Origin: a phage
Sequence record: PZ179882.1
DNA: 64,000 nt
Reading direction: 5' to 3' (one strand)
Within the stretch, counting starts at the first letter, position 1, and each line of letters opens with the position of its first letter. Made by a program: the position numbers and the translations under genes. Shown piece by piece: positions 1 through 64,000 of the stretch. The notes below the pieces were generated by a model. That model made no database searches. It saw only the letters and a list, made by a program, of their open reading frames with translations, and was not told where the DNA came from.

Positions 1-795
1 CGACATATCTGGTTTAGAGATGATAGCGATGCAGAAAAGGCTGTTATCTGGGCTACAGATGAGGGTATTTTACATATTCGCAATAATCATGGGGGTTCAT
101 TTAGTCATCACTTCCAGGGTGCAATGATTAAAGCGGGAGAGCGTGTTCCATATAATGGTGAATACGCTCTTATCCGTGGTGATATTTCAGGTGGTGCATG
201 GGTAGACTGGCGAGAGCGTCCGGCTGGATTGTTGGTAGACTGTCAGGACTCACGAAATCAAGCATATAACATTTGGAAAGCTACTCATTGGGGCGAACAG
301 CACCTTGCGGCGATGGGTGTTCATGCTGACGGTGGTAATCCTCGTGTTGTATTGCATGTGGGTGGGAATGATTATGCATTTGCATTTAACGGTGATTTTA
401 CTGCTGGTGCTGCTGTATATTGTAACGACGTTTATATTCGTTCTGACCGTCGTCTGAAAATTAATGTTGAAGACTACGAAGAGAATGCGGTGGATAAGGT
501 AAATAAACTCAAAGTTAAAACCTATGATAAAGTTAAATCTCTTTCTGACCGCGAAGTTATCGGCCATGAGATTGGTATTATCGCACAGGATTTGCAAGAA
601 GTATTACCGGAAGCTGTTAGCACTTCTAGTGTCGGATCTCAGGATAACCCAGAAGAAATTTTAACAATTTCAAACTCTGCTGTGAACGCGCTTTTAATTA
701 AGGCCATTCAGGAAATGAGCGAAGAAATTAAAGAATTGAAAACGCCTCTCTTTACTAAAATTGCTCGCAAAATTAGTAAATATTTTAAATTCTAA
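1..795 (+). CDS. 37: Long tail fibre distal subunit gp37, C-terminal part (5' end outside window)
   Basis: Frame 1 is open from nt 1 to stop at 795 (track ORF 124..795 is an internal Met). Position immediately upstream of gene 38 and t. Contains SDRRLK motif (Ser codon 442-444) typical of autoproteolytic intramolecular-chaperone C-termini of fibre proteins. Confidence 0.7.
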   Translation, partial: RHIWFRDDSDAEKAVIWATDEGILHIRNNHGGSFSHHFQGAMIKAGERVPYNGEYALIRGDISGGAWVDWRERPAGLLVDCQDSRNQAYNIWKATHWGEQHLAAMGVHADGGNPRVVLHVGGNDYAFAFNGDFTAGAAVYCNDVYIRSDRRLKINVEDYEENAVDKVNKLKVKTYDKVKSLSDREVIGHEIGIIAQDLQEVLPEAVSTSSVGSQDNPEEILTISNSAVNALLIKAIQEMSEEIKELKTPLFTKIARKISKYFKF

Positions 796-831
796 CAACA
801 AGGGGGAAATGCCCCCTTTGGAGTATAAATT

Positions 832-1614
832 ATGGCAGTAGTTGGAGTTCCTGGCTGGATTGGAAGTTCAGCCGTAAATGAAACGGGCCAGCGCTGGATG
901 AGTCAAGCGGCTGGTCAATTAAGATTAGGTGTTCCTTGCTGGATGAGTCAATTTGCAGGTCGCTCAAGAGAAATTATTCATACACTTGGAGCAGATCATA
1001 ACTTCAATGGTCAATGGTTCCGAGATAGGTGTTTTGAGGCAGGTAGTACACCTATAGTGTTTAATATCACTGGAGATTTAGTATCATATTCTAAAGATGT
1101 TCCTTTATTCTTCATGTACGGAGATACACCGAATGAATATGTTCAACTGAATATACATGGTGTAACGATGTATGGCCGTGGCGGGAATGGCGGTAGCAAT
1201 AGTCCTGGCTCAGCTGGGGGTCATTGTATTCAAAATGATATTGGTGGGAGACTAAGAATTAATAATGGCGGAGCTATTGCTGGCGGTGGCGGTGGCGGTG
1301 GCGGCGGATATTATTCTCCTTTTTCACAAATGAGATTGACCTTTGGCGGTGGCGGCGGTCGTCCGTTTGGCGCTCCGGGCGGATCTATTGATATGCAATC
1401 AGGAGCAACTGCTGGTACTATTTCTGCGCCTGGCGCAGGGTCTGTGAACGGTATCTACAACGGCGGGTCTGGTGGTGAAGTTGGCTCCGCAGGAGGTAGA
1501 TGTAATATTCGTGGTCAAGGATATGAATACGATGGCGGAGCTGCTGGTTATGCCGTCATAGGGTCTACACCGACATGGCAAAACGTTGGAGCAATATATG
1601 GTCCAAGAGTATAA
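832..1614 (+). CDS. 38: T2-type receptor-recognising adhesin gp38 with glycine-rich motifs
   Basis: 260 aa. N-terminus [37 protein letters not shown] matches remembered conserved gp37-binding domain of T2/K3-type gp38. Poly-Gly islands flank variable segments. ATG at 832 with GGAG Shine-Dalgarno. Confidence 0.8.
1282..1308 (+). repeat. (GGN)9 codon repeat encoding poly-Gly in gp38
   Basis: ggcggtggcggtggcggtggcggcgga; a second shorter GGN run at about 1341-1357. Confidence 0.8.
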
Positions 1615-1644
1615 TGTGAATAAATATCCTTAAAAGGAGGGTCT

Positions 1645-2301
1645 ATGGCAGCACCTAGAATATCATTTTCGCCCTCTGATATTCTGTTTGGTGTTCTAGA
1701 TCGCTTGTTCAAAGATAATGCTACCGGGGAAGTTCTTGCTTCCAGGGTAGCTGTCGTAATTCTTTTGTTTATAATGGCGATTGTTTGGTATAGGGGAGAT
1801 AGTTTCTTTGAGTACTATAAGCAATCAAAGTATGAAACATACAGTGAAATTATTGAAAAGGAAAGAAATGCACGCTTTGAATCTGTCGCCCTGGAACAAC
1901 TCCAGATAGTTCATATATCATCTGAGGCAGACTTTAGTGCGGTGTATTCTTTCCGCCCTAAAAACTTAAACTATTTTGTTGATATTATAGCATATGAAGG
2001 AAAATTACCTTCAACAATAAGTGAAAAAACACTTGGAGGATATCCTGTTGATAAAACTATGGATGAATATGCAGTTCATTTAAATGGACGTCATTATTAT
2101 TCCAACTCAAAATTTGCTTTTTTACCAACTAAAAAGCCTACTCCCGAAATAAACTACATGTACAGTTGTCCATATTTCAATTTGGATAATATCTATGCTG
2201 GAACAATAACCATGTACTGGTATAGAAATGATCATATAAGTAATGACCGCCTTGAATCAATATGTTCTCAGGCGGCCAGAATATTAGGAAGGGCTAAATA
2301 A
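1645..2301 (+). CDS. t: Holin T (lysis inhibition-sensitive holin)
   Basis: 218 aa, one N-proximal TM segment and large C-terminal periplasmic domain; matches remembered T4 holin length and sequence; SD AAGGAGG upstream. Confidence 0.9.
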   Translation: MAAPRISFSPSDILFGVLDRLFKDNATGEVLASRVAVVILLFIMAIVWYRGDSFFEYYKQSKYETYSEIIEKERNARFESVALEQLQIVHISSEADFSAVYSFRPKNLNYFVDIIAYEGKLPSTISEKTLGGYPVDKTMDEYAVHLNGRHYYSNSKFAFLPTKKPTPEINYMYSCPYFNLDNIYAGTITMYWYRNDHISNDRLESICSQAARILGRAK

Positions 2302-2574
2302 TTATTTGTTTGTATACATCTCTAGATATCGATATACACCCTCAAAACCCTCGTTGAATTCGTCGATGAGGGTTTTCTTATCTTCTTGGGTTAATTCAGA
2401 AACAATTTTACGGAATGAATTCTGATTTAACTTTCTACCTTCATGCGTTACTCCAATCTCATTCAGAAATGCAATAAAATTAGCACGATTCTCAACAATA
2501 TCTTCTCTGGAAAATTTAATCAAAATAGACGCAACAGTAATAATTTCACGAACTGTATCAATGTTTTTATTCAT
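2302..2574 (-). CDS. asiA: Anti-sigma70 protein AsiA
   Basis: 90 aa, MNKNIDTVREIITVASILIKFSREDIVENRANFIAFLNEIG matches remembered T4 AsiA; ATG verified at 2572-2574. Confidence 0.9.
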   Translation of the reverse strand: MNKNIDTVREIITVASILIKFSREDIVENRANFIAFLNEIGVTHEGRKLNQNSFRKIVSELTQEDKKTLIDEFNEGFEGVYRYLEMYTNK

Positions 2575-2735
2575 TAACTATACCACTCAATTAGTTGACT
2601 TTATTATAATATCATCAGACGTTTGATTTGTAAACTGGTCTGTATTATTTTCTTCAAAAATTTTTTCTACGAATTCCTTGAACGACTCGCGTTCCTGAGC
2701 TACATTATGCTCGATTACCTTTTCAAGATTATGAC

Positions 2736-3014
2736 TCATTCGAAATAATCTTCAATTTCGTAATCATGGACGTAAAACATTATAGTTTTTAATACATCAT
2801 CAATACTTTTTCCTGGAGCTGGAATTACATAAAAATATCCCGCCTTTGAGTTATCTTTATAAGTTCCAACCAAGAAATCATTATTCTCGAGATGTAGTTC
2901 TTCAACTAATTCATTAACAATTGAGTGGTATAAATTTGGTAGAAGCTTATATAGCTTTTCTAGAATATCAATTTTGATTGTATATTGAACCACAGATTGA
3001 GAATCAATAATCAT
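2736..3014 (-). CDS. arn: Arn-like anti-restriction (McrBC inhibitor) protein
   Basis: 92 aa acidic protein immediately downstream of motA-side cluster and upstream of asiA, same size and position as T4 arn; sequence not independently recalled. Confidence 0.55.
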   Translation of the reverse strand: MIIDSQSVVQYTIKIDILEKLYKLLPNLYHSIVNELVEELHLENNDFLVGTYKDNSKAGYFYVIPAPGKSIDDVLKTIMFYVHDYEIEDYFE

Positions 3015-3119
3015 AGACCTTCCCCTTATGTTTCTGTTTGCGATTAGATTCTTTAAACGCTTTCTTCTTATCCTTATGGACAGAAGCTTTATTAAAATTA
3101 TGTTTTGCGACTAAATTGT

Positions 3120-3317
3120 TCATAGTGCTGAATTACCCTCTCTCAAACATTTGCATGTGAATGAAAACTTTTTAGCTACACCACATTCAAATATATGTTC
3201 TCTTAAATCACGTGTGTCAGTATATCCCATCTCAACAATAAAATGCCGTATTAGATTTTTATCTTTATCATTGAGAGAGTTAAAATAATCAGATTTTGAA
3301 TTAATTTCCCTGGCCAA
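3120..3317 (-). CDS. Hypothetical protein (arn.x/motA.1-like), 65 aa
   Basis: ORF track; tightly packed between arn and motA; contains CxxC-like FTCKC. Confidence 0.4.
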   Translation of the reverse strand: MAREINSKSDYFNSLNDKDKNLIRHFIVEMGYTDTRDLREHIFECGVAKKFSFTCKCLREGNSAL

Positions 3318-3597
3318 ATTGAATCACCTTCAGTTGACGTTTTAGTTCTTTTATCATTTCTTCGTTCATCGCAATATAAAGATCGCGTAAAGCGGGTTTT
3401 AACATTCCATTTACTGGAGAACTAAATGGACATACATAATCTTTTCCTACGAGCTTTTTAGTTAATTCCATGTCACAAAACTGAAATGCTGGTTCATTGG
3501 CATAAATTCCCCAATTAGTTGACATCATTTTATTGGCATATTCCAATGCTTGGATTTGATTAGTAATTCCATCAATTTGAAACTTTTTAATATTCAT
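3301..3597 (-). CDS. Hypothetical protein, 98 aa
   Basis: ORF track; co-oriented, start overlaps stop of upstream gene. Confidence 0.45.
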   Translation of the reverse strand: MNIKKFQIDGITNQIQALEYANKMMSTNWGIYANEPAFQFCDMELTKKLVGKDYVCPFSSPVNGMLKPALRDLYIAMNEEMIKELKRQLKVIQFGQGN

Positions 3598-4058
3598 TAG
3601 TAAAGGTCCTCAGAGTAAAGTTCTTTTTCACTACCACCGCGTTCAATACGTACTTGTCCAGCGTAAGTTGCAATAATCATTGCTTCTTCACGTGTCCAAT
3701 AATTACTATATTGGTCAATAAACCCTTGATCATCATCACAAACTTGCTGAGTAACTAATTGAGGTTTAACTACATCTAAAACTTCTGCCATATCTTTAGA
3801 ATAATGACGAGCACCCGGAATAATAAGAGTTCGTCCATCTTTTAATCTAAAACGGTTGGCTGCGCAAACAATCCGTCGTTGGTACTTTTGGTTTTCATCC
3901 CAGTATGCAGACTGCCAACAGATTTCCGGAACTTCTTTTAAAATATCTTCTTCTGTGCATTTATAACCATGTGCTTTAAATTTTTGAACAAGACTTTCTG
4001 GAGTTTCACGAGATAAAGGAACATTCAGCATTTTTAAACGATTAATAAATGGGTTCAT
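3597..4058 (-). CDS. Hypothetical protein, 153 aa
   Basis: ORF track; ATGA-type stop/start coupling with neighbours. Confidence 0.5.
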
Positions 4059-4384
4059 TTAAACCATCCTTTAATACGCTGCCACAAAGTTTTCTGTTGA
4101 GCTTTGTTAACACCAATTGAGCGAATAACTGGTTGAGATTCCTGGAATTCTTTATAATCAGCAAGGTAAATTTCGTAAGCTGAATCCGTAAAGGAACTTA
4201 TCGCTGCCATGAAATTATTGCGAATACCTACTGGAGCATCTTTACTTTCACGAATAATCATGTATTTGCCAGTCTTAATCTTTACAATAGTTCCAAGATA
4301 AGCCCCATGGTACCAGATGTCCCATCCCTCTTGAGTAGGTTCTGCGCAACGACGAAGTTCATTGACAATTTCTAACTTGTTCAT
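4055..4384 (-). CDS. Hypothetical protein, 109 aa
   Basis: ORF track; co-oriented in arn-motA interval. Confidence 0.5.
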
Positions 4385-4394
4385 TATTTATTCC

Positions 4395-5030
4395 TCACAG
4401 TTCAGATGCTACGGTGATTACAGCTTCAATGTTTTCTGCTGAACGTTTAATGTCAAGATACACATTACCGTTTTTAGCGATTTTACATGACATTCCGATA
4501 TCAGTAAATTTCTGAATATGATGTTCCATCATTTTGTATCCAAAAATTCGCATATTTCCATTATTGTTAATTTCAAAATTACGAATTCCGTGAGTGCGTT
4601 TTTCTAAAATAGCAAGATAGTTACTGCGGTAAGTTTCAACCTTTTTGAGAACAAATCCATTTTCATCTAAAAGTTTTAGCATGTGGTCTTTATCTTCTTC
4701 CATATCGGAAGTAATCTCACGAGCTTTACGAGTTGCTCGTTTTTTCAGCAGTTCAGGAGCGTTTTCCTGTGCGTATAAAGTTGCTGCATTTGAAATAATA
4801 TCCTGAGCTTCACCAGTAATGATTAATCCATCACCAGATTTCTCCACCAGGCCTTTTTTAATCAATACCCCAATATTACTATTAACTACTGCATTACCTA
4901 AATCTGGATGCACCTCACGAACTTCTGCAGCTGTAATGAAATCTTTCTTAGCAATGGTAATTAAAATCGCAGCAGTTTTTTCATTCAGAACATCGTTAGA
5001 AGCTTTGATGATGTAAGTTACTTTAGACAT
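4395..5030 (-). CDS. motA: Middle-transcription activator MotA
   Basis: 211 aa; MSKVTYIIKASNDVLNEKTAAILITIAKKDF matches remembered T4 MotA; ATG verified 5028-5030; early promoter upstream. Confidence 0.9.
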   Translation of the reverse strand: MSKVTYIIKASNDVLNEKTAAILITIAKKDFITAAEVREVHPDLGNAVVNSNIGVLIKKGLVEKSGDGLIITGEAQDIISNAATLYAQENAPELLKKRATRKAREITSDMEEDKDHMLKLLDENGFVLKKVETYRSNYLAILEKRTHGIRNFEINNNGNMRIFGYKMMEHHIQKFTDIGMSCKIAKNGNVYLDIKRSAENIEAVITVASEL

Positions 5031-5067
5031 TTTAATCTCCGTTTCAGTTCATTTATTTGATAGGTCT

Positions 5068-5096
5068 ATAGTATCATGTTTAAAGCAGAAGTAAAC
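5068..5096 (-). promoter_or_regulatory. Early (sigma70-type) promoter upstream of motA
   Basis: Minus strand reads GTTTAC (5096-5091), 17-nt spacer, TGaTACTAT (5076-5068). Confidence 0.55.
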
Positions 5097-5135
5097 ACTT
5101 TTTTGCACTCTTTTTCAAGAGCTCTAATAAAGTAC

Positions 5136-5363
5136 TTACTTAATGTTCAGATTACGAACTTCGATTTCGTCTTCATGGGCAAAATCAAACTGTTTGAATT
5201 CTGTGTCACCTTTAAATTTAAAAATCATTGTGAAGAAAGTCAGAACACCAGGTTTTTCTTCACGAACTCCACAGATATCATATTCAATACCATCTACAAC
5301 CAGTTTGTTAGCAGTCAGAGCATTTTTAGCTTTAACGATTTCGTTTTCGATTTTAAATTTCAT
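5136..5363 (-). CDS. Hypothetical protein, 75 aa
   Basis: ORF track; ATG at 5361-5363; preceded by early promoter (5413-5442) and terminator hairpin. Confidence 0.5.
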   Translation of the reverse strand: MKFKIENEIVKAKNALTANKLVVDGIEYDICGVREEKPGVLTFFTMIFKFKGDTEFKQFDFAHEDEIEVRNLNIK

Positions 5364-5412
5364 TTTTTGTATCTCCGGGTTGTTTGTTTCAGTTCATTTA
5401 TTTGATAGTTGT

Positions 5413-5442
5413 ATAGTACCACAGTATGCTTTGGTTGTAAAC
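5413..5442 (-). promoter_or_regulatory. Early promoter
   Basis: GTTTAC (5442-5437), 18-nt spacer, TGgTACTAT; just downstream of terminator hairpin; near-identical flanks to promoter at 62464-62493. Confidence 0.55.
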
Positions 5443-5463
5443 CGTTTTGTGAAAAAATTTTTG

Positions 5464-5493
5464 AAATAAAAAAGGGAGAGCCGAGGCTCTCCC
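5464..5493 (-). terminator. Rho-independent terminator
   Basis: Hairpin gggagagc-cgag-gctctccc followed on the minus strand by UUUUUUAUUU. Confidence 0.6.
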
Positions 5494-5498
5494 TAAAA

Positions 5499-5648
5499 TT
5501 ACTGCATGACTGTGATAACTGTCATGATAACACGTTGAATTCCGAACGCAAGAAGACCTCCTGCTACGGCAGGAACAACACCTAAACCCGCCAGTAAAAT
5601 TCCACCAGATACTAATGCAGCGCTTGTGATACCAATGAATGGACTCAT
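5499..5648 (-). CDS. Small hydrophobic membrane peptide (49 aa), not in ORF track
   Basis: Hand translation: MSPFIGITSAALVSGGILLAGLGVVPAVAGGLLAFGIQRVIMTVITVMQ; ATG 5646-5648 overlaps gene 52 stop (ATGA); ends just before terminator hairpin. Confidence 0.4.
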   Translation of the reverse strand: MSPFIGITSAALVSGGILLAGLGVVPAVAGGLLAFGIQRVIMTVITVMQ

Positions 5649-6973
5649 TTGATTTCCTCTAAATCTTTGGTGTATTCTGTAACTACATCAGTAGTTTTCC
5701 AATATTCGTTTTCTTCTTTTTTGGCTTTAGCTTCTTCAGCAAGTTTCTTTGCTTCGTCGGAAGTCATATGAAAAATGTTCATTCCAACTAGTTTATCAAC
5801 ATAAGAAGAATACATATCAATTTTAGAAAGTTCTTCGGTCAGTTCTTTGCGAGTTTTACCTTGTACAACAATTTCACCTGAAATTACTTTCTTAATGAAA
5901 TGTGCCTTGGCAAAAGCTAAACGAAATGCTGATTCAGTTTCTTTGATTTTGTTATCAATTCGTTTTTGGACATAAGTTTTACGAACTTCAACGAAGTCTT
6001 TGATTAAATCAACTACATTATCGTAAACTTGCAGCTTTCCTTTCTCATTAATGACGGTAATATTCTGGGAACGACGCTCAATCAACCCGAAGTCTTTCAT
6101 AATTTTTGCATGGCGTTCTTCTTCATTATCGCTCAAAGAGTATTCTTTTCGGAATTTAACTTTGAAGCCAAAGCCATGCTCACCACAAGCATCATCCCAT
6201 GTAATGAAGCCTTTATCTTCAAGCGGGTCTAAGATTTTACTCACATAAGTTTCACGATCATACTTATATGGAATCTCAGTGATATGCATTTGAGTTCGTG
6301 AAGTAAACTTATATGTTCCACGAATTTCATATTGCCCATCAATTTCAACGACTTCACCACGAAATTCTGGGAATTCTACCTTCGGTTTAGTTACTTTCTT
6401 TCCTTGAAGAGCTTGCAGTACAGCTTTCTTGACAGAAGAAACACTATGAGGAAGAATGTAAGTTGCATAACCAGTTGCAATACCGGAAACGCCATTAAGA
6501 AGAACAGTAGGAATAATAGGCAAATAGAAAGCAGGCGGAATGTGTTCTTTATCTTGATGTACTGGAGCATATTCAGTATCTTTATATACGTTATAGAAAT
6601 TTTTACTTACACGAGCAAAAATATAACGACTTGCTGCTGCCTTTTGGACAGTACGAGAACCAAAGTTTCCTTGACCGTCTAACAGAGGAAAGTTATTATT
6701 CCAAGTGTTAGCCATCAAAGCACCTGCGTCTTGCGCAGAGTTTTCACCGTGATGATATCCAAGGTCCGCTACACCGCCTGCGATAGAAGCGAGTTTGTGA
6801 AACTTATCTTTATTTCCTCGTGCCAAATCAAGAGCTCGAGCAATAACAAATCGTTGAACTGGCTTAAATCCGTCAATCATATTTGGAATGGCACGATTTT
6901 CAACCGTGTACATAGCATAAGCCAATGCTTCATTATCAATGATACTTTTTAAATCACGATTATTCAGTTGCAT
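5645..6973 (-). CDS. 52: DNA topoisomerase II medium subunit gp52 (GyrA-like)
   Basis: 442 aa, same length as T4 gp52; type II topoisomerase cleavage-domain motifs; ATG verified 6971-6973. Confidence 0.92.
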   Translation of the reverse strand: MQLNNRDLKSIIDNEALAYAMYTVENRAIPNMIDGFKPVQRFVIARALDLARGNKDKFHKLASIAGGVADLGYHHGENSAQDAGALMANTWNNNFPLLDGQGNFGSRTVQKAAASRYIFARVSKNFYNVYKDTEYAPVHQDKEHIPPAFYLPIIPTVLLNGVSGIATGYATYILPHSVSSVKKAVLQALQGKKVTKPKVEFPEFRGEVVEIDGQYEIRGTYKFTSRTQMHITEIPYKYDRETYVSKILDPLEDKGFITWDDACGEHGFGFKVKFRKEYSLSDNEEERHAKIMKDFGLIERRSQNITVINEKGKLQVYDNVVDLIKDFVEVRKTYVQKRIDNKIKETESAFRLAFAKAHFIKKVISGEIVVQGKTRKELTEELSKIDMYSSYVDKLVGMNIFHMTSDEAKKLAEEAKAKKEENEYWKTTDVVTEYTKDLEEIK

Positions 6974-7110
6974 AAATTTACCATACTAGTGAATGTAGTG
7001 CCATAATAACATCAGAAATGAAAAGCACGACTTGAATTAATCCGAACATTACTCCATAATATAGCGCTACCAATAAAGTAGCAAGGGCTAATGAATAGCC
7101 CAAGATTTTC

Positions 7111-7269
7111 TTAATCATTGGTAGATAACAACACAAATGTTAAATATGCACACATACCCTGGGCTAAAGCTTGTGAAAACACACTGCTAGCATCAATACA
7201 GATAGTTAAAACACATGCTACTATCCAACAAATAAATGAAATAACTCCTAATAGTTTCGCAATATTCAT
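7111..7269 (-). CDS. ac: Small membrane protein, Ac-like (acridine sensitivity)
   Basis: Hand-translated 52-aa hydrophobic ORF MNIAKLLGVISFICWIVACVLTICIDASSVFSQALAQGMCAYLTFVLLSTND between 52 and stp, as T4 ac; call by position, size and hydrophobicity. Confidence 0.55.
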   Translation of the reverse strand: MNIAKLLGVISFICWIVACVLTICIDASSVFSQALAQGMCAYLTFVLLSTND

Positions 7270-7276
7270 ATTTTCC

Positions 7277-7357
7277 TCACTGGCGTCCGAAGACGCCTTT
7301 AGTTTTAAGATTGTTACGATAGAACTGCATTACATGTTCGTTATGGAAATTACTCAT
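7277..7357 (-). CDS. stp: Stp peptide (suppressor of three-prime phosphatase; modulates host EcoprrI/PrrC)
   Basis: Hand-translated 26 codons [26 protein letters not shown], matches remembered T4 Stp; start ATG 7355-7357 overlaps ndd stop; not in ORF track (below size cut-off). Confidence 0.75.
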
Positions 7358-7812
7358 TAATATGCCTGCAAAACAAATTTAAAGTTATCAGCCAACATAC
7401 GATTCATTTCTTCAAGCGTTTGATACTCAGAATGATGATTACGAGTAAACGCTAAAGCTAACTGACCTTTTCCAAATCCCGTCGTCAGAGGTTTCATCTT
7501 AGAAGCAGGTAGATAAAATACCGTGTATGGAACATTGTTATTTGCAATAGTACGCGCAAGCTGAGATCGACGCTGGCGAATATGACTTAGAACTGCACTG
7601 AATCCTTGCTTAGAACGCTGATTACCTACATAAAATCGTGCAGATACACACGGACTATCAAATGGACCACCAAATTTGCTCACTAAAAAGTAAAATCCAG
7701 GTTTAGATAAAATATCTTTATGCGGAGTTCCCAAAAACCACTCACCGCCCTTGATTGTACCAATAACAGTAGCGCCTGCGTTGTTCAGATCAGTAACAGT
7801 CATGTATTTCAT
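7357..7812 (-). CDS. ndd: Nucleoid disruption protein Ndd
   Basis: Track ORF 7357..7866 trimmed to ATG at 7810-7812 ([26 protein letters not shown], 151 aa as T4 Ndd); GAGGA SD upstream. Confidence 0.85.
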
Positions 7813-7870
7813 ATTAATTTCCTCTAAATTATTTTCTACTCCATGGCCGCATGAATACGCGGCCATTAAA

Positions 7871-8086
7871 TTAATCGTCGCAGTCGACGCTCAATTCCCA
7901 AAACTCTTCTACAGTATAAGTTTCAGTATCATTTTCAATACAGAAACGTTCATTACTGTTATTTGCTAAAGTAGCATTAACTGTCGGTTTCTCGTTAGTG
8001 CTCTTAAGAGGTGAAATACGAATTAACTGATCACCGTTATCTAAACAAAAAATTTCACCAACTTTTACATCTTTAAAACTTTTCAT
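7871..8086 (-). CDS. Hypothetical protein (ndd.x-like), 71 aa
   Basis: ORF track; in ndd-denB hyperplastic interval. Confidence 0.5.
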
Positions 8087-8201
8087 AATTCACCTCAAGG
8101 AGTATAAAATCCAAACGCAGTTGTTGACCATCCCATCCAATATGGGAAATTTGCACCAATGTAAAACATAAGAATATAAAACCAAATGCTTAGTAAATTC
8201 A

Positions 8202-8420
8202 TCATTTTACACCATTCCAAATTGTTTCAACCACAGATTTTAAACCATTTTGATGAATATCAATTCCGACTACTGTCATCAAATAGATTCCAACTACAAC
8301 TGAACCTAAGGCAAAAATCAGCATGAAAATGAATAAAGCCGGAAAAATATTATCGAAAAACCACTCAATAAATGTAAAAGCACTGCGTTTACGCTTCATA
8401 TTTTCCTCACATAAATCCAA
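8202..8420 (-). CDS. Hypothetical membrane protein, 72 aa
   Basis: ORF track; strongly hydrophobic central segment. Confidence 0.45.
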   Translation of the reverse strand: MDLCEENMKRKRSAFTFIEWFFDNIFPALFIFMLIFALGSVVVGIYLMTVVGIDIHQNGLKSVVETIWNGVK

Positions 8421-8520
8421 AGTAAACGTTTAATACATCAATCATTAAAACGATTGGGAATATACTCAAAACTATTAGTATTATAACTACATTCCATATA
8501 GCTTTAACAATCTTTTTCAT
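8407..8520 (-). CDS. Small membrane peptide (~37 aa)
   Basis: Track ORF 8407..8655 would run through the promoter at 8549-8578; internal ATG 8518-8520 (MKKIVKAIWNVVIILIVLSIFPIVLMIDVLNVYFGFM) lies just downstream of predicted transcription start. Confidence 0.35.
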   Translation of the reverse strand: MKKIVKAIWNVVIILIVLSIFPIVLMIDVLNVYFGFM

Positions 8521-8523
8521 TTT

Positions 8524-8578
8524 CTGTTCTTCCGTAGTTGATAGTTGTATAGTACCACGGAAGAACAGTCTTGTAAAC
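8524..8578 (-). promoter_or_regulatory. Early promoter with 11-bp inverted repeat straddling the -10
   Basis: GTTTAC 8578-8573, TGgTACTAT 8557-8549; IR arms ctgttcttccg (8524-8534) and cggaagaacag (8558-8568). Confidence 0.55.
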
Positions 8579-8763
8579 AACTTTTTTAAAAATATTCGTA
8601 ATAAATGTGAATACCAACTACTACCGCTGAAACCTGTGCAACCCACCACGCACAAGCAATAAGTACAGAATTCAAAATTTTCATAATAACCTCATCACAA
8701 AAGTAAATGTTAAACAAATTACTGGAATACTAATTAACCAAACAAAACACCACCATAATGAAC

Positions 8764-9027
8764 TCATAGTTCAATCTCAATGATTTCAAGATTATTTTCT
8801 TTAATAGCTTTCTTTAAATCATCGTAAATAAGAACTTCCCAAGAATTGTTTAAATCACCATTCAACAAACGCTCTTGTTGCAATTTATCAGTAAGATATG
8901 GTTGGTCTGATTCATATTTAGACAATCCCAATGAAATAAATGATGTTGCATCGTCAATTTCAGAATATTGTACATGAACAAATTCACCTGTGATTTTATG
9001 TTTAACATAAAAGAATTTAAATTTCAT
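8764..9027 (-). CDS. Hypothetical protein, 87 aa
   Basis: ORF track; ATG 9025-9027 downstream of early promoter 9055-9084. Confidence 0.5.
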   Translation of the reverse strand: MKFKFFYVKHKITGEFVHVQYSEIDDATSFISLGLSKYESDQPYLTDKLQQERLLNGDLNNSWEVLIYDDLKKAIKENNLEIIEIEL

Positions 9028-9054
9028 TTTTGTTCCTCTGTAGTTGATAGTTGT

Positions 9055-9084
9055 ATAGTACCACGGTCCTTGTAGTATGTAAAC
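9055..9084 (-). promoter_or_regulatory. Early promoter
   Basis: GTTTAC 9084-9079, 18-nt spacer, TGgTACTAT 9063-9055. Confidence 0.5.
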
Positions 9085-9100
9085 TAGTTTATGAAATTTT

Positions 9101-9658
9101 TTAGATGGAAAGATACCATCCGTTGTAGTTGCTTTTTCGCACTACCTTACGAAGGTCTTCTCTATCACCAATGAACTTCGGAGTGTACTGGATGACACCT
9201 GGATGAATTTCTTTAGTGTTGAATATAATTATACAGTCCGCGACTTGATGATTCAGAATGGGCCCTAGATTTATTCCAGAACCATATGGATACTCTCCGC
9301 TGCATCCTGTTGTTACCGAAATCCAACGTGAGTCAGTTTGATGGGTTTTGACTTCTACGCGAAGTCCGCAGTATCTTGGGTGCGCCAATACATCCCATGC
9401 ATATGTATACGGGTCATTAACATCCTCTTGGCCTTTGTTAACATACCCGCTCAGCCAATCTGCTACAAAAAACTCTGCATACACAGCGATACGGCATCTT
9501 TCGATGACTTCTGCTTTATCCTGATTAGGATTTTGTTTTAAAGAGTATCTTGCTGTATCAGCAATTTTGACCTTCATTTCACTAGTCAAATCATTGTTCG
9601 ATAGGGTAAATGTCGGAATCTGAAATAGTCTCTGTAAACCTGGATTCGTTTTCTGCAT
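9101..9658 (-). CDS. denB: Endonuclease IV DenB (cytosine-DNA specific)
   Basis: 185 aa, same length and position (adjacent to rIIB) as T4 denB; sequence recognised. Confidence 0.85.
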   Translation of the reverse strand: MQKTNPGLQRLFQIPTFTLSNNDLTSEMKVKIADTARYSLKQNPNQDKAEVIERCRIAVYAEFFVADWLSGYVNKGQEDVNDPYTYAWDVLAHPRYCGLRVEVKTHQTDSRWISVTTGCSGEYPYGSGINLGPILNHQVADCIIIFNTKEIHPGVIQYTPKFIGDREDLRKVVRKSNYNGWYLSI

Positions 9659-9744
9659 TAAACTTTCCTTTTACGTCGGAATCACTGATATTCATATAAT
9701 AAATCATAGTTTCTCTTAAAACAAAAGGGCCGAAGCCCTTTACT

Positions 9745-9939
9745 TTATTTGAATTGTGCAATTCTTTTTTCTAAACAATCTGCATAAGATTTCATTGAGA
9801 TGAACTGTGAAAGCAGTAATTCTTGCTCAACTGCATTAACCGTTGAAAACTTTTCACTTTCTAAAAATTTGCTCAATGCATTAATTTTGAGCATTAATTG
9901 ATCGTATTCTTCTTTTACTCGTGCTTGATAACCTAACAT
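9745..9939 (-). CDS. Hypothetical protein, 64 aa, coiled-coil-like
   Basis: ORF track; between rIIB and denB, flanked by GC hairpins. Confidence 0.5.
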   Translation of the reverse strand: MLGYQARVKEEYDQLMLKINALSKFLESEKFSTVNAVEQELLLSQFISMKSYADCLEKRIAQFK

Positions 9940-9953
9940 AATTTTCCTTAGTT

Positions 9954-9969
9954 AAGGGCCGAAGCCCTT
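9954..9969 (-). other. Intercistronic C(UUCG)G-type hairpin overlapping rIIB stop
   Basis: aagggc-cgaa-gccctt on + strand, i.e. UUCG tetraloop on the mRNA. Confidence 0.5.
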
Positions 9970-10906
9970 ATTTGAATTGTTCAGTAACGTCTTCAACTAC
10001 TTCGTATTGACAGGTACGCATTTTAGCATCGTTGTAATCAATCGGAATTGATACTACATCGCGAGGATGAACTTTAACTTTTACAACTCGGCTGGTTGAA
10101 CTGCCAAAGTGACGAATATAAGATTTAGAACACACATGCAGACCACGAGAACAAGTTTGTGTATCATCGTCATTCACACGAGTGCGTGGCATTTTAACTA
10201 CTTTACCAGGACTGTTATCAAAAGTATTTGAATGACAGTCAAAGTAATTACTGCGAACTACTTTCCAAGCATAGAAGTAACCATCTTCTGTAATTTCAAT
10301 ATCGTTTGCTACCAAGAAATCAAAGAGTCGAGATACCGCTTTTTGGCTCGGGTTTTCCAACAGATTTTCCAAGAACGGAAAATAAAATTCAAAGTTTTCG
10401 CCTTTTTCCATCGAATCGAGAATACGATCAACTAAACCAGACCGCAATTCAATGTTTTGATAGAACAAGCTTCCACCTTCAATTCGAACATCACCCGAAA
10501 TATATTTTTCAACAGCGCGACGAACGTTAATTTTTTGTGCCGCTTCTTCCAATTTATCTGCAACAAGCAGGTTAAGAATTTCCTGGAAGTTTGAATGAGT
10601 ATTAGGAGTTGCGTTATAAGTTACGCCGTCAACAGTAATTGAAATGAATTTTTTAGATGCATTCCAAATAATGTCAGATTTAGCAACTGGAGCAATAACT
10701 ACATCGCTATTAACTTTAACTGTAATATCACCGCTAATAGTAACTTTAGAGCGTTTAGCTTCTTCAGCATTTTTCAAAACACGACGGATTGTGTCAACCG
10801 ATACACCTTGCCAATCAGCCAATTCCTGTTGGGTGTAATTACCACTTGAATACAGCTTAACAATTTCAGCTTGTTCGTTTTTGGTCAGGCATTTAATATT
10901 GTACAT
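9968..10906 (-). CDS. rIIB: rIIB protein
   Basis: 312 aa; MYNIKCLTKNEQAEIVKLYSSGNYTQQELADWQGVS matches remembered T4 rIIB; ATG verified 10904-10906. Confidence 0.92.
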   Translation of the reverse strand: MYNIKCLTKNEQAEIVKLYSSGNYTQQELADWQGVSVDTIRRVLKNAEEAKRSKVTISGDITVKVNSDVVIAPVAKSDIIWNASKKFISITVDGVTYNATPNTHSNFQEILNLLVADKLEEAAQKINVRRAVEKYISGDVRIEGGSLFYQNIELRSGLVDRILDSMEKGENFEFYFPFLENLLENPSQKAVSRLFDFLVANDIEITEDGYFYAWKVVRSNYFDCHSNTFDNSPGKVVKMPRTRVNDDDTQTCSRGLHVCSKSYIRHFGSSTSRVVKVKVHPRDVVSIPIDYNDAKMRTCQYEVVEDVTEQFK

Positions 10907-10917
10907 AATTTTCCTTA

Positions 10918-13095
10918 TTAGGCCGCAAGGGCCTTCATAGTTTTAGCGATTTGAGAAACTTCATCATCACTTAAAGAGTTGCGATAACCGATGAAGTCGG
11001 AAACAATACGGAATTTCTTGGTAAACTCAGCAACCATTTTATCACTGTTTTTTGAAGCATTATTTGATAATACATCAAAAAGATTAGTTACTGTCCAGAT
11101 GTCATGACCGATGGTATCTTTTCCACCATTAAAATATACACCGCGCAATGAACTAACTATATTAGCGAGTCGTGTATATTCTTCAGAAACTTCATCTGTA
11201 CTGAAGTACTTCATCATAAAATCTAGTTCAGGATACTTGATAATTTTATCAATATATCGTTGAGCTGAACTTGAATAACCTACGTACTTATCATAATCTA
11301 CATCATCAAAAGCATCTACATATAAATCACGCAGAGTTTCAAAAATACATTGGCACTGACCGAGTTCTTTTACCTTTTTCTGCAAAAGCGGACGAATAAC
11401 ATAAAATTCATTAATGCCAATAATATTAGCCATACGAGTCAAAATATTCGTAGATGGATGACAAAGCGATGTAGTACCATCCATAGAGAAAATATCAGAA
11501 CGATGCATGTATGCTACATAACCAGTAATTTCATCTGCTTCTGACGTAAGTGTAAACAGTTCCTCTTTTTCCCAACGCCCGTCTTTAATTTCAAACTTAA
11601 ATGCAGTAGCAGTTTTAGGACGAGGAGCTGTACTTTTTACTGCCTTTGGAATATAACTTTTAACTAAAGCTTCAATTTCTGACAAATAATGAATGTTAAC
11701 TTCATCACTTTCAAACATTGCCATAATATCAGGGAGTAAATCAATTTGTGATTCTACTTCCGGATTAATAAACAGAAGGCGTTCGTTGTGATGAATATTC
11801 AAAGTGTTATTAAATTCATTATCATCTAACGCACGTGCTAATCCACGGACAATATTAACACGATTTTTAATATTATCAATAACGATATTAATTTTTGTTG
11901 TATTAATACCAAACAGACGATAACTTGATGCAACGGCTGAAGTTTCATGGCTTTGCTTAATGCGCTTCAGTCGAGGGTCAAGATTTACTTCATACACAAC
12001 TCCTGCATTGCATAACTTACTATCAGGTTCAAACATACTCTGCATCTTCTTATATGACAGATTTTTAGTCGTGAATTTGACTGAATTGCTAATCATATAA
12101 TCTCGAGCAGAATATCCCATCTTCATCAATTCACGGTATGTATGACGAGGAGATGTAGATTCTTTAAATCGTTTTACATCTTCATTAAATGCCTTCTCAC
12201 TGAGCTCTTTAACACGCTCAATAATATTTTTACGAGTACGATCATCTAGTGAAAGAGCCTCGCGAGATGGAGCAATATCAAGTGAACCCATTGGAAACTT
12301 AATGTAATTCACTTCATTGCGAATGCTTAGCCAGTTACGGTCTCTAATAACACCATCGATAGGATAAACAATACCGCCATAGATAGCATATAATCCACCA
12401 CGATCAGGCCAGTATCTTTCTGGATTTACACCGTAATAGTCATCAAAATCCGGAAAATAATCAATTTCGCGGTCAAGACCATTAACGATAGCCAAATCTT
12501 TGAATGGTCGCATGATATAAGAAACTTCATAAGCAAAGTTTCTAAAATCTTTTTCTTCAACTGGAACTACGATTTCAATGCCAGTTTTATCGTCTGGACC
12601 CATTTCTTTTACGAATGTAGGTTTAATCTGTGGACCATCACCATCCATGTAAGCTACATAACCACGAATTTCACCTTTATGATATGAAGTAATACTAAAT
12701 GTATCAGTATAACTAAACGGAGATTTAGAACCTAAACCAAATCCGCCAATGAAATCGTTGGATTCAGCCTTAGATGAACTGAAGTATGAATTATACAACC
12801 CAGGAGAATTATCATCACCCTGAATATCAAAATCACTCATACCTGGACCAAAATCTCGGCAAACAAATCGCGGATCTAAACGCCCAGGAACTTGTATGAT
12901 AAATTTTTCAGGATTTCCATTAAGAGCATGGGCATCAATCATGTTGGTAATCAATTCACGAACCACTGCGCGAATCTTGTTTGTATACAAATCAGATGAC
13001 AGAATTTTAAATACTTTAGGAGACGCTGTGATGCTAAATGCTTTTGATTTAGAACCATTGCCAAGAATTGTTTCTTTTTCAGTGGTGATAATCAT
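10918..13095 (-). CDS. rIIA: rIIA protein
   Basis: 725 aa, identical length to T4 rIIA, ATPase-like N-terminal region; ATG verified 13093-13095. Confidence 0.92.
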
Positions 13096-13105
13096 AATTT
13101 CCTCA

Positions 13106-13309
13106 TTAATTCATATTACGCTTAATAACTTCAGCAACTTCTAGTAATTCATCTTTAGTTGCAGTGTCGGATTGAATTTTATCTCTAATATCTTTAAAGC
13201 GGTTTTTAAATTCTTCGGCTTCTCCCATATCGAAAAAGCGTTGAATGATTCTATATTCTCGATGAACTGCTTTATCAAAAAGTTCTAAATTTACTTTATA
13301 TGATTTCAT
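13106..13309 (-). CDS. Hypothetical protein (rIIA.1-like), 67 aa
   Basis: ORF track; ATG verified 13307-13309; downstream of promoter cassette 13335-13364. Confidence 0.5.
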
Positions 13310-13334
13310 TTCAATATCCTCATTTGCCCAATTA

Positions 13335-13364
13335 ATTATACCACATCCTTGTGGTAAAGTAAAC
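13335..13364 (-). promoter_or_regulatory. Early promoter cassette with spacer hairpin, fused to gene 39 stop codon
   Basis: 30-mer attataccacatccttgtggtaaagtaaac: minus strand TAG-overlapping GTTTAC, hairpin ccacaAGGAtgtgg in spacer, TGgTATAAT. Identical copy at 56871-56900. Confidence 0.6.
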
Positions 13365-15181
13365 TACTGGCTCATCCATTCTTTACGAAGGTCAGCATTA
13401 TCTCCCATGAGCATTTCAAAAAGCTCTTTCCAGTTCTCAGGAAGTTTAACAACATCATATACTGGATTTTGAATCATCTCACGATATTCAGATTTTTCCA
13501 AAGAGCCAAGTCCTTTAATATAACGGATGCTATGTTTAGGTAGAGCATCTTTAGCACTCTCATATTCAGCGACTGTATAAAACCATTCTTGTTTTTTACC
13601 AATCTGTGCGATGATTACAGGAGTTTTGACAAAGCGAATTCGTCCTTGCTCAAACAGTTCTGGCCAATTACTAAAAAATCCAAGCAGAGAAGGATAAATG
13701 CTTCCTAGACCATCATGGTCAGCATCAGTCATAATAGCAATATTATGATAATTCAAGTTTTCAGCTTTTTCACCGAGAACTAATCCAGTGATTGCGCAAA
13801 TATCAAACAGTTCTTTGTTTTTAAGCATGTCAGCATATGACATACCCCAACTGTTGAGAACTTTACCACGTAATGGATAACCACCGTGAAGTTCTTTATC
13901 ACGAACATCAATAAGATATCCGATAGCCGAATCACCCTCAGTCAAGAAAAGAGTAGTATCAGCATCTTTACCACAAAGATTCGCTTTAATATGTTTATGA
14001 ACCTTAGCTTTAGAAGCCTTTTTAGCTGCTTTAGTTTCTGCTGCTTTTTCTGCCGCTAATTTACGAGCCAAAGCAGCTTCAATAATCGGCATTAGAATTG
14101 CTTCATTATTTAGAATAGCACGTGAAATCTTTTTAGCATCAAGTTGAATATGACTACGGATTTCACCAAATGGAGAAGTCAAACGCTCTTTAGTTTGAGA
14201 ATCAAATCGCATGTTTTTCATATCACGGACAAACATAACGATAGTCAAACATTCTTTAACGCGTGCTTTAGTCACATCAATTTTGAACTTACGTTTGATT
14301 TGTGGAATAAGGTCTTCACAAATATCATCCATAACACAGTCAATGTGATGGCCACCATTCTTAGTGTGAATGTTATTCACATAAGTTAATTGACGAAAAC
14401 CATCCGGTGAACGACCAACCGCAATAGAGCAATTTTCTTGTTCTTGAACGATAGCATGCTCATCATATTGGCGTGCATATTTCTTAAAATTGCCCTGAAC
14501 CTTTTTACCATTAAAGGTAAATTGAATATCAGGATAAACTACTGCAAGTGTCTGGAGACGATCTAGTGTAATGTCAAGATAAACTTGGGACAGCTCATTA
14601 GTTTCAAATGACATAAAATCAGGAATGAAAGTAACACGAGTTCCTTTCCATTTTCCTGGAATAGTTTCCCATGATTTATTTTCCATGCCATTTGAACAAC
14701 GAACTACAATATTATTTTGACCATCACCAGTTTCACCGACAAACATCACAGAAAAAATGTTTGTCAAACTAGAACCAACACCATTCATACCGCCAGTGAC
14801 GCGTTCTTTATCATCACCAAAGTTACCACCTGCTTTTGGAATAGTCCATGCAGCAACAGGACCAGGAATTTCTTCACCAGTAGGTGTTTTAACCATCGCC
14901 TGTGGAATACCGCGACCGTTATCTTCAACTGTTACTTGATTGTTTTTAATAGTAACATTAATTTTATTTGCGAATTTAAACTTAGTACGAATACCTTCAT
15001 CTACTGAGTTATCGATAATTTCATCAATAAGCTTAACAAGACCAGGTACATACTGAACACTTTCCCATTTACCAAACAGAAAGCGCTCATGCATTTCATT
15101 AGCGGAAGAGCCAATGTACATGCCGCTACGCTTTTTGATATGTTCAATATCGCTCAGAATTTTAATTTCATTCTTAATCAT
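13364..15181 (-). CDS. 39: DNA topoisomerase II large subunit gp39 (GyrB-like, ATPase plus TOPRIM in one ORF)
   Basis: Track ORF starts at GTG 15182-15184; ATG at 15179-15181 gives MIKNEIKILSDIEHIKKRSGMYIGSS as in T4 gp39. One continuous 605-codon frame including the TOPRIM motif IMTDADHDG that T4 encodes in separate gene 60. Confidence 0.92.
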   Translation of the reverse strand: MIKNEIKILSDIEHIKKRSGMYIGSSANEMHERFLFGKWESVQYVPGLVKLIDEIIDNSVDEGIRTKFKFANKINVTIKNNQVTVEDNGRGIPQAMVKTPTGEEIPGPVAAWTIPKAGGNFGDDKERVTGGMNGVGSSLTNIFSVMFVGETGDGQNNIVVRCSNGMENKSWETIPGKWKGTRVTFIPDFMSFETNELSQVYLDITLDRLQTLAVVYPDIQFTFNGKKVQGNFKKYARQYDEHAIVQEQENCSIAVGRSPDGFRQLTYVNNIHTKNGGHHIDCVMDDICEDLIPQIKRKFKIDVTKARVKECLTIVMFVRDMKNMRFDSQTKERLTSPFGEIRSHIQLDAKKISRAILNNEAILMPIIEAALARKLAAEKAAETKAAKKASKAKVHKHIKANLCGKDADTTLFLTEGDSAIGYLIDVRDKELHGGYPLRGKVLNSWGMSYADMLKNKELFDICAITGLVLGEKAENLNYHNIAIMTDADHDGLGSIYPSLLGFFSNWPELFEQGRIRFVKTPVIIAQIGKKQEWFYTVAEYESAKDALPKHSIRYIKGLGSLEKSEYREMIQNPVYDVVKLPENWKELFEMLMGDNADLRKEWMSQ

Positions 15182-15208
15182 CACTTATCCTCGTTTGGTT
15201 TCGGGAAT

Positions 15209-15233
15209 ATTATACTCCGGTAATCATAAAGCT
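15209..15233 (-). promoter_or_regulatory. Putative MotA-dependent middle promoter upstream of gene 39
   Basis: Minus strand aGCTTTA (MotA-box-like) 12 nt upstream of TATAAT (15214-15209). Confidence 0.35.
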
Positions 15234-15250
15234 AAAGGCCCGAAGGCCTT

Positions 15251-15511
15251 TTATTTAAAACGAATAGTTGAATCCTTAAAGAACAGCCCAGAACATACTG
15301 TTCCTTCTACTTTCTGCCCAGTAGGTCCAATAGCACGAAATCCAGTATGTTGGAAATCATTTTCAGAACAACCGAACCAATTATATCCAGTGATTTCAAT
15401 ATTAGTAAAACCACTTGAAGACAAAACTTTGGTTGCATTATCAGCATCAGTACATCCTACTAAAGACACTGCTAATACTAATGCTGCAATAGAACGATTA
15501 ATATATTTCAT
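15251..15511 (-). CDS. Putative lipoprotein, 86 aa
   Basis: Signal peptide with lipobox LVGC (MKYINRSIAALVLAVSLVGCTD); ATG verified 15509-15511. Confidence 0.5.
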   Translation of the reverse strand: MKYINRSIAALVLAVSLVGCTDADNATKVLSSSGFTNIEITGYNWFGCSENDFQHTGFRAIGPTGQKVEGTVCSGLFFKDSTIRFK

Positions 15512-15513
15512 AA

Positions 15514-15690
15514 TTACCCTTTAAGCAAGTCGTAAAATCCACCATTCACATGCTTAGGGGCAGAGACTAACCGAATAGCAATCCGATGACAATCAGGACA
15601 TACATCAGTATCTCTTTCAGAAATTTTCTTGATTTTTTCGTATTCTTTTGCGCAGTCTTTGGATTGACATTTATAATCATAAAGCGGCAT
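15514..15690 (-). CDS. Zinc-ribbon protein (FmdB-like CxxC...CxxC), 58 aa, not in ORF track
   Basis: Hand translation MPLYDYKCQSKDCAKEYEKIKKISERDTDVCPDCHRIAIRLVSAPKHVNGGFYDLLKG; ATG 15688-15690. Confidence 0.45.
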   Translation of the reverse strand: MPLYDYKCQSKDCAKEYEKIKKISERDTDVCPDCHRIAIRLVSAPKHVNGGFYDLLKG

Positions 15691-15692
15691 AA

Positions 15693-16118
15693 TTATTCCT
15701 TAAAGTGAGCTTTCAACATCTGATACAAGGACCATGCTTGTTCATTATTTTCAATAGTAACTTTCATTACCGGGAATTCTGTGAAATCTTCTATTTGTTC
15801 TTGCTCTTTCTCTTCCTGCTCTTGCTCTTCAGCTGCCTGGTATGGATTTTCAACTTCATCAAAGAATTCAGCTTCGCTAGTAGAAAGCCAAATAAAATCT
15901 TCATCCAAAATATCTTTACCGGAGGATAATGCCAATCTTCCAGTAGATGTCACAATTTTAGTAGGACGACCAAGATAGTCAATATCTATAACTTTAAAAG
16001 GTTCCATACCTAAACGTCGTGCATAAATTCCGTTTTCAGTATGATATTTAATAAATTTTTCTTGAGCTTGTTTATTTTTAAATTGATACCATTTATTAAC
16101 TTCAAATTTAATAGCCAT
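15693..16118 (-). CDS. goF: goF-like protein (141 aa, acidic Glu/Gln-rich segment)
   Basis: Same size and position (downstream of 39) as T4 goF; assignment by synteny only. Confidence 0.45.
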
Positions 16119-16333
16119 TAATAAATTTCCTTCCAGTAAGTTGTGCCGTCTTCAGTAATTTCACGAAATACACCGTAAATTGGCTGTTTATCACCGACTT
16201 TCTCATACACATAAACAGAAGTCAAGTGAGTAAACTTGCTAGTATGTTCCTTTTGAACTACTACCAAATTTGGATCAAATAATACATCTTCAAATTCATC
16301 ATTAGTGCAATTCTGAACAATTTTACGTTTCAT
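16118..16333 (-). CDS. cef: cef-like small protein, 71 aa
   Basis: Position and size as T4 cef; synteny-only assignment. Confidence 0.4.
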
Positions 16334-16432
16334 TACAATTTCCTCATTAATTGAACATTGGAGCGATGCGTTTCAGAAGAGTATCAGCACCTTTAACGAA
16401 TTATCCATTTTATTCTCCAAGTTGTTTTCTGT

Positions 16433-16475
16433 ATCAGTAGTTGATATTGATATAGTACCATAATCAACTACTGAT
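16433..16475 (-). promoter_or_regulatory. Extended -10 promoter-like element inside a 13-bp perfect inverted repeat
   Basis: TGgTACTAT (16460-16452); IR arms atcagtagttgat (16433-16445) / atcaactactgat (16463-16475); no canonical -35. Confidence 0.4.
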
Positions 16476-16504
16476 GTATATAGTTTTATGAAAAATTTTA
16501 AACT

Positions 16505-17002
16505 TTATGCACAGCGAGCTTTGCTATAGTGTTTAATCCAACTTTCAGGAATGACTTTGTATGTTCCTAAAAATACCGCGTTGTACAACTTAACGCCATC
16601 TTCTACCCACTGATCGGTAATGTATGCGCACATAGCACGAGTACGGTGTTTTTGAACAACCCCTTCCTCATCTTCAGTAAATTCGAATTCATAAGGAGCA
16701 ATGAACTTAATAGCTTGACCGAGTTTCCACTTAAAGTCTACACCTACATGCGAAGTATCAATCGTTTCAATTCCTTTAGCAGGAACAGCTTTCAAAAACG
16801 CAGGCTCAAGAAATTTCCATCGAACATAACCAAACTGAGGTTTAGACTTTCCATCTTTAGGAATGATACGCACTTTTACTTCAGAATCTTCATCTTTAAC
16901 GCCGTGTTTAAGCTGAATGCTTACAATTTCGACCAATTTTCCTGCTGCTTTAGAACGGGATTTATCAGATACACGAGCAATTTCACCAATATTAATAATC
17001 AT
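16505..17002 (-). CDS. motB: motB-like protein, 165 aa
   Basis: Position and size similar to T4 motB; shares C-terminal motif TDQW(V/I)EDGV with the next ORF (paralog). Confidence 0.45.
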   Translation of the reverse strand: MIINIGEIARVSDKSRSKAAGKLVEIVSIQLKHGVKDEDSEVKVRIIPKDGKSKPQFGYVRWKFLEPAFLKAVPAKGIETIDTSHVGVDFKWKLGQAIKFIAPYEFEFTEDEEGVVQKHRTRAMCAYITDQWVEDGVKLYNAVFLGTYKVIPESWIKHYSKARCA

Positions 17003-17046
17003 AGTTATCTCTCACTTGTTAAAAAGATTTTATACTCCACGGAACC

Positions 17047-17076
17047 ATTATACTCTGGTCCCAAGAGTTTGTAAAC
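17047..17076 (-). promoter_or_regulatory. Early promoter between motB paralogs
   Basis: GTTTAC 17076-17071, 18-nt spacer, TATAAT 17052-17047. Confidence 0.5.
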
Positions 17077-17078
17077 TA

Positions 17079-17624
17079 TTAATTTAAAATAGCTACCACC
17101 GCACTACGAGGTACTACACTAAAATCTCCTGCATGGACAACGTTCAGAAGCTCAACACCATCTTCAATCCACTGGTCTGTTACCCAACCACAGATAGGAT
17201 TATCAAAAGGACGACGGATAGACACAGCAGCACACAACAGGTCTGTAGGGTCTTGTTCTTCAACTTCTTGGAACAGGATGAACTCATCTTCATAAACCAG
17301 GTTTTTCTTTATTTTGTTATTATCTAACCGGCGACCGTGGATGACGTAAGATTTGTCAAACCACTCACTTTTGGCAAATTCTTCAACAATAAATTCGCCT
17401 TCGCCAAAAACATCAGTCAGAGTTTTATGACCAGAAATCAAGGCATTAGTTTTAATTTTAGGTTCAACCAGTTTGTAGGTTTTGCCGATTTCAATAGCGG
17501 TAGTCATAGTAGGTTCCTTAATTTCCAGTGGTTTAACAGGGCATACATAAGTGCTTACAACATCAAAATCAATCAGTTTAGCTACCGGATTTGGTGTGTA
17601 TTCAGGATTATAATTAAATTTCAT
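17079..17624 (-). CDS. motB paralog, 181 aa
   Basis: C-terminal CGWVTDQWIEDGVELLNVV aligns with CAYITDQWVEDGVKLYNAV of the 165-aa neighbour. Confidence 0.5.
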   Translation of the reverse strand: MKFNYNPEYTPNPVAKLIDFDVVSTYVCPVKPLEIKEPTMTTAIEIGKTYKLVEPKIKTNALISGHKTLTDVFGEGEFIVEEFAKSEWFDKSYVIHGRRLDNNKIKKNLVYEDEFILFQEVEEQDPTDLLCAAVSIRRPFDNPICGWVTDQWIEDGVELLNVVHAGDFSVVPRSAVVAILN

Positions 17625-17626
17625 AA

Positions 17627-18127
17627 TTATCTCATTTCAATAAAATCTACGAGTTCAGCATGCGATTTGCGGAACATTACTTGGTGCCTGCCAATGATAA
17701 CTTGATCATCTGGAACTTCGTATACAGCGAGATAAAATCCTTTAGAAGATAATTCTTCCCGCTCTTCTCGTGTGAACCATCTCATCATATCATATTCACT
17801 AGCGAAAGCAAAATGATAAAGAGCTATAAACCATCCTGGAATATGATATTCTACTCCAACATAATCTTTCTTGAACTTAGTATTAATTACTATATTAGCG
17901 TTTTTAACTAATAGTTTATCTTCGTGTGGTAAAGGAATTCTTTTATTATTATCGCTATGATGCATAAAATTAGGTCTGTCATAACCTACGTGTAATAGCC
18001 ACTCTTCGCTCCATGAATCTATTATACTCCTGTACGGCGTTATTTGAACACAAAGATTTCGACGTATTGTTATAGCATCTTCACAATCAAGAATACTAAA
18101 CGATGATTCAACACGATAAATTTTCAT
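17627..18127 (-). CDS. Hypothetical protein, 166 aa
   Basis: Track ORF 17627..18166 begins at TTG; ATG 18125-18127 with GAGGA SD is downstream of promoter 18155-18184. Confidence 0.5.
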   Translation of the reverse strand: MKIYRVESSFSILDCEDAITIRRNLCVQITPYRSIIDSWSEEWLLHVGYDRPNFMHHSDNNKRIPLPHEDKLLVKNANIVINTKFKKDYVGVEYHIPGWFIALYHFAFASEYDMMRWFTREEREELSSKGFYLAVYEVPDDQVIIGRHQVMFRKSHAELVDFIEMR

Positions 18128-18154
18128 TTTATTATCCTCAGTAGCTATGGTGTT

Positions 18155-18184
18155 ATAATACCACAACTAACCGAGGAAGTAAAT
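18155..18184 (-). promoter_or_regulatory. Early promoter downstream of dexA
   Basis: ATTTAC 18184-18179, 18-nt spacer, TGgTATTAT 18163-18155. Confidence 0.45.
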
Positions 18185-18190
18185 AACTTT

Positions 18191-18874
18191 TTATCGTTTT
18201 GTTGGAAGAGATAGAGGATCGCACTCTTCCTCTGACGGAGCGTCTTCAAGACCCATAGCATATCGCAAAGCATACTTCATCATCAGGATGTCTTTCGCAC
18301 AGTCATGAATAGAATCATGTGCAACGAATCCATCTAAAGTTCCCTTTGGAAGAGGACACGTGGTCATATCACGAACAAGAAGAAGTGCTTCAATTCTGGT
18401 ACGAATATCACGCTGATTCCAGAATTTACATGGTTCTAACTTAAATGTGTCAAGCTCATTCTCAGAAACACCATTAAGACGTTGAATATCGCGAATGAGA
18501 TCGACTAAAATGGGAAAATCAAACGACATTCCACGGCACCAGCCTTGAGATTTCCAAGGATCGATATTATGTGCATTGATGTAATCATTAAATTTTGCAA
18601 TACCATCGATGGTGCTTACATCTTCATCTGATGGTGCAATATTTTTTCGAGCTTCAGGAGACTGATTTTTCCACCATTCGATAGTGCTTTTAGTAAAAAG
18701 ACGATGTCCTTTTTGACTTTTTAAATCAAATTTGATTTTAATGCCGCGTGAAACTAATTCATCAAATGATTCAACTACTTCTGGGTTAGGGTCAAAAGCA
18801 ATTACAGCTAAATCAATAACAGCTGCTTTTTCACCACTTCCCATTGTTTCAAAATCTATAATAAAATCAAACAT
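18191..18874 (-). CDS. dexA: Exonuclease A DexA (DnaQ-like 3'-5' exonuclease)
   Basis: 227 aa; MFDFIIDFETMGSGEKAAVIDLAV exonuclease Exo I motif; matches remembered T4 DexA; ATG verified. Confidence 0.85.
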   Translation of the reverse strand: MFDFIIDFETMGSGEKAAVIDLAVIAFDPNPEVVESFDELVSRGIKIKFDLKSQKGHRLFTKSTIEWWKNQSPEARKNIAPSDEDVSTIDGIAKFNDYINAHNIDPWKSQGWCRGMSFDFPILVDLIRDIQRLNGVSENELDTFKLEPCKFWNQRDIRTRIEALLLVRDMTTCPLPKGTLDGFVAHDSIHDCAKDILMMKYALRYAMGLEDAPSEEECDPLSLPTKR

Positions 18875-19149
18875 TAAATTTTCCTTGCTAAATCGCGAAT
18901 TTGACCTACAGTATAATCTTGGATATAAACTTTATTAATAGGCTCATCAATAAATTTTGCCATAGATTCAATATCTTTTTGTATCTCTTCAAGACTGTAT
19001 ACTATCTTTGAAGCTTTTTCGCGAATAGTAACATTATCAGGTCCTGAATTTTCTTGAATGACAGCTTTAACATTTGCCATAAGAGATTTAAACTGATGCA
19101 AACTTAATTCAATCATTAATAACCGCCTTATAAAGATGGCTAATTTCAC
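18874..19149 (-). CDS. Hypothetical protein, 91 aa
   Basis: ORF track; paralogous to next ORF (SLEEIQKDIESMAKF...YIQDYTVGQIRDL vs QLEEIERDLIALEFF...ISDYILGEISHL). Confidence 0.45.
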   Translation of the reverse strand: MKLAIFIRRLLMIELSLHQFKSLMANVKAVIQENSGPDNVTIREKASKIVYSLEEIQKDIESMAKFIDEPINKVYIQDYTVGQIRDLARKI

Positions 19150-19369
19150 CTAAAATATAATCACTAATTGTAACAGTTTTCACTTCACCGCAAAAGAATT
19201 CTAACGCAATCAAATCTCGTTCAATTTCTTCCAATTGAAGCATTAACTTGCCTGATTCAATTTTTACATTTCTGCGATTTTTACTATAAGCTATTTCATA
19301 TATTTCGCTCACTTTATCTTGGAGCAGATAAAACTGGTCTTTAGTTATTTCCACGAATAGCTTCCTCAA
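19109..19369 (-). CDS. Hypothetical protein, 86 aa (paralog of 18874..19149)
   Basis: ORF track; shared motif with neighbour; immediately downstream of dda. Confidence 0.45.
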   Translation of the reverse strand: MRKLFVEITKDQFYLLQDKVSEIYEIAYSKNRRNVKIESGKLMLQLEEIERDLIALEFFCGEVKTVTISDYILGEISHLYKAVIND

Positions 19370-19375
19370 ATTTAA

Positions 19376-20695
19376 TCATACATAAAACACATCATAACGA
19401 CCACGTGTTACACCAACATAAAGAAGCTGCTGAGCTAGTTCAACATCTGCATAATGAATACAAGGAGTATAAATGAATGCACGGTCTACAGACATACCCT
19501 GAGCTTTGTGGAATGTTGATGCAGGAAGTGCTTTCACTTTACTGAACTGTGATTTAGCATCCCAAAAATCACTCCATGGAGCTTTTCCACCTTTATTCCA
19601 ATTTTTGTACGTTTCTGCCGTTTTACCTAAAAATAGGTTAAACTTATACAGCTCTTCATCAGATGAAATTATTTTAATCTTTTCACGATAATATTCATCA
19701 TCGCCGTAAGTTTCTACTGTTAAATCCCAATGACGAATTAGATATTCTCCAGGAACACCACGAGCTTTAACAAATGTTGATGTATATTCTGCTTCTATAA
19801 TACGAACTAACTGTCCGTTATTAAAAATAATTTCTGACACAGGCTTTCCATCAATTTTATATGTTTTAATTAATGGTTCCTGCATTACAATAATTTCACC
19901 GACAATAAAATCTTTATCAGTTTCAAAAATCTTTTTACGAATAATGCTATTTAACTTATCAACAGATTTATTCGTAAATGCCATTACACGATTTTCAAAC
20001 AAATCATCTAGTGATTTTACGATTGAAAAATAATTTACCATAAAATCGCGTAAAGCGGTATCACCAGTAAATCCACGTACTCCATGTCCGTCAACAATTT
20101 TATCATAAATCCACTTACCGTTGCGAACATCAGTAGCTACATCAATAATAGGAGCATTACTGCGTTTAACTTCAGTGAGTTCACATTGATAAAAATCTTT
20201 GTGCGTAAAGAATGGACTGATATAAGCAGTGTTTTCTCCTGGGTCAACAGGTCTAATTTGCTTATTATCGCCTATTCCAATTATAGTACACCAAGGTGGA
20301 ATAGTTGAAAGCAGAATTTTAAATAGCTTTCTATCATACATTGATACTTCGTCGCAGATTAATACTCTGCATTTAGCTAAATCCGGTACTTCTTTTTGTT
20401 CAAAAAGAACGTTTTCTTCGTATGTTACTGGGTTAATTTTAAGAATACTGTGAATAGTACTCGCTTCTTTCCCTGATAGTTTTGAAAGAATCTTTTTAGC
20501 TGCATGTGTAGGAGCTGCTAAAATAATTCCAGTTTCGCCCGTAGATATTAAAGCTTCAATGATGAACTTAGTAAGAGTAGTCTTACCAGTACCAGCAGGT
20601 CCATTAATAGTTACATGGTGTTTCTTTTCTTTGATAGCCCTCATAACGATGTTAAAGGCATTTTTCTGGCCTTCGGTCAAATCATCAAATGTCAT
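19376..20695 (-). CDS. dda: Dda DNA helicase (SF1B)
   Basis: 439 aa; Walker A GPAGTGKT; MTFDDLTEGQKNAFNIVMRAIKEKKHHVTINGPAGTGKTTL matches remembered T4 Dda; ATG verified 20693-20695. Confidence 0.92.
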   Translation of the reverse strand: MTFDDLTEGQKNAFNIVMRAIKEKKHHVTINGPAGTGKTTLTKFIIEALISTGETGIILAAPTHAAKKILSKLSGKEASTIHSILKINPVTYEENVLFEQKEVPDLAKCRVLICDEVSMYDRKLFKILLSTIPPWCTIIGIGDNKQIRPVDPGENTAYISPFFTHKDFYQCELTEVKRSNAPIIDVATDVRNGKWIYDKIVDGHGVRGFTGDTALRDFMVNYFSIVKSLDDLFENRVMAFTNKSVDKLNSIIRKKIFETDKDFIVGEIIVMQEPLIKTYKIDGKPVSEIIFNNGQLVRIIEAEYTSTFVKARGVPGEYLIRHWDLTVETYGDDEYYREKIKIISSDEELYKFNLFLGKTAETYKNWNKGGKAPWSDFWDAKSQFSKVKALPASTFHKAQGMSVDRAFIYTPCIHYADVELAQQLLYVGVTRGRYDVFYV

Positions 20696-21003
20696 CGTAA
20701 ATTCCCTGCAATTGGTATACTAACAATACGCCCAGTATCTAAAATTCGCCGATATAATCTTTGTGTGTCTACATCAGGCTTAACGCGTTTAACTTCTATT
20801 TTATTAAACCAAAACTTGCGTGGAGTCTCAACTAATCTCGGAATTCCCATACCTAAAGCTAGTTGATACTGCTCTTTAAGAGTTGTAAATACTTTATCAG
20901 CAATCTCCCTTTCAAAAAATACAGCAGGACGATGTTCATCAAGAGGAACAGGCACCGCAAATCCATCTTTATCTCTATATACTATCGCATATACATAAAA
21001 CAT
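20692..21003 (-). CDS. Hypothetical protein, 103 aa
   Basis: ORF track; ATGA overlap with dda start. Confidence 0.5.
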   Translation of the reverse strand: MFYVYAIVYRDKDGFAVPVPLDEHRPAVFFEREIADKVFTTLKEQYQLALGMGIPRLVETPRKFWFNKIEVKRVKPDVDTQRLYRRILDTGRIVSIPIAGNLR

Positions 21004-21004
21004 A

Positions 21005-21751
21005 TTATCCTCGGATAAGTTTAAAAATTGAACAATTTAGCGGGTATCCTCTTTTCAGTTTAAGTTTATCAATAAAAGACAAGTTTTGATACCGCTCTAC
21101 ACCTTGAATAATTTTATCACACATATCATATTGCATTTCTGCTTCTGACAACTTTTTCACGGTTTTCCAATCTGAGCCTTTAAGAAGAACGTTCAATTTA
21201 ACAACTTCAGCGCCTTCTGCTATACGAGAACCATCAATACGAGCTTTAAGTGCTATAATCGTTAGCTTAACGTCAGAAGTTTGTTTTGATTTAGAAAGCT
21301 GAGAAATATGCTCAATTCGGTTTTCACGTTTTTTCTGTATAGCTTTAATTTGATTAAAAGTCTTTTTGATTTTAGCCCATTTCTTTTCATCTAAATTTAG
21401 TTTATGAACTTTTTTCGCAGATGAACGACCAATTCGCAAAGCAAATAAATCACGCTTTTCAATCAACTCTTCTAAAGTATAATCAGAACGAAATGTATTA
21501 TACTTTTTCTTTACTGCAATAACATTCCCTTTAATGTATCCAACGTTATTGTCAAAACGTTCTAATGATAATTTCTCTCCTTCAATACGATTATCAAAAG
21601 GTTCTCCTGAGTAAGCGCAAACTTTCTGATCTAAAATGTTCTTAATGTAATTGAAGTCTAAGTTAAAATCTTTAGAACGTCTTTTAGCTGATGCCTGAGT
21701 GTGCTCTAAACGACGTGTAATTTTACGAATTTGATTTTTAGACAGTTTCAT
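21005..21751 (-). CDS. srd: srd-like basic protein, 248 aa
   Basis: Lys/Arg-rich; position between dda and modA and size as T4 srd; synteny-only. Confidence 0.4.
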   Translation of the reverse strand: MKLSKNQIRKITRRLEHTQASAKRRSKDFNLDFNYIKNILDQKVCAYSGEPFDNRIEGEKLSLERFDNNVGYIKGNVIAVKKKYNTFRSDYTLEELIEKRDLFALRIGRSSAKKVHKLNLDEKKWAKIKKTFNQIKAIQKKRENRIEHISQLSKSKQTSDVKLTIIALKARIDGSRIAEGAEVVKLNVLLKGSDWKTVKKLSEAEMQYDMCDKIIQGVERYQNLSFIDKLKLKRGYPLNCSIFKLIRG

Positions 21752-21781
21752 ATTTTTCTCACGGACGGGTTAACTACTTAT

Positions 21782-21811
21782 ACTATAACATTTTTACTTC
21801 AGCTTGTAAAC
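21782..21811 (-). promoter_or_regulatory. Early promoter upstream of srd-like gene
   Basis: GTTTAC 21811-21806, 18-nt spacer, TGtTATAGT. Confidence 0.5.
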
Positions 21812-21825
21812 AACTTTATGAAAAA

Positions 21826-21850
21826 TGCTTTAAAACTTTCATGGTATAAT
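21826..21850 (+). promoter_or_regulatory. Plus-strand promoter-like element (MotA box plus extended -10), antisense to modA
   Basis: aTGCTTTA at 21825-21832, 12-nt spacer, TGgTATAAT at 21842-21850 on the + strand. Confidence 0.3.
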
Positions 21851-21867
21851 GAATCTAAGTCCTTCCA

Positions 21868-22470
21868 TTATAGATTAAATCCTTCAAAATCAAGAGTATA
21901 GATAGTGTATGTTGAATACTTTTTATACTCGTATCTATCCGCAATTCTAAATACACTTCCAGCTGGTATCATTACTTCTTGTTCATCTGAAACTAATTCC
22001 ATATTACGATAACGATGGCTATCTGGAAACTTAAAACTCGGACTATATTCTTTACAACGTAGAGCTTTTATAGCATACTCCTGGAAATTAAATACCATAG
22101 GAGCTTTGAATTCAAAAATAACTTGTGTGTTGTATTCTAATCCAGAAGCAAAATGTAGAGCTATATTTTTATCATATGAAGCTGATACTACTTTATCAAA
22201 TGTAATAATATCAATTCCTTGATTTAACACTTGCTTAGTCTCAACTGGAACACCTCTCCAAAGAGGTTTATCGTTTGGAACCAAACGAGATTTGATTATT
22301 TCATTTAACCAAGAGTGGTCGTCTGGCTTATTAGTAATACAATGAATTAAAAGTTCAATTTCGGATAAATTAAATCCTTCAGAAAGTAATTCTTCACGAA
22401 TAGAAGCACGCACCGATGCATCCATTGATTTGATTTTAAAATCTTTTAATTGCATTGCTGAATATTTCAT
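21868..22470 (-). CDS. modA: ADP-ribosyltransferase ModA
   Basis: 200 aa, size and position of T4 ModA; paralogous to adjacent ModB; ATG verified 22468-22470. Confidence 0.8.
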   Translation of the reverse strand: MKYSAMQLKDFKIKSMDASVRASIREELLSEGFNLSEIELLIHCITNKPDDHSWLNEIIKSRLVPNDKPLWRGVPVETKQVLNQGIDIITFDKVVSASYDKNIALHFASGLEYNTQVIFEFKAPMVFNFQEYAIKALRCKEYSPSFKFPDSHRYRNMELVSDEQEVMIPAGSVFRIADRYEYKKYSTYTIYTLDFEGFNL

Positions 22471-23090
22471 TCAACTACCTCAATATCATACACTTTAAAT
22501 GTTCCAAATGAATCGTGTAATTTTTCTTTTGAAATAGAAGTTATTTTATACTTTCCAATTGGAATCATCCATTCTTGTTCACGCACAATCATCATTAAGT
22601 TATCAGTACGTTCTGAATCTAATCCATCAGTATCTTCATATGTATACTTAAACTCAGTGTTAGGAGAAGAAAGTATAATATCGCTAATATGGTCAGAATA
22701 ATTAAAAGCTTTATCAGTTTTTAAGCGAAATATTATTTCAGTGAAATACTCAACATAAGAAAAACCGCATGCTGTGTGCAAACTAGTAGTAAATGAATCT
22801 ACTCTGTTCGTTGAAAACACTTCTCCGACTTGTAAATCTTTAATGAGCTCTTTTGTCGATTTTGATATACCACGATATAACTGATAAGGTGATTCAGTTA
22901 AATGCTTTTTAATGATTTTATTCAACTGCCGATGAAGAGCTTCATTCTTTTTGGCTTCCATACATTGCCAAAGAATTGACTGTTCAAAGTCAGTAAATTT
23001 TTCACAGACCTTTTTATACATATCATATTGAAAATCAACGCTTTCAGCTTTTATAGATAACTGTTCAACATCTGCAAGATTAATAATCAT
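22467..23090 (-). CDS. modB: ADP-ribosyltransferase ModB
   Basis: 207 aa, size and position of T4 ModB; stop overlaps modA start (ATGA). Confidence 0.8.
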   Translation of the reverse strand: MIINLADVEQLSIKAESVDFQYDMYKKVCEKFTDFEQSILWQCMEAKKNEALHRQLNKIIKKHLTESPYQLYRGISKSTKELIKDLQVGEVFSTNRVDSFTTSLHTACGFSYVEYFTEIIFRLKTDKAFNYSDHISDIILSSPNTEFKYTYEDTDGLDSERTDNLMMIVREQEWMIPIGKYKITSISKEKLHDSFGTFKVYDIEVVE

Positions 23091-23157
23091 GATAGCCTCC
23101 GTATACTTCAGAAGCTATCATATCATCGTTAGAAAGGAAAGTAAACAACTTTTTGAA

Positions 23158-23340
23158 TTATTTTGCCCAGGGAGCCCAAGGCGGAGGGTCAAGATGGTAT
23201 GAAGCTAGTTCTTCTAGAAGAGCATCTGGGGCTTCAATTCCATAATTCTGTAATACTATACGGTACTCTTTCTTATAATCACTAGAATCATTCTGGTTAT
23301 TCGTAGAATGATTATCTTCTAACATCTCAAATAAATCCAT
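23158..23340 (-). CDS. Hypothetical acidic protein, 60 aa
   Basis: ORF track. Confidence 0.4.
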   Translation of the reverse strand: MDLFEMLEDNHSTNNQNDSSDYKKEYRIVLQNYGIEAPDALLEELASYHLDPPPWAPWAK

Positions 23341-23348
23341 ATTAATTC

Positions 23349-23831
23349 CTAGCGATAAAAACCAAAATAACGATTAGCTTCAATAATTTTTCTTTCTTCT
23401 TCGGACATTCTCCAGCGTAGTCCAACATCAAAATGAGCCCAGACCATCTTAACAAATGCATTTATATCTTTAATATCTTCAATAATGAATGTTTTACTTT
23501 TAGAAGGTTGACCTGCTAAATTAAGTGCTAATTTAACGTTATCATCTTCAAACAGGCTAAAAAGACCATATTCATGAGCTCTTTTATAGCCTTTGATAGT
23601 TAAAGCTTCAGAAGAAGAAAATGGTGAATCAGTATTCTGCAAAATATCTTCAGTATGCTTTATAATTAGAATAACATTTTCTGGATATTTTCTTTCTTTT
23701 ATATCTTTAATTAAAATATCCGGATTTTCTGCTAAAGGAATAATTAATGAGCACTTTTTATCAAGTGTATTTACTGATTTACCTTCTTTAGACATAAATT
23801 CTATTGAATAATGTTTTGCTACTTCAATCAT
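23349..23831 (-). CDS. Hypothetical protein, 160 aa
   Basis: ORF track; modB-soc interval (T4 mrh region). Confidence 0.45.
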
Positions 23832-23984
23832 ATGATTTCCTCTTGCCTACTAATGGACCGTCAGGAATTTTGTTTTCCTGGATATATTTCTCATTTTCTT
23901 CCATCATTTTACTGCCAATTTTAAGAAGCAAATCCAATGCTTCATTTGCTTTAGCCTTAGCCTCTTCTAGCATCATATCTTTGT

Positions 23985-24188
23985 TCATGATTTATCCCCA
24001 TAGATGTCTCTCATCAATTTAAGCGCTGAGCGTTCTAATTTCTTTTCTTTCTCAACGCTAATCATTGATTTCATCCATTCTTCTGATTCGTTCTGCATTT
24101 CTTTATTTGCTTGTTCAACCCAACCATCATCAATGTACATTGAGTTTGGTCTACTGAACCATTCAAACATTTTCTTCAGAACTTTCAT
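23985..24188 (-). CDS. Hypothetical protein, 67 aa
   Basis: ORF track. Confidence 0.4.
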
Positions 24189-24660
24189 TTATTTTACCTA
24201 AAACAACAGTAGGAGCATCATCAAATTTATGAATTTTTAGCAAATTTGGATTTAAATTATTCCATAAAGAGGTAATAAAATATGATAGCGCATTTTTTTC
24301 CGTAATTATAAATTTATTTCCCTTATCTATTTTCCAGTCATATATTGAATCATATGAATATAATGGCAACGGTTTATTGTTATAATATGCTTCAGCAACA
24401 TCAATATAGTTAGATTTAGTAAATGCCTGAATTGACATAAATGGAGAATTTCGTACAGTTTCAATAATTCCGATCTTTTTAAGTTTTATTTCAACATCTT
24501 CTGGAACTGGCATTGAAATAAAATCTTCTACTAGATACATGTTATTATCATATCTTTTATCAATCATTACTGCTACTGTAATTGGAACGTCTTTAGCAAA
24601 CGACATACTATTACTGCTAATATACATTTCAAACAAAATCGCTTCCATAATTTTCCTCAA
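24163..24660 (-). CDS. Hypothetical protein, 165 aa
   Basis: ORF track. Confidence 0.5.
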
Positions 24661-24998
24661 TCACAAGATGTAGATGAACAACTAGAATCACAAGAACTTC
24701 CACATGAATCTCCCGCCCATACATGAACAGGAACATTAGTATCATATGAATCAGAACTAGACTGTGTATTCTGTGTGTTAGATGATGTAGTAGGTGTTGA
24801 CCAGCGCCAAGGATTTTTATAATATTCTTGGGCTTCTTCATAAGTCATAGTAACTGCTTCTACTGTTCCATCTCCCATATAAACATATTCAACTACAGTT
24901 AAAGGGAGGTAGTCATTTGAAATAGGAACTACACCTTCTCCGGGAGTTGTAGAGAAAAAATCCGTAAAGAAACTTTTAAACCAATTAAAGATAAACAT
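24657..24998 (-). CDS. Hypothetical protein with Cys/Ser-rich C-terminal tail, 113 aa
   Basis: ORF track; C-terminus [18 protein letters not shown] (five Cys at 4-residue spacing). Confidence 0.5.
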
Positions 24999-25204
24999 TA
25001 CAAAAAGCCTCTTTTGAATTCAACTTGCTTCTCGCCATAATCATAACGAATCTCTGCATTAAATTCGACAGAACCATCTGCGTACATCATAAATGAATGC
25101 ACAACAACTTCTGTAGACCATGGCTGTAGTTCATATTTCTTCATTACATACCGTGAAATGATAATATCTAAATCTTCATTTGGTTTAATCCAGCGATTTA
25201 ACAT
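24998..25204 (-). CDS. Hypothetical protein, 68 aa
   Basis: ORF track. Confidence 0.45.
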   Translation of the reverse strand: MLNRWIKPNEDLDIIISRYVMKKYELQPWSTEVVVHSFMMYADGSVEFNAEIRYDYGEKQVEFKRGFL

Positions 25205-25269
25205 AGTGCTCTCCTCTATAAGATAATTCTATTATACCATACTCATTGTGGAAAGTAAACCGGTAAAAT

Positions 25270-25294
25270 GAAAAAAGGACTCCCGAAGGAGTCC
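25270..25294 (-). terminator. Rho-independent terminator downstream of soc
   Basis: Hairpin ggactcc-cgaa-ggagtcc; minus-strand U6 tract. Confidence 0.6.
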
Positions 25295-25302
25295 TTTAAT
25301 TA

Positions 25303-25539
25303 TTAACCATCTATTGCTGTAGGTGTGAACATTGCAGCATTCTTAGTTTTCCAATCAGCTGCATCAGAAACTACAGTAGAATATGCTGCCTTTTCTGACG
25401 GAAAGATTTGATAATGAGAATCTGCGATACGATGCTCGTTAGAATAAATTTCAAACGGAACAGAAACTTCCATACCTTTAACTTCTTTGCCTTCACCCGC
25501 TGGATGAGTAAAGGTCTTGATATTAACGAAACCACCCAT
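25303..25539 (-). CDS. soc: Small outer capsid protein Soc
   Basis: 78 aa; VNIKTF...HYQIFPSEKAAYSTV matches remembered T4 Soc core; terminator hairpin downstream. Confidence 0.8.
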   Translation of the reverse strand: MGGFVNIKTFTHPAGEGKEVKGMEVSVPFEIYSNEHRIADSHYQIFPSEKAAYSTVVSDAADWKTKNAAMFTPTAIDG

Positions 25540-25747
25540 AATAAACTCCTTTATTGTTTAATTACAGGTGTATTTATATCAATCTTCAATGAAAACTTGT
25601 GCTAGGAATTCGTGTTCATCATGATTTGTTTATATAAAGCCATTATAGCATTTATATTAGAGCTATCTACTTTAAGTTGATAAGCATACCACTCGTGTAA
25701 ATTAATTAAAGCTTTTTGACGTCTAATAAGTTCTTCTTTGGATATTT

Positions 25748-25951
25748 TCATTTTGAATGCTCTATAATTAATTTTAAGGCTTCTTCACTGACAAAAATTT
25801 CATCAGGACCTTCTTCTACAACCCAATCAACCACACGAAGCTGATTAGATAAGAGCTCACATACGAGCTCTTTGTCATAATTTTTAAATAGCTGGTCAAT
25901 ACGTTTCTTACGGGCTTTCTTAAGCTGGCGTTTATTTAAACGAGTCATCAA
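25748..25951 (-). CDS. Hypothetical basic protein, 67 aa
   Basis: ORF track; start overlaps 56 stop. Confidence 0.45.
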   Translation of the reverse strand: MMTRLNKRQLKKARKKRIDQLFKNYDKELVCELLSNQLRVVDWVVEEGPDEIFVSEEALKLIIEHSK

Positions 25952-26466
25952 TAACCTCGGTCTTGACGAGCGAAGTTTTCAGCATTTTTCAGATAATAAA
26001 GTTTAAAGATTTCTTCAGCCGTAAGACCGAGACCTTGGAACATATTAAGAACGAAATGAAGAATATCAATCATTTCAAATTTAATTTCCAACTGGTCTTG
26101 TGGAGACAAATCAGTAATTAGAGTTTCACGGCGTTCACCGTGTTGAGCTTTCCAAGGCTTCCATACAGCAGATGCATCTTTTTCACCATTGCTCATACCG
26201 CCAAGAGATGTCAGAAGTTCACGGAATTCATCGTCAATATAATCTTTCTGATTACGTAGCCAATCAACAACTTCACCTGCAGTAGCCAAATCATCAGGAT
26301 GACGGTTATATTCAGGTTTATCTTTAGCTAAACGAACCTGTAAAGATTTCTGCATATCAAGCATAACCTGCAGCGGGTCTTTTTCATCACCGAGAATATC
26401 CCAGTATTCGTTTTGAGCTTTATCAGCGCCTTCAATCAGTTGTGAACATTCATTAAAGTAAGCCAT
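25948..26466 (-). CDS. 56: dCTP pyrophosphatase gp56 (MazG-like)
   Basis: Track ORF begins at GTG 26557-26559; ATG at 26464-26466 gives 172 aa starting MAYFNECSQLIEG, close to T4 gp56 length (171). Confidence 0.85.
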   Translation of the reverse strand: MAYFNECSQLIEGADKAQNEYWDILGDEKDPLQVMLDMQKSLQVRLAKDKPEYNRHPDDLATAGEVVDWLRNQKDYIDDEFRELLTSLGGMSNGEKDASAVWKPWKAQHGERRETLITDLSPQDQLEIKFEMIDILHFVLNMFQGLGLTAEEIFKLYYLKNAENFARQDRGY

Positions 26467-26537
26467 TATTTTTCCTTTCAATTCATGGATTAGTAGATTA
26501 ATTATACAATAAATATATAAAGCAATAAGGAGGACAT

Positions 26538-26738
26538 ATGGTACAAAAATTAATGGCACTTGTTAATGCCATCAAAGGTAATAAGAAACGTATAGCTTTT
26601 ACTATTTCTGCTATGGTAGGAATTTTACTCTGGAACTTTATTTTATCACCAATTGCAATTGCGCATGGTGTTAATATTCCAGTAGTTACTCTTGATACAT
26701 TCGTAGATCTAGCATTTGCTTTAGTTGGGTTAATTTAA
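26538..26738 (+). CDS. Hypothetical small membrane protein, 66 aa, on opposite strand
   Basis: ATG 26538 preceded by TAAGGAGG at 26526-26533; two hydrophobic segments; lies in the 56-61 intergenic interval. Confidence 0.4.
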   Translation: MVQKLMALVNAIKGNKKRIAFTISAMVGILLWNFILSPIAIAHGVNIPVVTLDTFVDLAFALVGLI

Positions 26739-27763
26739 ATCTTGGCATATTTAGATAACCGCATTTTAGCCATTAACCCCTGGGCAATATTATTTTTCAT
26801 ATATTCCATAATTTGTTCAGGGGTTGCACCTTCCTTTCTAATCATATCATTAACATCTTTTGATTTCCAGGGAGATTTATCCCAAAACATAACCCTTTCT
26901 CCTGCATCAACTAATTTAGTCATTCGCTTGATAGTGTCAGGGTGACGAGGTTCATTATCTAAAACCCACACTCGTCTATCTTTAAATGGAACAACTTCTA
27001 GGTCTAATTGACCACCCGTAATAGCTATACCATTTTCAATAAAAAGTGAATCTATAGGTCCTTCTAGAACATATACATCGCCATCTTTAACTCGTTCGAC
27101 TCCATATATTTTTGTTGCCTCAGGATAAGCTTTGATGGTGATATATTTTTGAGGAGCATCTTTCTTTAATGCGCGTCCTTGAAAAGACTCAGCTTTTCCA
27201 TTAGCATTATAAATTGGAATAACAAGACGAGGCTCAGGTATTTCCTTTTTATATGTTCCTGGTGCTATGCTATTAACTAATTTAGGCCATTCAGTTGTAA
27301 ACCAAAGATATTTCCATTTATCCTTTGGAATGCAGCGAGCTTTTACGTATTTTATAATTGGATGGTCTTCCGCCAGTTTATCTAATCTAATGCATGACGG
27401 AAGAGATTTAATTATTTTCTTCTCAGGTTGTTTAGGAAGTTCTTTAGGTTTTTCTACTGGACGACTTTTACCTTTTTCTTTTCTTATTTCAAAGATATAC
27501 TCACGATATAAATCAGGTTCAAACTCCTTTAAATATATTCCTATTGGTGCATGATAGTTACAGTTATAACAGTGAATATTTCCTTCATTATTATCACCAT
27601 AATACCATCCACGGGCTTTATTTTGGTCGGTTTTTGAATCTCCACAAACAGGACATCTAAACCGTAATTTAAAAGTTGAACTATTATTTACTTGTGCGAA
27701 TTTAGGTAAATGAGCTAGCGCACGATATGCAAACTCATTATCAATCCAAGGTATTGATGACAT
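26735..27763 (-). CDS. 61: DNA primase gp61
   Basis: 342 aa as T4 gp61; N-terminal zinc finger CPVCGDS...CYNC; ATG verified 27761-27763. Confidence 0.92.
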   Translation of the reverse strand: MSSIPWIDNEFAYRALAHLPKFAQVNNSSTFKLRFRCPVCGDSKTDQNKARGWYYGDNNEGNIHCYNCNYHAPIGIYLKEFEPDLYREYIFEIRKEKGKSRPVEKPKELPKQPEKKIIKSLPSCIRLDKLAEDHPIIKYVKARCIPKDKWKYLWFTTEWPKLVNSIAPGTYKKEIPEPRLVIPIYNANGKAESFQGRALKKDAPQKYITIKAYPEATKIYGVERVKDGDVYVLEGPIDSLFIENGIAITGGQLDLEVVPFKDRRVWVLDNEPRHPDTIKRMTKLVDAGERVMFWDKSPWKSKDVNDMIRKEGATPEQIMEYMKNNIAQGLMAKMRLSKYAKI

Positions 27764-27765
27764 TT

Positions 27766-27930
27766 TTACTCTTCTTTTTCTTTAGATTCCTCTTTTTTCT
27801 TTTTAGGAATCTGTTCAGGACCTTTATTTACTACAGCGCCTGACGTTGTTCCAGTGGAGATATTTTCAGGATTACCACCTGAATCTCCAGCTACCATATC
27901 TTCTTTAATAAATTCTTTATATGTTTTCAT
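27766..27930 (-). CDS. Small hydrophilic protein, 54 aa, not in ORF track
   Basis: Hand translation MKTYKEFIKEDMVAGDSGGNPENISTGTTSGAVVNKGPEQIPKKKKEESKEKEE; ATG 27928-27930 with GAGG SD; stop abuts gene 61 start. Confidence 0.35.
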   Translation of the reverse strand: MKTYKEFIKEDMVAGDSGGNPENISTGTTSGAVVNKGPEQIPKKKKEESKEKEE

Positions 27931-27931
27931 A

Positions 27932-28288
27932 TTAACCTCTATTCATAAAAGCATTAAAAATTTGGTCATCAATCGATGGAATAGCAACCTTTTCGGCATC
28001 ATTTAGCAAATCATTAATTTCATCAGATAGCATAACGCATGTACCTTTATTTCCTGTAATTGTTACTGCGCAATTACGAACGTTTTCTTTATCAAATTTT
28101 AGGTTAATATTTTCGTAGTGAAAATCCTTTAATGCCGAATATATCTTTAAAATGAAATTGTCTTTTACTACAATAAAACCGACTTCACTGTTAAAACGCG
28201 GCTCATGAAAACTGTAATAAACCTTTTCATCTATAAAATCGTATGAAATTTTTTCCATTTTTAAATATGGAAATTCAGAACTATACAT
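27932..28288 (-). CDS. Hypothetical protein (61.1-like), 118 aa
   Basis: ORF track. Confidence 0.5.
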   Translation of the reverse strand: MYSSEFPYLKMEKISYDFIDEKVYYSFHEPRFNSEVGFIVVKDNFILKIYSALKDFHYENINLKFDKENVRNCAVTITGNKGTCVMLSDEINDLLNDAEKVAIPSIDDQIFNAFMNRG

Positions 28289-28300
28289 ATTAACCTCTAA

Positions 28301-28594
28301 TTATTCACCTACCACTTCAGCGATGATATTTTTATTATTGAAGTTTTTATCACAATACAGAACGTAATTATACTGCATTACACCACCAGACTTAAGCTGT
28401 TTTTGTACTTCAGCTTTCATTTCAGGGCGATCACGCTCAACGATATTCATAATATCTGCTTCAATCTGAGTTTCAACCTCAGTCTGATCTGCGGTCATAG
28501 ACCATTCACACAAATCTTTATCATAACCTGCCATAGCAGGCTGAGCAGCACAAGAAGCCAAAGCAAAAATTGCAGCAAAAACAAATTTTTTCAT
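28301..28594 (-). CDS. sp: Spackle periplasmic protein Sp (superinfection exclusion)
   Basis: 97 aa with cleavable signal peptide MKKFVFAAIFALASCAAQPAMA; matches remembered T4 Sp size and sequence. Confidence 0.7.
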   Translation of the reverse strand: MKKFVFAAIFALASCAAQPAMAGYDKDLCEWSMTADQTEVETQIEADIMNIVERDRPEMKAEVQKQLKSGGVMQYNYVLYCDKNFNNKNIIAEVVGE

Positions 28595-28651
28595 GATAAT
28601 CTCCTCAGTAGTTTATGTTTATATAATATCTCAATTTCCAACAAAAGTAAA

Positions 28652-28906
28652 CTATTTTATTTCCTCAAGTTCGTTAATCAATAAAAGTTCTCTGACGCTA
28701 AAAACAAAGAAAAATGTGTTCCCATCAACCAGAGCATGACCGCTAATAGAACACCCTCTGCGGAATTTAGAAACTTCACAATCTAGAACTGTAAAGGGTT
28801 TTAATCCTATGACTTTAGCTGTGCGTCTATTCAGTTCACAACCACTTGCGAATTTTTCCAAATCTTCTTCTGATTTAAACTGATATTCTCTATTAACTAG
28901 CATCAT
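28652..28906 (-). CDS. Hypothetical protein, 84 aa
   Basis: ORF track; downstream of promoter 28938-28967. Confidence 0.5.
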   Translation of the reverse strand: MMLVNREYQFKSEEDLEKFASGCELNRRTAKVIGLKPFTVLDCEVSKFRRGCSISGHALVDGNTFFFVFSVRELLLINELEEIK

Positions 28907-28924
28907 TTTCTTTTCTCCGCGATT

Positions 28925-28967
28925 AGCTGATAGAATTACTATAACACAACTCTATCAGCTTGTAAAC
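28925..28967 (-). promoter_or_regulatory. Early promoter with 10-bp inverted repeat straddling the -10
   Basis: GTTTAC 28967-28962, TATAGT 28943-28938; IR agctgataga (28925-28934) / tctatcagct (28951-28960). Confidence 0.55.
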
Positions 28968-28969
28968 TA

Positions 28970-29212
28970 CTATTTTACTAGCATCAATAACTGTTTCTCT
29001 AACTTGACGATTTTACGAAAGTATCTTTTGCATTGGCGAATCTGTCGCTTCGTAGGGCGCACAGCAAACTTAATAAATTCCACTCGACCAAATGGAGGAC
29101 TTTCTTCTGCTGGAATATCTAACACCAATTCCCACGTATCTGCAACAAGTGCTTTGAATTGAGTATTTTTCCTGACATTATACGGAGTAGGTTTAAATAA
29201 AACAATATGCAT
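28970..29212 (-). CDS. Hypothetical protein, ~80 aa
   Basis: Track ORF 28970..29254 trimmed to ATG 29210-29212 (GAGGA SD) so that it abuts the dmd stop instead of overlapping dmd by 40 nt. Confidence 0.45.
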   Translation of the reverse strand: MHIVLFKPTPYNVRKNTQFKALVADTWELVLDIPAEESPPFGRVEFIKFAVRPTKRQIRQCKRYFRKIVKLEKQLLMLVK

Positions 29213-29213
29213 A

Positions 29214-29396
29214 TTATCCTCGGCAATCCACTTCACATACTTTCTTGTCATCAATGAAAGCTTTAACTAATGCTTTATTAACTTCAGCATATTGAGTAGT
29301 AGCCCATTGAACGTCATCTTTCATCATTGTGATTTCTTTAGTAAACATGCTTTCATTCTTAAACCACCCCATAAAAACTACCTTTACCAATTCCAT
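29214..29396 (-). CDS. dmd: Dmd, antitoxin against host RnlA/LsoA RNases
   Basis: 60 aa, MELVKVVFMGWFKNESMFTKEI matches remembered T4 Dmd (gene 61.5), adjacent to gene 41; own early promoter upstream. Confidence 0.75.
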   Translation of the reverse strand: MELVKVVFMGWFKNESMFTKEITMMKDDVQWATTQYAEVNKALVKAFIDDKKVCEVDCRG

Positions 29397-29416
29397 AACA
29401 ATCTCCTCATTTAACC

Positions 29417-29455
29417 GACAAGACTACTATACCATAGTCTTGTCAGCTTGTAAAC
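29417..29455 (-). promoter_or_regulatory. Early promoter of dmd with 10-bp inverted repeat; -35 fused to gene 41 stop
   Basis: GTTTAC 29455-29450 (C shared with TAG stop of 41), TGgTATAGT 29434-29426; IR gacaagacta (29417-29426) / tagtcttgtc (29435-29444). Confidence 0.55.
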
Positions 29456-30882
29456 TAAAATTTTAATTCATTCGCTAAAGCATCTAACTGGGCTCGGGCT
29501 GATTCGTTTCTTTGATAGCGATTCTGCTCAGCCTGAATCTGCTGTGAACCTGCTACTTCGTTCACTTCAGTTGGAGTAGAATCTTGTTCAATTTCTACCC
29601 ATTTCTGATTTCCTTTTTGAACACCCATCAAAAACTTATTCCATTTATTCTTATCACCATATCGTGATTTGATTTGCTTAATTAGTTGTTGTTCAGCAGT
29701 TGCTAACTCCTCGGTTTCAATGACCGCAAGCATAAAATCGGCTGTTGCTGGAAGACCGGCAGATTCTGCAATATCGCTCATGTTAACATCAGAAGAATCC
29801 CAAGCTTGTTTACCAACCTGTGCTGCGGTCCAAAGAACAGTTTCAGTTTCAACAGCCAGAGCACGCAATTCCTCTGCGATGGCTTTAACAGTTGTGTAAC
29901 TATTTTCTGAATACACTCTGATACGGCAAGATTTACAAATACCAAGATAGTCGACAATAATGATTGTTGGAACAAAATTCTTCTTGAGCTTTAATTCGTT
30001 TAAAAGAGATCGAAATGTATTAGCGTCTGCTCCACCAGTAGGATATTGCTTAACGATTAAACGACCGAGAGTAGATTTCTCACGCCATTTTTCCATTTTT
30101 CCTTTATACTCAGCATAAGAAATATGCCCATCATCAATGTCATCAAGAGAAACATCAAGCATATTAGCGTCAATACGTTTAGCACAGACTTCTTCTGCCA
30201 TTTCCATGGAAATGTAAAGAACATTATGTCCGAGCTGCAAATAATCTGCTGCCAATGAACAAAGTCCTAATGATTTACCAACGTTAACACCAGCCATTAA
30301 AACGTTCAGTGTTCCTGTCTCAGCTCCGCCTTTAGTAATTTTATTTAGAATTTTGAGTTTAAATGGAACCTTACGAGCTTTATTCATATAAGATAGCCAG
30401 CGTGCTTCGTAGTCATCCATCCAATCATGACCAACGTAGTTATCAAATGAAATTGATAATGCTTGGCGCATGATGTCAGGAATAGCACCTACATCTGGCA
30501 TTTTCTTATTTCGTTTTTCCGGAGGAAGCTCAGCATTAGTTTGAATTTCGATTATTTTAGACGTAGCATTAAACATCGCCCTTTGTTGAACATATTTTTC
30601 TGTTTCTTTTACTAACCAACTGTGGTCTTCTGGAGAATCGGCTAGTTTTGAAATAAGTGTTTTTACACCAGAATATTCTGTTTCAGTAAATGAACTATTT
30701 TCTAATGCAACATTTAACGCATTAATAGATGGAACGCTATGGTACTCATTAACATGAGATTTAATTAATTTGAACGTATTTTTAGCTGGACCACTTTCAA
30801 AATATTCTGAATCCATATATGGCCAAACTTTTGAAAAATAAGCTTGATCAAATATGAGATGAGAAAGAATAATTTCTACCAC
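29455..30882 (-). CDS. 41: Replicative DNA helicase gp41 (DnaB-like)
   Basis: 475 aa as T4 gp41; MVEIILSHLIFDQAYFSKVWPYMDSEYF recognised; initiates at GTG 30880-30882 with AAGGAG SD. Confidence 0.92.
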   Translation of the reverse strand: MVEIILSHLIFDQAYFSKVWPYMDSEYFESGPAKNTFKLIKSHVNEYHSVPSINALNVALENSSFTETEYSGVKTLISKLADSPEDHSWLVKETEKYVQQRAMFNATSKIIEIQTNAELPPEKRNKKMPDVGAIPDIMRQALSISFDNYVGHDWMDDYEARWLSYMNKARKVPFKLKILNKITKGGAETGTLNVLMAGVNVGKSLGLCSLAADYLQLGHNVLYISMEMAEEVCAKRIDANMLDVSLDDIDDGHISYAEYKGKMEKWREKSTLGRLIVKQYPTGGADANTFRSLLNELKLKKNFVPTIIIVDYLGICKSCRIRVYSENSYTTVKAIAEELRALAVETETVLWTAAQVGKQAWDSSDVNMSDIAESAGLPATADFMLAVIETEELATAEQQLIKQIKSRYGDKNKWNKFLMGVQKGNQKWVEIEQDSTPTEVNEVAGSQQIQAEQNRYQRNESARAQLDALANELKF

Positions 30883-30891
30883 ACTTACTCC

Positions 30892-31254
30892 TTAAAAGAA
30901 TTTAAATTTTTTCTTTGACCTTTTATTAAATGCATCTTGTAGTTGCATTGTAATACATTTTTCTACATGAGGAGCTAACTCAGCTTTTCTTTCTTGGTCA
31001 AGAACAGCAAAGTCCATTACAACCTTTCCATCAACCCAATCTAATTTTGTCACATACACAATGTGTGTAGAACCATCTTCTAGTTTAATGACAATCTCCT
31101 GGATAACATTTTCCATGGCAGATTTAATTATCTTAAGAGACTCATTAAAAAGACGTTCTTTTCTTTCTTCTTCCCCCTCCGAAGAGGGGGATTCGTCGAT
31201 AATTTCTAGATCTAAATCTAAATCATCTTTATTCATTAAATTCTTCCATATCAC
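30892..31254 (-). CDS. 40: gp40 head-vertex assembly chaperone-like protein
   Basis: Position between 41 and uvsX; 120 aa from GTG (ATG alternative at 31236); acidic N-terminus. Confidence 0.6.
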   Translation of the reverse strand: MIWKNLMNKDDLDLDLEIIDESPSSEGEEERKERLFNESLKIIKSAMENVIQEIVIKLEDGSTHIVYVTKLDWVDGKVVMDFAVLDQERKAELAPHVEKCITMQLQDAFNKRSKKKFKFF

Positions 31255-32410
31255 TTAACTGTTCGAGGTCAGTTTCTAAATCAGCAGCTGATTTACTTTT
31301 ACTTTCTGGAGATTTAAATTTTTCAACCTTTGAGTTAATCAATTCATCAACTTCAGCTTCAACAATTTCATTACTATCAATAGCACCTAACTGATAAGCA
31401 CGTTTAATAGCATCTCGGAATGGTTGATGCTTAAATAAAGGACCCCAGAATGTAGTGCAGTTGGTATCTTTTGCACGCCAAGATTTTTCTTCGCGAATCA
31501 TCTCACCGGTTTCTTCATCAAGAAATTCACGGGCATACCAGCCATTTTTAGGTTTTACTACAAATCCTAATTCTAGAGCCATATCTAACAATCCAGAATA
31601 AGGATCGATACCACCGTCAAATTTAACATCAATAAAGAATTTACTTTTTTCTTTAACGGTACGAGATTTTTCTACATTTAGAACAAATTGATACCCTTGA
31701 AGATCAGAACCATCTTTAATCTGACGTTTACCGATAATGAATACAGTATCAGCCGAATACATTACGCCTGTACCACCTGTCATCACGGTTTTACTAAACA
31801 TTTCAATTGTTTCAATTGTATGGTTAACCGCAACACACGGAATATTTTTAATGCTAAAATAAGGAGTAACGATACGGAATAATGACTTCAGTGATTTAGC
31901 ACGAGTCATATCTGCAACAGATTTTTCATTCAAGGCATCTTCCGTTTCTTTCTTAGAAGCCATATTACCGATTGAGTCGATGAATACAATAACCTTTTCG
32001 CCACGCTCAATAGCTTCAAGCTGATTCACCATATCAATTTTTAGCTGTTCAACTGACTGAATTGGCGTATGAATTACTCGTTCCGGGTCAACTCCCATGG
32101 ATCGCAAATAAGCTGGAGTAATACCAAATTCGCTATCATAGAATAGACAAACCGCGTCAGGATATTTGTTCAAATATGCCGCAACCATAGTCAAAGACAT
32201 ATTTGATTTAAAGTGTTTAGAAGGCCCTGCGAAAATAGTTAAACCAGACTGCATACCGCCATCAATCGCACCAGAAATAGCAATATTAAGCATTGGAATT
32301 TTTGTACGAATTACATCCTTTTCATTAAAGAATTTAGATGTAGTCAGTTCAGCAGTCATTTTAGAAGTGGAAGCTTTAATCAAACGGGATTTTAAATCTG
32401 CAATAGACAT
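31229..32410 (-). CDS. uvsX: UvsX recombinase (RecA-like)
   Basis: 393 aa; LKSRLIKASTSK...IPMLNIAISGA...CLFYDSEFGITPAYLRSMGVDPERVIHTP closely matches remembered T4 UvsX but with substitutions. Confidence 0.92.
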   Translation of the reverse strand: MSIADLKSRLIKASTSKMTAELTTSKFFNEKDVIRTKIPMLNIAISGAIDGGMQSGLTIFAGPSKHFKSNMSLTMVAAYLNKYPDAVCLFYDSEFGITPAYLRSMGVDPERVIHTPIQSVEQLKIDMVNQLEAIERGEKVIVFIDSIGNMASKKETEDALNEKSVADMTRAKSLKSLFRIVTPYFSIKNIPCVAVNHTIETIEMFSKTVMTGGTGVMYSADTVFIIGKRQIKDGSDLQGYQFVLNVEKSRTVKEKSKFFIDVKFDGGIDPYSGLLDMALELGFVVKPKNGWYAREFLDEETGEMIREEKSWRAKDTNCTTFWGPLFKHQPFRDAIKRAYQLGAIDSNEIVEAEVDELINSKVEKFKSPESKSKSAADLETDLEQLSDMEEFNE

Positions 32411-32487
32411 TCATTTTTTCCATAGGCATCATTATATTTTCCTCACTGGTTAAAGATAGAGTAATTATAACACAATAAATTTAGGCA

Positions 32488-33336
32488 TTAATCAACTGCT
32501 ATTGGATGAATAGCATTAAACTTATGAAATGCTTCTGATTTTTCTTTACGCGAAACACACATGCGAAGAACCTTTAATGGCTCGTCTTCTTCACCCAACG
32601 ATTTTCGTTTTTCAATATTCGATGTTTTCCAACGAGCTTGCTCTGGAAACTCTCTATTGATTTGCTCAAGCGCTCTATTATGTTTAGAATTACTACGAAT
32701 TGAACTACACCCGCCAGGAGCTTGTGCTTTTCCAGATACAACTAGATATTTGAACAAGGCCAAATGCGGATAACCTTGATTAATTAAATTGAGAAATGCA
32801 TACATATCTTCGCATAAATCAATTTTTCCATACCCAATTTGTTCTGTCGTAAGTTTTCCGAGGTCATACCATGTATTCGTGAATCCATATGAATTTTCAC
32901 GATAATTACCCCAAGATGAAGTAATTTTAAAAATTGGTAGACGAGCATGACCGTGATAATACCCGCAATCCATGGCATCTTCAACATATTGAATCAATTC
33001 ATAGAACTGTTCACGAGTTAATTGATTAATTTTATCTACGCGCCGTTTATCGTCTCTCTTTCGTATTGAACTCATACGGATAGTAGTATCATCGTCAATC
33101 ATCCAGATTCGTTGACCTGCATACATATCAGTAATTGCTTTACGAGTACCGGCAATTCCGTTTACATCATCAGGAATAGTTATAATTTTAGCTCTAGACC
33201 CATAGGCATCATAATAAGCTTTTTCTTCATGTTCACGCACTACAATATGGGGTTCATAATCAGTCGGAAACATATCAAGGGCAGAAACTGCCCCGACACG
33301 CTGATAACTTGGAATTACGAATTGAATCATTTCCAC
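32488..33336 (-). CDS. Glycosyltransferase (GT-A-like, DxD motif) at the beta-gt locus; candidate hmC-glucosyl transferase of T2/T6 type
   Basis: 282 aa; motif RIWMIDDDT; lies between uvsX and 42 where T4 has beta-gt, but does not resemble remembered T4 beta-gt. Confidence 0.55.
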   Translation of the reverse strand: MEMIQFVIPSYQRVGAVSALDMFPTDYEPHIVVREHEEKAYYDAYGSRAKIITIPDDVNGIAGTRKAITDMYAGQRIWMIDDDTTIRMSSIRKRDDKRRVDKINQLTREQFYELIQYVEDAMDCGYYHGHARLPIFKITSSWGNYRENSYGFTNTWYDLGKLTTEQIGYGKIDLCEDMYAFLNLINQGYPHLALFKYLVVSGKAQAPGGCSSIRSNSKHNRALEQINREFPEQARWKTSNIEKRKSLGEEDEPLKVLRMCVSRKEKSEAFHKFNAIHPIAVD

Positions 33337-34067
33337 TCACCTTTATAGTCTTTTTTCACAATATGAGTTTCGCCAGTATTCCACCAATGATCAACCAAGT
33401 AAAAATGACGAGAATATACATGAAGACTTCCGACATTCCATATAATAGAACCTGCTTTATACTGACGAGTTGAATCGCCTGCATTCAAATCAGATACTAA
33501 TTTATCTAATACGTATTTTTGCCATGCATAATCATTACGGAATCCGAAGACCACGTCATTTGAGCGCATGCTTACTACTGCATTGACTTTCTTATCACGA
33601 ATCAGGTACTGTACTGTATTAGTACACATGAAATCTGACATACCATCTTTATTGTAATCAAATTGCATGGATGGACGAGTATAAATCATGATACCACGTC
33701 GAGAATCAGGATTTTGACCAAGTTCAGCTAAACACATATCATACTGGGCATAGTTATCTTCTGACCAGATGGCCCAACCATAATTCGAGTTAATTTCGCC
33801 TTTAGAAGATGCTACCTGCTGCCAAATCTTTGGTGTTTCACCTGGAATATCTTTAACAAACAAACTCTTAGATTTATACCATTCAAGTTCACGCTGAATG
33901 TATTCATCATTAAGAGCGCCAAAAATAAACGGTTCATCTGCTACAAATGATGCGCCAATAATTTCAATAGTTTTAACACCAGTTTTATCAATTACGAAAT
34001 CTTTTTCCTTTAATGCAGTTCCCAAATAAAAACGGATTTCTTCAACTGTCATAGAGTCACTAATCAT
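33327..34067 (-). CDS. 42: dCMP hydroxymethylase gp42
   Basis: 246 aa; MISDSMTVEEIR and thymidylate-synthase-like fold motifs match remembered T4 gp42. Confidence 0.92.
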   Translation of the reverse strand: MISDSMTVEEIRFYLGTALKEKDFVIDKTGVKTIEIIGASFVADEPFIFGALNDEYIQRELEWYKSKSLFVKDIPGETPKIWQQVASSKGEINSNYGWAIWSEDNYAQYDMCLAELGQNPDSRRGIMIYTRPSMQFDYNKDGMSDFMCTNTVQYLIRDKKVNAVVSMRSNDVVFGFRNDYAWQKYVLDKLVSDLNAGDSTRQYKAGSIIWNVGSLHVYSRHFYLVDHWWNTGETHIVKKDYKGEWK

Positions 34068-34220
34068 TTAAACCTCAATTGATACATTCATATTTAACTT
34101 GTAACAGTAATAAACCCCAACCTAAAATAATAGTTGGAATCATAAGAGGAACCGTTACACTATAGTATATACTTATTATAATCATCAAGATTAAAAGCAA
34201 TGCTGTTATAATTTTGCTTT

Positions 34221-34472
34221 TCATTCCTTCTCTCTGATGATAATTACCTGATTTGGCTGCGCAGACTTTTTAGTTTCACCTGCAATTGACCAAATAAATG
34301 TAATAAACCAACCAATAATTGACCAGTTAAACAGCAAAGATGTGAAAAAGATTCCTACTGTCGATTTTGACCCACGCATCAAAGCAATAAACCATGGAAG
34401 CATGTATATAATAATAGCCAACACACCTGAAACTAAAACCATAAAAATTGAACCTGCTACTAAAGTTTCCAT
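34221..34472 (-). CDS. imm: Immunity protein Imm (superinfection exclusion, inner membrane)
   Basis: 83 aa, two TM segments, position between 42 and 43 as in T4. Confidence 0.75.
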   Translation of the reverse strand: METLVAGSIFMVLVSGVLAIIIYMLPWFIALMRGSKSTVGIFFTSLLFNWSIIGWFITFIWSIAGETKKSAQPNQVIIIREKE

Positions 34473-34479
34473 ATTTTCC

Positions 34480-34860
34480 TCACTTAGTCAAATTTTTTAC
34501 ACATGAATTATAAGAATTCACTACATACTCCATCGGAGCATTTTTACCAGTACGCCATTGGTAATTATTGGCCCAATTAGCCCAAAGCTCGGCGCAGTAG
34601 TTTTCAATTTTTTCTTCGCGTGTAATTACATCCGAATTACGATATGCTTGAGCAGATTCATCTGGACGAATAGCTTCGTCAAAATTCGCCTGCATTTGTT
34701 CGACTGTTTGCTTTGGAGCTTCTTTATAACACTTGACATTAGGATTATAAAATTTGCTTGAACAGTTTACAATTTTTCCTGCATCAGACTGATTTACTAC
34801 CGGTCCTTGAGCTACACAACCAGTAAGACCTAATGCAATAACCAAAATAGCGATTTTCAT
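34480..34860 (-). CDS. Putative lipoprotein, 126 aa
   Basis: Signal peptide plus lipobox LTGC (MKIAILVIALGLTGCVAQG). Confidence 0.5.
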   Translation of the reverse strand: MKIAILVIALGLTGCVAQGPVVNQSDAGKIVNCSSKFYNPNVKCYKEAPKQTVEQMQANFDEAIRPDESAQAYRNSDVITREEKIENYCAELWANWANNYQWRTGKNAPMEYVVNSYNSCVKNLTK

Positions 34861-34870
34861 AATAATTTCC

Positions 34871-35107
34871 TCAAATGCAAGTAGTAATTACTCCAGTAGT
34901 GCTTATGCAGGTATTACCCATTTGCACACCTAAAGATCCATTTGTATTCACATGAAGATTATCATCAATTTTAACTGATATTTTACCATTAGTGTGAATA
35001 ATAGTATTAGATTCAATCACAGGTTGAGTATCATTTTCAACACTAACAAATGGAACTGCTGCTAATGCAACTAAACAAACTGCTAAGCAACCCATAACAA
35101 TTTTCAT
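34871..35107 (-). CDS. Putative secreted/membrane protein, ~78 aa
   Basis: Track ORF starts at TTG; ATG 35105-35107 (MKIVMGCLAVCLVALAAVPF) with GGAG SD, downstream of promoter 35142-35171. Confidence 0.45.
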   Translation of the reverse strand: MKIVMGCLAVCLVALAAVPFVSVENDTQPVIESNTIIHTNGKISVKIDDNLHVNTNGSLGVQMGNTCISTTGVITTCI

Positions 35108-35141
35108 TTTATTCTCCAAATCCGTATTAGTTGATAGTTGT

Positions 35142-35171
35142 ATAGTACCATGGAAGAACAGTCTTGTAAAC
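35142..35171 (-). promoter_or_regulatory. Early promoter downstream of gene 43 terminator
   Basis: GTTTAC 35171-35166, 18-nt spacer, TGgTACTAT 35150-35142. Confidence 0.55.
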
Positions 35172-35251
35172 AGTTTTGTGAAAATTTTTTAGGGAATTCT
35201 AAAGGTCCAGAATCATCTGTTTTTCATAAGTATAGATTTATATTACTTGTA

Positions 35252-35274
35252 TGAAAAAGGGACCCGGAGGTCCC
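35252..35274 (-). terminator. Rho-independent terminator downstream of gene 43
   Basis: Hairpin gggacc-cgga-ggtccc followed on minus strand by UUUUUC. Confidence 0.6.
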
Positions 35275-35287
35275 TAGATTTATTCTA

Positions 35288-37984
35288 TCAGCCAAACAGG
35301 AAGTCTAACGAAGCTTTTTCTTCATAGTCCATGCCAGCCGATTCACACATACCCGCAAGCGGTTTAACAAACGATTTTTGGAACAAAGTTGAGTGGTCAA
35401 TCCAAGATAGCACATCAGAACGAATTTCTTTTGGAAGTTCTGTACCCGATGGCCAAGCAATGCACTTGTCACCAAATGGATTTCCTTCACGTAATGGAAG
35501 AACCATTACTTTATTTCCATCCAAAATTGGAGCTACACCCAGACCACTAACAGCTCGACGATAAGTTAGCACACCGCGAATATGGAACGGGCATTTAAAT
35601 CCTGGCCAACCTTTATCATCATATTTAGCTATATCGTTCGCAGTTTTTACTTCAGCAATAACTTTATAGTCAAGTTGACGATATTCTTTCTCGAAGTTCT
35701 TGTAATATTCTTGGACAGACTCTTCACCTTCCTGAAGAATACGACGAATACTTTCTTCGAGAGCTTCTTGCACTGCTTTTGGTGTTGAACTCTGCTGAGT
35801 TTCCATACCCATGATTTTTAGATGCGGTTCAGCAAATCGTTTATCTTCCATATCATAAACGTTCAGAGCATAACGCTTTTTCGCTTTCCAAAATCCACCA
35901 ACACCCTTTGAACCAAGTGGAGGGCAAGAAATAGCTTCACGGTCCATATGCATCAGATGCTCGCGGTTATTCATATAATCACATAACTCACGATATGCAA
36001 CATCAATCATAGGTTCCATCTTTTTCTTACCGAACTGATTCATGAATTCAACTAAATCGTTCTGCTCTTTGAATCGGTCAAGACCAACTTTTTCAATAAC
36101 TTTATCTACACAAACATATACCGAATCAGTATCACCTGCTGCAATGAAATCTTCGCCATTAGTTCCGCATACTTTATTCAGATATTCATTAATTTTACGA
36201 GCAATCCACTGAATACCAACTTGGCCGAAAATTGTGATAGCAGTAGCATTTCGCAAATCATAGTAACGGAAATGAATATTACCAAGAGCACCATAAAGAC
36301 TGTTAATAAGAATTTTACGGTTCAGCTGATTTGTATTAGCAAGTGTAGCTGCTTTTTCACATTCTTCAATCAAACTATTGAGAACAGATTCAGTATAATT
36401 CGATAGTTCATTTAAGAAATCATCACTGAACTTAACATATCGTTCAACTTCAGGTTTAGTTGAACAAGACCCTGCGCCTTTCATAATAATCTTTTTAATA
36501 GCTTCGGCATTCATTTCTTCAGCGAACATTTTCTTTTTCCAGTCTTTACGCTGGAAAAATACTTTAGCGATTTCCTTTGGAATGATACCTTCTTGATGCT
36601 TATCATACATCCATCCATTCGGAGAACAAGAATATTCATCACTCGGTTTAGGAGCTGTTCCTGCGATATATTCATGAATTGGATGAACTTTAAACTGACC
36701 ACGAATAGTCTCAGGACTAATGTTAACCTGACGAATAATGCTCGGATACAGAGACGTCAAGTCAAAACTCATAATATATCGACGAGCAATTGGTTTAGGT
36801 TCAAATACAAATGCACCTGGAAAACTCTGTTTAACGTGCGAACCTTGTTGAGGAATAACCTTATGTTCACCTTTCAATGAGTTAAAAATAATAGCATCCC
36901 AAGTTTTAATAGGACTCATTACACCGGAAAAAGGCATTTTAGCATAATAAGACATACTTAAAACTAGATCGATAAACCCGCGAATTTTATCAATTGCTTG
37001 AACTGATTCTACGTCAATGATGTTATAACTAATGTATCGTTGATGATTAGTCTCACGAAGTTTATTAATAGGACCGTCGTATGGTAATTTACCTTTTTTG
37101 GTTTCATGTTGAGCAACTGATTCCAAAGAGAATGATGGCAAATTAGTAAATGCGAATTTTTTGTACAAATCTAAATAATCAAGAATAGATACGCCATCAA
37201 TAGAATAAATTTCTTTGCTACCGTACATATTTTGAATTAGTTTAGATTTTACTCGACCGATTGGGGAGAAGCGTTTCATACTACGTTCACCGAGAACCAT
37301 TTTAACACGATTCATGATATACGGAACGTCAAATCCCTCAATATTCCAACCGGTAAAAATAGCAGGTCGTTTCTGTTCCCAGAGATTAATATATTCCATG
37401 AGCATATCACGCTCATTATCAAATGGCATATAAATTACTCGGTCAAGAATTTCTTGAGGAACTTCATCACCACCTTCACAGTCAAGCTTAGCAGCTAACT
37501 TTGCATCCCATTTTGATACTGAACCGTACATTGAATTCAAAAGGTCGAAAACATAAAAACGATCATCAATTGAATCGTAATGAGTGATAGCATCAATTTC
37601 ATATTCAGCTTTCATTGGGTCAGGAAATTTATCACCAGTAACCTCAATGTCACAGTTAGCTACACGAACAAATTTTCGGTCATAAACAATTTCTGAACCA
37701 TACGTATCACTGATATAAGCGAGTTTAAAATCGTTCATACCGAGAGCTTCGAGACCGATGTCTTCCATTCGCTTCATCCAATCTCGAGCATCTTTCATTG
37801 ATGGAAATTTTTGAGGAGCGCAGTTTTTACCGTAGATGTCTTTGTATTTTGACTCTTCCTTACAATGCCTAAACATAGTTGGAAGATATTCTACTTCACG
37901 AGTACGTTCCTTTCCGTTTTCATCAATATAACGTTCAACAATATTATTTCCGACTGTTTCGATAGAGATATAAAATTCTTTCAT
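35288..37984 (-). CDS. 43: DNA polymerase gp43 (family B)
   Basis: 898 aa as T4 gp43; exonuclease and polymerase motifs; ATG verified 37982-37984; terminator downstream. Confidence 0.95.
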   Translation of the reverse strand: MKEFYISIETVGNNIVERYIDENGKERTREVEYLPTMFRHCKEESKYKDIYGKNCAPQKFPSMKDARDWMKRMEDIGLEALGMNDFKLAYISDTYGSEIVYDRKFVRVANCDIEVTGDKFPDPMKAEYEIDAITHYDSIDDRFYVFDLLNSMYGSVSKWDAKLAAKLDCEGGDEVPQEILDRVIYMPFDNERDMLMEYINLWEQKRPAIFTGWNIEGFDVPYIMNRVKMVLGERSMKRFSPIGRVKSKLIQNMYGSKEIYSIDGVSILDYLDLYKKFAFTNLPSFSLESVAQHETKKGKLPYDGPINKLRETNHQRYISYNIIDVESVQAIDKIRGFIDLVLSMSYYAKMPFSGVMSPIKTWDAIIFNSLKGEHKVIPQQGSHVKQSFPGAFVFEPKPIARRYIMSFDLTSLYPSIIRQVNISPETIRGQFKVHPIHEYIAGTAPKPSDEYSCSPNGWMYDKHQEGIIPKEIAKVFFQRKDWKKKMFAEEMNAEAIKKIIMKGAGSCSTKPEVERYVKFSDDFLNELSNYTESVLNSLIEECEKAATLANTNQLNRKILINSLYGALGNIHFRYYDLRNATAITIFGQVGIQWIARKINEYLNKVCGTNGEDFIAAGDTDSVYVCVDKVIEKVGLDRFKEQNDLVEFMNQFGKKKMEPMIDVAYRELCDYMNNREHLMHMDREAISCPPLGSKGVGGFWKAKKRYALNVYDMEDKRFAEPHLKIMGMETQQSSTPKAVQEALEESIRRILQEGEESVQEYYKNFEKEYRQLDYKVIAEVKTANDIAKYDDKGWPGFKCPFHIRGVLTYRRAVSGLGVAPILDGNKVMVLPLREGNPFGDKCIAWPSGTELPKEIRSDVLSWIDHSTLFQKSFVKPLAGMCESAGMDYEEKASLDFLFG

Positions 37985-38025
37985 AGATATTCCTTAGTTT
38001 ATAGCCCGAGTTATTAGGCTCTTGA
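37985..38025 (-). promoter_or_regulatory. Gene 43 translational operator (autoregulatory hairpin plus SD)
   Basis: Minus strand AGAGCCUAAUAACUCGGGCUAUAAACUAAGGAAUAUCUAUG: 5-bp stem/8-nt loop hairpin (38003-38020) next to SD, as remembered for the T4 gp43 operator. Confidence 0.55.
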
Positions 38026-38042
38026 TATATTATACTCCAAAT

Positions 38043-38060
38043 AAGGGGCCGAAGCCCCTT
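38043..38060 (-). other. Intercistronic C(UUCG)G-type hairpin between regA and 43
   Basis: aaggggc-cgaa-gcccctt. Confidence 0.5.
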
Positions 38061-38062
38061 GC

Positions 38063-38431
38063 TTAATTACCAATCGTATATTTGGGAACGAGTTTCCATT
38101 CATGTTTTTGTTTAAAAGAAATAACTCGGAAGTTATTAGTTAAATCTTTCATAAAAGTTCTTTGACCAGGAACGATTTCAATCAGTCCCCAATCTTCTAA
38201 CAGCCATGCAATCGAATCACGACGAACTTCATCTTCTTCTGTCATTTCAACTTGACGGCCATCCATACGAAGCATTTCTTTAAAATGAACGATATAGTAT
38301 AGTCCTTTTTTCTGGAGAATATGACAGGATTGATACAGAACTTTATCTTTATTATTAGCAATTCCCATGCGAGTCAAGGTTTCTTTAACTTTCAGAAAAT
38401 CTTCAGGTTTTTTAAGAGTAATTTCAATCAT
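38063..38431 (-). CDS. regA: Translational repressor RegA
   Basis: 122 aa as T4 RegA; MIEITLKKPEDFLKVKETLTRMGIANNKDK recognised. Confidence 0.88.
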   Translation of the reverse strand: MIEITLKKPEDFLKVKETLTRMGIANNKDKVLYQSCHILQKKGLYYIVHFKEMLRMDGRQVEMTEEDEVRRDSIAWLLEDWGLIEIVPGQRTFMKDLTNNFRVISFKQKHEWKLVPKYTIGN

Positions 38432-38432
38432 T

Positions 38433-38996
38433 TTACCATTCCAATGCTAGTTTTTTGAGTTGTTTCTGTTCTTTTACGTTCTTAGTCACTTCTTTCAAAA
38501 AATCATCCGTGACTAAACCTTTTAGTTCTTTTAATACTAAAGGAAGTTTTCCATTTTTAGTAAGAATTGATTTATAGTTAATTGCATCATTTGTATTAAC
38601 TTGATACCGCTTAGCAAGTAACTTAATAATCAATACTTCAGTAGAATCTTCAACCAGTTTTGCCCATTTACCATATCTTTTACCCCGAGGAACAGCAGCC
38701 ATCAGATAATTAAAATGGGCTTCATCGCTTAAACCTGATCCAATTAAATTCATAGCATATACAGCTGGCATGCACTCAGGAAATTGTGATAATGCATTCT
38801 CAACCATGTATTTTGAATAATCTTTTTGAGCAATAGAGCATTTAGTTTTATTATTAATAGCTCCAATTATTTCAAAAAACTCATTTTCAGCTTTTTCTTT
38901 AAAAGAATCAGCAGCGGATTGGACAGCTGTCCAATCTTTTGAATACCAAGCAACTTGATGCTCGTTTAATTGAATATCATCTTCAAATAAGCTCAT
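38433..38996 (-). CDS. 62: Clamp-loader subunit gp62
   Basis: Track ORF trimmed to ATG 38994-38996 giving 187 aa [22 protein letters not shown] as in T4 gp62. Confidence 0.85.
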
Positions 38997-38997
38997 A

Positions 38998-39957
38998 TCA
39001 CTTCCACTGCATTTCACATGCCAATTGAATGAAAAGATATGCTAAATGTAATTCAGTATTAGCCGCAATTCCATGATACTGGTTATTTTCACCAACAATT
39101 TCATACATACGAATAATACTTTGCGGAGTTACGCGTGTATAGATTTCTTCGGCAAGTTTACCTACGAACCACGAATAATCAGCTGCATATTTTGGTGCTA
39201 AAGCTCTGAGCTGTTTAACATCTTTATTTTTGAGAGACTCAAGAACATCATCAATAGCACCACGATCGTTAGTAACCAGTGATAAAATACCAGCATCCAA
39301 AACACCTTTAGATGAATAACTATCGAGCTCGCCAATAGTTTTACGAAAATCAGGAAAATTCTTTTTAACCAAAGCTGCTACAACTTTCATATCAGCTATA
39401 GCAATTCCTTCACGCTTGCAGATTTCAGTCAATCGACGAATCATCTGCTTCATCATTTCAATTTTATCTTCATCGGTCGGTTGACCGAACGTAATAACTC
39501 GGCAGCGTGACTGAAGCGGTTTAATAATACCATCAATATTGTTAGCAGTAATAATAATACTACAGTTTGAACTATAAGCTTCCATAAAGGAACGAAGATG
39601 TCGCTGAGACTCTGCTAATCCTGAACGGTCAAATTCATCAATGACGATTACTTTTTGACGACCATCAAATGAAGCGGCGCTGGCAAAATTAGTCAAAGGA
39701 CCGCGAACGAAATCAATTTTACAATCTGATCCATTCACAAACATCATATCAGCATTTACATCATGACACAATGCTTTTGCTACAGTTGTTTTACCTGTTC
39801 CTGGAGAAGGAGAATGAAGAATAATATGTGGAATCTTACCTTTACTTGTAATAGATTTAAAGGTTTCTTTATCAAAGGCGGGAAGAATACATTCATCGAT
39901 AGTAGATGGACGATATTTCTGTTCAAGAATGTGTTCTTTTTCATTTACAGTAATCAT
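38998..39957 (-). CDS. 44: Clamp-loader ATPase gp44
   Basis: Track ORF trimmed to ATG 39955-39957 giving 319 aa [22 protein letters not shown] as in T4 gp44; Walker [11 protein letters not shown]. Confidence 0.9.
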
Positions 39958-39991
39958 AATTTCCTCATTCAAGTTTTAGTGTAAATTATAA

Positions 39992-40005
39992 AGGGCCGAA
40001 GCCCT
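39992..40005 (-). other. Intercistronic C(UUCG)G-type hairpin between 45 and 44
   Basis: agggc-cgaa-gccct. Confidence 0.5.
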
Positions 40006-40008
40006 CTA

Positions 40009-40695
40009 TTAAAAGTCGTGGGTAGAATCGGCTTCAAGAGCTACTACATAATTCGCGTGTTCACCTTCAAATTTAGCAGCACCTTGTTTACCTTTTGCCC
40101 AGAGCAGAAGTTTATAATTTCCTGGTTGCATTTTCATATTTGCCATATTGATAATGAAATTAAATGTATTTTCACCATCATAATCACCAAGAGTCAAAGA
40201 ATATTTAACACGGGTCAAAGCAGAATCTTCTACTTTATTAAAACCGTTAATTACGATTTTACCTTCTTTTACTGTGATAGCAATTGTATCAATCTGCAGA
40301 CCACGAGATACACGCAACAGTTGTTGAAGGTCTTCAGCTTTAATTTCAGTAACAACAGATGCTACCGGGAATGGAATTGGTTTATTAGGAGCAACTACTG
40401 TACTCGGATCGGCTGCTGGCCAAAAAATTGTTGAGCGGGCATCAGCAATTTTAATATTTCCATCTTCTGACTGGGAAATTTCTGCATCATCATTAACTAG
40501 AGACAGAATACCGAGAAAACCGTTCAAATCGTAAATTGCTACATCAAAATCAATAACGTCAGAAATATTTGCTTCCGCATAAGTTGTACCATTAACTGCG
40601 CGAGTCATAATAAATTGACCGGATTTAAGCATAATACCAGAGTTAATAGTAGCGAAATTTTTAAGCAGAGCAGTAGTATCTTTAGACAGTTTCAT
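40009..40695 (-). CDS. 45: Sliding clamp gp45
   Basis: 228 aa; MKLSKDTTALLKNFATINSGIMLKSGQFIMTRAVNGTTYAEANISD matches remembered T4 gp45. Confidence 0.92.
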   Translation of the reverse strand: MKLSKDTTALLKNFATINSGIMLKSGQFIMTRAVNGTTYAEANISDVIDFDVAIYDLNGFLGILSLVNDDAEISQSEDGNIKIADARSTIFWPAADPSTVVAPNKPIPFPVASVVTEIKAEDLQQLLRVSRGLQIDTIAITVKEGKIVINGFNKVEDSALTRVKYSLTLGDYDGENTFNFIINMANMKMQPGNYKLLLWAKGKQGAAKFEGEHANYVVALEADSTHDF

Positions 40696-40750
40696 GTAAT
40701 TTCCTTCAATTCAAATGAGATTTAATTTTATAACTAATTTAATAAAGCAA

Positions 40751-41140
40751 TTAACGATTAAAATCAGCTGCGATTGTTTCGGCAACAATTTGAGCGGCAA
40801 CAATCAGACGTTCATCTGCATTGCCACAATATTCATCTTCAAGGCGTTCACCACATGAAGTCATAATAAATTTAGCACCAGCGTTTAGGGATTCTGTAGT
40901 ATGTTTGCGCATTAGTTCAATCCATTTATTACTTACTTCACGATCGATAGCTTCATAATACGCATGACGAGCAGGTGCAGATTTAATTTTATTCTGAATA
41001 ACTTCCATCGCGTTATCAGAAAGAGACAAAACCCATGCTCGACGAATTTTATTTTGGTTTTGCGGATTTGATTCAGAACGCACGTGTTTTGGCTGAATAT
41101 CTTTTACATCAACAGTATAATTCACAGTAATTTTAGTCAT
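40751..41140 (-). CDS. rpbA: RNA polymerase binding protein RpbA
   Basis: 129 aa, position downstream of 46 and upstream of 45 as T4 rpbA. Confidence 0.7.
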
Positions 41141-41149
41141 AATACACCT

Positions 41150-41338
41150 TTAGTCATAATAATCAGTAACAGTCCAAGCTTCATTCCTGTTGGACATTAT
41201 TTTCGTATATTCTGATTTAAATGCATTCTTAAGCATAGATTCAGTAACTATATGCTCTTCATTAGAAAAATTATTTCTCAGAATATATCGTTTTATTTCA
41301 GGAATAGTTAATAGATGCTGTCCAGTTGAATATTCCAT
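41150..41338 (-). CDS. Hypothetical protein, 62 aa
   Basis: ORF track. Confidence 0.45.
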   Translation of the reverse strand: MEYSTGQHLLTIPEIKRYILRNNFSNEEHIVTESMLKNAFKSEYTKIMSNRNEAWTVTDYYD

Positions 41339-41393
41339 GTTTTTCCTCCATAGAGATTATACTCTAATAAATTAAAGCATAATCTCTTATAAA

Positions 41394-43076
41394 TTAAACC
41401 ATTACAGTAAATCGACCGACTTTCTTCATTTGAAGATGCTGACCATATTCTTGCGGGTCATGGTCTTTATGCGAAATTATAAAAACATTAGTATTTTTCA
41501 TTGAATTTATAATATTAGCTACGCCTTTAATACCTTCGGCATCAAATGACCCATCAAATACTTCATCAAGAATTAATGTACTAATACTAACACCAGATAC
41601 GATAGAAGCAATATCACGCCAAGTAAATAAAAGAGCAATATCGATTCGTGCTTTTTCACCTTCACTAAATGAAGCATAACTAAAATCTTCACGACCACGG
41701 GATTTAATCGTCTCATTAAATTCTTCATCTAATGTAAACACATAATCCGCTTCCATTATTTTAAGATAATGGTTAATCTGCTTATTAAATAATGGAATGT
41801 ACTTTTTAATAATAGCGCCTTTAATACCAGAATCTTTGAGCATATCAGTCAAAATTCCTCTATGGTATTTTTCCATTACTAAATTAGTTTTTGTCTTAAC
41901 AATTTTATCAAGTTCTTCTTGAAGCAGTGCTATTTCATCAGCATGGTCAATAAACTCGGATGATGCTTTTTCTATAGCCGCTTTAACTTTTTTAGCTTTA
42001 TCTACCGTCGTAATTAAGGATTGCTTTTTATTGCGAATATCATTTGCTAACGTCTGCTGGGTTTTAATATTATCTCGGTATTCATCAACAAGAACTTTTA
42101 AATTATCACGATGTGTTGAAAGCTGTTCAAACGAATGTGTACATTCAGAAACTTTATCTTTAATTTTAGAAACAACTTTATCACCGGAACTTAATTGTGA
42201 CAAACAGGTTGGACATAATCCACCTTCGTGATACATATTAATGACTTTATTATACGAGTCAATTTTTGATTTAATTAAAAATGCTTCTTGACCGATTTTA
42301 TTAAATGCATCAGTCGGGTCTTCATCCAAAACAATATTAACTAATCTTTCATTAGCTTCTTCTATTTCCGATTTTAGCGTTCTAGCTTCTTTTGCCAAAT
42401 CGTCATACATATTCTGCAGACGAGTAAGGTTTTCACCAGACAATTTTTTCTGGCGTTCAACGTTATCATTATATATTTTAATTTGTTGGATAATACTATC
42501 TTTTTTAACATCAAGCACTTGGTTTTGTGAATTTAATTCACGTATTAGTGCTTTATTAAGCTTATCCATTTCAGCTAATGTTCCTACTTCGAGCAGGTCT
42601 TCGACAAGTTTTCTTCTTGCAGGAGTGGATAGGCCCATAAAAGGGGTATATCCAGCCGTGCCGAGTACGACGATCTGTTTGAAACTGGCGTATGACATTC
42701 CGATAAGCTGTTCAAATTCTGCTTGGAAATCTTTACTGCTGGCAGATTCATTAAGACGTGTACCGTTAACGGTGATTTCGAAAACATTTGGTTTTTGTCC
42801 TCTTTTGATATAGTACTTTTTCTCATCATATTCCATCCACAGTTCAACTAAAAGTTCTTTCTTATTTGTGCTGTTTATTAATTGACCTTTCTTTACATCA
42901 CGAAATGGCTTGCCAAAAAGCCCAAATGTGATGGCTTCTAACATAGTAGACTTACCACCACCATTTCGCCCAGTAATAAGAGTTTTTTGAACCTTATCTA
43001 ATTGAATGTCAATAGGATTTCCACCTACTGACATTATATTTTGATACCTAACTCGGTTTAGTTTAAAATTCTTCAC
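41394..43076 (-). CDS. 46: Recombination endonuclease subunit gp46 (Rad50/SbcC-like ATPase)
   Basis: 560 aa as T4 gp46; Walker A GRNGGGKST, coiled-coil middle, CPTC zinc hook; initiates at GTG. Confidence 0.92.
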   Translation of the reverse strand: MKNFKLNRVRYQNIMSVGGNPIDIQLDKVQKTLITGRNGGGKSTMLEAITFGLFGKPFRDVKKGQLINSTNKKELLVELWMEYDEKKYYIKRGQKPNVFEITVNGTRLNESASSKDFQAEFEQLIGMSYASFKQIVVLGTAGYTPFMGLSTPARRKLVEDLLEVGTLAEMDKLNKALIRELNSQNQVLDVKKDSIIQQIKIYNDNVERQKKLSGENLTRLQNMYDDLAKEARTLKSEIEEANERLVNIVLDEDPTDAFNKIGQEAFLIKSKIDSYNKVINMYHEGGLCPTCLSQLSSGDKVVSKIKDKVSECTHSFEQLSTHRDNLKVLVDEYRDNIKTQQTLANDIRNKKQSLITTVDKAKKVKAAIEKASSEFIDHADEIALLQEELDKIVKTKTNLVMEKYHRGILTDMLKDSGIKGAIIKKYIPLFNKQINHYLKIMEADYVFTLDEEFNETIKSRGREDFSYASFSEGEKARIDIALLFTWRDIASIVSGVSISTLILDEVFDGSFDAEGIKGVANIINSMKNTNVFIISHKDHDPQEYGQHLQMKKVGRFTVMV

Positions 43077-43336
43077 AAAAGATTCCTTTTAATGTATCTT
43101 TTAGACCATTCTATCATATCATCATAATCTAAAAAGTATTCATCAAATTCAGCCATGCAAACAACACCTTGCGCTGCTTTTGATGTGATATAAATTATTC
43201 CAACATATCTAGAATCTTCTTCGGTGTAATCAATATTTGCTATGAATTCATCGTTAATGTCAAATGTCGAAAACTTCACAGTATGCATCCTTAATACAAG
43301 ATACAGCCATATCTTGTAATGATTTAGGTGTGTCAT
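43073..43336 (-). CDS. Hypothetical protein (46.1-like); start uncertain
   Basis: ORF track; overlaps next ORF by 77 nt, internal ATG at 43286-43288 is an alternative start. Confidence 0.4.
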   Translation of the reverse strand: MTHLNHYKIWLYLVLRMHTVKFSTFDINDEFIANIDYTEEDSRYVGIIYITSKAAQGVVCMAEFDEYFLDYDDMIEWSKRYIKRNLL

Positions 43337-43523
43337 TATCTAAAATGTTGAAGTTAAAAGATACAGCCCAGTCAGTGCAGACTGTAACCTTTTTAATACA
43401 ATTATCTTCAACCTCTAGCGGTTCAAACCAATATTCAATAATTTCTTTATGCCCAATATCATCTTTTACTTCGCATTCAAAATGCTGACTCATCATAACA
43501 TTTTTAAATTCATCAAAAGTCAT
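43260..43523 (-). CDS. Hypothetical protein (46.2-like), 87 aa
   Basis: ORF track; ATGA coupling with gene 47. Confidence 0.45.
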   Translation of the reverse strand: MTFDEFKNVMMSQHFECEVKDDIGHKEIIEYWFEPLEVEDNCIKKVTVCTDWAVSFNFNILDNDTPKSLQDMAVSCIKDAYCEVFDI

Positions 43524-44539
43524 TGTGTTGCCTCTACATATAACTGATTTGCATATTGAATAAGTGCTTCACGGTCAGAATCAGTGATGTCTGGAATTGC
43601 ATTAATGTATTCTTCCATCAACGTCTGAAGAGATTGAACTTCAACTTCTTCACTGTCATCTGACTCGACAGAGTTATCAATCTTTGACACAACTCGTAAT
43701 GAATGCACAACTTTTTCTAGTTCAGATTCGAACTTCGTTAGATTTTTGTCTACTTCAGTTACTATAACACGTACTGATAGATTTGTAAAATCTTTATAGT
43801 CAATTTTTCCTTTAAATGGATAATGAATTCTACGATGCCAGGTAGTGTTGTTTGGAATAAATTCCATTCGTTCTGTTTCTGTATCAAACATCCAGAACCC
43901 ACGAGGGTCATTCTCGTCACCTGCAGTTAGTGTCCATGGTGTCCCAATATATCTGACGTTAGCAGCCTCAGAGATAGTATGGAAGTGACCAGACCACACC
44001 TCTTTATAAGTCTTAAGGAAATCAGGTTCAAGACCGTGAGATTTCATTCCTTTATAAAAATAAAATCCATTCAGCTCCCAGTGACCGACACAAAAAGAAG
44101 CAGATGAAGTTTTGATGTGTTCAAGAATTTCACCAGTATTTTCTTCACACATCCAAGGAATTAAATCAATCAAACATCCGTCAAAATCTACTGTAGTAGG
44201 CTTATCATATACTTTAACATTAGGATATTTAGCCAAAAGTTCAGTAGAAGCATTTGGAGTTAAAGTATTTTTAAAGTGCATATCATGGTTTCCTACAACA
44301 GTATGTAGGGTAATACCAGCATCATCAAGCATTTGAACTATTTCACGAGCGAACTCCATAGTTTTATGTGTGATTGCTTTTCGCACATCAAAAATATCGC
44401 CATATTGAATCCATGTAGTAATTCCATTTTTCTTAGAATATTCTATTGCTTGTTTAATTCCATCCAACTGAATGGATTGAACCCACTCATCATCGGCTTT
44501 AACACCTAAATGCCAATCACCTAAATTTAAAATTTTCAT
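43520..44539 (-). CDS. 47: Recombination endonuclease subunit gp47 (Mre11/SbcD-like)
   Basis: 339 aa as T4 gp47; phosphoesterase motifs GDWH, GNHD; ATG verified. Confidence 0.92.
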   Translation of the reverse strand: MKILNLGDWHLGVKADDEWVQSIQLDGIKQAIEYSKKNGITTWIQYGDIFDVRKAITHKTMEFAREIVQMLDDAGITLHTVVGNHDMHFKNTLTPNASTELLAKYPNVKVYDKPTTVDFDGCLIDLIPWMCEENTGEILEHIKTSSASFCVGHWELNGFYFYKGMKSHGLEPDFLKTYKEVWSGHFHTISEAANVRYIGTPWTLTAGDENDPRGFWMFDTETERMEFIPNNTTWHRRIHYPFKGKIDYKDFTNLSVRVIVTEVDKNLTKFESELEKVVHSLRVVSKIDNSVESDDSEEVEVQSLQTLMEEYINAIPDITDSDREALIQYANQLYVEATQ

Positions 44540-44676
44540 ATATCAAGAACCGTCATTGAAATGCAAAATAAAATTATTGAAATAAATCCATCTGGAGTAC
44601 TAAAGAATCCAATCCAACATGCTCTAGTGAATAGATAAAACGCTAGAAAAAGTATCACATATCCAAGAAATATCAT
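44536..44676 (-). CDS. Small hydrophobic membrane peptide (46 aa), not in ORF track
   Basis: Hand translation MIFLGYVILFLAFYLFTRACWIGFFSTPDGFISIILFCISMTVLDI; stop TGA overlaps gene 47 ATG (ATGA). Confidence 0.4.
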   Translation of the reverse strand: MIFLGYVILFLAFYLFTRACWIGFFSTPDGFISIILFCISMTVLDI

Positions 44677-44699
44677 TATATCAAACTCCGTATAAAGCT

Positions 44700-44717
44700 A
44701 AAGGGCCGAAGCCCTTT
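44700..44717 (-). other. C(UUCG)G-type hairpin at alpha-gt stop
   Basis: aaagggc-cgaa-gcccttt. Confidence 0.5.
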
Positions 44718-45918
44718 ATTTTGTAATAATGTCAAACTGTTCTTTAAAGCAGAAGCTTGAATCTTGATGCTGATACAAAAATTCATAAGCTTTTTCGCGT
44801 TCGCGATCATAAAGAGCTCGGTCAGATGACAGTTCTTTAATACGTTCAAATGTTGATTCCATGTCATTTTCATCAAACCAAACGATACCGCTATCGTGTG
44901 AAATTAATGGAGTATTATCAACACGGAATTTTAAATTTTCGCCAGTAGATTTCCAAAATACTGGAATTGTTCCACATGCACCAAGCTCGAGATGAGTGTA
45001 TTCTAAAGAACGCTGTAGATATTTTTTGTCCAACTTACTCAGCTGATAACCAAATCCGGATTTACTCATGCGTTCAAGCATTTCGCTATTTACATAACGG
45101 TCGAGAATTTGCGTTGGCAAATTAGGAGCAATTTTAATTTGGTCTACTTGATGAAGACGATAATACTCGTATGGAATTCCTTTTTCTTTAATAGGAATGA
45201 ATGCTGGAGAACGTTCCAGACCTTCCATAATAGTACTTAGTCCTGCAGGTTTAAGATGTTTTTCATGAAAATCAAACATCTGATAAAAGCCTTTCCATGT
45301 AGTAGTACGACCAATCCAACGGTTGATATTCATGTTAATTTCAGAAACATCTTTCCAGTAGGTTGATCGAACCTTCGCAATATCCATAGGAGGCTGAAAG
45401 TTATATACGGTCGGTGCTTCTTCAATATCATCAAACAGAGAAACAGTTTCCGGATACCATTCTTTCATCAAAACTTTATTAAAGTCACCATTATCAGAAT
45501 GGCTAAAAATAACATCAGCTCGACGAACAGTTTCTTCTAATCCCAAATTTCGACGCAAAGAAAGAGAAGAATGGTCATGCTGATAAACTACAACACGAAC
45601 CGAAGGTTTAATGTTATCAATAATTTTTTTATAGTTATTAATGGTGTCTTCTTCTACTGAAGTAGCAGGAACTGAATTGATAATTAAAATATCGCAATCA
45701 TTTACCAGTTTAAGTGTTTTATCGTATTCTTTTGCCAATAAAACCGGAATTGAAAATGACTTATAATCATGTGCGCAATTACGAGTAAATGATTTATCTT
45801 TAGCATAAACCAAAGTTACTTCATGACCATTTTTAATAAACCAATCACGTTGCTCAAGAGAAAATTTAGTTACACCGCAACCTTCAAGACCTCGAGCCAT
45901 AAAAATACATACTTTCAT
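44716..45918 (-). CDS. agt: DNA alpha-glucosyltransferase
   Basis: 400 aa; ICIFMARGLEGCGVTKFSLEQRDWFIKNGHEVTLVYAKDKSFTR and C-terminus ...SSFCFKEQFDIITK match remembered T4 alpha-gt. Confidence 0.92.
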   Translation of the reverse strand: MKVCIFMARGLEGCGVTKFSLEQRDWFIKNGHEVTLVYAKDKSFTRNCAHDYKSFSIPVLLAKEYDKTLKLVNDCDILIINSVPATSVEEDTINNYKKIIDNIKPSVRVVVYQHDHSSLSLRRNLGLEETVRRADVIFSHSDNGDFNKVLMKEWYPETVSLFDDIEEAPTVYNFQPPMDIAKVRSTYWKDVSEINMNINRWIGRTTTWKGFYQMFDFHEKHLKPAGLSTIMEGLERSPAFIPIKEKGIPYEYYRLHQVDQIKIAPNLPTQILDRYVNSEMLERMSKSGFGYQLSKLDKKYLQRSLEYTHLELGACGTIPVFWKSTGENLKFRVDNTPLISHDSGIVWFDENDMESTFERIKELSSDRALYDREREKAYEFLYQHQDSSFCFKEQFDIITK

Positions 45919-46161
45919 TTAATATCCTCATTGTTTTGGTTTATTTTACCAAAAATTTATAAAGCAATATAGGAGCCGAAGCTCCTATCCGCATAATACG
46001 CCATACAGAGGCTCATTAGAGCTTCTAAATTTTATACGCTTATATGTTATAGTTCCTTCTGCTTTAGCTTTATCATGAGACTCTTTAAAGTGTCTCATCA
46101 TTTCTACTTTAGAGGAACGAATTTTATTATAATCTATTTCAGAAGTCTGGGTGTTCATCTT

Positions 46162-46368
46162 TCACAGTTGCCACCATTTTTTGACTTGATAAGAATCAAC
46201 CCACACTTTCATATTAGGGTCTGCTCTTACAATAGGAGGATTAACTTCTTTGATTGAACTATCATGGTATTCTTTTTCAGAAATTTTCACGCAAAGATGA
46301 CCATTCAAAGATTCAGTAAATCCTGCATTAATTTTAAGACGCTTGAATTTTACGTGTGTAAGCATCAA
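46162..46368 (-). CDS. Hypothetical protein, 68 aa
   Basis: ORF track. Confidence 0.4.
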   Translation of the reverse strand: MMLTHVKFKRLKINAGFTESLNGHLCVKISEKEYHDSSIKEVNPPIVRADPNMKVWVDSYQVKKWWQL

Positions 46369-46651
46369 TCATATCCTCAATCTGCGATCTAGTAGTCTTC
46401 CAAAGAATACTAATGAGTTCATCGTTATATGGCTGTTTTAGAATATCCCGACTTTTCTTGATAGCATATTCGTATTGAGCAAAATTATTGTTTTCAGCTG
46501 CAATCTGAGCGTGTTTATAAAGACGGTTCAGTTCGCGTTTATTTTTAGACAATAACTTATTTGCTTTTCTTTCTGCTTCAAGACGGTTCTTTTCTTCAAT
46601 AGAAGAAATAAGCTTTTCCACTTCATCATTAATTTCGGGTTTATCAGTCAT
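46334..46651 (-). CDS. Hypothetical protein, 105 aa
   Basis: ORF track. Confidence 0.5.
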   Translation of the reverse strand: MTDKPEINDEVEKLISSIEEKNRLEAERKANKLLSKNKRELNRLYKHAQIAAENNNFAQYEYAIKKSRDILKQPYNDELISILWKTTRSQIEDMIDAYTRKIQAS

Positions 46652-46652
46652 A

Positions 46653-46871
46653 TTATTTCTCTAATATAAAATAAAAATCATCATCTGTTAAATGATACCG
46701 ATAGTTTAATTCTACACCATTAGATTTAAAAGCGGTATCATACGGATTTTCTGGATCAATATCAATGTCAAGAGCTAAAACTTCCCTGAGATACATTTTA
46801 AGTAAATAGGGAATAGCTTCAACTTCAGGTATTTCTTCCAAGAATCCGGAGAGGTTAATCGTTAGCCTCAT
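46653..46871 (-). CDS. Hypothetical protein, 72 aa
   Basis: ORF track. Confidence 0.5.
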
Positions 46872-47412
46872 ATAAAAAATCCAAACTAGGAGAATCGTCT
46901 ACAACACTTTTCTTTTCAGCCCCCGGTGTTCTATAGGTTGATTCTTCGTAATGCGTCATTTTATCGTAGATGTCTTGAATAAAAGTTTCATCTACTAACG
47001 CAACCATATCGTCGTCACGACTGTCATAGACATTGTGAACGAAGTAACTGTATTTCTTTGCAACTTCCTTACGTTCTTTTTTAATACGTTGGACGAATGC
47101 ATTAAAACAAGCTTGAGTTATATATGCATGCGGGTTTTTATATTTCGTTTCATCAAAATTATGAAGCCCCTTAATAGAAGCTTCTATACCATCTGCAATC
47201 ATTTCTTGTTTCCAAGACTGGGTGTATCCTGAAAAGTTGAAACGTTTAGATAAGCCTTCTGCAATAAGCATAATGGCTAATCCGATGGTATCATTCTGAC
47301 GAACTACTTTATTTGGGTCTTTATTATTTGCTAATTCTGTTTTCCAATCAATAATAGCTTGTAAAAGCTCTTTATTGTTTACGTAATTATATTTAGGCTT
47401 AGTTTCTGACAT
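46855..47412 (-). CDS. 55: Late-transcription sigma factor gp55
   Basis: Track ORF begins at GTG; ATG 47410-47412 gives 185 aa [23 protein letters not shown] as in T4 gp55. Confidence 0.9.
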
Positions 47413-47490
47413 TTTCACCTCTTAGCTCAATTCATAGATCTATTATATCATAATATTTGAAGATCTATCTTAAAGCATAGAGGATATCAG

Positions 47491-47760
47491 TTATCTAAGT
47501 AAACAGTATGCTTGGAACACTTTCTCCATCATCTTTTTAAATTCATGAATATCTATGTAATGACTAGTTAAATCAGCATGATATAAAAAGTCTAAAAACT
47601 TTTCATGTGTGCTAACATATTCACTTTCATTTAATTCAGAAACATGGCTTTCCCAATATCCAACACCAGTCTTATTTGGGAAAAATGAAATTTTCATATA
47701 TTGGTCAACATAGAAAATTCCATAATTTTCAATAGTAATAGAAATATTAATAAATTTCAT
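47491..47760 (-). CDS. Hypothetical protein, 89 aa
   Basis: ORF track. Confidence 0.5.
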   Translation of the reverse strand: MKFINISITIENYGIFYVDQYMKISFFPNKTGVGYWESHVSELNESEYVSTHEKFLDFLYHADLTSHYIDIHEFKKMMEKVFQAYCLLR

Positions 47761-47972
47761 ACATTCATCAACTTAGCCGCTTCAAGAGCTGCATCTAGTG
47801 AATCAAATTGGTCAACGTATTCAATCAATTCGCCATAATTAGCGTATAACCACCATTGGCTAAATTCATACTCAAGGATGAATCCATTTCCTTCAATTTG
47901 AGTTAAACCAATGCCATTTGTATTTACTTCATATCCAGCAAGACGCAAATCGTTAATAAGAGCTTCGTTCAT
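47757..47972 (-). CDS. Hypothetical protein, 71 aa
   Basis: ORF track; ATGA coupling. Confidence 0.5.
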   Translation of the reverse strand: MNEALINDLRLAGYEVNTNGIGLTQIEGNGFILEYEFSQWWLYANYGELIEYVDQFDSLDAALEAAKLMNV

Positions 47973-47974
47973 AA

Positions 47975-48301
47975 TTATACCTTAGTAATTTTCAGGTCTG
48001 CAAATTTTTTCTTACGTTGATTTTTCATGCGACGAATAGTTTTATCGGAAATTTCATGCTTTTGATAAGCTTTAGATTCTACACCAAAAGCTTTAACATC
48101 AAATTCTGACAAGATATATTGAACCAACAATTCACGGACAGTATTGCGTCCAATCTTCTGATCATTCTGTTTCATCATCTGATGAAGCTCTTTTTCCCAT
48201 TTATCCAAAATTTGAGGAGTTACAATATCGCCTTTTTCTAGCAAAGAAACTACTTTATCATATGCGTAAGAATTGATGGCGTTTTTAATTTGAATAGTCA
48301 T
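47975..48301 (-). CDS. Hypothetical protein, 108 aa
   Basis: ORF track. Confidence 0.5.
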   Translation of the reverse strand: MTIQIKNAINSYAYDKVVSLLEKGDIVTPQILDKWEKELHQMMKQNDQKIGRNTVRELLVQYILSEFDVKAFGVESKAYQKHEISDKTIRRMKNQRKKKFADLKITKV

Positions 48302-48353
48302 ACATTATCCTCAATTACGTTAAAATTTTATTATCCAAAAAGGGCCGAAGCCC

Positions 48354-48554
48354 TTAGCTAAACTTTTTGGCACCCTTCCAGCCTTCGTACATCATTGCGG
48401 CTGATATTAATATTGCCCCTGAACAGCTTGAATATTTGTGATTCCAAAACCAGTTCAGAAAAACTTCGTCATCAATACCTTGGGCTATCATATTTTCAAA
48501 GAACTGACGACGAGCTTCGGCAATTCGTTGTGATAATTTAGATTCAGGATTCAT
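48354..48554 (-). CDS. Hypothetical protein, 66 aa
   Basis: ORF track; preceded by GGGCC hairpin. Confidence 0.5.
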   Translation of the reverse strand: MNPESKLSQRIAEARRQFFENMIAQGIDDEVFLNWFWNHKYSSCSGAILISAAMMYEGWKGAKKFS

Positions 48555-48770
48555 TTAAATTTTCCAGTTACCATTTTCATCAATGAATTTAATCCAGTCA
48601 TTTACTGACCACTTGGTCGTATCGCCTTTTGGAGCAACATTTAAAGTGTATAATCCTTGTTTAAAAAGCATTCGTTTGATATTCATATTTTCCTCAGCTG
48701 TAACGATAGCACTCGTTTGATTTACGCTTAGCAACTCGTTGAGAAGTATTGTAATCAAAATCATCGTCAA
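48555..48770 (-). CDS. Hypothetical protein; start uncertain (internal ATG at 48684-48686 possible)
   Basis: ORF track; overlaps next ORF in another frame. Confidence 0.4.
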   Translation of the reverse strand: MTMILITILLNELLSVNQTSAIVTAEENMNIKRMLFKQGLYTLNVAPKGDTTKWSVNDWIKFIDENGNWKI

Positions 48771-48987
48771 TGTAAACTGATTTTTTCAACTTTCTTACTT
48801 CACCACGTAATTGACGATTTAACTCATCTTTAACTTCTGAATCAATGCCTTTCATTCTACGCCATTTATCAGAGCGAAAAATGTTTTCAACCATATCTTT
48901 ATGACTTACACCATCAGGAGCTTTACGCTTTCCGAAATAGTCATAATCACGTACTTTTAAATCTTTACGACGATACGTTTTACCCAT
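48694..48987 (-). CDS. Hypothetical basic protein, ~97 aa
   Basis: Track ORF 48694..49032 begins at GTG and overlaps the 60-aa ORF; internal ATG 48985-48987. Confidence 0.4.
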   Translation of the reverse strand: MGKTYRRKDLKVRDYDYFGKRKAPDGVSHKDMVENIFRSDKWRRMKGIDSEVKDELNRQLRGEVRKLKKSVYIDDDFDYNTSQRVAKRKSNECYRYS

Positions 48988-49162
48988 GGAGTTTAATTTC
49001 CTTAGCAACTGAACTAAATACAGCACGGTCACAAATCATCTGTTTATGTAACTTAAGTATAAGATAATAAACTTCAAAACCGTTTACATAAGTAACACGA
49101 ACAACATTACCATTAATAAAATAATATTGTCCCTTTTTAATTTCTTTATCAACCACAACCAT
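48980..49162 (-). CDS. Hypothetical protein, 60 aa
   Basis: ORF track; ATG verified 49160-49162 with GAGGA SD. Confidence 0.5.
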   Translation of the reverse strand: MVVVDKEIKKGQYYFINGNVVRVTYVNGFEVYYLILKLHKQMICDRAVFSSVAKEIKLHG

Positions 49163-49320
49163 ATCAAATCCTCAAAGGCAATTCATATGTTAATAATACC
49201 ACAGTTTGAACTTCTTGTAAACAACTTTGTGAAAATTATTTTAGGGAATGATAAGAAGGGAACGATAGCTTAGAATGGTAATATACAGAATGTGAGAAAG
49301 AAGGACCCAGAGGGCCCGTC

Positions 49321-49629
49321 TTAGTCTTCTATGATATCTCTATCATATCCAAGTGAAATGAGAGTTTCTTTGAAATGTTTAATGTTCTTTTGTCTAGAAT
49401 CATTAATGAAAATGACTGGATAACGAATGTTAAGAGATGTGAATCCAGCGCGTTTAGCAAGAGATACAATCAGTGGACGATCATACTCAATCTTACCGTT
49501 ATTTGTAAGAACTTTATAGAAAGTAAAAGGAGCATTGAGCTCCTTTAGAAGTTTTGTAACTGATTGACATCCAGGACAACGACCTACTTCATCTGGAATT
49601 CCATAGACTTCAATCTTATTTTGTTTCAC
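49321..49629 (-). CDS. nrdH: Glutaredoxin-like protein NrdH
   Basis: 102 aa with CPGC redox motif; position upstream of nrdG/nrdD. Confidence 0.8.
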   Translation of the reverse strand: MKQNKIEVYGIPDEVGRCPGCQSVTKLLKELNAPFTFYKVLTNNGKIEYDRPLIVSLAKRAGFTSLNIRYPVIFINDSRQKNIKHFKETLISLGYDRDIIED

Positions 49630-49631
49630 AA

Positions 49632-49844
49632 CTATTCCTTACTGAGAGCAGCATTCAGCTTATTAGTAATTTTATCCAGACGCTCATTGAACTCACTAGA
49701 AGATAGTCCTTTTTCTGGAGAAATCAAACTAATCACGAAAAATATAGCAATAAAAGGAATAAGGAAAATAGCTCCAACTGCCATAAACAAAAAGAATGTT
49801 ACGGTTGTAAGAAAATCAGCTAAACCTTTACGAAATTTATACAT
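49632..49844 (-). CDS. Hypothetical membrane protein, 70 aa
   Basis: ORF track; single long hydrophobic segment. Confidence 0.5.
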   Translation of the reverse strand: MYKFRKGLADFLTTVTFFLFMAVGAIFLIPFIAIFFVISLISPEKGLSSSEFNERLDKITNKLNAALSKE

Positions 49845-49958
49845 ATTTACCCTTAATTGATTAACAAAGCATTGATAAGCACTAAACTATATTGCGAATA
49901 AAATTCTGGACCAAAATGAAAAATCATATCATTTATAGTGTCCATAATATAATTCAAT

Positions 49959-50429
49959 TTAATCATGTTTCCACACCCCATCGGTATTTGACCAAAGTCG
50001 CTGATTATCTGATCCTCGCCACAGCTTTTTGGTCGGAAGATTTTTCTCATACTTCCCATCAATAATAACATCAACATATTTAAGCATTTCTAGTTGTTTA
50101 ATATCTTCAAATTTATATCCTGTCCACAACCAAATGCTTTTATTGGGATAAAGATTTTTTACTGTTTGAACAATGCAATGAACAACATCTCGGTTATCAG
50201 GATAGAGAGGGTCTCCTCCAGTTATAGTTAATCCTTCTATATAATCATTATTCAAACATTCAATTAATTGTTCTAGTGTTTCACCAGTGAATGGAACGCC
50301 ATTTCTAGCGTTCCATGTTGATTTATTATAACACCCTTCACATTTATGCAAACAACCTGTAACGAAAAGAACGACCCTGCATCCAGGGCCATTCACAAAA
50401 TCGCAAGGATAAAATCTATCATAATTCAT
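49959..50429 (-). CDS. nrdG: Anaerobic ribonucleotide reductase activating protein NrdG (radical SAM)
   Basis: 156 aa; CxxxCxxC cluster (CLHKCEGC); ATG verified. Confidence 0.88.
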   Translation of the reverse strand: MNYDRFYPCDFVNGPGCRVVLFVTGCLHKCEGCYNKSTWNARNGVPFTGETLEQLIECLNNDYIEGLTITGGDPLYPDNRDVVHCIVQTVKNLYPNKSIWLWTGYKFEDIKQLEMLKYVDVIIDGKYEKNLPTKKLWRGSDNQRLWSNTDGVWKHD

Positions 50430-52243
50430 TGGTGTTTAACCCTATGCATGATTTCTTTATTTTTTCCAAGATTAAATCCGCGCTCGTTCGGATTTCCCAA
50501 ATAGCCACATGTTCTTCTTATTGTGTTCATCTTTTTAGGATCAGTTTCTCCACAAATAGAACAAACAAATCCGTTTTCAGTAGGAGTCATTTCATGGGTA
50601 CTTCCACACGTAAAACATTTATCTACTGGCATATTAACACCAAAATAATCTAAATGTTGTGCAGCATAATCCCATACAGCCTCAAGACCTTTTAGATTAT
50701 TTTTCATATCAGGAAGTTCAACATAAGAAATGTGACCGCCTGTCGCGATGAAATGATATGGGGCTTCGCGAGAAATCTTTTCAAACGGAGTAATATTTTC
50801 TTCTACTGAAACATGGAAACTGTTAGTGTACCAGCCTTTATCGGTAACATCTTTTACACTTCCATATTTTTCGGTATCAAGTTTACAGAAGCGATAGCAC
50901 AGGTTTTCAGCAGGAGTAGAATACAAGCTAAAAGCAAAACCAGTTCTTTCAGTCCACTGCTTAAGATGAGCATTCATTTTAGTTAAAATTTCTTGTCCAA
51001 TATCACGACCGACAAGAATATTCAATTCGTGAATACCAATGTATCCTAAGGACACTGAACTTCTACCGTTTTTAAATAACTCAATTATATCGTCATCGGG
51101 TTTAAGACGAACCCCGAATGCACCTTCTTGATAAAGAATAGGAGCAACAGTAGCTTTAACTCCTTTTAAGGAACTAATTCTACACATCAATGCTTCAAAA
51201 CATAAATTCATTCGCTCATTGAACAATTCAGTAAATTTCTGTTCATTGAACTGTGTTCCAATATAAGAATCTAACGCAATACGAGGAAGATTCAGTGTTA
51301 CAACACCAAGATTATTACGTCCATCAAGAATTTCATTACCAGTCGAATCTTTCCATACGCCCAAGAAACTACGGCAACCCATTGGAGAAACAGGAATAGA
51401 TGAACCAGTGATAGCTTTATTGTTCTTAGCTGAAATAATATCAGGATACATTCTTTTGCTTGCACACTCTAGAGCAAGCTGCTTAATATCATAGTTCGGA
51501 TCGTCTTTATAAAGATTAACACCCTCTTCAACGAACATAACAAGTTTAGGGAAAATAGGAGTTATCCCATCACGACCGAGACCTTTAATACGATTTTTCA
51601 GAATTGCTTTCTGAATCATTCGTTCAGTCCAGTCAGTTCCAGTACCAAATGTAATTGTTACAAAAGGCGTTTGTCCATTTGAACTAAAGAGAGTATTTAC
51701 TTCATATTCATAAGCTTGGAACGCATCGTATACGTCTTTTTCTGTTTTAGATTGGGCATAATTCAATGCATCAGCGATTTGCCATTTTTCTGCGTCCTCA
51801 ATATGTTTTGCATAGGTGCGTTTAACATAAGGAGAAAGTACTTTGTCTACATTCGCAAAAGTCGTTCCGCCGTATTGATGGGAAGCAACTTGCGCAGTAA
51901 TTTGCGCCATAATTGCAGTAGCAACGCCAATTGATTTAGGAGTTTCAATCTGTGCATTACCAAGCTTAAATCCGTTTTCAAGCATTCCTTTTAAATCTAC
52001 TAAACAGCAATTAGTAAATGGAAGAGCAGGGGAATAATCAATATCGTGGAAATGGATAATTCCGCTTTCATGCGCTTTCATAATAAAAGACGGGACCATA
52101 TTTTTGGCAATGTGTTTAGACACAATACCAGCCATAAGGTCCCGTTGAGTTGGAAAAACACGAGAATCTTTATTAGCATTCTCGTTTAAAAGGTCTTTAT
52201 TAGTTTTATGAATCAATCCTTCAATTTCTTTTTCAATTGTCAT
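50426..52243 (-). CDS. nrdD: Anaerobic ribonucleoside-triphosphate reductase NrdD (uninterrupted)
   Basis: 605 aa in one frame; C-terminal glycyl-radical motif RRTCGYLG and Zn ribbon CFTCGS...CSIC. Confidence 0.92.
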   Translation of the reverse strand: MTIEKEIEGLIHKTNKDLLNENANKDSRVFPTQRDLMAGIVSKHIAKNMVPSFIMKAHESGIIHFHDIDYSPALPFTNCCLVDLKGMLENGFKLGNAQIETPKSIGVATAIMAQITAQVASHQYGGTTFANVDKVLSPYVKRTYAKHIEDAEKWQIADALNYAQSKTEKDVYDAFQAYEYEVNTLFSSNGQTPFVTITFGTGTDWTERMIQKAILKNRIKGLGRDGITPIFPKLVMFVEEGVNLYKDDPNYDIKQLALECASKRMYPDIISAKNNKAITGSSIPVSPMGCRSFLGVWKDSTGNEILDGRNNLGVVTLNLPRIALDSYIGTQFNEQKFTELFNERMNLCFEALMCRISSLKGVKATVAPILYQEGAFGVRLKPDDDIIELFKNGRSSVSLGYIGIHELNILVGRDIGQEILTKMNAHLKQWTERTGFAFSLYSTPAENLCYRFCKLDTEKYGSVKDVTDKGWYTNSFHVSVEENITPFEKISREAPYHFIATGGHISYVELPDMKNNLKGLEAVWDYAAQHLDYFGVNMPVDKCFTCGSTHEMTPTENGFVCSICGETDPKKMNTIRRTCGYLGNPNERGFNLGKNKEIMHRVKHQ

Positions 52244-52713
52244 TTTAAACTCTTTCTAAGCTGCTTCTTAAATGAAGCTATTAACTGTGTTTTAGTATCA
52301 GATTCATTATATTCAAATCCTCTTTGAAGCATCTCGGCCATCATTTCCTCTTTTCCTAAACGAGAAAATTCCTTTGATTTATCTCCAACAAAGTTAGGGT
52401 GAATATTATTTTGGGTGTAATCGGATTTTAAATAAGTAAGTAAATTTTCTAACCATTCAAGATAATCAACACCTTGTCCCTTTAAGCCAGAACGATTAAA
52501 TTTATGCTTCATTTGACCTTCTGCGGCATTGCAGAGATTACAAAGCAATCCACGTATCTTTCCTGCTTTTGGTCCATTTAATTCATGGTCATGATCAAGA
52601 TGATTAGCTTGAACATCAGGATTTAGTTCTCGTTGGCAAATTAAGCATTTACCGTTTTGTGCATTATAAAATTTTTGTTTTTCTTCTTTGTATAATTTGC
52701 CAGTCAATAACAT
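52240..52713 (-). CDS. 49: Endonuclease VII gp49 (Holliday junction resolvase)
   Basis: 157 aa; MLLTGKLYKEEKQKFYNAQNGKCLICQRELNPDVQANHLDHDHELNG matches remembered T4 endo VII. Confidence 0.92.
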   Translation of the reverse strand: MLLTGKLYKEEKQKFYNAQNGKCLICQRELNPDVQANHLDHDHELNGPKAGKIRGLLCNLCNAAEGQMKHKFNRSGLKGQGVDYLEWLENLLTYLKSDYTQNNIHPNFVGDKSKEFSRLGKEEMMAEMLQRGFEYNESDTKTQLIASFKKQLRKSLK

Positions 52714-52755
52714 AATAAAACCCTTACCTTAAATAGATAAGGGTATTTATTATTT

Positions 52756-52932
52756 TTAAGTATTGTAAAACATTCGATGCAATCGTTTATACTGTCGAAT
52801 CATCTTTTTAGTAGGACGAGAATAGGTTCCTACGCAAGTGGTCATATGAGGGTCCGTAGAATGTCCTTTAATAAAAAGTTTCCAAACCTTACCGCCATTT
52901 AACTTTTCAGTATAAACCAATTCGGTTTTCAT
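52756..52932 (-). CDS. Small ORF (58 aa) whose C-terminus duplicates the pin C-terminus; not in ORF track
   Basis: Hand translation MKTELVYTEKLNGGKVWKLFIKGHSTDPHMTTCVGTYSRPTKKMIRQYKRLHRMFYNT; last 16 codons lie in repeat 52758-52801. Confidence 0.35.
   Translation of the reverse strand: MKTELVYTEKLNGGKVWKLFIKGHSTDPHMTTCVGTYSRPTKKMIRQYKRLHRMFYNT
52758..52801. repeat. Repeat R1 (copy of pin 3' coding end)
   Basis: 44 bp, about 5 mismatches versus 52972-53015. Confidence 0.7.
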
Positions 52933-52969
52933 TAAAATGTCCTGTCAGAAAAAGAATTTTGAGTTTTTT

Positions 52970-53455
52970 TCAAGTATTATAAAACATTTGATGCAATCGC
53001 TTATATTGCCGAATCTTTTGGTCAGAAAAAGAAATTTGAGTTTCAAGCCATTCAATGTACTCTGCGGCAGCTTGCATCAGGTTACCTTCATAGCCATCGT
53101 TATTTTCTTGCGCAGCTAATTTAGCTAATGCGTATGAAATACGTTCACCTTGAAAAGAGGCTTCAGGCTTCTGAACATCTTGGCTAGTTCTCTCTACAAC
53201 TTCTTCAATTTCGCCATTTTCGACTGATTCAGTATTCCACAAGCACCAATACGTAATTGGCTTATCGTAGATGTTAATAATCTTTCCGTCGGAAAGTTCA
53301 ATTTCAATAATTCCAGTATCAGGTTCTATATCATCTTCACATTCTTTTGCAAGTTCACGAACTTTAAAGACAGTACCTGCACTAAGTTCCGGCCAGTAAT
53401 TACACAGCCCTATATCAACACGATTAATTCTAAACCACTTATCTACTGTAATCAT
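52970..53455 (-). CDS. pin: Pin (inhibitor of host Lon protease)-like protein
   Basis: Track ORF starts at TTG; ATG 53453-53455 gives 161 aa, the size I recall for T4 PinA; position after gene 49. Confidence 0.6.
   Translation of the reverse strand: MITVDKWFRINRVDIGLCNYWPELSAGTVFKVRELAKECEDDIEPDTGIIEIELSDGKIINIYDKPITYWCLWNTESVENGEIEEVVERTSQDVQKPEASFQGERISYALAKLAAQENNDGYEGNLMQAAAEYIEWLETQISFSDQKIRQYKRLHQMFYNT
52972..53015. repeat. Repeat R2 (pin 3' coding end)
   Basis: 44 bp; adjacent 20-bp element gtcagaaaaagaa(a/t)tttgag also duplicated (52944-52963 and 53021-53040). Confidence 0.7.
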
Positions 53456-53577
53456 GTCCCATCTCCATATCAATTAAGTCATTTATCGTTGGTTCATTAT
53501 ATACTGTTTCTTCATCAGTGTAAACCGGTTCTTCCGGCTCTGGCTCTACAGTTTCCCATCTAGCCGCCCACCAAGGT

Positions 53578-53748
53578 TTAACCCCGAAGCTTATTAAGTT
53601 CTTCATAATCAATCCAGGATTCTAATCCTGATGGCAAATCAGATTCAATTTCCCAAAGAAGCTCTTCAATTTTCTGAAGACGATCTAGTTCTTCGGCTGG
53701 AATAGTAACCATTGACGGAGCTCGTGATACATTAATATCGTAAATCAT
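53578..53748 (-). CDS. Small acidic protein, 56 aa, not in ORF track
   Basis: Hand translation MIYDINVSRAPSMVTIPAEELDRLQKIEELLWEIESDLPSGLESWIDYEELNKLRG; abuts neighbouring genes. Confidence 0.35.
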   Translation of the reverse strand: MIYDINVSRAPSMVTIPAEELDRLQKIEELLWEIESDLPSGLESWIDYEELNKLRG

Positions 53749-53750
53749 AT

Positions 53751-53966
53751 TTACCCCAATTTAACCATACAATCGCCGTATTTCCACTTAGAAATAGACT
53801 TTTCACCATTAGAATAATAAACTTCGAGTTTAGCACGATTATTTTTAATTTGAATAACCTTGGCTGTCATCAAAGTTCCATACCCATAATAAACTGCAAC
53901 TTCATCACCTACATATACCGCGCTTCCGCGGTAATCATGAATATAGTCAGTTCCTTCGAGCATCAT
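53751..53966 (-). CDS. Hypothetical protein, 71 aa
   Basis: ORF track; ATGA coupling with nrdC. Confidence 0.5.
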   Translation of the reverse strand: MMLEGTDYIHDYRGSAVYVGDEVAVYYGYGTLMTAKVIQIKNNRAKLEVYYSNGEKSISKWKYGDCMVKLG

Positions 53967-54226
53967 TTAAAATATTCTCGCAGTTGGTCAAATCCACCAA
54001 TATGACTTCCATCAGGAGCAAATACCTGGGGCATTGTCAAGCCGATTTGAGTATCACGACCTAGTTTAGTCAGAAGCTCAGCAATTTTCTCATCATCAAA
54101 AACACCTTTTTCCGGCATAATGTTGATAAATTCAAACGGCTGTTTCTTCACGGTCAAAAGACGTTTTGCATTATCGCAATACACACATTTATGAATGTTG
54201 CTATCATAACCATATACTTTAAACAT
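53963..54226 (-). CDS. nrdC: Thioredoxin/glutaredoxin NrdC
   Basis: 87 aa; MFKVYGYDSNIHKCVYCDNAKRLL with CVYC redox motif matches remembered T4 NrdC. Confidence 0.88.
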   Translation of the reverse strand: MFKVYGYDSNIHKCVYCDNAKRLLTVKKQPFEFINIMPEKGVFDDEKIAELLTKLGRDTQIGLTMPQVFAPDGSHIGGFDQLREYFK

Positions 54227-54227
54227 A

Positions 54228-54470
54228 TTATTCCTTAATTCCTAGTACTTGTTTAAAAGTCTCGTCGTAATCAAGACTTTGGCCCGTTTGTTCTTTATGT
54301 TTGTATATAATATCACTTACTTCTGATAGCATATTTTTATATGAACGAGTTAAAGCAGATTTAAGCACGCTGTATCTATCAGGAAATTTACCATGTTCAT
54401 TATAATAAGCTATTGCTAATTCACGGACTGCCTTTTCAGCAGCCTCCATATATTCTTTACGCTTGGTCAT
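54228..54470 (-). CDS. Hypothetical protein (nrdC.1-like), 80 aa
   Basis: ORF track. Confidence 0.5.
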
Positions 54471-54472
54471 TT

Positions 54473-54862
54473 TTAATCCAAAATATTATTAGGCATTGGT
54501 TGAACACTCACAAGTTCTTTAAAGAACTCAGTAGAGTCAGGCAATTTAACCATTTCCGGAGCATGCTTACTGAATTTATGTTTACATTGACGGCATTTAT
54601 ATTCAAGCTCTGGTTTACGCCAGTTAATCAATTGAACTTGTTCAGTACCGCATTCAGGGCAATTAGGAACGTTTTTAGAAGCTCTTTCACGTCGTTCAAC
54701 CATAGCCATAATAGCATCCCATGCTGGAGGTTTAAAATCTAAATCGTCGCAGCCGTGAATCTTTCCACGCATTTCTAGATCGTCTTCTTCACCAGCCATA
54801 ATAATTTTAATTAAACTGGAATTACTTGAAGCTGCAATGTCTTCTAATAAACGCTTTTTCAT
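54473..54862 (-). CDS. Zinc-ribbon protein, 129 aa
   Basis: CPECGTEQ...CRQCKHKF four-Cys motif. Confidence 0.5.
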
Positions 54863-55788
54863 TTCAATACCTCAATAGCATTACGTAAACCATTTGCTTT
54901 GGCGGTTAAAGCCTTAAGAACTTTAGTATGATCTTCAATCTGTTTTTCAACTTCAATTAAGCGTGTATTAAGATATTCGCGTTCTTCGCTCAGATTATCA
55001 GCCTTTTCTGCTTTAGGTTCTTTTACAACTGGCTTATACGTATTAGGGTTCTTCAATTTAATTAGAATGCGTGAACTGTATAACATTGAACCATTATCTT
55101 CGGTTTCATCATACATTTCCACTACGTCCATCATCTCCACCATCGTGCAGAGTTTATAAGACAACGAACGAATAGTTTTGTTGTGCTTATTAATTTCTCT
55201 AGCTGTCATGGTGCCGAGATTACGTGAGTAATAATAAGGAACCTGGATATTAATTAATACTGATGAACCACCTGGCTTGTGTGTTACTTCATCAGCAATA
55301 ACCCAGTCCTTAACATGAACTGTATTTGTACGGTCATCGCCCGCGGTAAATAGTTTACGAGCATGCTTAAAAAGCATATTCACTTGGTCATTGAATTGAC
55401 AGGCGAATTTATCAGCAAATTTAGTTTCAGGAATGGTAGATAACCAATCAGCCAAATGGGTCTTTTTAACATCGTTAACAATAGTAAATTCAACCAAATC
55501 GGTTATAGATGTCGCAGATTTAATGAAGCTCGGCTTCATAAAGTTTTTAATGTTATCACTAGCTACAGTAGAAGATAACAGACGAGAACGTTTAAACCAT
55601 TGAAGCAAATTGCCTAACGAATGAGAATAAGCGTTTTGAGTATCTTTACAGATATGATTTTCCTGGCCAACATATTGAAGGAAATCACGAAGAATATTAT
55701 TGATTACTGCTCTGTGCCCGATCTGATAATTACGATGTTTAGTAATAAGACTGTCAAAATAATCAATATAATGTTTACGAGTTTTCAT
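54859..55788 (-). CDS. Member A of four-gene paralog array, C-terminal coiled coil (309 aa)
   Basis: Shares SRLLS and LF+xxRKL/ASRL-type motifs with the three following ORFs; C-terminal heptad-like segment. Confidence 0.55.
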   Translation of the reverse strand: MKTRKHYIDYFDSLITKHRNYQIGHRAVINNILRDFLQYVGQENHICKDTQNAYSHSLGNLLQWFKRSRLLSSTVASDNIKNFMKPSFIKSATSITDLVEFTIVNDVKKTHLADWLSTIPETKFADKFACQFNDQVNMLFKHARKLFTAGDDRTNTVHVKDWVIADEVTHKPGGSSVLINIQVPYYYSRNLGTMTAREINKHNKTIRSLSYKLCTMVEMMDVVEMYDETEDNGSMLYSSRILIKLKNPNTYKPVVKEPKAEKADNLSEEREYLNTRLIEVEKQIEDHTKVLKALTAKANGLRNAIEVLK

Positions 55789-55840
55789 GTTCTTCTCACT
55801 TGGTTAATGATTTATACTCCGAGCCATCCTTGGCTTTAAA

Positions 55841-56842
55841 TTACTTAATTAACTGTAAAGCTTGTTCAAGACGATCCAGGCGATTAACAGATTCTTCCCA
55901 AATCCTTTTAGCCTGCTCATATTCTTTCTGCGCTTTATTAGAAATTTCTAGAGCTTCTTTATAAGCTTTTTCTAGTGCAATAACTTCTGGACGAATTTCT
56001 ACCGGTTCAGGCGAATCATCAAGACATTCCATTAGTTCCTCAAGGGTAGTTTCTTCTTTAGGAGTATTCACAATTTCATCACATTTTTGTTGGTAAATTT
56101 CTTTATCAGTCGGTAAATAAGCACATTTCACTTCACGAAGACTAACTACAATTTTATATCCTTCCCAACCGCATATACTCTTAAAAGGATACGTATGAAT
56201 ATTTTCTACTGTTTCCATACAAAGTAATGCAGTCTCTAATTGACGAGTTATATCACTAGCAATTGAGAAAAATTTATTAATGTTCTTTTGATTAGCTTCT
56301 GGCGTAAAAAATCCATAATTCACAAAAATAGCTGCTTTATTTTTATCAAGTTCATATTCTTTTATGATAATCATATCAGAAGCCCAAGGATGAATTTGAC
56401 GATAATCACCATAGCATAATTTAGAAGCTGATTTTAGAATTTGCTTTTTGAAAAGTCTGAAATTACTAATCCAACGACGAGTAAAAATATTCTCAGGGTC
56501 TTCTTTAATATTAAGATGATAAGAATTAACATCACCGAACCAATTATATCCTACTACATCTTTAGTTCGTTTAATTTCTTTCCCAAATTTACCAAGAATA
56601 TCCTGATTAACTAAATATGAAAGAAGACGAGAACCTTTAAAGGTTTCCTTAATATCACTTTTATCTTCGCGACTAGAAATTTTATGAACTTCATGAATAA
56701 ATTTGCTGGAAGAAACAATGCTTACATCAATATTATTGAGCCATTGATTGATAATGGAAATAACGTTATTCTGACTAGACATAGGTTTAACTTTATCATC
56801 AATAACACTATTGAATGATTTGATATATTCGTTACGAGTCAT
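55841..56842 (-). CDS. Member B of paralog array (333 aa)
   Basis: Track ORF start falls inside promoter -10 at 56871; ATG 56840-56842 with GAGGAG SD; motif FRLFKKQILKSASKL aligns with member C. Confidence 0.55.
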   Translation of the reverse strand: MTRNEYIKSFNSVIDDKVKPMSSQNNVISIINQWLNNIDVSIVSSSKFIHEVHKISSREDKSDIKETFKGSRLLSYLVNQDILGKFGKEIKRTKDVVGYNWFGDVNSYHLNIKEDPENIFTRRWISNFRLFKKQILKSASKLCYGDYRQIHPWASDMIIIKEYELDKNKAAIFVNYGFFTPEANQKNINKFFSIASDITRQLETALLCMETVENIHTYPFKSICGWEGYKIVVSLREVKCAYLPTDKEIYQQKCDEIVNTPKEETTLEELMECLDDSPEPVEIRPEVIALEKAYKEALEISNKAQKEYEQAKRIWEESVNRLDRLEQALQLIK

Positions 56843-56870
56843 ATTAATCTCCTCAGTAGAAAGTAAGAAC

Positions 56871-56900
56871 ATTATACCACATCCTTGTGGTAAAGTAAAC
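56871..56900 (-). promoter_or_regulatory. Early promoter cassette (identical twin of 13335-13364) inside paralog array
   Basis: Same 30-mer; -35 overlaps TAG stop of paralog C; drives paralog B. Confidence 0.6.
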
Positions 56901-57922
56901 TAGTTCAGTGCATTTAGTGCATTGTTCAGTTTAGAACGTTGCTTCGTGAGATTTTTGACTTTTTCTTGAGCTTTTTCTAGCGTCTTTTCAGCTTCTAGCA
57001 CTTCATTAGTTGCTTTAACGAGTTCATCATCTACTGCCTTGATAGACTTCTCAATCGCATCTGCATGCCATTTTTCAACAGGTTTAAGACTCGGATTTTC
57101 AATAGGAAGAAAATTCACTTTATTGAATTTCCATGCATCTTTATTACCTGAACTATACATCCAAAATTTAGGATCGTTTGATGAGTAATTGGATAAATTT
57201 AAGTTATCTTGCACTTCCTGCTTTTTCTCTTGTGTGACTTCGTCCTTTCTCAAAAAATCGTATTTAAATGAAACGATCATATCAAGTTCATATGTTGTTG
57301 TATGTTCCCAATTTCGCTCAAAATGAGGTAAAATCTTAGACTGAACAGCGGCAACAACATCCATATACTTAAATGCTTCTGTCAACTGTGATTTAAGGCA
57401 TTCACAAATTGAAAGAGAATTTTTTGTATTAGGTTTAAAGCTAATTCGTGCAGTTCTATTATTTTCTTTTAATGGTCTTACTTCCATCTGAAGAGTATAA
57501 CCATCAAATTTCAGGTTCTTTAAGTTAATGTCAGAACCTTTTAATCGACTAGCCGTCGACAAAATTTGCTTTAATTGTCTACGGAACAGAGCAATAAATC
57601 TCCATTCAATACGATAATGATTTGGATTGAAAAATCCAGATGATAAATCGACCTTACTTTGACCAACGCCTTGAACAAATAGAGGATTTTTATAATCAAT
57701 AGTTTTACAGAAATCGGTGAGCAGCTCACGAGCCGTCATTTGTGTAATATACCCTGCTTTACTAAAATTACGCACCCATTCACTGCTATTCGTATACTTA
57801 AAGTGATGAATAACACGATTAACTTTATCAGGGTCTAAATTATTTTCACACAAAAATGTCATAACATCACGAGTATAACTGGCATTACGAACTATATCTT
57901 CAATTTGAGAACGAGTTTTCAT
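56900..57922 (-). CDS. Member C of paralog array (340 aa)
   Basis: Motif ALFRRQLKQILSTASRLKG; C-terminal coiled coil; stop codon fused to promoter -35. Confidence 0.55.
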   Translation of the reverse strand: MKTRSQIEDIVRNASYTRDVMTFLCENNLDPDKVNRVIHHFKYTNSSEWVRNFSKAGYITQMTARELLTDFCKTIDYKNPLFVQGVGQSKVDLSSGFFNPNHYRIEWRFIALFRRQLKQILSTASRLKGSDINLKNLKFDGYTLQMEVRPLKENNRTARISFKPNTKNSLSICECLKSQLTEAFKYMDVVAAVQSKILPHFERNWEHTTTYELDMIVSFKYDFLRKDEVTQEKKQEVQDNLNLSNYSSNDPKFWMYSSGNKDAWKFNKVNFLPIENPSLKPVEKWHADAIEKSIKAVDDELVKATNEVLEAEKTLEKAQEKVKNLTKQRSKLNNALNALN

Positions 57923-57930
57923 GGTATTCC

Positions 57931-58818
57931 TTAAGATTTAAGTAAATCAACAATTTTAATTAACTTTTCACGCTCAGATTTAGCTTTACTACTCAATCCA
58001 GATAGTCTGAAAATTTCATCATCATATTGCTGAATAGAAATATTTAGCTCTTCAATCTGCTTATTAAAATAAGCAATTTGTTCAGAATGTTTTTCATTAC
58101 TGCGAACTGGTACAGGTTTTGTAGGTAATTTAGTTGAACTGGATTCATCTGGGCGATAAATTAAAATGCAATTTGAACCAATCGGACATTTAGCACCAGA
58201 CACATATTCTAATGTTCCGGCTTCTTTTAAAACTTCAAAAGCTAAACAGAGATGATGCCCCATATTAACATAATCTGTAGAGCGAGCTCTGATGTAATAA
58301 TCATCTCCACGAGTACTAAATTTAAAGCATTTAAGGTCTTCTGTATTATTGGTCTTAAAAATCATTTGTTTATCTAGACCTTTAGCTAATCGAGCGCCTA
58401 ATGCTAATAATCGTCGTTGATTTTCCCACAAATCCGCAATCATTTGGTCAAATGATAATTTCGGCATTAGTCGACCATAAAGGTCATATCCTTTATTATA
58501 ATTGCGAAGGATTTCACTCGCATTAATACGAGACAACGCTCCAATTTTATTAAGGGCTTTCATGATGCGATTAGATAAACCCATTCCAGATCCGTTTGTT
58601 CGTTGCAAATGTTTATCTAATCCAAACCCAATATCAACTTTAAATTTATCTAAAATTTCAGCATGAACATCTCTGTCAATAACATTCAAATCCAAAGTTG
58701 GGTTAAATCTATGAAAAAATTTATCTGGCTCTCCACGACGAAGTACAGTCCATTCATTTAATTTTTTATTAACTAAAGATTTAATTACTGCATTGACATT
58801 ATTAATTACTACTGACAT
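57931..58818 (-). CDS. Member D of paralog array (~295 aa)
   Basis: Track start is TTG; ATG 58816-58818 with GAGGA SD; motif WENQRRLLALGARLAKG; C-terminal coiled coil. Confidence 0.55.
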   Translation of the reverse strand: MSVVINNVNAVIKSLVNKKLNEWTVLRRGEPDKFFHRFNPTLDLNVIDRDVHAEILDKFKVDIGFGLDKHLQRTNGSGMGLSNRIMKALNKIGALSRINASEILRNYNKGYDLYGRLMPKLSFDQMIADLWENQRRLLALGARLAKGLDKQMIFKTNNTEDLKCFKFSTRGDDYYIRARSTDYVNMGHHLCLAFEVLKEAGTLEYVSGAKCPIGSNCILIYRPDESSSTKLPTKPVPVRSNEKHSEQIAYFNKQIEELNISIQQYDDEIFRLSGLSSKAKSEREKLIKIVDLLKS

Positions 58819-58829
58819 ATTTTCCTCAC

Positions 58830-59234
58830 TCAATTTTCAATTTTACTAAATATACAGAATAAGATGGAACAGACTATATAAGCACCACACACAGATTGAA
58901 CTAATACCATTCCAAAGAACCAAACAATATTATCAAACAATGTCTGTTTTACGTCGAAAGGACGTAAACTTACAGTAATATTATCACCTTTTTCTATTGA
59001 AGAATACATCTCTGGGGAAATATATTCACTAAATCTATAACCGTCTTTGAGTTCATATACGGCAATAAACGATAAACTAGACCCTTTTCCTTGTGTTCCT
59101 GTAATGGTATTAACTACAGTAACATCATAATCTTTATAATGCATATAATCATTAATTGCGTAATAACCATATGCAACTACTATACATAAACAACATATCA
59201 ATAAATTCAATCTTTTAATTATCAACCGTTTCAT
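58830..59234 (-). CDS. Hypothetical membrane protein, 134 aa (N- and C-terminal TM segments)
   Basis: ORF track; ATG verified. Confidence 0.5.
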   Translation of the reverse strand: MKRLIIKRLNLLICCLCIVVAYGYYAINDYMHYKDYDVTVVNTITGTQGKGSSLSFIAVYELKDGYRFSEYISPEMYSSIEKGDNITVSLRPFDVKQTLFDNIVWFFGMVLVQSVCGAYIVCSILFCIFSKIEN

Positions 59235-59289
59235 AATAATCTCAATTAAAAGGGCTTAGAACCATTATACCATCCTTGGTATAAAGCGG

Positions 59290-59817
59290 TTATGCGAGTA
59301 CCGTCTTTAACCGTTCTTCAAACTTCCGAAGAGTATTTTGGCGTTCAGCTCTTTGCTTTTTGTAAGTTTCAATACGCTCTGAAATGAGAGAGTATCGTTC
59401 ATTTACTGATTCTTTCATAAAATCAGGAATTTCACGAGAAGCTTTAATCTCGTCAAATTTATCAATAACAGCTTGCTCTTCAGCAATTAAGTTATCATAC
59501 ATTAAAATATCTTTCTTGATGAACTCAATATCTTCTTGAGTTACACGAGACATTTTAGATGCTTTATCCTTTTTGTACTGTTCGTTAGTATCACGAGACC
59601 AGTGTAATGTACGATTTTTATTCGTATTCTTGTAAATTTCTACAATACCGATCTCATCAATAATAACGATCCAATTCCAACGGGATTTGTAAATTTGTCC
59701 TCCATCAACAGTGATTTCACCTCCGATTGAGATGTCGTTAAAGAACTTGCTTTGCGCTTCAGATTTAAATTTGCCATCGTTGTAATTTACTAAGTTGAAA
59801 ATATCTTTAGCGTTCAT
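59290..59817 (-). CDS. Hypothetical protein, 175 aa
   Basis: ORF track; ATG verified; GGAGG SD lies inside inverted repeat of promoter 59846-59875. Confidence 0.55.
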   Translation of the reverse strand: MNAKDIFNLVNYNDGKFKSEAQSKFFNDISIGGEITVDGGQIYKSRWNWIVIIDEIGIVEIYKNTNKNRTLHWSRDTNEQYKKDKASKMSRVTQEDIEFIKKDILMYDNLIAEEQAVIDKFDEIKASREIPDFMKESVNERYSLISERIETYKKQRAERQNTLRKFEERLKTVLA

Positions 59818-59820
59818 TTT

Positions 59821-59875
59821 CTGTTCCTCCGTAGTTGATAGGGTAATAATACCACAGAGGAACAGTCTTGTAAAC
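59821..59875 (-). promoter_or_regulatory. Early promoter with 9-bp inverted repeat straddling the -10
   Basis: GTTTAC 59875-59870, TGgTATTAT 59854-59846; IR ctgttcctc (59821-59829) / gaggaacag (59857-59865); the transcribed arm contains the GGAGG SD of the 175-aa gene. Confidence 0.55.
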
Positions 59876-59877
59876 CA

Positions 59878-60192
59878 CTAAAAGAAACTTCTTTCACAAT
59901 TTTTTCCACTGAACCATGCACTTACCGCTTTCTTGGTCTCAGGAGCAGTGTTATCCATAAACCATTCAAAGGCAGCCTTTTTATGATTCTGGAGGGCTTC
60001 TCGGGCTTTAATCTGCTCACGGTCTATTAACACTAACATATGAGCCTTTCTTGTCACCATGGACTTCTTATGATTTTTTGAATACTCCCAGTCATTTGTC
60101 CATCGCATTGTCGTTGCGAATTGAAATACTGCTTCTTTAATTTTAGTTTCGTAAATTTCACGAGCCTTTGAGTATAACATCACTACCTCCAT
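59878..60192 (-). CDS. Hypothetical protein, 104 aa
   Basis: ORF track; ATG verified. Confidence 0.5.
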   Translation of the reverse strand: MEVVMLYSKAREIYETKIKEAVFQFATTMRWTNDWEYSKNHKKSMVTRKAHMLVLIDREQIKAREALQNHKKAAFEWFMDNTAPETKKAVSAWFSGKNCERSFF

Positions 60193-60262
60193 TCACCAGT
60201 TTAATTCTAGTCATCTTTTTAATGGCAGTCCATATAATCTATTTCTGAACTGTCTTTTTGTC

Positions 60263-60982
60263 TTAGGATTCTTCTAAATGTCTTTTCTGAAAAGTTGATA
60301 CCATACTACGATACGGTTCATTTGGATACCCGTGTTTTATAGCTTCCTTTGTAAATTTTCTCCATCCATATTTAGTTTCTTTCCAAAGCTCGAATAATTC
60401 ATCTTCATATTGCCATATAGTTAAATGAGAACGCTTTGCAGCTTTAATTCCATTAATATGCTTTTCTTTTACTACAGGATTACTTAGTTTCTTTTTAATA
60501 ATATTACTAACTTTTCTAACAAAAACTGGGTCCTTATATCGTTGCGAAGTTTTTATTGAAGTGTTTAATTTAGCTTCCGGTGTGGATGTGACCTCTTTCA
60601 TCTTTTTCTTCATATGCTGTATATGATTAGGATTTTTCCATAAATTTATAGAATGCTTTTTGCATTTTATCCTAGTTTCATCTGCAACCTTTCCTCCTTC
60701 ACCTCCGTATGACAGGTTAACACAGTTTTTTCCATATTTCAATTTACCTGCCATGATATATAATATTTCAGCTTGTACCATTTTATCATAATTATCAAAA
60801 ACTTCTAAAACCGTTTTTGTTAATATGTGGTCATTTGACACTTTTACACGTTCTATATAATTTCCACTACCAACATACGAATCATTGATGTTATTAGTTA
60901 TATGTCGACCATAATAGTATTTCTTAATACCTGTCTTTAAATTTAATATTTCAGTTTTATAGATAGTAAAATATTTTTTCAT
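60263..60982 (-). CDS. Basic 239-aa protein, possible degenerate GIY-YIG/Seg-like homing endonuclease
   Basis: N-terminus TIYKTEILNLKTGIKKYYYGRH...YVGSG loosely resembles GIY...YIG; C-terminal Lys-rich repeats (KLSNPVVKEKHINGIKAAKRS) resemble NUMOD-type DNA-binding modules. Weak, motif-level only. Confidence 0.45.
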   Translation of the reverse strand: MKKYFTIYKTEILNLKTGIKKYYYGRHITNNINDSYVGSGNYIERVKVSNDHILTKTVLEVFDNYDKMVQAEILYIMAGKLKYGKNCVNLSYGGEGGKVADETRIKCKKHSINLWKNPNHIQHMKKKMKEVTSTPEAKLNTSIKTSQRYKDPVFVRKVSNIIKKKLSNPVVKEKHINGIKAAKRSHLTIWQYEDELFELWKETKYGWRKFTKEAIKHGYPNEPYRSMVSTFQKRHLEES

Positions 60983-61947
60983 TTTAATAATACCGTTTCA
61001 GCAATTTCTTCCCAACCGTTTTTGTCGGTCATAATAAAGTCAGCAAGATAAAGAGCAGTACGCAGTGAAACATTGCGTAAACGATTAACATTAACTTTCA
61101 TCCATGATAATGCTTTATAAGTTTCTTCATCAGAAAGACCGCGCTTTTGCATCATGTCGGTTGAAAGAATAACATCTTCAACCCTGACCATAATTTCTTC
61201 ATTAGTGTGAACACCCAAATCTAAATAAACTGAGCGGGACACTAATGCTTGTAAATGTGGAGCAAGTTTAGTACCACGGTCTAATTCGCGGTCAATATCA
61301 ACGTTTGTGATAAAAACAATCGTTCCTTTAAATTCAAACTCACGCTCAATGCCTTTTTCTTCTAAGTAAGAAGATGCAGTGCTCCAGCAGACTTTACGGG
61401 TCTCTCCAGTGTCCAGAGCAGCTTTTAGAAGATTAAGAATGTCCATATCAGAGAAAACATCCACATCATCAATCAAAAGGACAGAATTCTCTTCACGATT
61501 ATTCCAAAGCTGCTCATAAAGACCAATACCAGAGATTTTACCATTAATGCTTTTATATTCAATGTATCCATTATCATTTGCTTTATTTAAAGCTTTATCT
61601 AAAGAATACGTTTTACCAATACCTGCTGCGCCAGAGATAATTAATGAACGAATATTTCCATTAATAATACCATTCGTCATCATTCCCATAACATTAAATC
61701 TTTTATTAATGCGGGTTTTCATATCTTCATATGATTCTTTAACTTCTTCAACTTTTACACCATCATATGAAATATCTGATTTGTAAACCCAAACACCGCG
61801 ACGTTTACCGTCAATTTCAACAAAAACTTTACCATCTCCTTGTGCATCTACCGGAGCATTATCTGGGAACCATTCGCCTAAGAGCTCAAAAGTTCCAGAG
61901 ATTTCTTTACCGAAGTAGATACCCTTATTGATAGTTACAGTTTTCAT
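60979..61947 (-). CDS. P-loop NTPase (Walker A GAAGIGKT, Walker B LLIDDVD)
   Basis: Track ORF begins at GTG; ATG 61945-61947 with GGAG SD downstream of promoter 61984-62013. Confidence 0.6.
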   Translation of the reverse strand: MKTVTINKGIYFGKEISGTFELLGEWFPDNAPVDAQGDGKVFVEIDGKRRGVWVYKSDISYDGVKVEEVKESYEDMKTRINKRFNVMGMMTNGIINGNIRSLIISGAAGIGKTYSLDKALNKANDNGYIEYKSINGKISGIGLYEQLWNNREENSVLLIDDVDVFSDMDILNLLKAALDTGETRKVCWSTASSYLEEKGIEREFEFKGTIVFITNVDIDRELDRGTKLAPHLQALVSRSVYLDLGVHTNEEIMVRVEDVILSTDMMQKRGLSDEETYKALSWMKVNVNRLRNVSLRTALYLADFIMTDKNGWEEIAETVLLK

Positions 61948-61983
61948 TTTATTCTCCAATTTCACATTTGTTTTGATAGGGTA

Positions 61984-62013
61984 ATAGTATCACACTACTA
62001 CCCTGCTGTAAAC
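61984..62013 (-). promoter_or_regulatory. Early promoter upstream of P-loop NTPase gene
   Basis: GTTTAC 62013-62008, 18-nt spacer, TGaTACTAT 61992-61984. Confidence 0.5.
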
Positions 62014-62016
62014 AAT

Positions 62017-62280
62017 TTATTTTAATGTTTGCCAAATTTTTACTGCTTCGCGACGAGATACTTCTACAGCTCCAAGTTCTACAGCTTTTTGGCGTCGCCG
62101 AGCGTGTAAGTCATAATGTTTAATGCGTTTATCTTGAAACCAAGAACGTTTCATTCCTATTGCTTCTGCCATTTCGTGAAGCTCTTCAATATCTCCATCA
62201 GTGAACATATGACAATTTTTAGTTGGATGACCGCGAAGTTTCCATCCATGATTCATTAAAACATCTACGTAAACTGTCAT
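62017..62280 (-). CDS. DUF4031-like small protein, 87 aa
   Basis: MTVYVDVLMNHGW...GHPTKNCHMFTDGD...HYDLHARRRQKAVELGA pattern as I recall for DUF4031; unverified. Confidence 0.5.
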   Translation of the reverse strand: MTVYVDVLMNHGWKLRGHPTKNCHMFTDGDIEELHEMAEAIGMKRSWFQDKRIKHYDLHARRRQKAVELGAVEVSRREAVKIWQTLK

Positions 62281-62426
62281 TGATTCTTCTCCAAATAAGT
62301 TTCGATAATTTTCTGGGCAAGATAAACCGCGTTATCTTCAGTTGCGTCTTCTAAGAAACTTTCAAAACACTCTGAAATTTCTTCTGTATCAATCAACTTT
62401 TTTACTTCAATTGGTGTAATTTTCAT
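62277..62426 (-). CDS. Hypothetical acidic protein, ~49 aa
   Basis: Track ORF 62277..62495 would run through promoter 62464-62493; internal ATG 62424-62426. Confidence 0.4.
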   Translation of the reverse strand: MKITPIEVKKLIDTEEISECFESFLEDATEDNAVYLAQKIIETYLEKNQ

Positions 62427-62463
62427 TTTGTTTTTCCGTTTAAGTGTTTGTTTTGATAGTTGT

Positions 62464-62493
62464 ATAGTACCATAAAGCTTTATGCTTGTAAAC
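62464..62493 (-). promoter_or_regulatory. Early promoter following terminator
   Basis: GTTTAC 62493-62488, 18-nt spacer, TGgTACTAT 62472-62464. Confidence 0.55.
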
Positions 62494-62513
62494 AATTTTG
62501 TGAAAAATTTTTG

Positions 62514-62541
62514 AAATAAAAAAGGGAGCCCGAAGGCTCCC
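62514..62541 (-). terminator. Rho-independent terminator downstream of nucleotidyltransferase gene
   Basis: Hairpin gggagcc-cgaa-ggctccc plus U-tract. Confidence 0.6.
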
Positions 62542-62543
62542 TA

Positions 62544-63557
62544 TCATTTATAATAACTTCGGTGGTTTTCAAGATAAACCCTCTCAAGGAAGTCATCCCA
62601 AAAACCCATGTCTACTTTTTGCTGCATACCGTTCTTAGAAGCTTCAGTAGATGCTGCTTCTACTTGATCGACCACATCTTCCAAAAACTCTTGAACCGTT
62701 TTAAATGGATGTTTACCCAACTTCACGTCGAGAATAAATGGAGCATCTTGGAGTGGATAAACCAAGTCACCAGTTTTGTAAATTTCCAATAGTTGGAGTC
62801 CACCACGGCAAGCATGACTCAGAGCTTTCCAGTCAATACCTTCATTGGCTTCGGCCTTACGAGCACGTTCACCGTATTCAGCATCTAATTTGTTCAGTGA
62901 CTGCTTAAGCTCAATAAGAGAAAGCGTTGTCTGATATTTACGACCCAACACTGTGTAGAACGTCTGTGGGCCTGTTTTCTCATGATTATGGAACACCCAT
63001 TCACAGAATTCGTTTTCTGGAAGACGATGCTTAATATCTTCAACTTTAGTACGACGCTGCTTAATAGAACCATCTTCTTGGTAATCAACCCATTTCTCAG
63101 GGATTTGATTAACTACTTTCAATACATCACGTAATGCAGCCAAACGAGAACCCTTAACGCCGTATTTAGAAGCTTGCTTACGGACATATCCTAAATAGGA
63201 TTTCATGTTAGTCGTATAAAAACGAGAACGGTTGTCTTGAATAAACTTCCACACATCAGGCAAATCAGATTTAACCACTAACTCAGGTGGAGTGTGAAGC
63301 ATATCTAACGCTACAGTTTCACCATCTGCTGCTAATTTAAAGAAATATTTAAGACTATACAATTCGTGGTCAATATCATCTTTAGTGTTTTTAGATGATG
63401 TGTTGTTAGTGTTTTTACTCATATGCTCTTTAACATTTCCGATAAGAATATCACGAGCAGGAGGAACAAAGATTTCTTTAAAATCTACATCAGATTCTGG
63501 GGTAGAAGTTCCATAAAGATGACTACCAAAATAGCTTTTCATTACTGTTTTCATCAT
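62544..63557 (-). CDS. Predicted nucleotidyltransferase (Pol-beta-like GS...DxD), 337 aa
   Basis: N-terminal GSHLYGTSTPESDVDF; followed by terminator hairpin 62514-62541. Confidence 0.6.
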   Translation of the reverse strand: MMKTVMKSYFGSHLYGTSTPESDVDFKEIFVPPARDILIGNVKEHMSKNTNNTSSKNTKDDIDHELYSLKYFFKLAADGETVALDMLHTPPELVVKSDLPDVWKFIQDNRSRFYTTNMKSYLGYVRKQASKYGVKGSRLAALRDVLKVVNQIPEKWVDYQEDGSIKQRRTKVEDIKHRLPENEFCEWVFHNHEKTGPQTFYTVLGRKYQTTLSLIELKQSLNKLDAEYGERARKAEANEGIDWKALSHACRGGLQLLEIYKTGDLVYPLQDAPFILDVKLGKHPFKTVQEFLEDVVDQVEAASTEASKNGMQQKVDMGFWDDFLERVYLENHRSYYK

Positions 63558-64000
63558 TCAGCCTTATATTCAATAACAGGACATACTTTAGCTTTACGAG
63601 CTTTTAAAAATTCAACGATAACCGATTTCTTGGGTTGAATAGGAGGTAAACCTTTATACGCCCTATCAATATTTTCTACGTGTAAAGCATAATCCTTTTT
63701 CCATTTATAATCTTTATATTTTTCACGCAGTTGTGCAGGAATAACAAATGAACCGATAATAAGTAAAACAACCAAAAGTGCAAGTATAAATGCCGATGGA
63801 AGAAGAGTCCATAAACTACCAAAAATAAGCCATTTCTGTATGATTTCTGCACAGATAATAGTTAGACCTGCGAGTATAGTACATCCGAAAAAAGAAACGA
63901 AAAATGTAGGGATAACAATAGACCAAAAGTATGCACACAGTGTCTTAGGTCGTTTCCATTCGTCGTTAAACAGTTTGAATAATTTATAGTGCCAAGAGTT
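63554..64000 (-). CDS. Multi-TM membrane protein, 3' part (5' end beyond window)
   Basis: Minus-strand frame of track ORF 63554..63775 (TTG start) stays open through nt 64000 with several hydrophobic segments. Confidence 0.45.
   Translation of the reverse strand, partial: NSWHYKLFKLFNDEWKRPKTLCAYFWSIVIPTFFVSFFGCTILAGLTIICAEIIQKWLIFGSLWTLLPSAFILALLVVLLIIGSFVIPAQLREKYKDYKWKKDYALHVENIDRAYKGLPPIQPKKSVIVEFLKARKAKVCPVIEYKAE

Follow-up and report, generated by a model that had tools for sequence, protein, structure and literature searches.

A T6-type gp38 adhesin in a Tequatrovirus and the probable structural constraint on its (GGN)9 tract

The gp38 adhesins of phages S16 (PDB 6F45) and PP01 (receptor-binding domain, PDB 9V85) share a three-domain architecture and a polyglycine-II (PGII) sandwich (PMC6851490, PMC12892980). 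S16 gp38 has three conserved tryptophan prongs (PMC6851490). The central PGII helix of its sandwich, helix 3, is a run of eight glycines in which the main-chain hydrogen-bond network is saturated (PMC6851490). Both adhesins bind OmpC. T6-like adhesins recognise Tsx, as documented for T6, RB5 and RB14 (PMC3157838). Similarly, Bas35 requires tsx, as complementation confirmed (PMC8594841), CM8 was assigned to Tsx by RB-TnSeq, and JK38 also uses Tsx (bioRxiv 10.64898/2026.04.02.716166). A single substitution can be enough to switch porins; for example, Q206L takes RB68 from OmpF to OmpW (bioRxiv 2026.04.02.716166).

The DNA analysed here, referred to as the window, is a 64,000 nt stretch from a phage (sequence record PZ179882.1). 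An open reading frame on the plus strand at 832-1614 starts with ATG and encodes 260 amino acids. [quoted passage not shown] The overall explanation favoured here, that of a T6-type gp38 adhesin with a structurally frozen nine-glycine helix and possible rearrangements between its glycine tracts, is held with good confidence. The gene and its surroundings are as follows.

1..795, plus strand: 3' end of gene 37 (distal long-tail-fibre subunit), including the C-terminal intramolecular chaperone; PHROG 1699 and Pfam Peptidase_S74 matches
427..462, plus strand: predicted gp37 autocleavage site DVYIR^SDRRLKI; motif match, with cleavage inferred
800..818, plus strand: putative 7-bp GC-rich hairpin AAGGGGG-AAATG-CCCCCTT in the spacer between genes 37 and 38; read from the sequence
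832..1614, plus strand: gene 38, receptor-recognising adhesin of the T6 subtype; Pfam, PHROG and PDB matches, AF2 model, Foldseek
1645..2301, plus strand: holin t, the canonical 3' neighbour of gene 38; Pfam Phage_holin_T, 2.1e-116

Gene 38 lies directly after the S74-chaperone gene 37 and before holin t, in the order 37-38-t-asiA; relatives have the same 37-38-t order. The start of gene 37 is beyond the window edge, and the fragment matches PHROG 1699 (“long tail fiber protein distal subunit”; 2.5e-91) and Pfam Peptidase_S74 (1.9e-15). In fPS phages, a cleavage site DVYIR^SDGRLKI has been predicted by alignment to that of S16 (PMC7917993), and the window motif matches it. DVYIR (nt 427-441) is predicted to be the end of the mature gp37 tip and would provide the docking surface for gp38. 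The spacer hairpin sits directly 5' of the ribosome-binding site of gene 38, a GGAG Shine-Dalgarno sequence at 820-823 ahead of the ATG. A terminator scan chose the same stem, on the minus strand.

The protein matches Pfam GP38 (PF05268; 2e-71, 240.7 bits against a cut-off of 25), Pfam Gp38_N (PF21721; 1.2e-20, residues 1-42, 73.7 bits against a cut-off of 25) and PHROG 2056 (5.5e-113), as well as the sequences of both solved structures (9V85, 1.3e-79; 6F45, 4.8e-50). An AF2 model (pLDDT 90.1) is matched by Foldseek to 9V85 (E 9e-27, TM 0.87) and 6F45_D (E 7e-23); the predicted fold is a beta-helix with a PGII sandwich. Because the protein fits the adhesin family models and structures, a T4-type gp38, which is an assembly chaperone, was rejected. 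A sequence-only reading of this DNA had called the gene an adhesin-type gp38 with a conserved N-terminal fibre-binding domain and C-terminal glycine-rich motifs between hypervariable segments, and all of this is upheld by the Pfam matches, the two structures and the segment map below. The same reading had also called it “T2-type”, which is correct in the broad sense of an adhesin as opposed to the T4 chaperone type but not by subtype. By its N-terminal domain (45/46 residues identical to T6 versus 30/46 to T2) and its loops, the gene is of the T6 subtype. Public databases already contain this exact sequence; P0001, at 100% identity, is the representative of a 155-member cluster. Good descriptions exist of the family, its fold and its modular logic. 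The segments discussed below are these.

832..969, plus strand: N-terminal attachment domain and linker, residues 1-46, with Trp9, Trp22 and Trp37; Pfam Gp38_N
1174..1194, plus strand: glycine-rich motif (GRM) 1, GRGGNGG, residues 115-121, boundary approximate; invariant G115, R116, G117, G118 and G120, segment table
1282..1308, plus strand: GRM2, (GGN)9, Gly151-159, predicted central PGII helix; codons, alignment to S16, AF2
1309..1344, plus strand: hypervariable segment (HVS) 2, residues 160-171, distal receptor loop, predicted beta-hairpin at 159-172; segment table, AF2
1345..1371, plus strand: GRM3, (GGN)5 at 1345-1359 followed by RPFG, residues 172-180; invariant residues, run length
1372..1461, plus strand: HVS3, residues 181-210; segment table
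1462..1497, plus strand: GRM4, residues 211-222; segment table
1498..1533, plus strand: HVS4, residues 223-234; segment table
1534..1611, plus strand: GRM5 and conserved C-terminal strands, residues 235-260; conservation, segment table

Five GRMs alternate with four HVSs, and the invariant glycines cluster in the GRMs. All three tryptophans of the attachment domain are present; across 62 homologues, Trp9 is invariant, and Trp22 and Trp37 are at least 90% conserved. In GRM3, G173-176, P178 and G180 are invariant, and the glycine run is five residues long in almost all homologues. HVS2, which includes Q166 (nt 1327-1329), is the equivalent of loop-B of PP01 gp38 (loop-B is defined in PMC12892980). 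By analogy with the solved S16 and PP01 adhesins, the C-terminal S74 chaperone would be cleaved from the gp37 trimer at DVYIR^SDRRLKI, and the gp38 N-terminal domain would then dock on the exposed gp37 tip via Trp9, Trp22 and Trp37. The remainder of gp38 would form a beta-helix bearing a three-layered PGII sandwich, with the hypervariable loops protruding from the distal end to touch an outer-membrane beta-barrel.

How does this gp38 compare with its relatives? The closest is that of ECO07P4, with 99.1% nucleotide identity. The RB3/RB5 and Bas35 proteins have the same length as that of the window, and T6 gp38 is one residue longer; GRM2 and GRM3 are identical in all of them, as is HVS2 except in T6 (11/12). 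The window protein differs from this set by substitutions at A193 and A201 (HVS3), S213 (GRM4) and Tyr231 (HVS4). Tyr231 (nt 1522-1524) stands in place of the serine of T6, RB5 and Bas35 and is common to ECO07P4 and the HP3 lineage; it sets the window gp38 apart from every experimentally Tsx-typed relative compared. T2 gp38 belongs to the same family and has the same GRM/HVS layout but differs in its N-terminal subtype, in a run of seven glycines followed by AA, and in its unrelated loops. S16 and PP01 gp38 share the architecture and sandwich but have other loops, with 43% (S16) and 66% (PP01) identity over the aligned part.

Which receptor does this adhesin recognise? The variable segments were compared with those of T6, RB3/5, Bas35, T2 and M1, with M1 (OmpA type) and T2 standing in for K3 and Ox2. 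The loops match the set of the Tsx-dependent phages T6, RB5 and Bas35. Identities to RB3/5 are 29/29 in HVS1, 12/12 in HVS2, 29/30 in HVS3 and 11/12 in HVS4. HVS2 is identical to that of Bas35 at 12/12 positions and to that of T6 at 11/12, and the corresponding values for M1 and T2 are 2/15 and 0/12; HVS3 matches T6 at 26/30 positions and T2 at 8/32. Overall, the protein is 92% identical to T6 gp38 and falls in the same 90% cluster as the proteins of RB3/RB5 and WilhelmHis/Bas35. The primary receptor in E. coli is, on this comparison, most probably Tsx, and involvement of OmpA or LPS is possible.

It is unlikely, but deserves weighing, that the adhesin in effect uses OmpA and/or the LPS core instead of Tsx, owing to the HP3-like HVS4 with Tyr231. 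The HP3 lineage also has QGYEYD, only three residues of its C-terminal domain differ from the window, and HP3 is the nearest phage with Tyr231 for which there are any host data. HP3-resistant ST131 mutants are LPS-truncated or ompA mutants, not tsx mutants, and those that became resistant again to HP3.1 all map to ompA (PMC8092219). However, that study did not look at tsx (PMC8092219), and LPS defects also disturb porin display. PST, which has a T6-type adhesin, requires both Tsx and OmpA (PMC3157838), and in Yersinia the inner-core heptoses of LPS are needed by fPS-65, from the same 90% cluster (PMC7917993). Against this, every K-12-based assignment for the loop set (T6, RB5, RB14, Bas35, CM8 and JK38) is Tsx, and Tsx is the preferred assignment here.

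The second glycine tract, (GGN)5, was absent from the sequence-only reading. Comparison of the two tracts reveals an exact direct repeat, such that the variable cassette is flanked by short conserved DNA motifs.

1293..1307, plus strand: exact 15-bp direct repeat TGGCGGTGGCGGCGG, copy 1; sequence comparison of tracts
1344..1358, plus strand: exact 15-bp direct repeat TGGCGGTGGCGGCGG, copy 2, 51 bp downstream; sequence comparison of tracts

If the tracts mispaired by slippage or exchanged unequally, a cassette of HVS2 plus five glycines would be duplicated or lost. To judge from the records compared, this event has happened in nature at least twice, as a duplication. ZN18 and PYps47T, phages of Yersinia pseudotuberculosis whose gene 38 is of the same T6 type and has 97% (ZN18) and 92-93% (PYps47T) nucleotide identity to that of the window, carry tandem duplications of the intervening loop of 51 bp and 54 bp. 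Their gp38 proteins are 277 and 278 amino acids long, with HVS2 and Gly5/Gly6 in tandem; the window has one copy and keeps the 15-bp repeat. The duplicated copies are identical and the junctions lie in different, genome-specific microhomologies; by these junctions and their different backbones, the two duplications are independent. Gene 38 of the window retains an intact substrate for a 51-bp duplication.

Other natural junctions also fall within the motifs. A deletion (P0023) and a chimera (P0034) break inside the tract, and the P0023 junction is compatible with the 15-bp microhomology. In a mosaic locus (L030), the HVS2-GRM3 cassette is 92-94% identical versus 51-63% for the N-terminal two-thirds. 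The reciprocal deletions are seen only in read-derived singletons. The earlier claim that the tract is a site of recombination is therefore borne out in part, by the two natural duplications with junctions in tract microhomology and by mosaic boundaries at the tract, but among 14 selected recombinants of RB5 and RB32, none had its crossover in the GRM1-GRM5 interval (PMC3157838). One exchange between CM8 and EV240 spanned HVS2 onwards (bioRxiv 10.64898/2026.04.02.716166). The usual route of host-range change in the T6 subtype would be point substitution in HVS2-4 or exchange of the whole C-terminal cassette.

The paired tracts could be a selected device, in which duplication of HVS2 extends the distal loop and fits a Tsx-type adhesin to hosts that lack Tsx, notably Y. 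pseudotuberculosis. Both independent duplications occur in phages isolated on Y. pseudotuberculosis, which has no Tsx homologue (PMC3157838), and HVS2 residues are among the determinants of PST for growth on Yersinia (PMC3157838). The place count of the loop over 179 phage records is accounted for by ZN18 and PYps47T alone. The duplication is present in 2/7 distinct Yersinia phages versus 0/~140 others (Fisher p ~0.002, with an estimated denominator). There is also a precedent in gp37 of T4, where short “His-box” motifs likewise serve as end points for tandem duplications of receptor segments that widen host range (Tetart 1996, as related in PMC3157838 and PMC6957217). In those accounts, however, the T4 duplications concern another protein and fold, were selected in the laboratory and have a demonstrated host-range effect, whereas the gp38 duplications are known here from sequence alone. 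Other observations weaken the case for selection: the duplication is missing from five of the seven Yersinia phages that carry the adhesin, and PYps47T lyses 52/128 Y. pseudotuberculosis strains versus 78-87/128 for its duplication-free siblings PYps14T, 15T and 32T (PMC8762354). In the AF2 model of PYps47T, the first copy (residues 153-170) has a pLDDT below 50, and the model therefore gives the extra loop no definite structure. The same pattern would arise, with no adaptive part for the duplication, if a Tsx-binding loop were under relaxed constraint in a host without Tsx. A selected device for Tsx-less hosts is doubtful; equally, it would be rather surprising if the 14-15-bp microhomology of GRM2 and GRM3 were a recurrent, selectable route to HVS2 duplication, in gp38 what the gp37 duplications are in T4. 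The link between loop duplication and Yersinia is the sole mildly new point to emerge from this locus.

What, then, is the role of the longer tract? Nine consecutive GGN codons are present at 1282-1308, as the sequence-only reading had stated. They read GGC GGT GGC GGT GGC GGT GGC GGC GGA, in frame, as codons 151-159, and encode Gly151-159. The tract is not a pure triplet repeat but (GGCGGT)3 followed by GGC GGC GGA; Tandem Repeats Finder reports an array with a period of 6 and 4.0 copies at 1281-1304. It is the only (GGN)9 match in the 64-kb window and has no match in any of 100 dinucleotide-preserving shuffles; therefore, it is not due to chance. This non-randomness is fully explained by polyglycine coding. 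The tract aligns to S16 gp38 151-GGGGGGGG-158, “helix 3”, and residues 151-160 have a pLDDT of 97 in the AF2 model. Gly151-159 is thus predicted, by homology and the model, to be the central PGII helix of the sandwich. Such a helix would require glycine at every residue and a length that fits the lattice; the DNA repeat would therefore be a by-product of coding nine glycines. Selection would fix the tract at nine codons and leave third positions to drift at about the background synonymous rate.

Comparative data are consistent with this reading. First, the tract has nine codons in all 15 T6-type loci at the DNA level despite at least eight synonymous spellings, and the glycine run is nine in 61/61 protein clusters of the 9+5 class. 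Second, among the best 60 of 179 phage records with this loop type, gene 38 spans exactly 783 bp in 57, and (GGN)9 length is unaltered in all three of the others. Third, no deletions of GRM2, GRM3 or HVS2 were recovered in T6 when 268 phages were screened (PMC3157838). Fourth, third-position diversity is 0.29 in the tract versus 0.18-0.23 elsewhere, not below background as a homogeneous repeat would have it. Raised mutability of the tract was likewise rejected, since the difference is not significant (permutation p 0.15). The refuting outcome named in the sequence-only reading, host-range mutants that map elsewhere, is borne out in part: the characterised changes within the subtype are loop substitutions. 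For example, HP3.1 differs from HP3 by CAA to CGA at codon 166 (Q166R; PMC8092219), and the PST host-range changes lie in HVS2 and HVS3 (PRI/I) (PMC3157838; placed by the segment table compiled here).

Some apparent length variation at this site does not stand up. An HP3 frameshift in the tract (P0128), first taken for slippage, was rejected as an assembly artefact: the record, circular and marked UNVERIFIED, has its origin inside the tract at gene nt 473, and there are four surplus bases at the join. The length of the HP3.2 gene (772 versus 783 bp) was rejected as a tract change because the 11 bp are missing from gene nt 150-160. Five candidate HVS2-deletion variants (P0020, P0023, P0027, P0111 and P0120) and the tract contractions (P0054 and P0112) are all singletons from read-derived assemblies and may be neither real nor viable. 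A scan of GTDB genome contigs for relatives yielded none that could be confirmed.

The sequence-only reading had proposed that the tract is a hotspot for in-frame expansion or contraction and so a source of host-range variants, that is, a simple-sequence contingency locus in which slippage adds or removes glycine codons and length variants change receptor choice. That the tract is a real period-6, four-copy repeat, that singleton metagenome-derived proteins have shorter runs in nine-glycine families (six glycines in P0054, four in P0112), and that D5505 is one codon short in the neighbouring (GGN)5 tract would fit this idea, which is nevertheless very improbable and largely refuted by the comparative data, with tract length invariant in the isolated phages read, repeat number deviating among close relatives in only two read-derived singletons, the central PGII helix buried (PMC6851490), GRM2 deletions of T6 unrecoverable, known host-range changes in loops, and the sole apparent tract frameshift an artefact. 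Contractions such as those of P0054 and P0112 may occur and be purged, but they are not separable from assembly errors.

What does a structurally frozen helix mean for this family? The locus itself has little weight for discovery. First, a host-range gene may contain a triplet repeat that looks perfect and yet is no mutational switch; in this case, the repeat probably encodes a frozen helix, and the realistic repeat-driven events would be 51-54-bp cassette duplications or deletions between the two tracts. Second, the tract is a documented assembly trap, since the HP3 record breaks there, and draft-genome indels at the site deserve distrust. Third, a probable Tsx receptor can be assigned from sequence, with the caveat of Tyr231 and HP3, which is useful for the choice of phages for cocktails. 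Fourth, if the selective value doubted above were real, HVS2 duplication would help T6-type (Tsx) adhesins to colonise hosts that lack Tsx, such as Y. pseudotuberculosis.

The gene at 832–1614 is a well-known one, and the sequence-only reading identified it correctly as gene 38, encoding gp38, the long-tail-fibre tip adhesin. The protein matches Pfam GP38 over the full-length profile (2e-71), Pfam Gp38_N (1.2e-20) and PHROG 2056, “tail fiber protein; host specificity” (5.5e-113). The whole window is Tequatrovirus; several phages of Escherichia, Yersinia and Shigella share 95–96% identity with it across 25 kb. Its first 2.4 kb contains the following features:

Upstream of 832, + strand: gene 37 (3′ end), whose product is the distal long-tail-fibre subunit and carries a Peptidase_S74 intramolecular chaperone
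36 nt between gene 37 and gene 38: spacer in which a GC hairpin precedes the GGAG ribosome-binding site
832–1614, + strand: gene 38 ORF, 260 aa, with Pfam and PHROG matches
1645–2301, + strand: holin t ORF, downstream of gene 38

The 7-bp GC-rich hairpin (800–818, AAGGGGG AAATG CCCCCTT) follows the stop codon of gene 37 and precedes the ribosome-binding site of gene 38; it might act in transcript stability or in translational coupling.

Gp38 has five glycine-rich motifs (GRM1–GRM5) with hypervariable segments (HVS1–HVS4) between them. GRM2 is the (GGN)9 tract at 1282–1308, GGC GGT GGC GGT GGC GGT GGC GGC GGA, read in frame as Gly151–159. Both ORF and tract were confirmed exactly, by in-frame reading, by Tandem Repeats Finder (a period-6 array of four copies) and by dinucleotide-preserving shuffles of the window, from every one of which (GGN)9 was absent. 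A second tract, overlooked previously, opens GRM3 at 1345–1359 (GGC GGT GGC GGC GGT). The two tracts have in common an exact 15-bp direct repeat, TGGCGGTGGCGGCGG, at 1293–1307 and 1344–1358, 51 bp apart. GGC accounts for 8/14 tract codons versus 13% of Gly codons in the window's other long ORFs, where GGT (50%) and GGA (31%) are used; glycine tracts of homologues consist almost exclusively of GGC and GGT. One speculative reason for the bias is avoidance of Shine-Dalgarno-like GGAGG and G-runs.

What does the tract encode? Solved structures matched by sequence are the PP01 gp38 RBD (9V85, 1.3e-79) and S16 gp38 (6F45, 4.8e-50). An AlphaFold2 model of the window gp38 (62 homologues, mean pLDDT 90.1) superposes on 9V85 (E 9e-27, TM 0.87) and 6F45_D (E 7e-23), the model's structure search giving zero significant matches beyond these two. 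In S16 gp38, “helix 3; 151-GGGGGGGG-158” is the long helix at the centre, and hydrogen bonds to its neighbours saturate its main-chain groups (PMC6851490). Because Gly151–159 falls on this stretch in the hmmer alignment, and residues 151–160 are modelled with a pLDDT of 97, (GGN)9 appears to reflect simply what it encodes, a structural element that is buried. By homology, this element would tolerate no side chains, and its length would be tied to lattice height. [quoted passage not shown]

The tract had been proposed as a hotspot for in-frame expansion and contraction, a proposal at odds with the agreement in repeat number among close relatives. First, all 15 T6-type loci readable at the DNA level have nine codons, in at least eight synonymous spellings (for example, GGC GGC GGC GGT..., GGA GGT GGC GGC GGT... 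and GGC GGC GGT GGC GGC GGT...). Second, among 134 homologous proteins, the first run is nine glycines in 61/61 clusters of the 9+5 class, whereas loop families further away have 8, 7 or 6, with a single value per family; the second run is five nearly everywhere. Third, 57 of the 60 best phage records have the exact 783-bp span, the exceptions among these 60 being ZN18 (834 bp), PYps47T (837 bp) and D5505 (780 bp). Fourth, T6 deleted for GRM2, GRM3 or HVS2 was unrecovered among 268 screened recombinants (PMC3157838). Third-position diversity is 0.29 in the tract versus 0.18–0.23 at other four-fold sites, which is not significant (permutation p 0.15). The tract is neither homogenised nor hypermutable. 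D5505 (locus L018, MK327929.1), with four rather than five Gly codons in the GRM3 tract (GGC GGT GGT GGG) and an unchanged first tract, is the sole isolated phage seen with altered glycine-tract length.

Within otherwise nine-glycine families, shorter first runs occur only in P0054 (6 Gly) and P0112 (4 Gly), each a single sequence from a read-derived assembly. The RefSeq protein of HP3 shows an apparent frameshift within the tract, which was considered as slippage evidence and rejected as a record artefact. The HP3 GenBank record (KY608967.1; loci L041/L042) is flagged UNVERIFIED; its circular origin is at gene-38 nt 473, equivalent to window nt ~1304 and inside the (GGN)9 tract, and 4 surplus bases at the join yield a spurious 187-aa “gp38” (YP_010278715.1). 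Evidently, assemblies tend to break at this G+C-rich tract, which lies in a genome of 35% G+C, and the two singletons deserve all the more distrust.

A second proposal, that the tract is a recombination hotspot, fared better: glycine tracts act as rearrangement end points. The gp38 of the Yersinia phage ZN18 (277 aa) has a tandem duplication of a 17-residue segment (51-bp insert, copies identical), and its junction, TTT GGC GGT GGC GGC GGG TAT, places the crossover within the shared GGCGGTGGCGGCGG. The Yersinia phage PYps47T has a 54-bp duplication with its junction in its own 14-bp microhomology, GGCGGCGGTGGCGG; its backbone differs (92–93% identity), as do its tract spellings. The two duplications are alike in kind but arose independently. 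A junction-spanning query for the HVS2 loop matched 185 places in 179 phage records, and two ZN18 records (three places each) and PYps47T account for all six extra places. In locus L030, the HVS2–GRM3 cassette is 92–94% identical to the window and the N-terminal two-thirds 51–63%, which points to the tract as a mosaic boundary. Published crosses give a mixed picture: 0/14 selected RB5 x RB32/33 recombinants had a crossover between GRM1 and GRM5 (PMC3157838), which counts against the proposal, and one engineered CM8 x EV240 exchange replaced solely the part from HVS2 onwards (bioRxiv 10.64898/2026.04.02.716166).

Reciprocal losses of HVS2 are found in five read-derived proteins (P0020, P0023, P0027, P0111 and P0120). 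In view of the failure to recover such deletions in T6, these proteins are probably artefacts or defective. The P0023 junction is the outcome expected from 15-bp misalignment in a tract spelled as in loci L020 or L023, and its gene neighbourhood is normal (g36-g37-g38-t). The gene 37 product on the P0023 contig (L040 533–1966, Logan SRR30543803) is 477 aa versus ~1,000 aa in relatives, a hint that this tail-fibre locus may be defective or rearranged. P0034 is a chimeric ORF in which gp38 is fused to a chaperone domain like that of gp37, with a breakpoint at the equivalent of window nt 1301, inside the tract; it may be a genuine recombinant or a product of chimeric assembly. P0034 (303 aa; L039 5001–5912, GCA_031535085.1 contig ABMKHH010000064.1) comprises gp38 residues 1–156, ~55 nt of novel sequence and an S74 domain 89% identical to window 388–732. 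Its downstream genes include a T5-like distal-tail-protein domain and no holin or asiA.

Is the HVS2 duplication adaptive for Yersinia hosts? Both carriers were isolated on Y. pseudotuberculosis, and duplication is seen in 2 of the 7 distinct Yersinia phages with this loop (ZN18, PYps47T, PYps14T, 15T, 32T, fPS-65 and PST) versus 0/~140 others (Fisher p ~0.002, with an estimated denominator). Y. pseudotuberculosis lacks a Tsx homologue, and HVS2 is among the loops changed in PST (PMC3157838). However, PYps47T lyses 52/128 Y. pseudotuberculosis strains and its insertion-free siblings 78–87/128 (PMC8762354), and in the PYps47T AlphaFold2 model the first copy (residues 153–170) is unstructured (pLDDT <50) and the second forms the native hairpin. 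Relaxed constraint on a Tsx-binding loop accounts for the pattern equally well, and adaptation is an improbable explanation.

The window gp38 had been called T2-type, which holds for the broad adhesin type as opposed to the T4 chaperone type. For the subtype, segment-by-segment scoring in an alignment with T6, RB3/5, Bas35, fPS-65, PST, M1 and T2 gives T6 instead. All four hypervariable segments belong to the T6/RB5 set, with identities to RB3/5 of 29/29 (HVS1), 12/12 (HVS2), 29/30 (HVS3) and 11/12 (HVS4). In contrast, T2 has nothing in common with the window in HVS2 (0/12), and M1 (OmpA type) is the same through the tract's last glycine and then diverges completely (HVS2 2/15). T6 gp38 is 92% identical overall, and the closest gene 38 in the phage collection is that of ECO07P4 (99.1% nucleotide identity). 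A 155-member cluster that includes the adhesins of RB3/RB5-RB10, WilhelmHis (Bas35), fPS-65, L14 and HP3.1 has as its representative a protein (P0001) with 100% identity to the window gp38. P0001 (PJZ22119.1) is labelled “Bacillus cereus” in NCBI and lies on a 171.5-kb contig, presumably T4-like phage contamination of that assembly. Compared with HP3.1, the window is 97–100% identical from HVS4 to the stop and merely 72–84% in HVS3 and GRM4, which suggests a recombination boundary near GRM4.

Known host-range point mutants of this subtype largely map outside the tract, in HVS2 and HVS3. For example, PST has PRI in HVS2 where T6 has PQM, and I in HVS3 where T6 has G; these substitutions, confirmed in our alignment, permit growth on Y. 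pseudotuberculosis (PMC3157838). HP3.1, evolved in a bioreactor against LPS-truncated resisters, is two SNPs from HP3; the records show that codon 166 of gene 38 has changed from CAA to CGA. This codon lies in HVS2 and corresponds to the PST arginine, and Q166 would be the Gln9 of the HP3.1 paper. In RB51/RB68, from another loop family, a single Q206L in HVS3 switches OmpF/OmpW (bioRxiv 10.64898/2026.04.02.716166). The laboratory-evolved HP3.2 (L038, OP978391.1) has a frame-shifting 11-bp deletion at gene-38 nt 150–160 (locus 450–460), either real or a sequencing error; its record annotates a shortened CDS with a downstream start.

Phages with the loop set of the window gp38 rely on Tsx in K-12, as in T6, RB5 and RB14 (PMC3157838), in Bas35, with complementation (PMC8594841), and in CM8 and JK38, by RB-TnSeq (bioRxiv 10.64898/2026.04.02.716166). 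Hence, Tsx is the probable receptor of the window gp38, with the caveat that HVS4 has Tyr231 where Tsx-typed phages have Ser. Tyr231 (1522–1524), which replaces the Ser of T6, RB5 and Bas35, is common to ECO07P4 and the HP3 lineage, and its loop is the equivalent of loop-E, the main specificity loop in PP01. In ST131, the lesions of HP3 resisters are in LPS and ompA and not in tsx (PMC8092219), PST requires OmpA in addition to Tsx (PMC3157838), and fPS-65 in Yersinia requires inner-core heptoses (PMC7917993).

Earlier publications already cover the protein, its family and its fold, as well as the GRM/HVS model and the idea that GRMs serve as sites of recombination (PMC3157838, PMC6851490, PMC12032242). 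What is new, and mildly so, is only that the HVS2 duplication arose through microhomology and recurred independently in Yersinia phages. The mechanistic speculation of the sequence-only reading was half right: (GGN)9 is a length-frozen structural helix rather than a slippage switch.

Follow-up and report, generated by a model that had tools for sequence, protein, structure and literature searches.

Hydrophobic micro-proteins MotA.1, gp47.1 and Ndd.4 of a T4-like phage: conserved genes already annotated in T4, two of them overlapping core genes

Introduction

In a 64,000-nucleotide stretch of phage DNA (sequence record PZ179882.1; the whole stretch is referred to here as the window), a short open reading frame at 5499..5648 on the minus strand opens on the stop codon of gene 52 and encodes a chain that is hydrophobic throughout. 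The locus raises the question of whether such a frame is a gene, whether it was already known, and what its junction with a core gene says about its expression and its role. The initial annotation had set it beside two frames of the same kind, at 44536..44676 and 8407..8520, and described all three as unannotated hydrophobic micro-proteins translationally coupled to core replication and recombination genes. Proteins of this size are familiar both as small inner-membrane regulators of Escherichia coli (AcrZ, 49 aa; MgrB, 47 aa; KdpF, 29 aa) and as small membrane proteins of T4 (Ac, 51 aa; gp52.1, 46 aa; Imm). The three frames resemble these in size and in having one or two hydrophobic helices, and the established examples, too, often belong to operons in which starts and stops overlap or adjoin. 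The bacterial regulators show no sequence relationship to the products of the three frames, and the likeness is one of analogy only.

Results

motA.1 between the gene 52 stop and a terminator

Gene order and database matches identify the genome in the window as that of a Tequatrovirus (T4-like). The 4.8-kb stretch around 5499..5648 is matched by 916 phage records, the best of which are Tequatrovirus genomes at 96–98% identity, and the T4 gene order is kept both here (motA, gene 52, 52.1, ac, stp, ndd, the ndd.1–ndd.6 run and denB) and near 44536..44676 (a-gt, 47, 46.2, 46.1), with all genes at both sites on the minus strand of the window. The three frames are present at the coordinates first given; all lie on the minus strand, encode 49, 46 and 37 aa, respectively, and are hydrophobic, with GRAVY values of 1.61, 1.73 and 1.87 in our own Kyte-Doolittle calculation.

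The frame at 5499..5648 is the orthologue of T4 motA.1. It runs from an ATG to a TAA and encodes a Gly/Ala/Val-rich protein of 49 aa (MSPFIGITSAALVSGGILLAGLGVVPAVAGGLLAFGIQRVIMTVITVMQ) containing eight glycines, six alanines, seven valines and a single charged residue. The ATG (5648-5646) overlaps the TGA (5647-5645) of gene 52, which encodes the topoisomerase II medium subunit (5645..6973, minus strand), in the arrangement ATGA, and a Shine-Dalgarno GAGG at 5656..5659 (minus strand) lies within the final gene 52 codons, 7 nt before the ATG; this GAGG, or GGAGG, is retained in relatives. An intrinsic terminator with a 9-bp stem, six GC pairs and a T-run begins 4 nt past the TAA (5473..5494, minus strand) and is annotated as such in phage G9062. 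On the other flank of gene 52 is the orthologue of 52.1 (6978..7118, minus strand), which encodes a 46-aa hydrophobic protein and stops 4 nt before the gene 52 start. The GC content of motA.1 is 44.7% compared with 34.7% for the window, a rise that results from its Gly and Ala codons.

AlphaFold2, run with a shallow family alignment, models MotA.1 as a single continuous helix over residues 3–48 (pLDDT 86.5), a 46-residue helix that does not separate a single-pass helix from a hairpin. Small residues recur at small-xxx-small spacing (G16xxxA20 and G23xxxA27xxxG31), and residues G15, G23, A27, G30, G31, A34 and G36 are invariant in the family. Read as a pattern, this spacing is compatible with helix-helix packing; a Pfam scan of MotA.1 matched no glycine-zipper model. 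A reading as a Sec signal peptide or lipoprotein was dropped, as the chain has neither a basic N-region nor a Cys lipobox. Because the whole chain is hydrophobic, with no charged N-region and no Cys lipobox, we consider MotA.1 more likely to be an integral membrane protein than the "predicted periplasmic protein" of the T4 label.

The three genes in T4 and in databases

The description of the frames as unannotated was wrong. All three genes are already known and annotated in T4 (motA.1, NP_049874.1; 47.1, NP_813808.1; ndd.4, NP_049884.1) and are represented in PHROGs and, for MotA.1, by PF26886; the chief value of the present check is thus a negative one, in that the "unannotated" flag is to be dropped. 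T4 MotA.1 (UniProt P39512, Y16H_BPT4) likewise has 49 aa and is one residue apart from the window protein (G16 versus S16; 98% identical). Its gene (163730..163879, "hypothetical predicted periplasmic protein") is placed identically, sharing 4 nt (ATGA) with the end of gene 52 and being followed directly by the same terminator. In the window, full-length PHROG matches were obtained for MotA.1 (phrog_3487, E = 7e-31, residues 1–49 of 49), gp47.1 (phrog_6693, E = 1.5e-31, residues 1–46) and Ndd.4 (phrog_3098, E = 2.9e-21), and each gene is found in its T4 context, MotA.1 3' of gene 52, 47.1 5' of gene 47 and ndd.4 in the ndd-denB cluster.

The Pfam label PF26886, "Phage_T4_Y16H", appears on database homologues of MotA.1 in precomputed tables. 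Our own Pfam-A scan of the three peptides returned no family even at E ≤ 10, for MotA.1 probably because the PF26886 model was absent or the hit was composition-filtered, and an NCBIfam scan of the three gave a sole line, EdmS at E = 2, which is noise. A word-indexed search of 5.8 billion proteins with MotA.1 recovered only copies at least 82% identical. Searching 1.84 billion representative proteins with a profile HMM of the MotA.1 alignment gave four matches at E ≤ 0.001, namely one member of the Tequatrovirus family, two 49-aa homologues and one 37-aa protein, and no sign of a wider family. The two 49-aa homologues share ~45–50% identical residues with MotA.1, and each starts on the stop of a gene 52 homologue. 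Homologues of 47.1 are confined to T-even-like phages. We considered relationships to bacterial type I toxins, AcrZ-like regulators and bacteriocins and dropped them, as they have no sequence support.

Database entries for these genes are uneven. Many automated GenBank records omit 47.1 or ndd.4; copies of motA.1 are misnamed "flagellar motor protein MotA", "transcriptional regulator" or "topoisomerase", and copies of ndd.4 "naphthalene 1,2-dioxygenase".

Signs of purifying selection on the three frames

Hydrophobicity of this degree is not beyond chance, as a GRAVY of at least 1.6 is reached by 10 of 200 ATG-initiated ORFs of 30–60 aa in the six frames of the window, several of them in off-frames of larger genes; the case for real genes therefore rests on conservation. 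The initial annotation had named interruption or loss of the frames in close relatives as the finding that would speak against them, and the opposite was observed: by tblastn, the frames are intact in 459 (motA.1), 602 (47.1) and 597 (ndd.4) phage records. At a coverage of at least 80%, motA.1 DNA is found in 494 records, which is also the number with a gp52 of Tequatrovirus type.

Substitution patterns were analysed as Nei-Gojobori counts with our own script. For motA.1, omega is 0.09–0.15 among Tequatroviruses and 0.18–0.36 against the two metagenomic 49-aa homologues, and for this type within the Kanagawavirus branch pS is 0.76 versus a pN of 0.13. When the motA.1 frame is shifted, omega always exceeds 1.3 at +2 and is 0.85–2.7 at +1, except in four saturated pairs (0.39–0.59). 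The values for 47.1 range from 0.07 to 0.40. Comparison of ndd.4 between the window and Gaprivervirus SP18 gives a pS of 0.71 and a pN of 0.23, compared with 0.32/0.32 and 0.18/0.38 in the shifted frames. The antisense frame that shares wobble positions also shows pS above pN, an expected artefact, and was excluded as an independent control. Given frames kept in hundreds of records, purifying selection in the ORF frame and the composition of motA.1, we conclude on these comparative grounds that all three ORFs are genuine protein-coding genes under purifying selection.

A micro-protein slot on the gene 52 stop

The region following gene 52 was surveyed in 10 GenBank phages of different genera and 23 IMG/VR contigs, lineages that are not phylogenetically independent. 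In most of the Tevenvirinae lineages sampled, a hydrophobic ORF starts on or beside the gene 52 stop (ATGA, TTGA or TAATG), is preceded by GGAG(G) within the final gene 52 codons and stops a few nt short of a terminator hairpin; nearly all relatives have such a hairpin after the micro-ORF. Lineages with an ORF in this slot comprise Tequatro-, Kanagawa-, Mosig-, Dhaka-, Gapriver- and Moonviruses together with Klebsiella-phage-like genomes. What fills the slot falls into at least five sequence types of 22–49 aa: the 49-aa MotA.1 type in Tequatrovirus and Kanagawavirus, a 26-aa peptide with a TTG start in Mosigvirus (MSALALGFLGAIAALVIWLYWLDKHD), a 34-aa peptide in Dhakavirus (MSLGVEFLLLCIFAVILGLATGLAIGLIAAHFKK), variants of 29–32 aa in Gaprivervirus, a 46-aa peptide in Moonvirus and peptides of 22–26 aa in several Klebsiella-phage-like genomes. 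Two tandem slot ORFs, each joined by ATGA, are present in PEi26 and in the metagenomic contig L005, and the Mosigvirus peptide resembles the second of these.

The types other than MotA.1 are also under purifying selection (for the Dhakavirus type, pS 0.36 versus pN 0.03). In this survey, Acinetobacter phage Ac42 and Aeromonas phage 31 had nothing in the slot, and JSE and a Vibrio phage have an ordinary hydrophilic gene there. The 46-aa membrane protein gp52.1, encoded before gene 52, is found at the same position in every Tevenvirinae sampled and is conserved far more than the peptide encoded after it. Across T-even-like phages, the gene 52 stop thus marks a conserved position at which membrane micro-proteins that evolve fast are encoded. 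In the GenBank records of IME08, ST2 and Lion_ER11, slot ORFs are unannotated or are placed on the wrong strand.

47.1 and the start of gene 47

The orthologue of 47.1 (44536..44676, minus strand; ATG start, TGA stop) encodes a predicted two-helix membrane hairpin of 46 aa (MIFLGYVILFLAFYLFTRACWIGFFSTPDGFISIILFCISMTVLDI; three charged residues). T4 gp47.1, also of 46 aa, shows no residue differences, its upstream region is identical, and its gene (36444..36584, "hypothetical predicted membrane protein") likewise overlaps gene 47 by 4 nt, its stop lying over the gene 47 ATG. In the window, the TGA (44538-44536) overlaps the ATG (44539-44537) of gene 47, which encodes an Mre11/SbcD-like nuclease subunit (43520..44539, minus strand), so that both of the ATGA junctions first described, at gene 52 and at gene 47, are present. 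ATGA junctions are classically associated with translational coupling. Such an overlap is not peculiar to micro-proteins: in the two T4 stretches inspected, ATGA-type start/stop overlaps occur at 7 junctions, or at 10 when 1-nt and 8-nt overlaps are included.

AlphaFold2, again with a shallow family alignment, models gp47.1 as a helical hairpin with helices at residues 2–22 and 28–43 (pLDDT 79.6). The core RACW[IV]GFFSTPDGFIS is invariant across genera and, in this model, runs from the last part of helix 1 through the turn into helix 2.

A Shine-Dalgarno GGAG of 47.1 lies at 44686..44689 (minus strand), 9 nt before its ATG, and gene 47 is without a GAGG or GGAG of its own upstream (…acggttcttgatatATG). 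As regards an independent ribosome-binding site, the two junctions thus differ, since motA.1 has its own GAGG at 7 nt. Among 32 loci with a gene 47 homologue, 47.1 is present at 14; in all 14, GAGG and GGAG are absent from the 20 nt before the gene 47 ATG and 47.1 itself has a strong Shine-Dalgarno sequence, whereas 12 of the 18 loci without 47.1 have GAGG or AAGG 4–8 nt before gene 47. One clade contains both states. L049 carries 47.1 and L051 and L053 do not; the flanking sequences can be aligned, and the two states differ by precisely one 144-nt indel running from ATG to ATG, such that GAGGAGAGTAT, with its GAGGAG Shine-Dalgarno sequence, precedes 47.1 in L049 and gene 47 directly in L051 and L053. 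As gene 47 is without GAGG or GGAG in the carriers, and one Shine-Dalgarno sequence serves whichever ORF comes first, a hand-over of ribosomes from 47.1 to gene 47 has good comparative support. The gp47 of the carrier is 90% identical to that of the non-carriers in this clade, and so clean an absence of 47.1 at this identity indicates that gp47 does not need gp47.1.

Between a-gt and 47.1 lies a GC-rich hairpin (44699..44718). On the minus strand its tail amounts to no more than AGCTTTAT, and we therefore read it as a weak terminator or an RNA-stability hairpin. Behind it, T4 and the window have a near-MotA-box with one mismatch, TAGCTTTA-12-TATAAT, whose -10 overlaps the 47.1 ATG. Were this putative element active, its transcripts would have their 5' ends within 47.1, leaving gene 47 to initiate by itself. 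Unlike T4 and the window, the Dhaka- and Gapriverviruses, in which gp47.1 has 47 aa, have a clear consensus MotA-box middle promoter, TTGCTTTA-12-TAAAAT, upstream of the 47.1 Shine-Dalgarno sequence.

ndd.4 behind an early-type promoter-like site

The ndd.4 orthologue (8407..8520, minus strand; ATG start) encodes a predicted single-pass membrane protein of exactly 37 aa (MKKIVKAIWNVVIILIVLSIFPIVLMIDVLNVYFGFM) with four charged residues. Like motA.1 and 47.1, the gene has a Shine-Dalgarno sequence. Its basic N-terminus, MKKIVK, followed by one hydrophobic helix, suggests an N-in topology. T4 Ndd.4 (NP_049884.1; UniProt P39249) is alike in sequence except for V5/I5, and its gene is located likewise in the ndd.6–ndd.1 run. 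The T4 annotation gives 42 aa from an upstream ATG ("predicted inner membrane"). That codon is ACG in the window, G9062 annotates the gene from the MKK... start, and in SP18 a GGAG precedes that same start; for these reasons the true start is probably that of the 37-aa form.

Coupling to a core gene, which had been proposed for all three frames, thus stands in part. It is consistent with the ATGA architecture of motA.1 with gene 52 and of 47.1 with gene 47, and with the Shine-Dalgarno pattern at gene 47, and does not extend to ndd.4. Just upstream, this gene has its own site resembling an early-type sigma-70 promoter (TTTACA-17-TACTAT with TG; 8549..8577, minus strand; a consensus match only), behind which it is the first ORF, and it lies within a run of small hydrophobic ORFs.

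Discussion

Published T4 data bear on both the expression of these genes and their importance. In a time-resolved transcriptome and proteome study (PMC9697503), Table S2 places motA.1, 47.1, 52.1 and ndd.4 in the early transcript class and gives their protein class as "none", and the text cites the 5-kDa P39249 (Ndd.4) as having been missed owing to its size. A genome-wide CRISPRi-ART screen of T4 (PMC11879866) gave scores of -0.09 for motA.1, -0.69 for 47.1 and -0.84 for ndd.4, all "Not Fit", as was 52.1, compared with 2.17 ("Fit") for gene 52 and 0.83 ("Semi-Fit") for gene 47, and its authors report no major polar effects upon downstream essential genes. By these "Not Fit" scores, the peptides are dispensable on a laboratory host. 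Since knockdown at the 47.1 start gave no gene-47-like defect, either obligatory coupling in T4 is unlikely or a Semi-Fit gene lies beyond the sensitivity of the assay. A literature search on motA.1, 47.1 and the small membrane proteins of T4 found no functional study.

We think it likely that the products of motA.1, 47.1 and ndd.4 are accessory inner-membrane micro-proteins that ride on the expression signals of neighbouring genes. Most likely, these hydrophobic products of 37–49 residues would insert into the host inner membrane early in infection. Their genes may be regarded as passengers, slotted ATG-to-ATG or stop-to-terminator at points where a core neighbour would ensure both transcription and a supply of ribosomes. 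With the gene 52 stop before it and the operon terminator behind it, motA.1 would be translated by ribosomes that terminate on gene 52 and re-start. Placed between the gene 47 Shine-Dalgarno sequence and the gene 47 ATG, 47.1 has the only good ribosome-binding site before gene 47, and ribosomes terminating on 47.1 would re-start on gene 47. For ndd.4, the corresponding signal would be its own early promoter-like site, at the head of a run of similar ORFs. The peptides probably act on the cell envelope, and our guess, drawn from the analogy with other small membrane proteins of T4, is that they would, for example, affect permeability, exclude other phages, or modulate a defence or membrane protein of the host; action on the topoisomerase or on the Mre11/Rad50-type nuclease is probably not their role. 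In 47.1, nature provides a clean case of a micro-gene fitted exactly into the gap that separates a core gene's ribosome-binding site from its start codon, and the three genes are well-defined candidates for studying the many small early membrane proteins of T4. They also illustrate that genes for proteins of fewer than 50 aa under true selection are routinely missed or misnamed by automated phage annotation.

A counterpoint to passenger status is that a small hydrophobic ORF after gene 52, together with the conserved 52.1 before it, could mean a link to gp52. The peptides might then be partners of the proteins encoded beside them, MotA.1 (with gp52.1) and gp47.1 tethering the topoisomerase and the gp46/47 nuclease as inner-membrane anchors or assembly factors, in a stoichiometry set by coupling. 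The tight start/stop overlaps with genes 52 and 47, the presence of small membrane-protein genes on both flanks of gene 52 in the Tevenvirinae sampled, and the invariant 15-residue loop motif of gp47.1, which suggests a specific interaction, would all suit such an arrangement. In work of the 1970s, gp39 and gp52 were reportedly found in membrane fractions. The title of Mickelson and Wiberg (1981), as it appears in the reference list of PMC3016280, refers to a membrane-associated gp46/47-dependent DNase. Nevertheless, we judge a partnership of this kind to be unlikely: 47.1 is missing from many phages that have gene 47, including one with a 90% identical gp47; the slot peptide is swapped for unrecognisably dissimilar types, or is absent, in other genera while gp52 is conserved; and motA.1, 52.1 and 47.1 are "Not Fit" where gene 52 is "Fit" and gene 47 "Semi-Fit" (PMC11879866). 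The more specific proposal that gp52.1, the peptide of the MotA.1 slot and gp47.1 are co-translationally delivered anchors that hold the gp46/47 nuclease and the topoisomerase at the inner membrane seems to us very unlikely; if true, it would account in molecular terms for old reports that T4 replication and recombination activities associate with the membrane.

The act of translation, and not the product, might instead be what matters, with 47.1 a leader that loads ribosomes on a gene 47 devoid of its own Shine-Dalgarno sequence, and translation of motA.1 taking ribosomes as far as the terminator hairpin, where they would protect the gene 52 mRNA at its 3' end or shape that end. That gene 47 is without its own GAGG or GGAG wherever 47.1 is present would be expected of a leader, and the slot ORF stops a few nt before the terminator stem in almost every lineage, whatever its sequence. 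A role in translation only is, however, contradicted by selection on the amino-acid sequences, which is strong and purifying (omega 0.07–0.4) and includes the invariant core of gp47.1; moreover, hydrophobicity is kept across unrecognisably dissimilar sequence types, knockdown at the 47.1 start gave no gene 47 phenotype (PMC11879866), and the idea is inapplicable to ndd.4, so that we hold it to be quite unlikely. That the frames are chance ORFs in AT-rich spacers, propagated by annotation and untranslated, is in our estimation extremely improbable. No peptide was recorded by mass spectrometry (PMC9697503) and hydrophobic ORFs of 30–60 aa also arise by chance in the window, but frame, length, start, stop and Shine-Dalgarno sequence are kept in hundreds of genomes, across genera whose synonymous divergence is saturated, and motA.1 departs in composition from the genome at large.

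Micro-ORFs Surrounding Gene 52

In some relatives a second hydrophobic ORF, of 26 aa, is attached via a further ATGA to the 49-aa ORF motA.1, which itself starts on the stop codon of gene 52. The loci listed for this shorter ORF are L005 (266..346), L008 (1737..1817), and that of phage ST2 (L006, 1600..1680). The Mosigviruses retain the second type alone, and here a TTG start lies on the gene 52 stop. The pattern suggests that the micro-ORFs are gained and lost as modules through exact start-to-start deletions. The hydrophobic micro-ORFs coupled to gene 52 are absent from the GenBank annotation of IME08 (L007, 1600..1704), Lion_ER11 (L010, 1603..1674), and ST2, where a spurious ORF on the opposite strand is annotated in place of the micro-ORF.

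On the other side of gene 52, the 46-aa gp52.1 (6978..7118, minus strand; motif YYGV.FGLI..VLFISDVI....SL.W) is found 1–8 nt upstream of the gene in all Tevenvirinae sampled, including loci L006–L012, and in this sample is conserved far above the peptide 3′ of gene 52. A further ORF of this group lies at 7111..7269 (minus strand). Given gp52.1, ac, and stp, gene 52 sits within a string of genes for micro-membrane proteins.

Between the motA.1 terminator and motA is a 75-aa ORF (5136..5363, minus strand), for which an early-type promoter-like site (TTTACA-17-TACTAT with TG) was found at 5441..5413 on the same strand. T4 has no gene at this place, only a 127-nt gap, whereas G9062 carries an annotated counterpart, the hypothetical G9062_00273; the ORF looks like a lineage-variable insertion. 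Elsewhere in the window, the small-ORF scan revealed another hydrophobic 49-aa ATG-ORF, MKSKIITALLLILMIIISIYYSVTVPLMIPTIILGWGLLLLQVKYECIN, at 34075..34224 (minus strand; GRAVY 1.52).

The a-gt/47 Junction

In some T4-like contigs (L060, L063, and L068) the position of 47.1 is occupied by an ORF of 205–251 aa that overlaps the start of gene 47. From the N-terminus alone (MKYITYLTIYSGTKLPPFYIGST...), its putative product may resemble a homing endonuclease, in which case the a-gt/47 junction would be an insertion hot-spot.

Gene Models in the ndd Region

The uninterrupted hydrophobic 65-aa ORF at 8202..8399 (minus strand; MKRKRSAFTF...ETIWNGVK) has the same single form in G9062 but matches two separate annotations in T4, ndd.3 (26 aa) and ndd.2a (40 aa), so the T4 reference is probably either frameshifted here or split by annotation. 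T4 Ndd.4 is annotated as 42 aa from an ATG upstream of the MKK... start. In the stretch concerned (8521..8535, minus strand; T4 166750..166764) the window has ACG in place of this ATG, the G9062 annotation begins at MKK..., and the position of GGAG in SP18 suits that same start; together these indicate that the T4 start was probably mis-called.

Public annotation of MotA.1 and Ndd.4 homologues contains name-propagation errors. Among the GenBank records matched, MotA.1 homologues are misnamed "flagellar motor protein MotA," "transcriptional regulator," or "topoisomerase," with Shigella flexneri given as the organism for one copy, and Ndd.4 homologues are labeled "naphthalene 1,2-dioxygenase."

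Follow-up and report, generated by a model that had tools for sequence, protein, structure and literature searches.

Early-promoter hairpins of a T4-like phage as candidate translational gates on read-through RNA

Promoter-hairpin cassettes of the window

The window, i.e. the whole stretch of DNA analyzed here, comprises 64,000 nucleotides of a T4-like phage (Tequatrovirus; sequence record PZ179882.1). The ndd.4 gene is preceded by a compact cassette (Table 1) whose counterpart in T4 lies between ndd.5 and ndd.4. The stop codon of the upstream ORF is located 8 nt before the -35 box and the transcription start is predicted near position 8542. A paralogous cassette precedes nrdC.8; the two, with -35 boxes beginning at 8577 and 59874, are copies of a single dispersed 68-nt cassette.

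An earlier note on this DNA described five perfect inverted repeats, each bracketing the -10 box of a promoter. All five are present as Watson-Crick cores, of 12 bp at 8524-8568, 13 bp at 16433-16475, 10 bp at both 28925-28960 and 29417-29444, and 9 bp at 59821-59865. They lie on the minus (coding) strand, where each straddles the -10 box of an early promoter of the T4 type. The promoter motif consists of GTTTACA, 17 nt and TGGTAyTAT, with TATACA as the -35 box at the 16433-16475 site. The description of the arms as perfectly complementary holds for these cores but not for the full stems, which include G·T pairs and reach 13-15 bp on the minus strand when G·U is allowed. The list of five sites, all real, is also incomplete, since hairpins of the same type occur at 18183 (motB.2), 17075 (motB) and 23145 (modB). 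The transcribed arm of 59821-59865 (59821-59835) carries the Shine-Dalgarno (SD) sequence, as had been observed, and an SD, GGAAG, also lies within the transcribed arm at 8524-8538. Given that the 8577 and 59874 cassettes are paralogous and that arm 1 starts with the same six bases in the hairpins at 28966 and 29454, the five pairs of arms do not represent five independent solutions.

Two main geometries are found. The “-10 clamp” is a short hairpin around the -10 box (dmd, ORF84, cef leader, motB), while in the “SD clamp” it is the 3' arm that carries the SD (ndd.4, nrdC.8, motB.2, modB). The -35 box of the dmd promoter lies immediately 3' of the gene 41 stop codon, and at this position hairpins are kept across several lineages despite other arms and other downstream genes; the dmd SD (29403-29408) stays unpaired. 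ORF84, an 84-codon ORF absent from T4, is an insertion with its own hairpin promoter. No Pfam match was obtained for ORF84, for an inserted 239-amino-acid ORF or for ndd.4. The cef leader is an 11-codon ORF with its start codon at 16406-16408.

Table 1. Promoter-hairpin cassettes of the window and their arms (z, folding z-score)
Feature	Coordinates	Strand	Details
ndd.4 cassette (site flagged in the earlier note)	8518-8577	-	-35 8572-8577; -10 8549-8554; start codon 8518-8520
ndd.4 arm 1, CTGTTCTTCCGTGGT	8554-8568	-	spacer and first base of -10; 15 bp with arm 2, one G·U
ndd.4 arm 2, ACTACGGAAGAACAG	8524-8538	-	SD GGAAG at 8529-8533 inside
nrdC.8 cassette	59815-59874	-	-35 59869-59874; -10 59846-59851; start codon 59815-59817
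nrdC.8 arm 1, CTGTTCCTCTGTGGT	59851-59865	-	15-bp stem, two G·U; z = -5.2
nrdC.8 arm 2, ACTACGGAGGAACAG	59821-59835	-	SD GGAGG at 59826-59830 inside
motB.2 cassette	18125-18183	-	-35 18178-18183; -10 18155-18160 (in loop); start codon 18125-18127
motB.2 arms	arm 1 18160-18177; arm 2 18135-18151	-	arm 2 includes SD GAGGA 18135-18139; stem 17 bp, one bulge; z = -8.3
modB cassette	23082-23145	-	-35 23140-23145; -10 23117-23122 within arm 1
modB arms	arm 1 23109-23127; arm 2 23082-23101	-	arm 2 spans SD GGAGG 23096-23100 and start codon 23088-23090; z = -4.2; cassette identical in T4
dmd cassette (-10 clamp)	29394-29454	-	-35 29449-29454; -10 29426-29431; start codon 29394-29396
dmd arms	arm 1 29434-29448; arm 2 29413-29427	-	15 bp, three G·U; z = -4.8
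ORF84 cassette (-10 clamp)	28904-28966	-	-35 28961-28966; -10 28938-28943; start codon 28904-28906
ORF84 arms	arm 1 28947-28960; arm 2 28925-28938	-	14 bp, two G·U; z = -2.8
cef-leader cassette, between motB and cef	16406-16480	-	-35 TATACA 16475-16480; -10 16452-16457
cef-leader arms	arm 1 16463-16475; arm 2 16433-16445	-	13-bp perfect core; z = -5.0
motB cassette (-10 clamp)	17000-17075	-	-35 17070-17075; -10 17047-17052; start codon 17000-17002
motB arms	arm 1 17056-17068; arm 2 17034-17047	-	13 bp, one bulge; z = -4.2

Perfect repeats of at least 9 bp with a loop of 3-30 nt number 29 in the window, as opposed to 11.4 +/- 2.6 in dinucleotide shuffles, and those of at least 12 bp number 3 as opposed to 0.25. 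Five of the 29 enclose a promoter -10 box in the loop, where a rough, uncomputed estimate puts the chance expectation at ~0.1. A duplex of -17 kcal/mol or lower between the spacer and the downstream region is predicted for 7 of the 21 promoters of the window, and the folding z-scores of the read-through RNAs over its hairpins range from -2.8 to -8.3. No Rfam family matched in a scan of the whole window, and neither promoters nor stem-loops are annotated at the hairpin sites in the T4 records NC_000866 and AF158101.

Selection on pairing and strand asymmetry

The arms were compared in a set of 231 unique T4-like early promoters, with chimeric (cross-pair) combinations as controls. A duplex of -16 kcal/mol or lower is found in 27% of the promoters and in 2.1% of the cross-pair controls, and a gapless helix in 21.6% and 1.8%, respectively, which corresponds to a 12- to 13-fold enrichment over the chimeric controls. 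The 50 hairpins represent 20 independent sequence clusters. The commonest geometry is one fixed register centered on the T-12/A-11 step, seen in 49 of 183 promoters versus 3.4% of chimeras.

The earlier note had argued for selection on pairing rather than shared ancestry, and had called for a covariation analysis and an inspection of relatives. Both point to selection on pairing and not on the sequence of the arms. When 47 promoters are brought into a common register, 86.4% of the cells are paired, compared to 35-48% with the partner slid; both sides change in 11 of the 13 pairs, and double-change cells number 136 against 53.6 +/- 7.9 in shuffles. The compensatory changes go via G·U intermediates. 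The arms vary by site and by lineage with complementarity retained, and this is also the case at orthologous sites in relatives. An IMG/VR pattern scan for the ndd.4/nrdC.8 cassette returned nine copies and no additional contigs, and four GenBank copies of this cassette contained no new pair states.

Transition mismatches within the stems are distributed very unequally between the strands, with 25 sense-strand G·T and 2 A·C, where the chimeras give a null fraction of 0.57 (p = 5e-5); after collapsing relatives the ratio is 13 to 2 (p = 0.015). Mutational bias as the source of the G·T excess is ruled out by the chimeric null and by the background transitions, which are close to symmetric (1112 to 883). 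The sense fold is stronger than the antisense fold at all seven window sites compared. The asymmetry thus fits sense-strand RNA and does not suit a cruciform or a site for a dimeric protein; a DNA hairpin confined to the sense strand would leave the same signature. Of the DNA-level readings suggested previously, the cruciform is disfavored, since its opposite strand would form a hairpin with A·C mismatches, which such a structure would need to accommodate, and a dimeric protein with one recognition sequence is excluded by the diversity of arms that keep their complementarity. With the G·T bias, the two strands do not pair equally, and with 20 arm clusters there is no half-site common to all locations.

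Transcription across the hairpins

The upstream arm had been considered untranscribed, and a simple mRNA hairpin had been dismissed on that basis. This is true only for RNA begun at the embedded promoter. Transcripts that run on from the abutting same-strand gene upstream would include the upstream arm. The -35 box begins 0-12 nt after a same-strand stop codon in 91-100% of the hairpin promoters and in 57% of the others (p = 0.02), and at the scored window sites the distance is 0-8 nt (the cef-leader site, with its TATACA -35 box, was unscored). At the two junctions scanned, no terminator was found between the nearest upstream promoters and 8577 (ndd.4) or 59874 (nrdC.8). T4 early RNAs are known to run on into downstream genes (PMC2988021).

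The hairpins are not canonical intrinsic terminators. None of the 50 has a U-rich tail (at least five T in the next 8 nt), the following 8 nt containing on average 1.2 T and 4 A, and the sites are missing from the scanned terminator lists. Genuine terminators in the window (e.g., 25274-25297 and 62523-62542) have GC-rich stems, tetraloops and T runs. A canonical terminator lies upstream of 1 of the 50 hairpin promoters and of 17 of the 181 others, which is only a trend (p = 0.13). Past gene 41, inspection by eye indicates that most promoter junctions bear a hairpin of some type, either a canonical terminator, a -10 clamp or a small one within the spacer.

The predicted start, 7 nt past the -10 box, falls in the loop for all 15 SD clamps; of the 35 -10 clamps, one has it in the loop and 34 have it within arm 2 or farther downstream. 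A literature search found no T4 start-site or Term-seq data set; the start sites, the occurrence of read-through RNA in the present phage and the consequences for translation are deduced here from the sequence.

Masking of the Shine-Dalgarno sequence and the T4 proteome

The SD is predicted to be paired by four of the eight window hairpins only. Its probability of being unpaired in the gene’s own transcript and in read-through RNA is 0.92 and 0.00 for ndd.4, 0.84 and 0.00 for nrdC.8, 0.92 and 0.00 for motB.2, and 0.97 and 0.00 for modB. Folding thus predicts that at SD clamps the read-through RNA is translationally masked and the promoter-proximal RNA is open. The SD is not paired at dmd, ORF84, the cef leader and motB, and SD masking does not account for the -10 clamp class. 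Among all promoters, 39 of 229 show a stronger SD mask than at least 24 of 25 chimeras, where 13.7 are expected, while the mean SD accessibility in read-through RNA (0.37) does not differ from that of chimeras (0.39; Wilcoxon p = 0.18). SD masking is limited to a subset of promoters, and only the tails of the distribution differ from the chimeras.

The orthologs of motB.2 in five lineages have five different arm solutions, all with a read-through SD accessibility of 0.04 or lower. Those of nrdC.8 likewise have different arms with the SD still paired, and the accessibility is 0.02 or lower in all. Judged by these orthologs, the SD mask follows the downstream gene. The modB gene encodes a toxic ADP-ribosyl/RNAylating enzyme. 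The SD of motB.2, GGAUAAUAAAA, matches the consensus of RegB.

T4 carries the same hairpins as the window. In the T4 proteome the levels (x1e6) of MotB.2 (46 to 50) and ModB (38 to 40) are flat from 3 min, albeit close to the detection floor, while those of their co-directional neighbors climb: DexA.2 from 27 to 242, MotB.1 from 30 to 300, ModA.3 from 49 to 847 and ModA from 54 to 133 (PMC9697503). The MotB.2 and ModB profiles fit the SD-clamp model; RegB cleavage in the SD or protein turnover could also produce them. Products of -10 clamp genes continue to accumulate, MotB from 207 to ~1500 and Dmd from 48 to 118 (PMC9697503). T4 NrdC.8 is uninformative, as its neighbors are flat as well, and the ndd.4 protein was not detected in that proteome (PMC9697503).

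Proposed role and alternative explanations

The inverted repeats probably specify RNA hairpins confined to polycistronic transcripts that read through from upstream, such that the SD-clamped genes are translated only from their own promoters. In the compact early region a sigma-70-type early promoter fills the whole gap from a stop codon to the next ribosome-binding site, so that the hairpin extends across the promoter itself. The embedded promoter would start RNA ~7 nt past the -10 box, between or inside the arms, and this RNA would remain open since it starts past the 5' arm and does not include it. RNA from upstream promoters would include both arms and fold. At ndd.4, nrdC.8, motB.2 and modB, where the 3' arm contains the SD (and in modB also the AUG), the read-through RNA would be closed to ribosomes, and only RNA initiated at the gene’s own early promoter would be translated, during the first few minutes after infection. 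The -10 clamp, which leaves the SD free, probably delimits the upstream message at its 3' end, acting as a barrier, stabilizer or attenuator. More tentatively, early promoters embedded in SD-sequestering hairpins may constitute a widespread, previously unrecognized translational gate of T4-like phages, which keeps a subset of genes silent on the abundant read-through RNA that feeds their neighbors, possibly shields the intercistronic GGAG from RegB, and appears to be remade in each lineage with different arms and even a different geometry.

In the published view of the promoter-early stem-loop (PeSL) cassettes, the stem-loop is a terminator or attenuator for incoming RNA and the cassette is a dispersed repeat serving mainly the homologous exchange of small ORFs. 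One RB49 PeSL stem-loop indeed reduced downstream lacZ as the rrnB T1 terminator did (PMC2839356), and the available text of the 2014 paper gives the ndd.4/ndd.5 junction as a T4/PST example and credits the swap there between T4 and PST to the flanking PeSLs (PMC4122927). In 548 phage records, 2240 places match the 68-nt ndd.4 cassette, ~4 copies per genome; the blocks ACAACTATC and TACCCTATC are swapped between the ndd.4 and nrdC.8 loci across phages, and the insertion of ORF84 with its promoter and the abundance of hairpins past gene 41 point the same way. However, the lack of U-rich tails and the different make-up of the canonical terminators in the window argue against canonical intrinsic termination, and the avoidance of upstream terminators is no more than a trend. 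Recombination requires sequence identity and not intramolecular pairing, and it leaves the compensatory changes, the G·U bias and the SD pairing that tracks the downstream gene unexplained, which makes this account unlikely here. It is compatible with the read-through hairpin model, and its recombination part coincides with the “recombination substrate” idea of the earlier note. It is less likely still that the hairpin is a boundary of RNA stability, guarding the upstream cistron’s 3' end once an endonuclease has cut in the A-rich leader or shielding GGAG from RegB, with an incidental effect on translation. The -10 clamps do lie directly past the upstream stop, 1-24 nt (mostly 3-12) before an A-rich leader, the hairpins past gene 41 persist whichever gene follows, and RNA secondary structure is known to shield GGAG from RegB, most middle transcripts being resistant (PMC3014915). 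The SD clamps, however, track the downstream and not the upstream gene, and several clamped SDs are poor RegB sites (GGAAG of ndd.4 in the window, GGAGGCU of modB).

A structure at the DNA level, the direction preferred in the earlier note, would be a cruciform or a hairpin of the non-template strand that shows the -10 box in its loop and adjusts how readily the promoter opens when the DNA is supercoiled. The fixed register lies on the T-12/A-11 step, where melting starts, and the G·T bias also suits a DNA hairpin formed by the sense strand only. The same register is nevertheless expected from arms packed tightly against the constrained TGnTAnnnT block, and a cruciform requires both strands to pair, which is at odds with the avoidance of A·C mismatches. 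A purely promoter-level role would not need the hairpin promoters to abut the upstream gene, and loops of 15-24 nt with a paired ribosome site, as in the SD clamps, have no DNA-level rationale, so that a role of this kind is very improbable. The absence of any function, with complementarity arising from duplicated cassettes or by chance in AT-rich DNA, or alternatively arms that are half-sites of a dimeric DNA-binding protein, is hardly credible. The 8577 and 59874 sites are copies of one cassette, and arms can decay, as 35170 has arm 1 without arm 2 and 9083 has arm 2 without arm 1, but the enrichment over chimeric controls, the number of independent clusters, the compensatory changes via G·U and the covariation statistics all speak against it, and the arm sequences are too varied for a single protein.

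If the read-through hairpin model holds, SD gating would account for the puzzle that genes on the same early RNAs of T4 yield early, middle or late proteins (PMC9697503), and would explain levels that are reached in a burst only (e.g., ModB) despite stacked promoters and almost no terminators. The PeSL would be recast from “promoter plus terminator” to an element with a testable RNA-level logic. A promoter start site between two arms would provide a search rule for gates in compact phage genomes, and synthetic operons and genome engineering would gain a natural design that ties a cistron to its own promoter.

Relation to known systems

The window elements are cassettes of the PeSL type, which are already described, and represent a modest refinement rather than a new class of elements. 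A forerunner was reportedly described by Repoila et al. in 1994 at the T-even IP loci. In T4-like phages (Arbiol 2010, PMC2839356; Comeau 2014, PMC4122927) the PeSL comprises an upstream stop codon in an AT-rich tract, an early promoter, a stem-loop overlapping or adjoining it, and then the SD and ATG; the promoter consensus of the T4/PST group in the available text is TTTACW, 17 nt and TAYWAT (PMC4122927). The same layout is found here, with a sigma-70-type early promoter in the gap between co-directional genes, a stable stem-loop in or beside it, the SD and start codon on the 3' side and an AT-rich tract with the upstream stop on the 5' side. G-T pairs were noted in the stems of published PeSLs as well, and in both cases dispersed copies lie in variable early regions beside indels, although few junctions were examined here. 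The T4/PST stem-loops are placed “just upstream” of the promoter in the text available of the 2014 paper, while those of the window straddle the -10 box or link the spacer to the SD and have no U tracts. The published roles, as far as that text extends, are termination or attenuation and recombination, including the proposal that the cassettes recombine into mini-circles (PMC2839356; PMC4122927), as opposed to the masking of the SD proposed here. The word “translation” is absent from the 2010 paper (PMC2839356) and translation is not discussed in the available part of the 2014 paper (PMC4122927).

Like intrinsic terminators and stabilizer stem-loops, the hairpins form a stable stem-loop directly past a stop codon in a polycistronic message, but they lack the U tract and have loops of 6-24 nt instead of tetraloops. 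The hairpins of homing endonuclease genes (Aeh1 mobE and T4 segB) likewise occlude the ribosome-binding site in cis in read-through RNA, at small accessory genes of the T4-like early region; in the part of the review available, no promoter is described within them, and the genes are mobile endonucleases (PMC3014915). A literature search found no paper on early promoters within hairpins of ribosome-binding sites, and neither the PeSL papers nor the 2010 review of T4 post-transcriptional control (PMC3014915), in their available parts, mention an SD-masking gate with early promoters.

The scheme proposed for the SD clamps would parallel a known T4 arrangement, reviewed by Uzan and Miller in 2010 (PMC3014915), in which hairpins allow e, soc, 49 and I-TevI to be translated only from transcripts of late promoters. 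There too the SD and/or AUG of long transcripts are in a helix, and an internal promoter yields translated transcripts without the 5' arm, the start positions in the present case being predicted. The window itself contains the hairpins of gene 49 (52711-52754) and soc (25533-25578) with their embedded late promoters, and these fold likewise. The embedded promoter is there a gp55 late promoter, TATAAATA, and here a sigma-70 early promoter; the proposed logic is thus inverted, as translation would be linked to the first minutes of infection and not to the late period. By this analogy, the SD clamps are best regarded as a functional analog, and not a member, of the gp55-dependent late-promoter hairpin group.

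Genome setting of the early promoters

The window shares ~96-98% identity with genomes of Tequatrovirus (T4-like) phages and is colinear with the stretch of T4 that runs from ~160 kb past rIIB/rIIA to ~56 kb. Its genes are coded on the minus strand, and the five sites flagged in the earlier note are therefore to be read on that strand, where each is a T4-type early promoter, GTTTACA-17 nt-TGGTAyTAT, followed by a Shine-Dalgarno sequence (SD) and ATG; the -35 of promoter 16480 is TATACA.

The T4 segments containing mobB, mobC, I-TevII and the segA/beta-gt block have no alignment in the window; also missing is T4 2794-3910, which carries 60.1, mobA and the translational-bypass region of gene 60. 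A 606-codon ORF runs up to promoter 13363, and the topoisomerase large-subunit gene (39 plus 60) appears to be unsplit in this phage. A 239-aa homing-endonuclease ORF (phrog_314, E = 2e-30; no Pfam match) separates nrdC.9 from nrdC.10, a position that is empty in T4. ORF84, an 84-codon ORF matching the goF-like family phrog_2980 (E = 3e-20), forms with its own hairpin promoter an ORF-plus-promoter cassette between 61.4 and the sp promoter, an insertion relative to T4, with 28660-28988 standing in place of T4 20120-20145. The 11-codon ORF between promoter 16480 and cef, MDNSLKVLILF*, has a strong SD and a conserved T4 counterpart, MENSLKVLILF*, unannotated in T4.

Features of the window discussed in the text (promoters are placed by their -35)
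Feature	Position	Strand	Basis or type
ndd.4 promoter (flagged site)	8577	-	alignment to T4; SD clamp
Promoter of short leader ORF before cef	16480	-	alignment to T4; -10 clamp
Promoter of ORF84, absent from T4	28966	-	alignment to T4; -10 clamp
dmd promoter	29454	-	alignment to T4; -10 clamp
nrdC.8 promoter	59874	-	alignment to T4; SD clamp
motB promoter	17075	-	-10 clamp
motB.2 promoter	18183	-	SD clamp
modB promoter	23145	-	SD clamp
ndd.4 and nrdC.8 cassettes, 68 nt	8515-8582, 59812-59879		dispersed repeat
Half-decayed ndd.4-type copies	35170, 9083	-	promoters
Promoters with identical core	56899, 13363	-	spacer hairpin
Canonical intrinsic terminators	62523-62542, 25274-25297, 5473-5494, 9724-9741	-	stem-loop and T run
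Gene 49 hairpin	52711-52754	-	late promoter
soc hairpin	25533-25578	-	late promoter
cef leader ORF	16373-16408	-	11 codons
ORF84	28652-28906	-	phrog_2980
Homing-endonuclease ORF	60263-60982	-	phrog_314
Place of missing T4 2794-3910	~13364-15200	-

Hairpins across early promoters

The five inverted repeats, with arm 1 in the promoter spacer and arm 2 downstream of the -10, have perfect cores of 12, 13, 10, 10 and 9 bp, and their sense-strand stems reach 13-15 bp once G·U pairs are counted. The window has 29 perfect repeats of at least 9 bp with loops of 3-30 nt where dinucleotide shuffles give 11.4 +/- 2.6, and 3 of at least 12 bp where they give 0.25. A promoter -10 lies in the loop of five of the 29, where roughly 0.1 would be expected by chance (our estimate, uncomputed). 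Pairing between spacer and downstream region, scored for 21 window promoters, is bimodal: seven fall at -17 to -25 kcal/mol, and the rest lie within the range of the cross-pair control. This scoring adds the motB.2 and motB promoters to the five, while at the modB promoter an 18-bp stem pairs the -10 and the following bases with the SD and AUG. Folds of read-through RNA, the message arriving from an upstream promoter and carrying both arms, have z-scores of -2.8 to -8.3. The original observation is confirmed and extended.

A wider sample comprises 231 unique promoters from T4 and 126 IMG/VR loci around relatives of nrdC.8, denB, gp41 and dexA. A duplex of -16 kcal/mol or better is formed by 27% of them and by 2.1% of controls in which one promoter's spacer is paired with another's leader, and a gapless helix scoring at least 8 by 50 (21.6%) versus 1.8% of controls. 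The commonest geometry is a single fixed register centred at the T-12/A-11 step of the -10, found in 49 of 183 promoters as opposed to 3.4% of chimeras. When 47 promoters are aligned in this register, 86.4% of cells are paired versus 35-48% with the partner slid, a percentage that is circular in a set selected for pairing; the diversity of pair types is not. Both sides change at 11 of the 13 pairs, and there are 136 double-change cells against 53.6 +/- 7.9 in shuffles, so that the proposed covariation of the arms is borne out in relatives.

Pairing in RNA or in DNA

The earlier note considered a DNA cruciform or a dimeric protein site. Two kinds of transition mismatch were scored symmetrically, G·T being a sense-strand wobble and A·C an antisense-strand one. 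The 50 helices contain 25 G·T and 2 A·C (p = 5e-5, given a G·T fraction of 0.57 in chimeric helices); with the hairpins collapsed to 20 sequence clusters the counts are 13 and 2 (p = 0.015), and the background transitions that separate the window from T4 are almost evenly split (1112 to 883). At ndd.4, T4 has three G·U pairs and the window one. One pair after gene 41 is G-C, G·U and A-U in three relatives (L030, L034 and L033), and among the compared cassettes of window and relatives the arm/SD states CTTCC/GGAAG, CTTCC/GGAGG and CCTCC/GGAGG are present, CCTCC/GGAAG never. Arm changes in close relatives are thus seen to pass through G·U, and this, with the mismatch bias, fits a sense-strand RNA. 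A cruciform would also need the A·C hairpin, at odds with the 2 A·C against 25 G·T, and one protein site is ruled out by the 20 different arm families, which one protein cannot read.

The statement that the upstream arm is untranscribed holds for RNA started at the embedded promoter; RNA from upstream very probably includes arm 1. The -35 lies at most 12 nt from a same-strand ORF stop codon in 91-100% of hairpin promoters versus 57% of those without a hairpin (p = 0.02), and no promoter in the window combines a long upstream gap with a hairpin. No terminator-like site was found on the way from the next promoter upstream to 8577 or to 59874, and T4 early RNAs are established to run on into downstream genes (PMC2988021).

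As canonical terminators the hairpins were rejected: a T-rich tail follows none of the 50, and the 8 nt after them average 1.2 T and 4 A. Canonical terminators with GC-rich stems, UUCG-/CUCG-type tetraloops and a T run adjoin early promoters, just upstream, wherever the intergenic gap is long; they are the "stem-loop upstream" form of PeSL, the promoter-early stem-loop cassette of T4-like phages, in contrast to the promoter-straddling hairpins.

Two geometries

In the -10 clamp, the 3' portion of the spacer forms arm 1 and arm 2 begins at the end of the -10, the two enclosing a loop that is essentially TGnTAnnA. Transcription is predicted to start within arm 2 or past it, and the SD, predicted unpaired, follows at a distance of 1-24 nt (mostly 3-12). 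After gene 41 several lineages carry such a clamp, neither their arms nor their downstream genes being related, and lineages with a canonical terminator there have no -10 clamp at that place. It may act as a 3' barrier, attenuator or insulator, or as a hairpin in the sense DNA strand. An identical 29-nt core is common to promoters 56899 and 13363, which lie 43 kb from each other; their spacer is a small hairpin, ACCACA-AGGA-TGTGGT, the extended -10 is paired with the 5' part of the spacer, and weaker versions of the hairpin occur at 9083 and 5441.

In the SD clamp, arm 1 follows the -35 (ndd.4, nrdC.8, motB.2) or the -10 (modB, several relatives), the SD itself serves as arm 2, and transcription is predicted to start between the two. 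Predicted SD accessibility of the four window SD clamps is 0.84-0.97 in RNA started at their own promoter versus 0.00 in read-through RNA. At 39 of 229 promoters, where 13.7 are expected, the SD is masked more than in at least 24 of 25 chimeras. The motB.2 orthologues behind dexA have five arm solutions in five lineages, every one masked, while unrelated genes at that place are unmasked; the nrdC.8 orthologues are all masked. The mask goes with the downstream gene. The earlier interpretation is corrected to a hairpin in the sense-strand RNA of read-through messages, which lies across the promoter because there is no other intergenic sequence to hold it. For ndd.4 the function that we consider likeliest, with somewhat better than even confidence, is that the hairpin masks the ribosome site on such RNA; an SD clamp would tie translation to the gene's own early promoter, not to the late period.

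Comparison with the T4 proteome

T4 shares the window's hairpins at modB (identical sequence), motB.2, nrdC.8 and motB.

Abundance in the time-resolved T4 proteome (PMC9697503; LFQ, 1e6 units)
Protein	Relation to clamp	3 min	Last time point
MotB.2	SD-clamped	46	50
ModB	SD-clamped	38	40
DexA.2	upstream of motB.2	27	242
MotB.1	downstream of motB.2	30	300
ModA.3	upstream of modB	49	847
ModA	downstream of modB	54	133 (12 min)

Flat MotB.2 and ModB beside rising neighbours is what single-cistron masking on read-through RNA would predict, the flat values being near the detection floor. ModA.2, immediately upstream of modB, is first detected at 5 min and rises afterwards (PMC9697503). These neighbours are co-directional with the clamped genes, and in the window only 7-12 nt separate the upstream stop codon from the -35 at both junctions. 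Proteins of -10-clamped genes are not flat (MotB 207 to about 1500, Dmd 48 to about 118; PMC9697503). The flat profiles could also result from protein turnover or from cutting by RegB within the SD, and the motB.2 SD fits the RegB consensus. The neighbours of NrdC.8 are flat as well, which makes that case uninformative, and the ndd.4 protein was not detected in this proteome (PMC9697503).

Dispersal of the cassettes

The cassettes of ndd.4 and nrdC.8 belong to a dispersed repeat found at 2240 places in 548 phage records. Comparison of the window, T4 and Shigella phage sb4 (L140) reveals that both the arm variants and the segment separating the -10 from arm 2 (ACAACTATC or TACCCTATC) are swapped between the two loci across phages, suggesting ectopic exchange between cassettes. 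Of the half-decayed copies, 35170 keeps arm 1 (AGACTGTTCTTCC) and 9083 keeps arm 2 (CTACAGAGGAACA); the partner is gone and the SD is unmasked at both.

Relation to known systems

The name PeSL was given to this combination of early promoter, stem-loop and SD in RB49/phi1 (PMC2839356), and passages of a later paper describe it in PST/T4, the ndd.4/ndd.5 junction included (PMC4122927); with the composite already published, the earlier note is a rediscovery of PeSLs. The 2010 paper makes no mention of translation (PMC2839356), and in the relevant passages of a review of T4 post-transcriptional control the only RBS-sequestering hairpins are those that go with late promoters or with genes for homing endonucleases (PMC3014915). 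Gene 49 and soc, whose known T4 hairpins sequester the start region and contain a late promoter (TATAAATA-like), are both in the window, where they fold like the SD clamps (z = -4.1 for the gene 49 region). The SD clamps are the same device, but built around an early promoter. The element belongs to the described kind, PeSL, and its SD gate at an early promoter varies a mechanism already known from T4.
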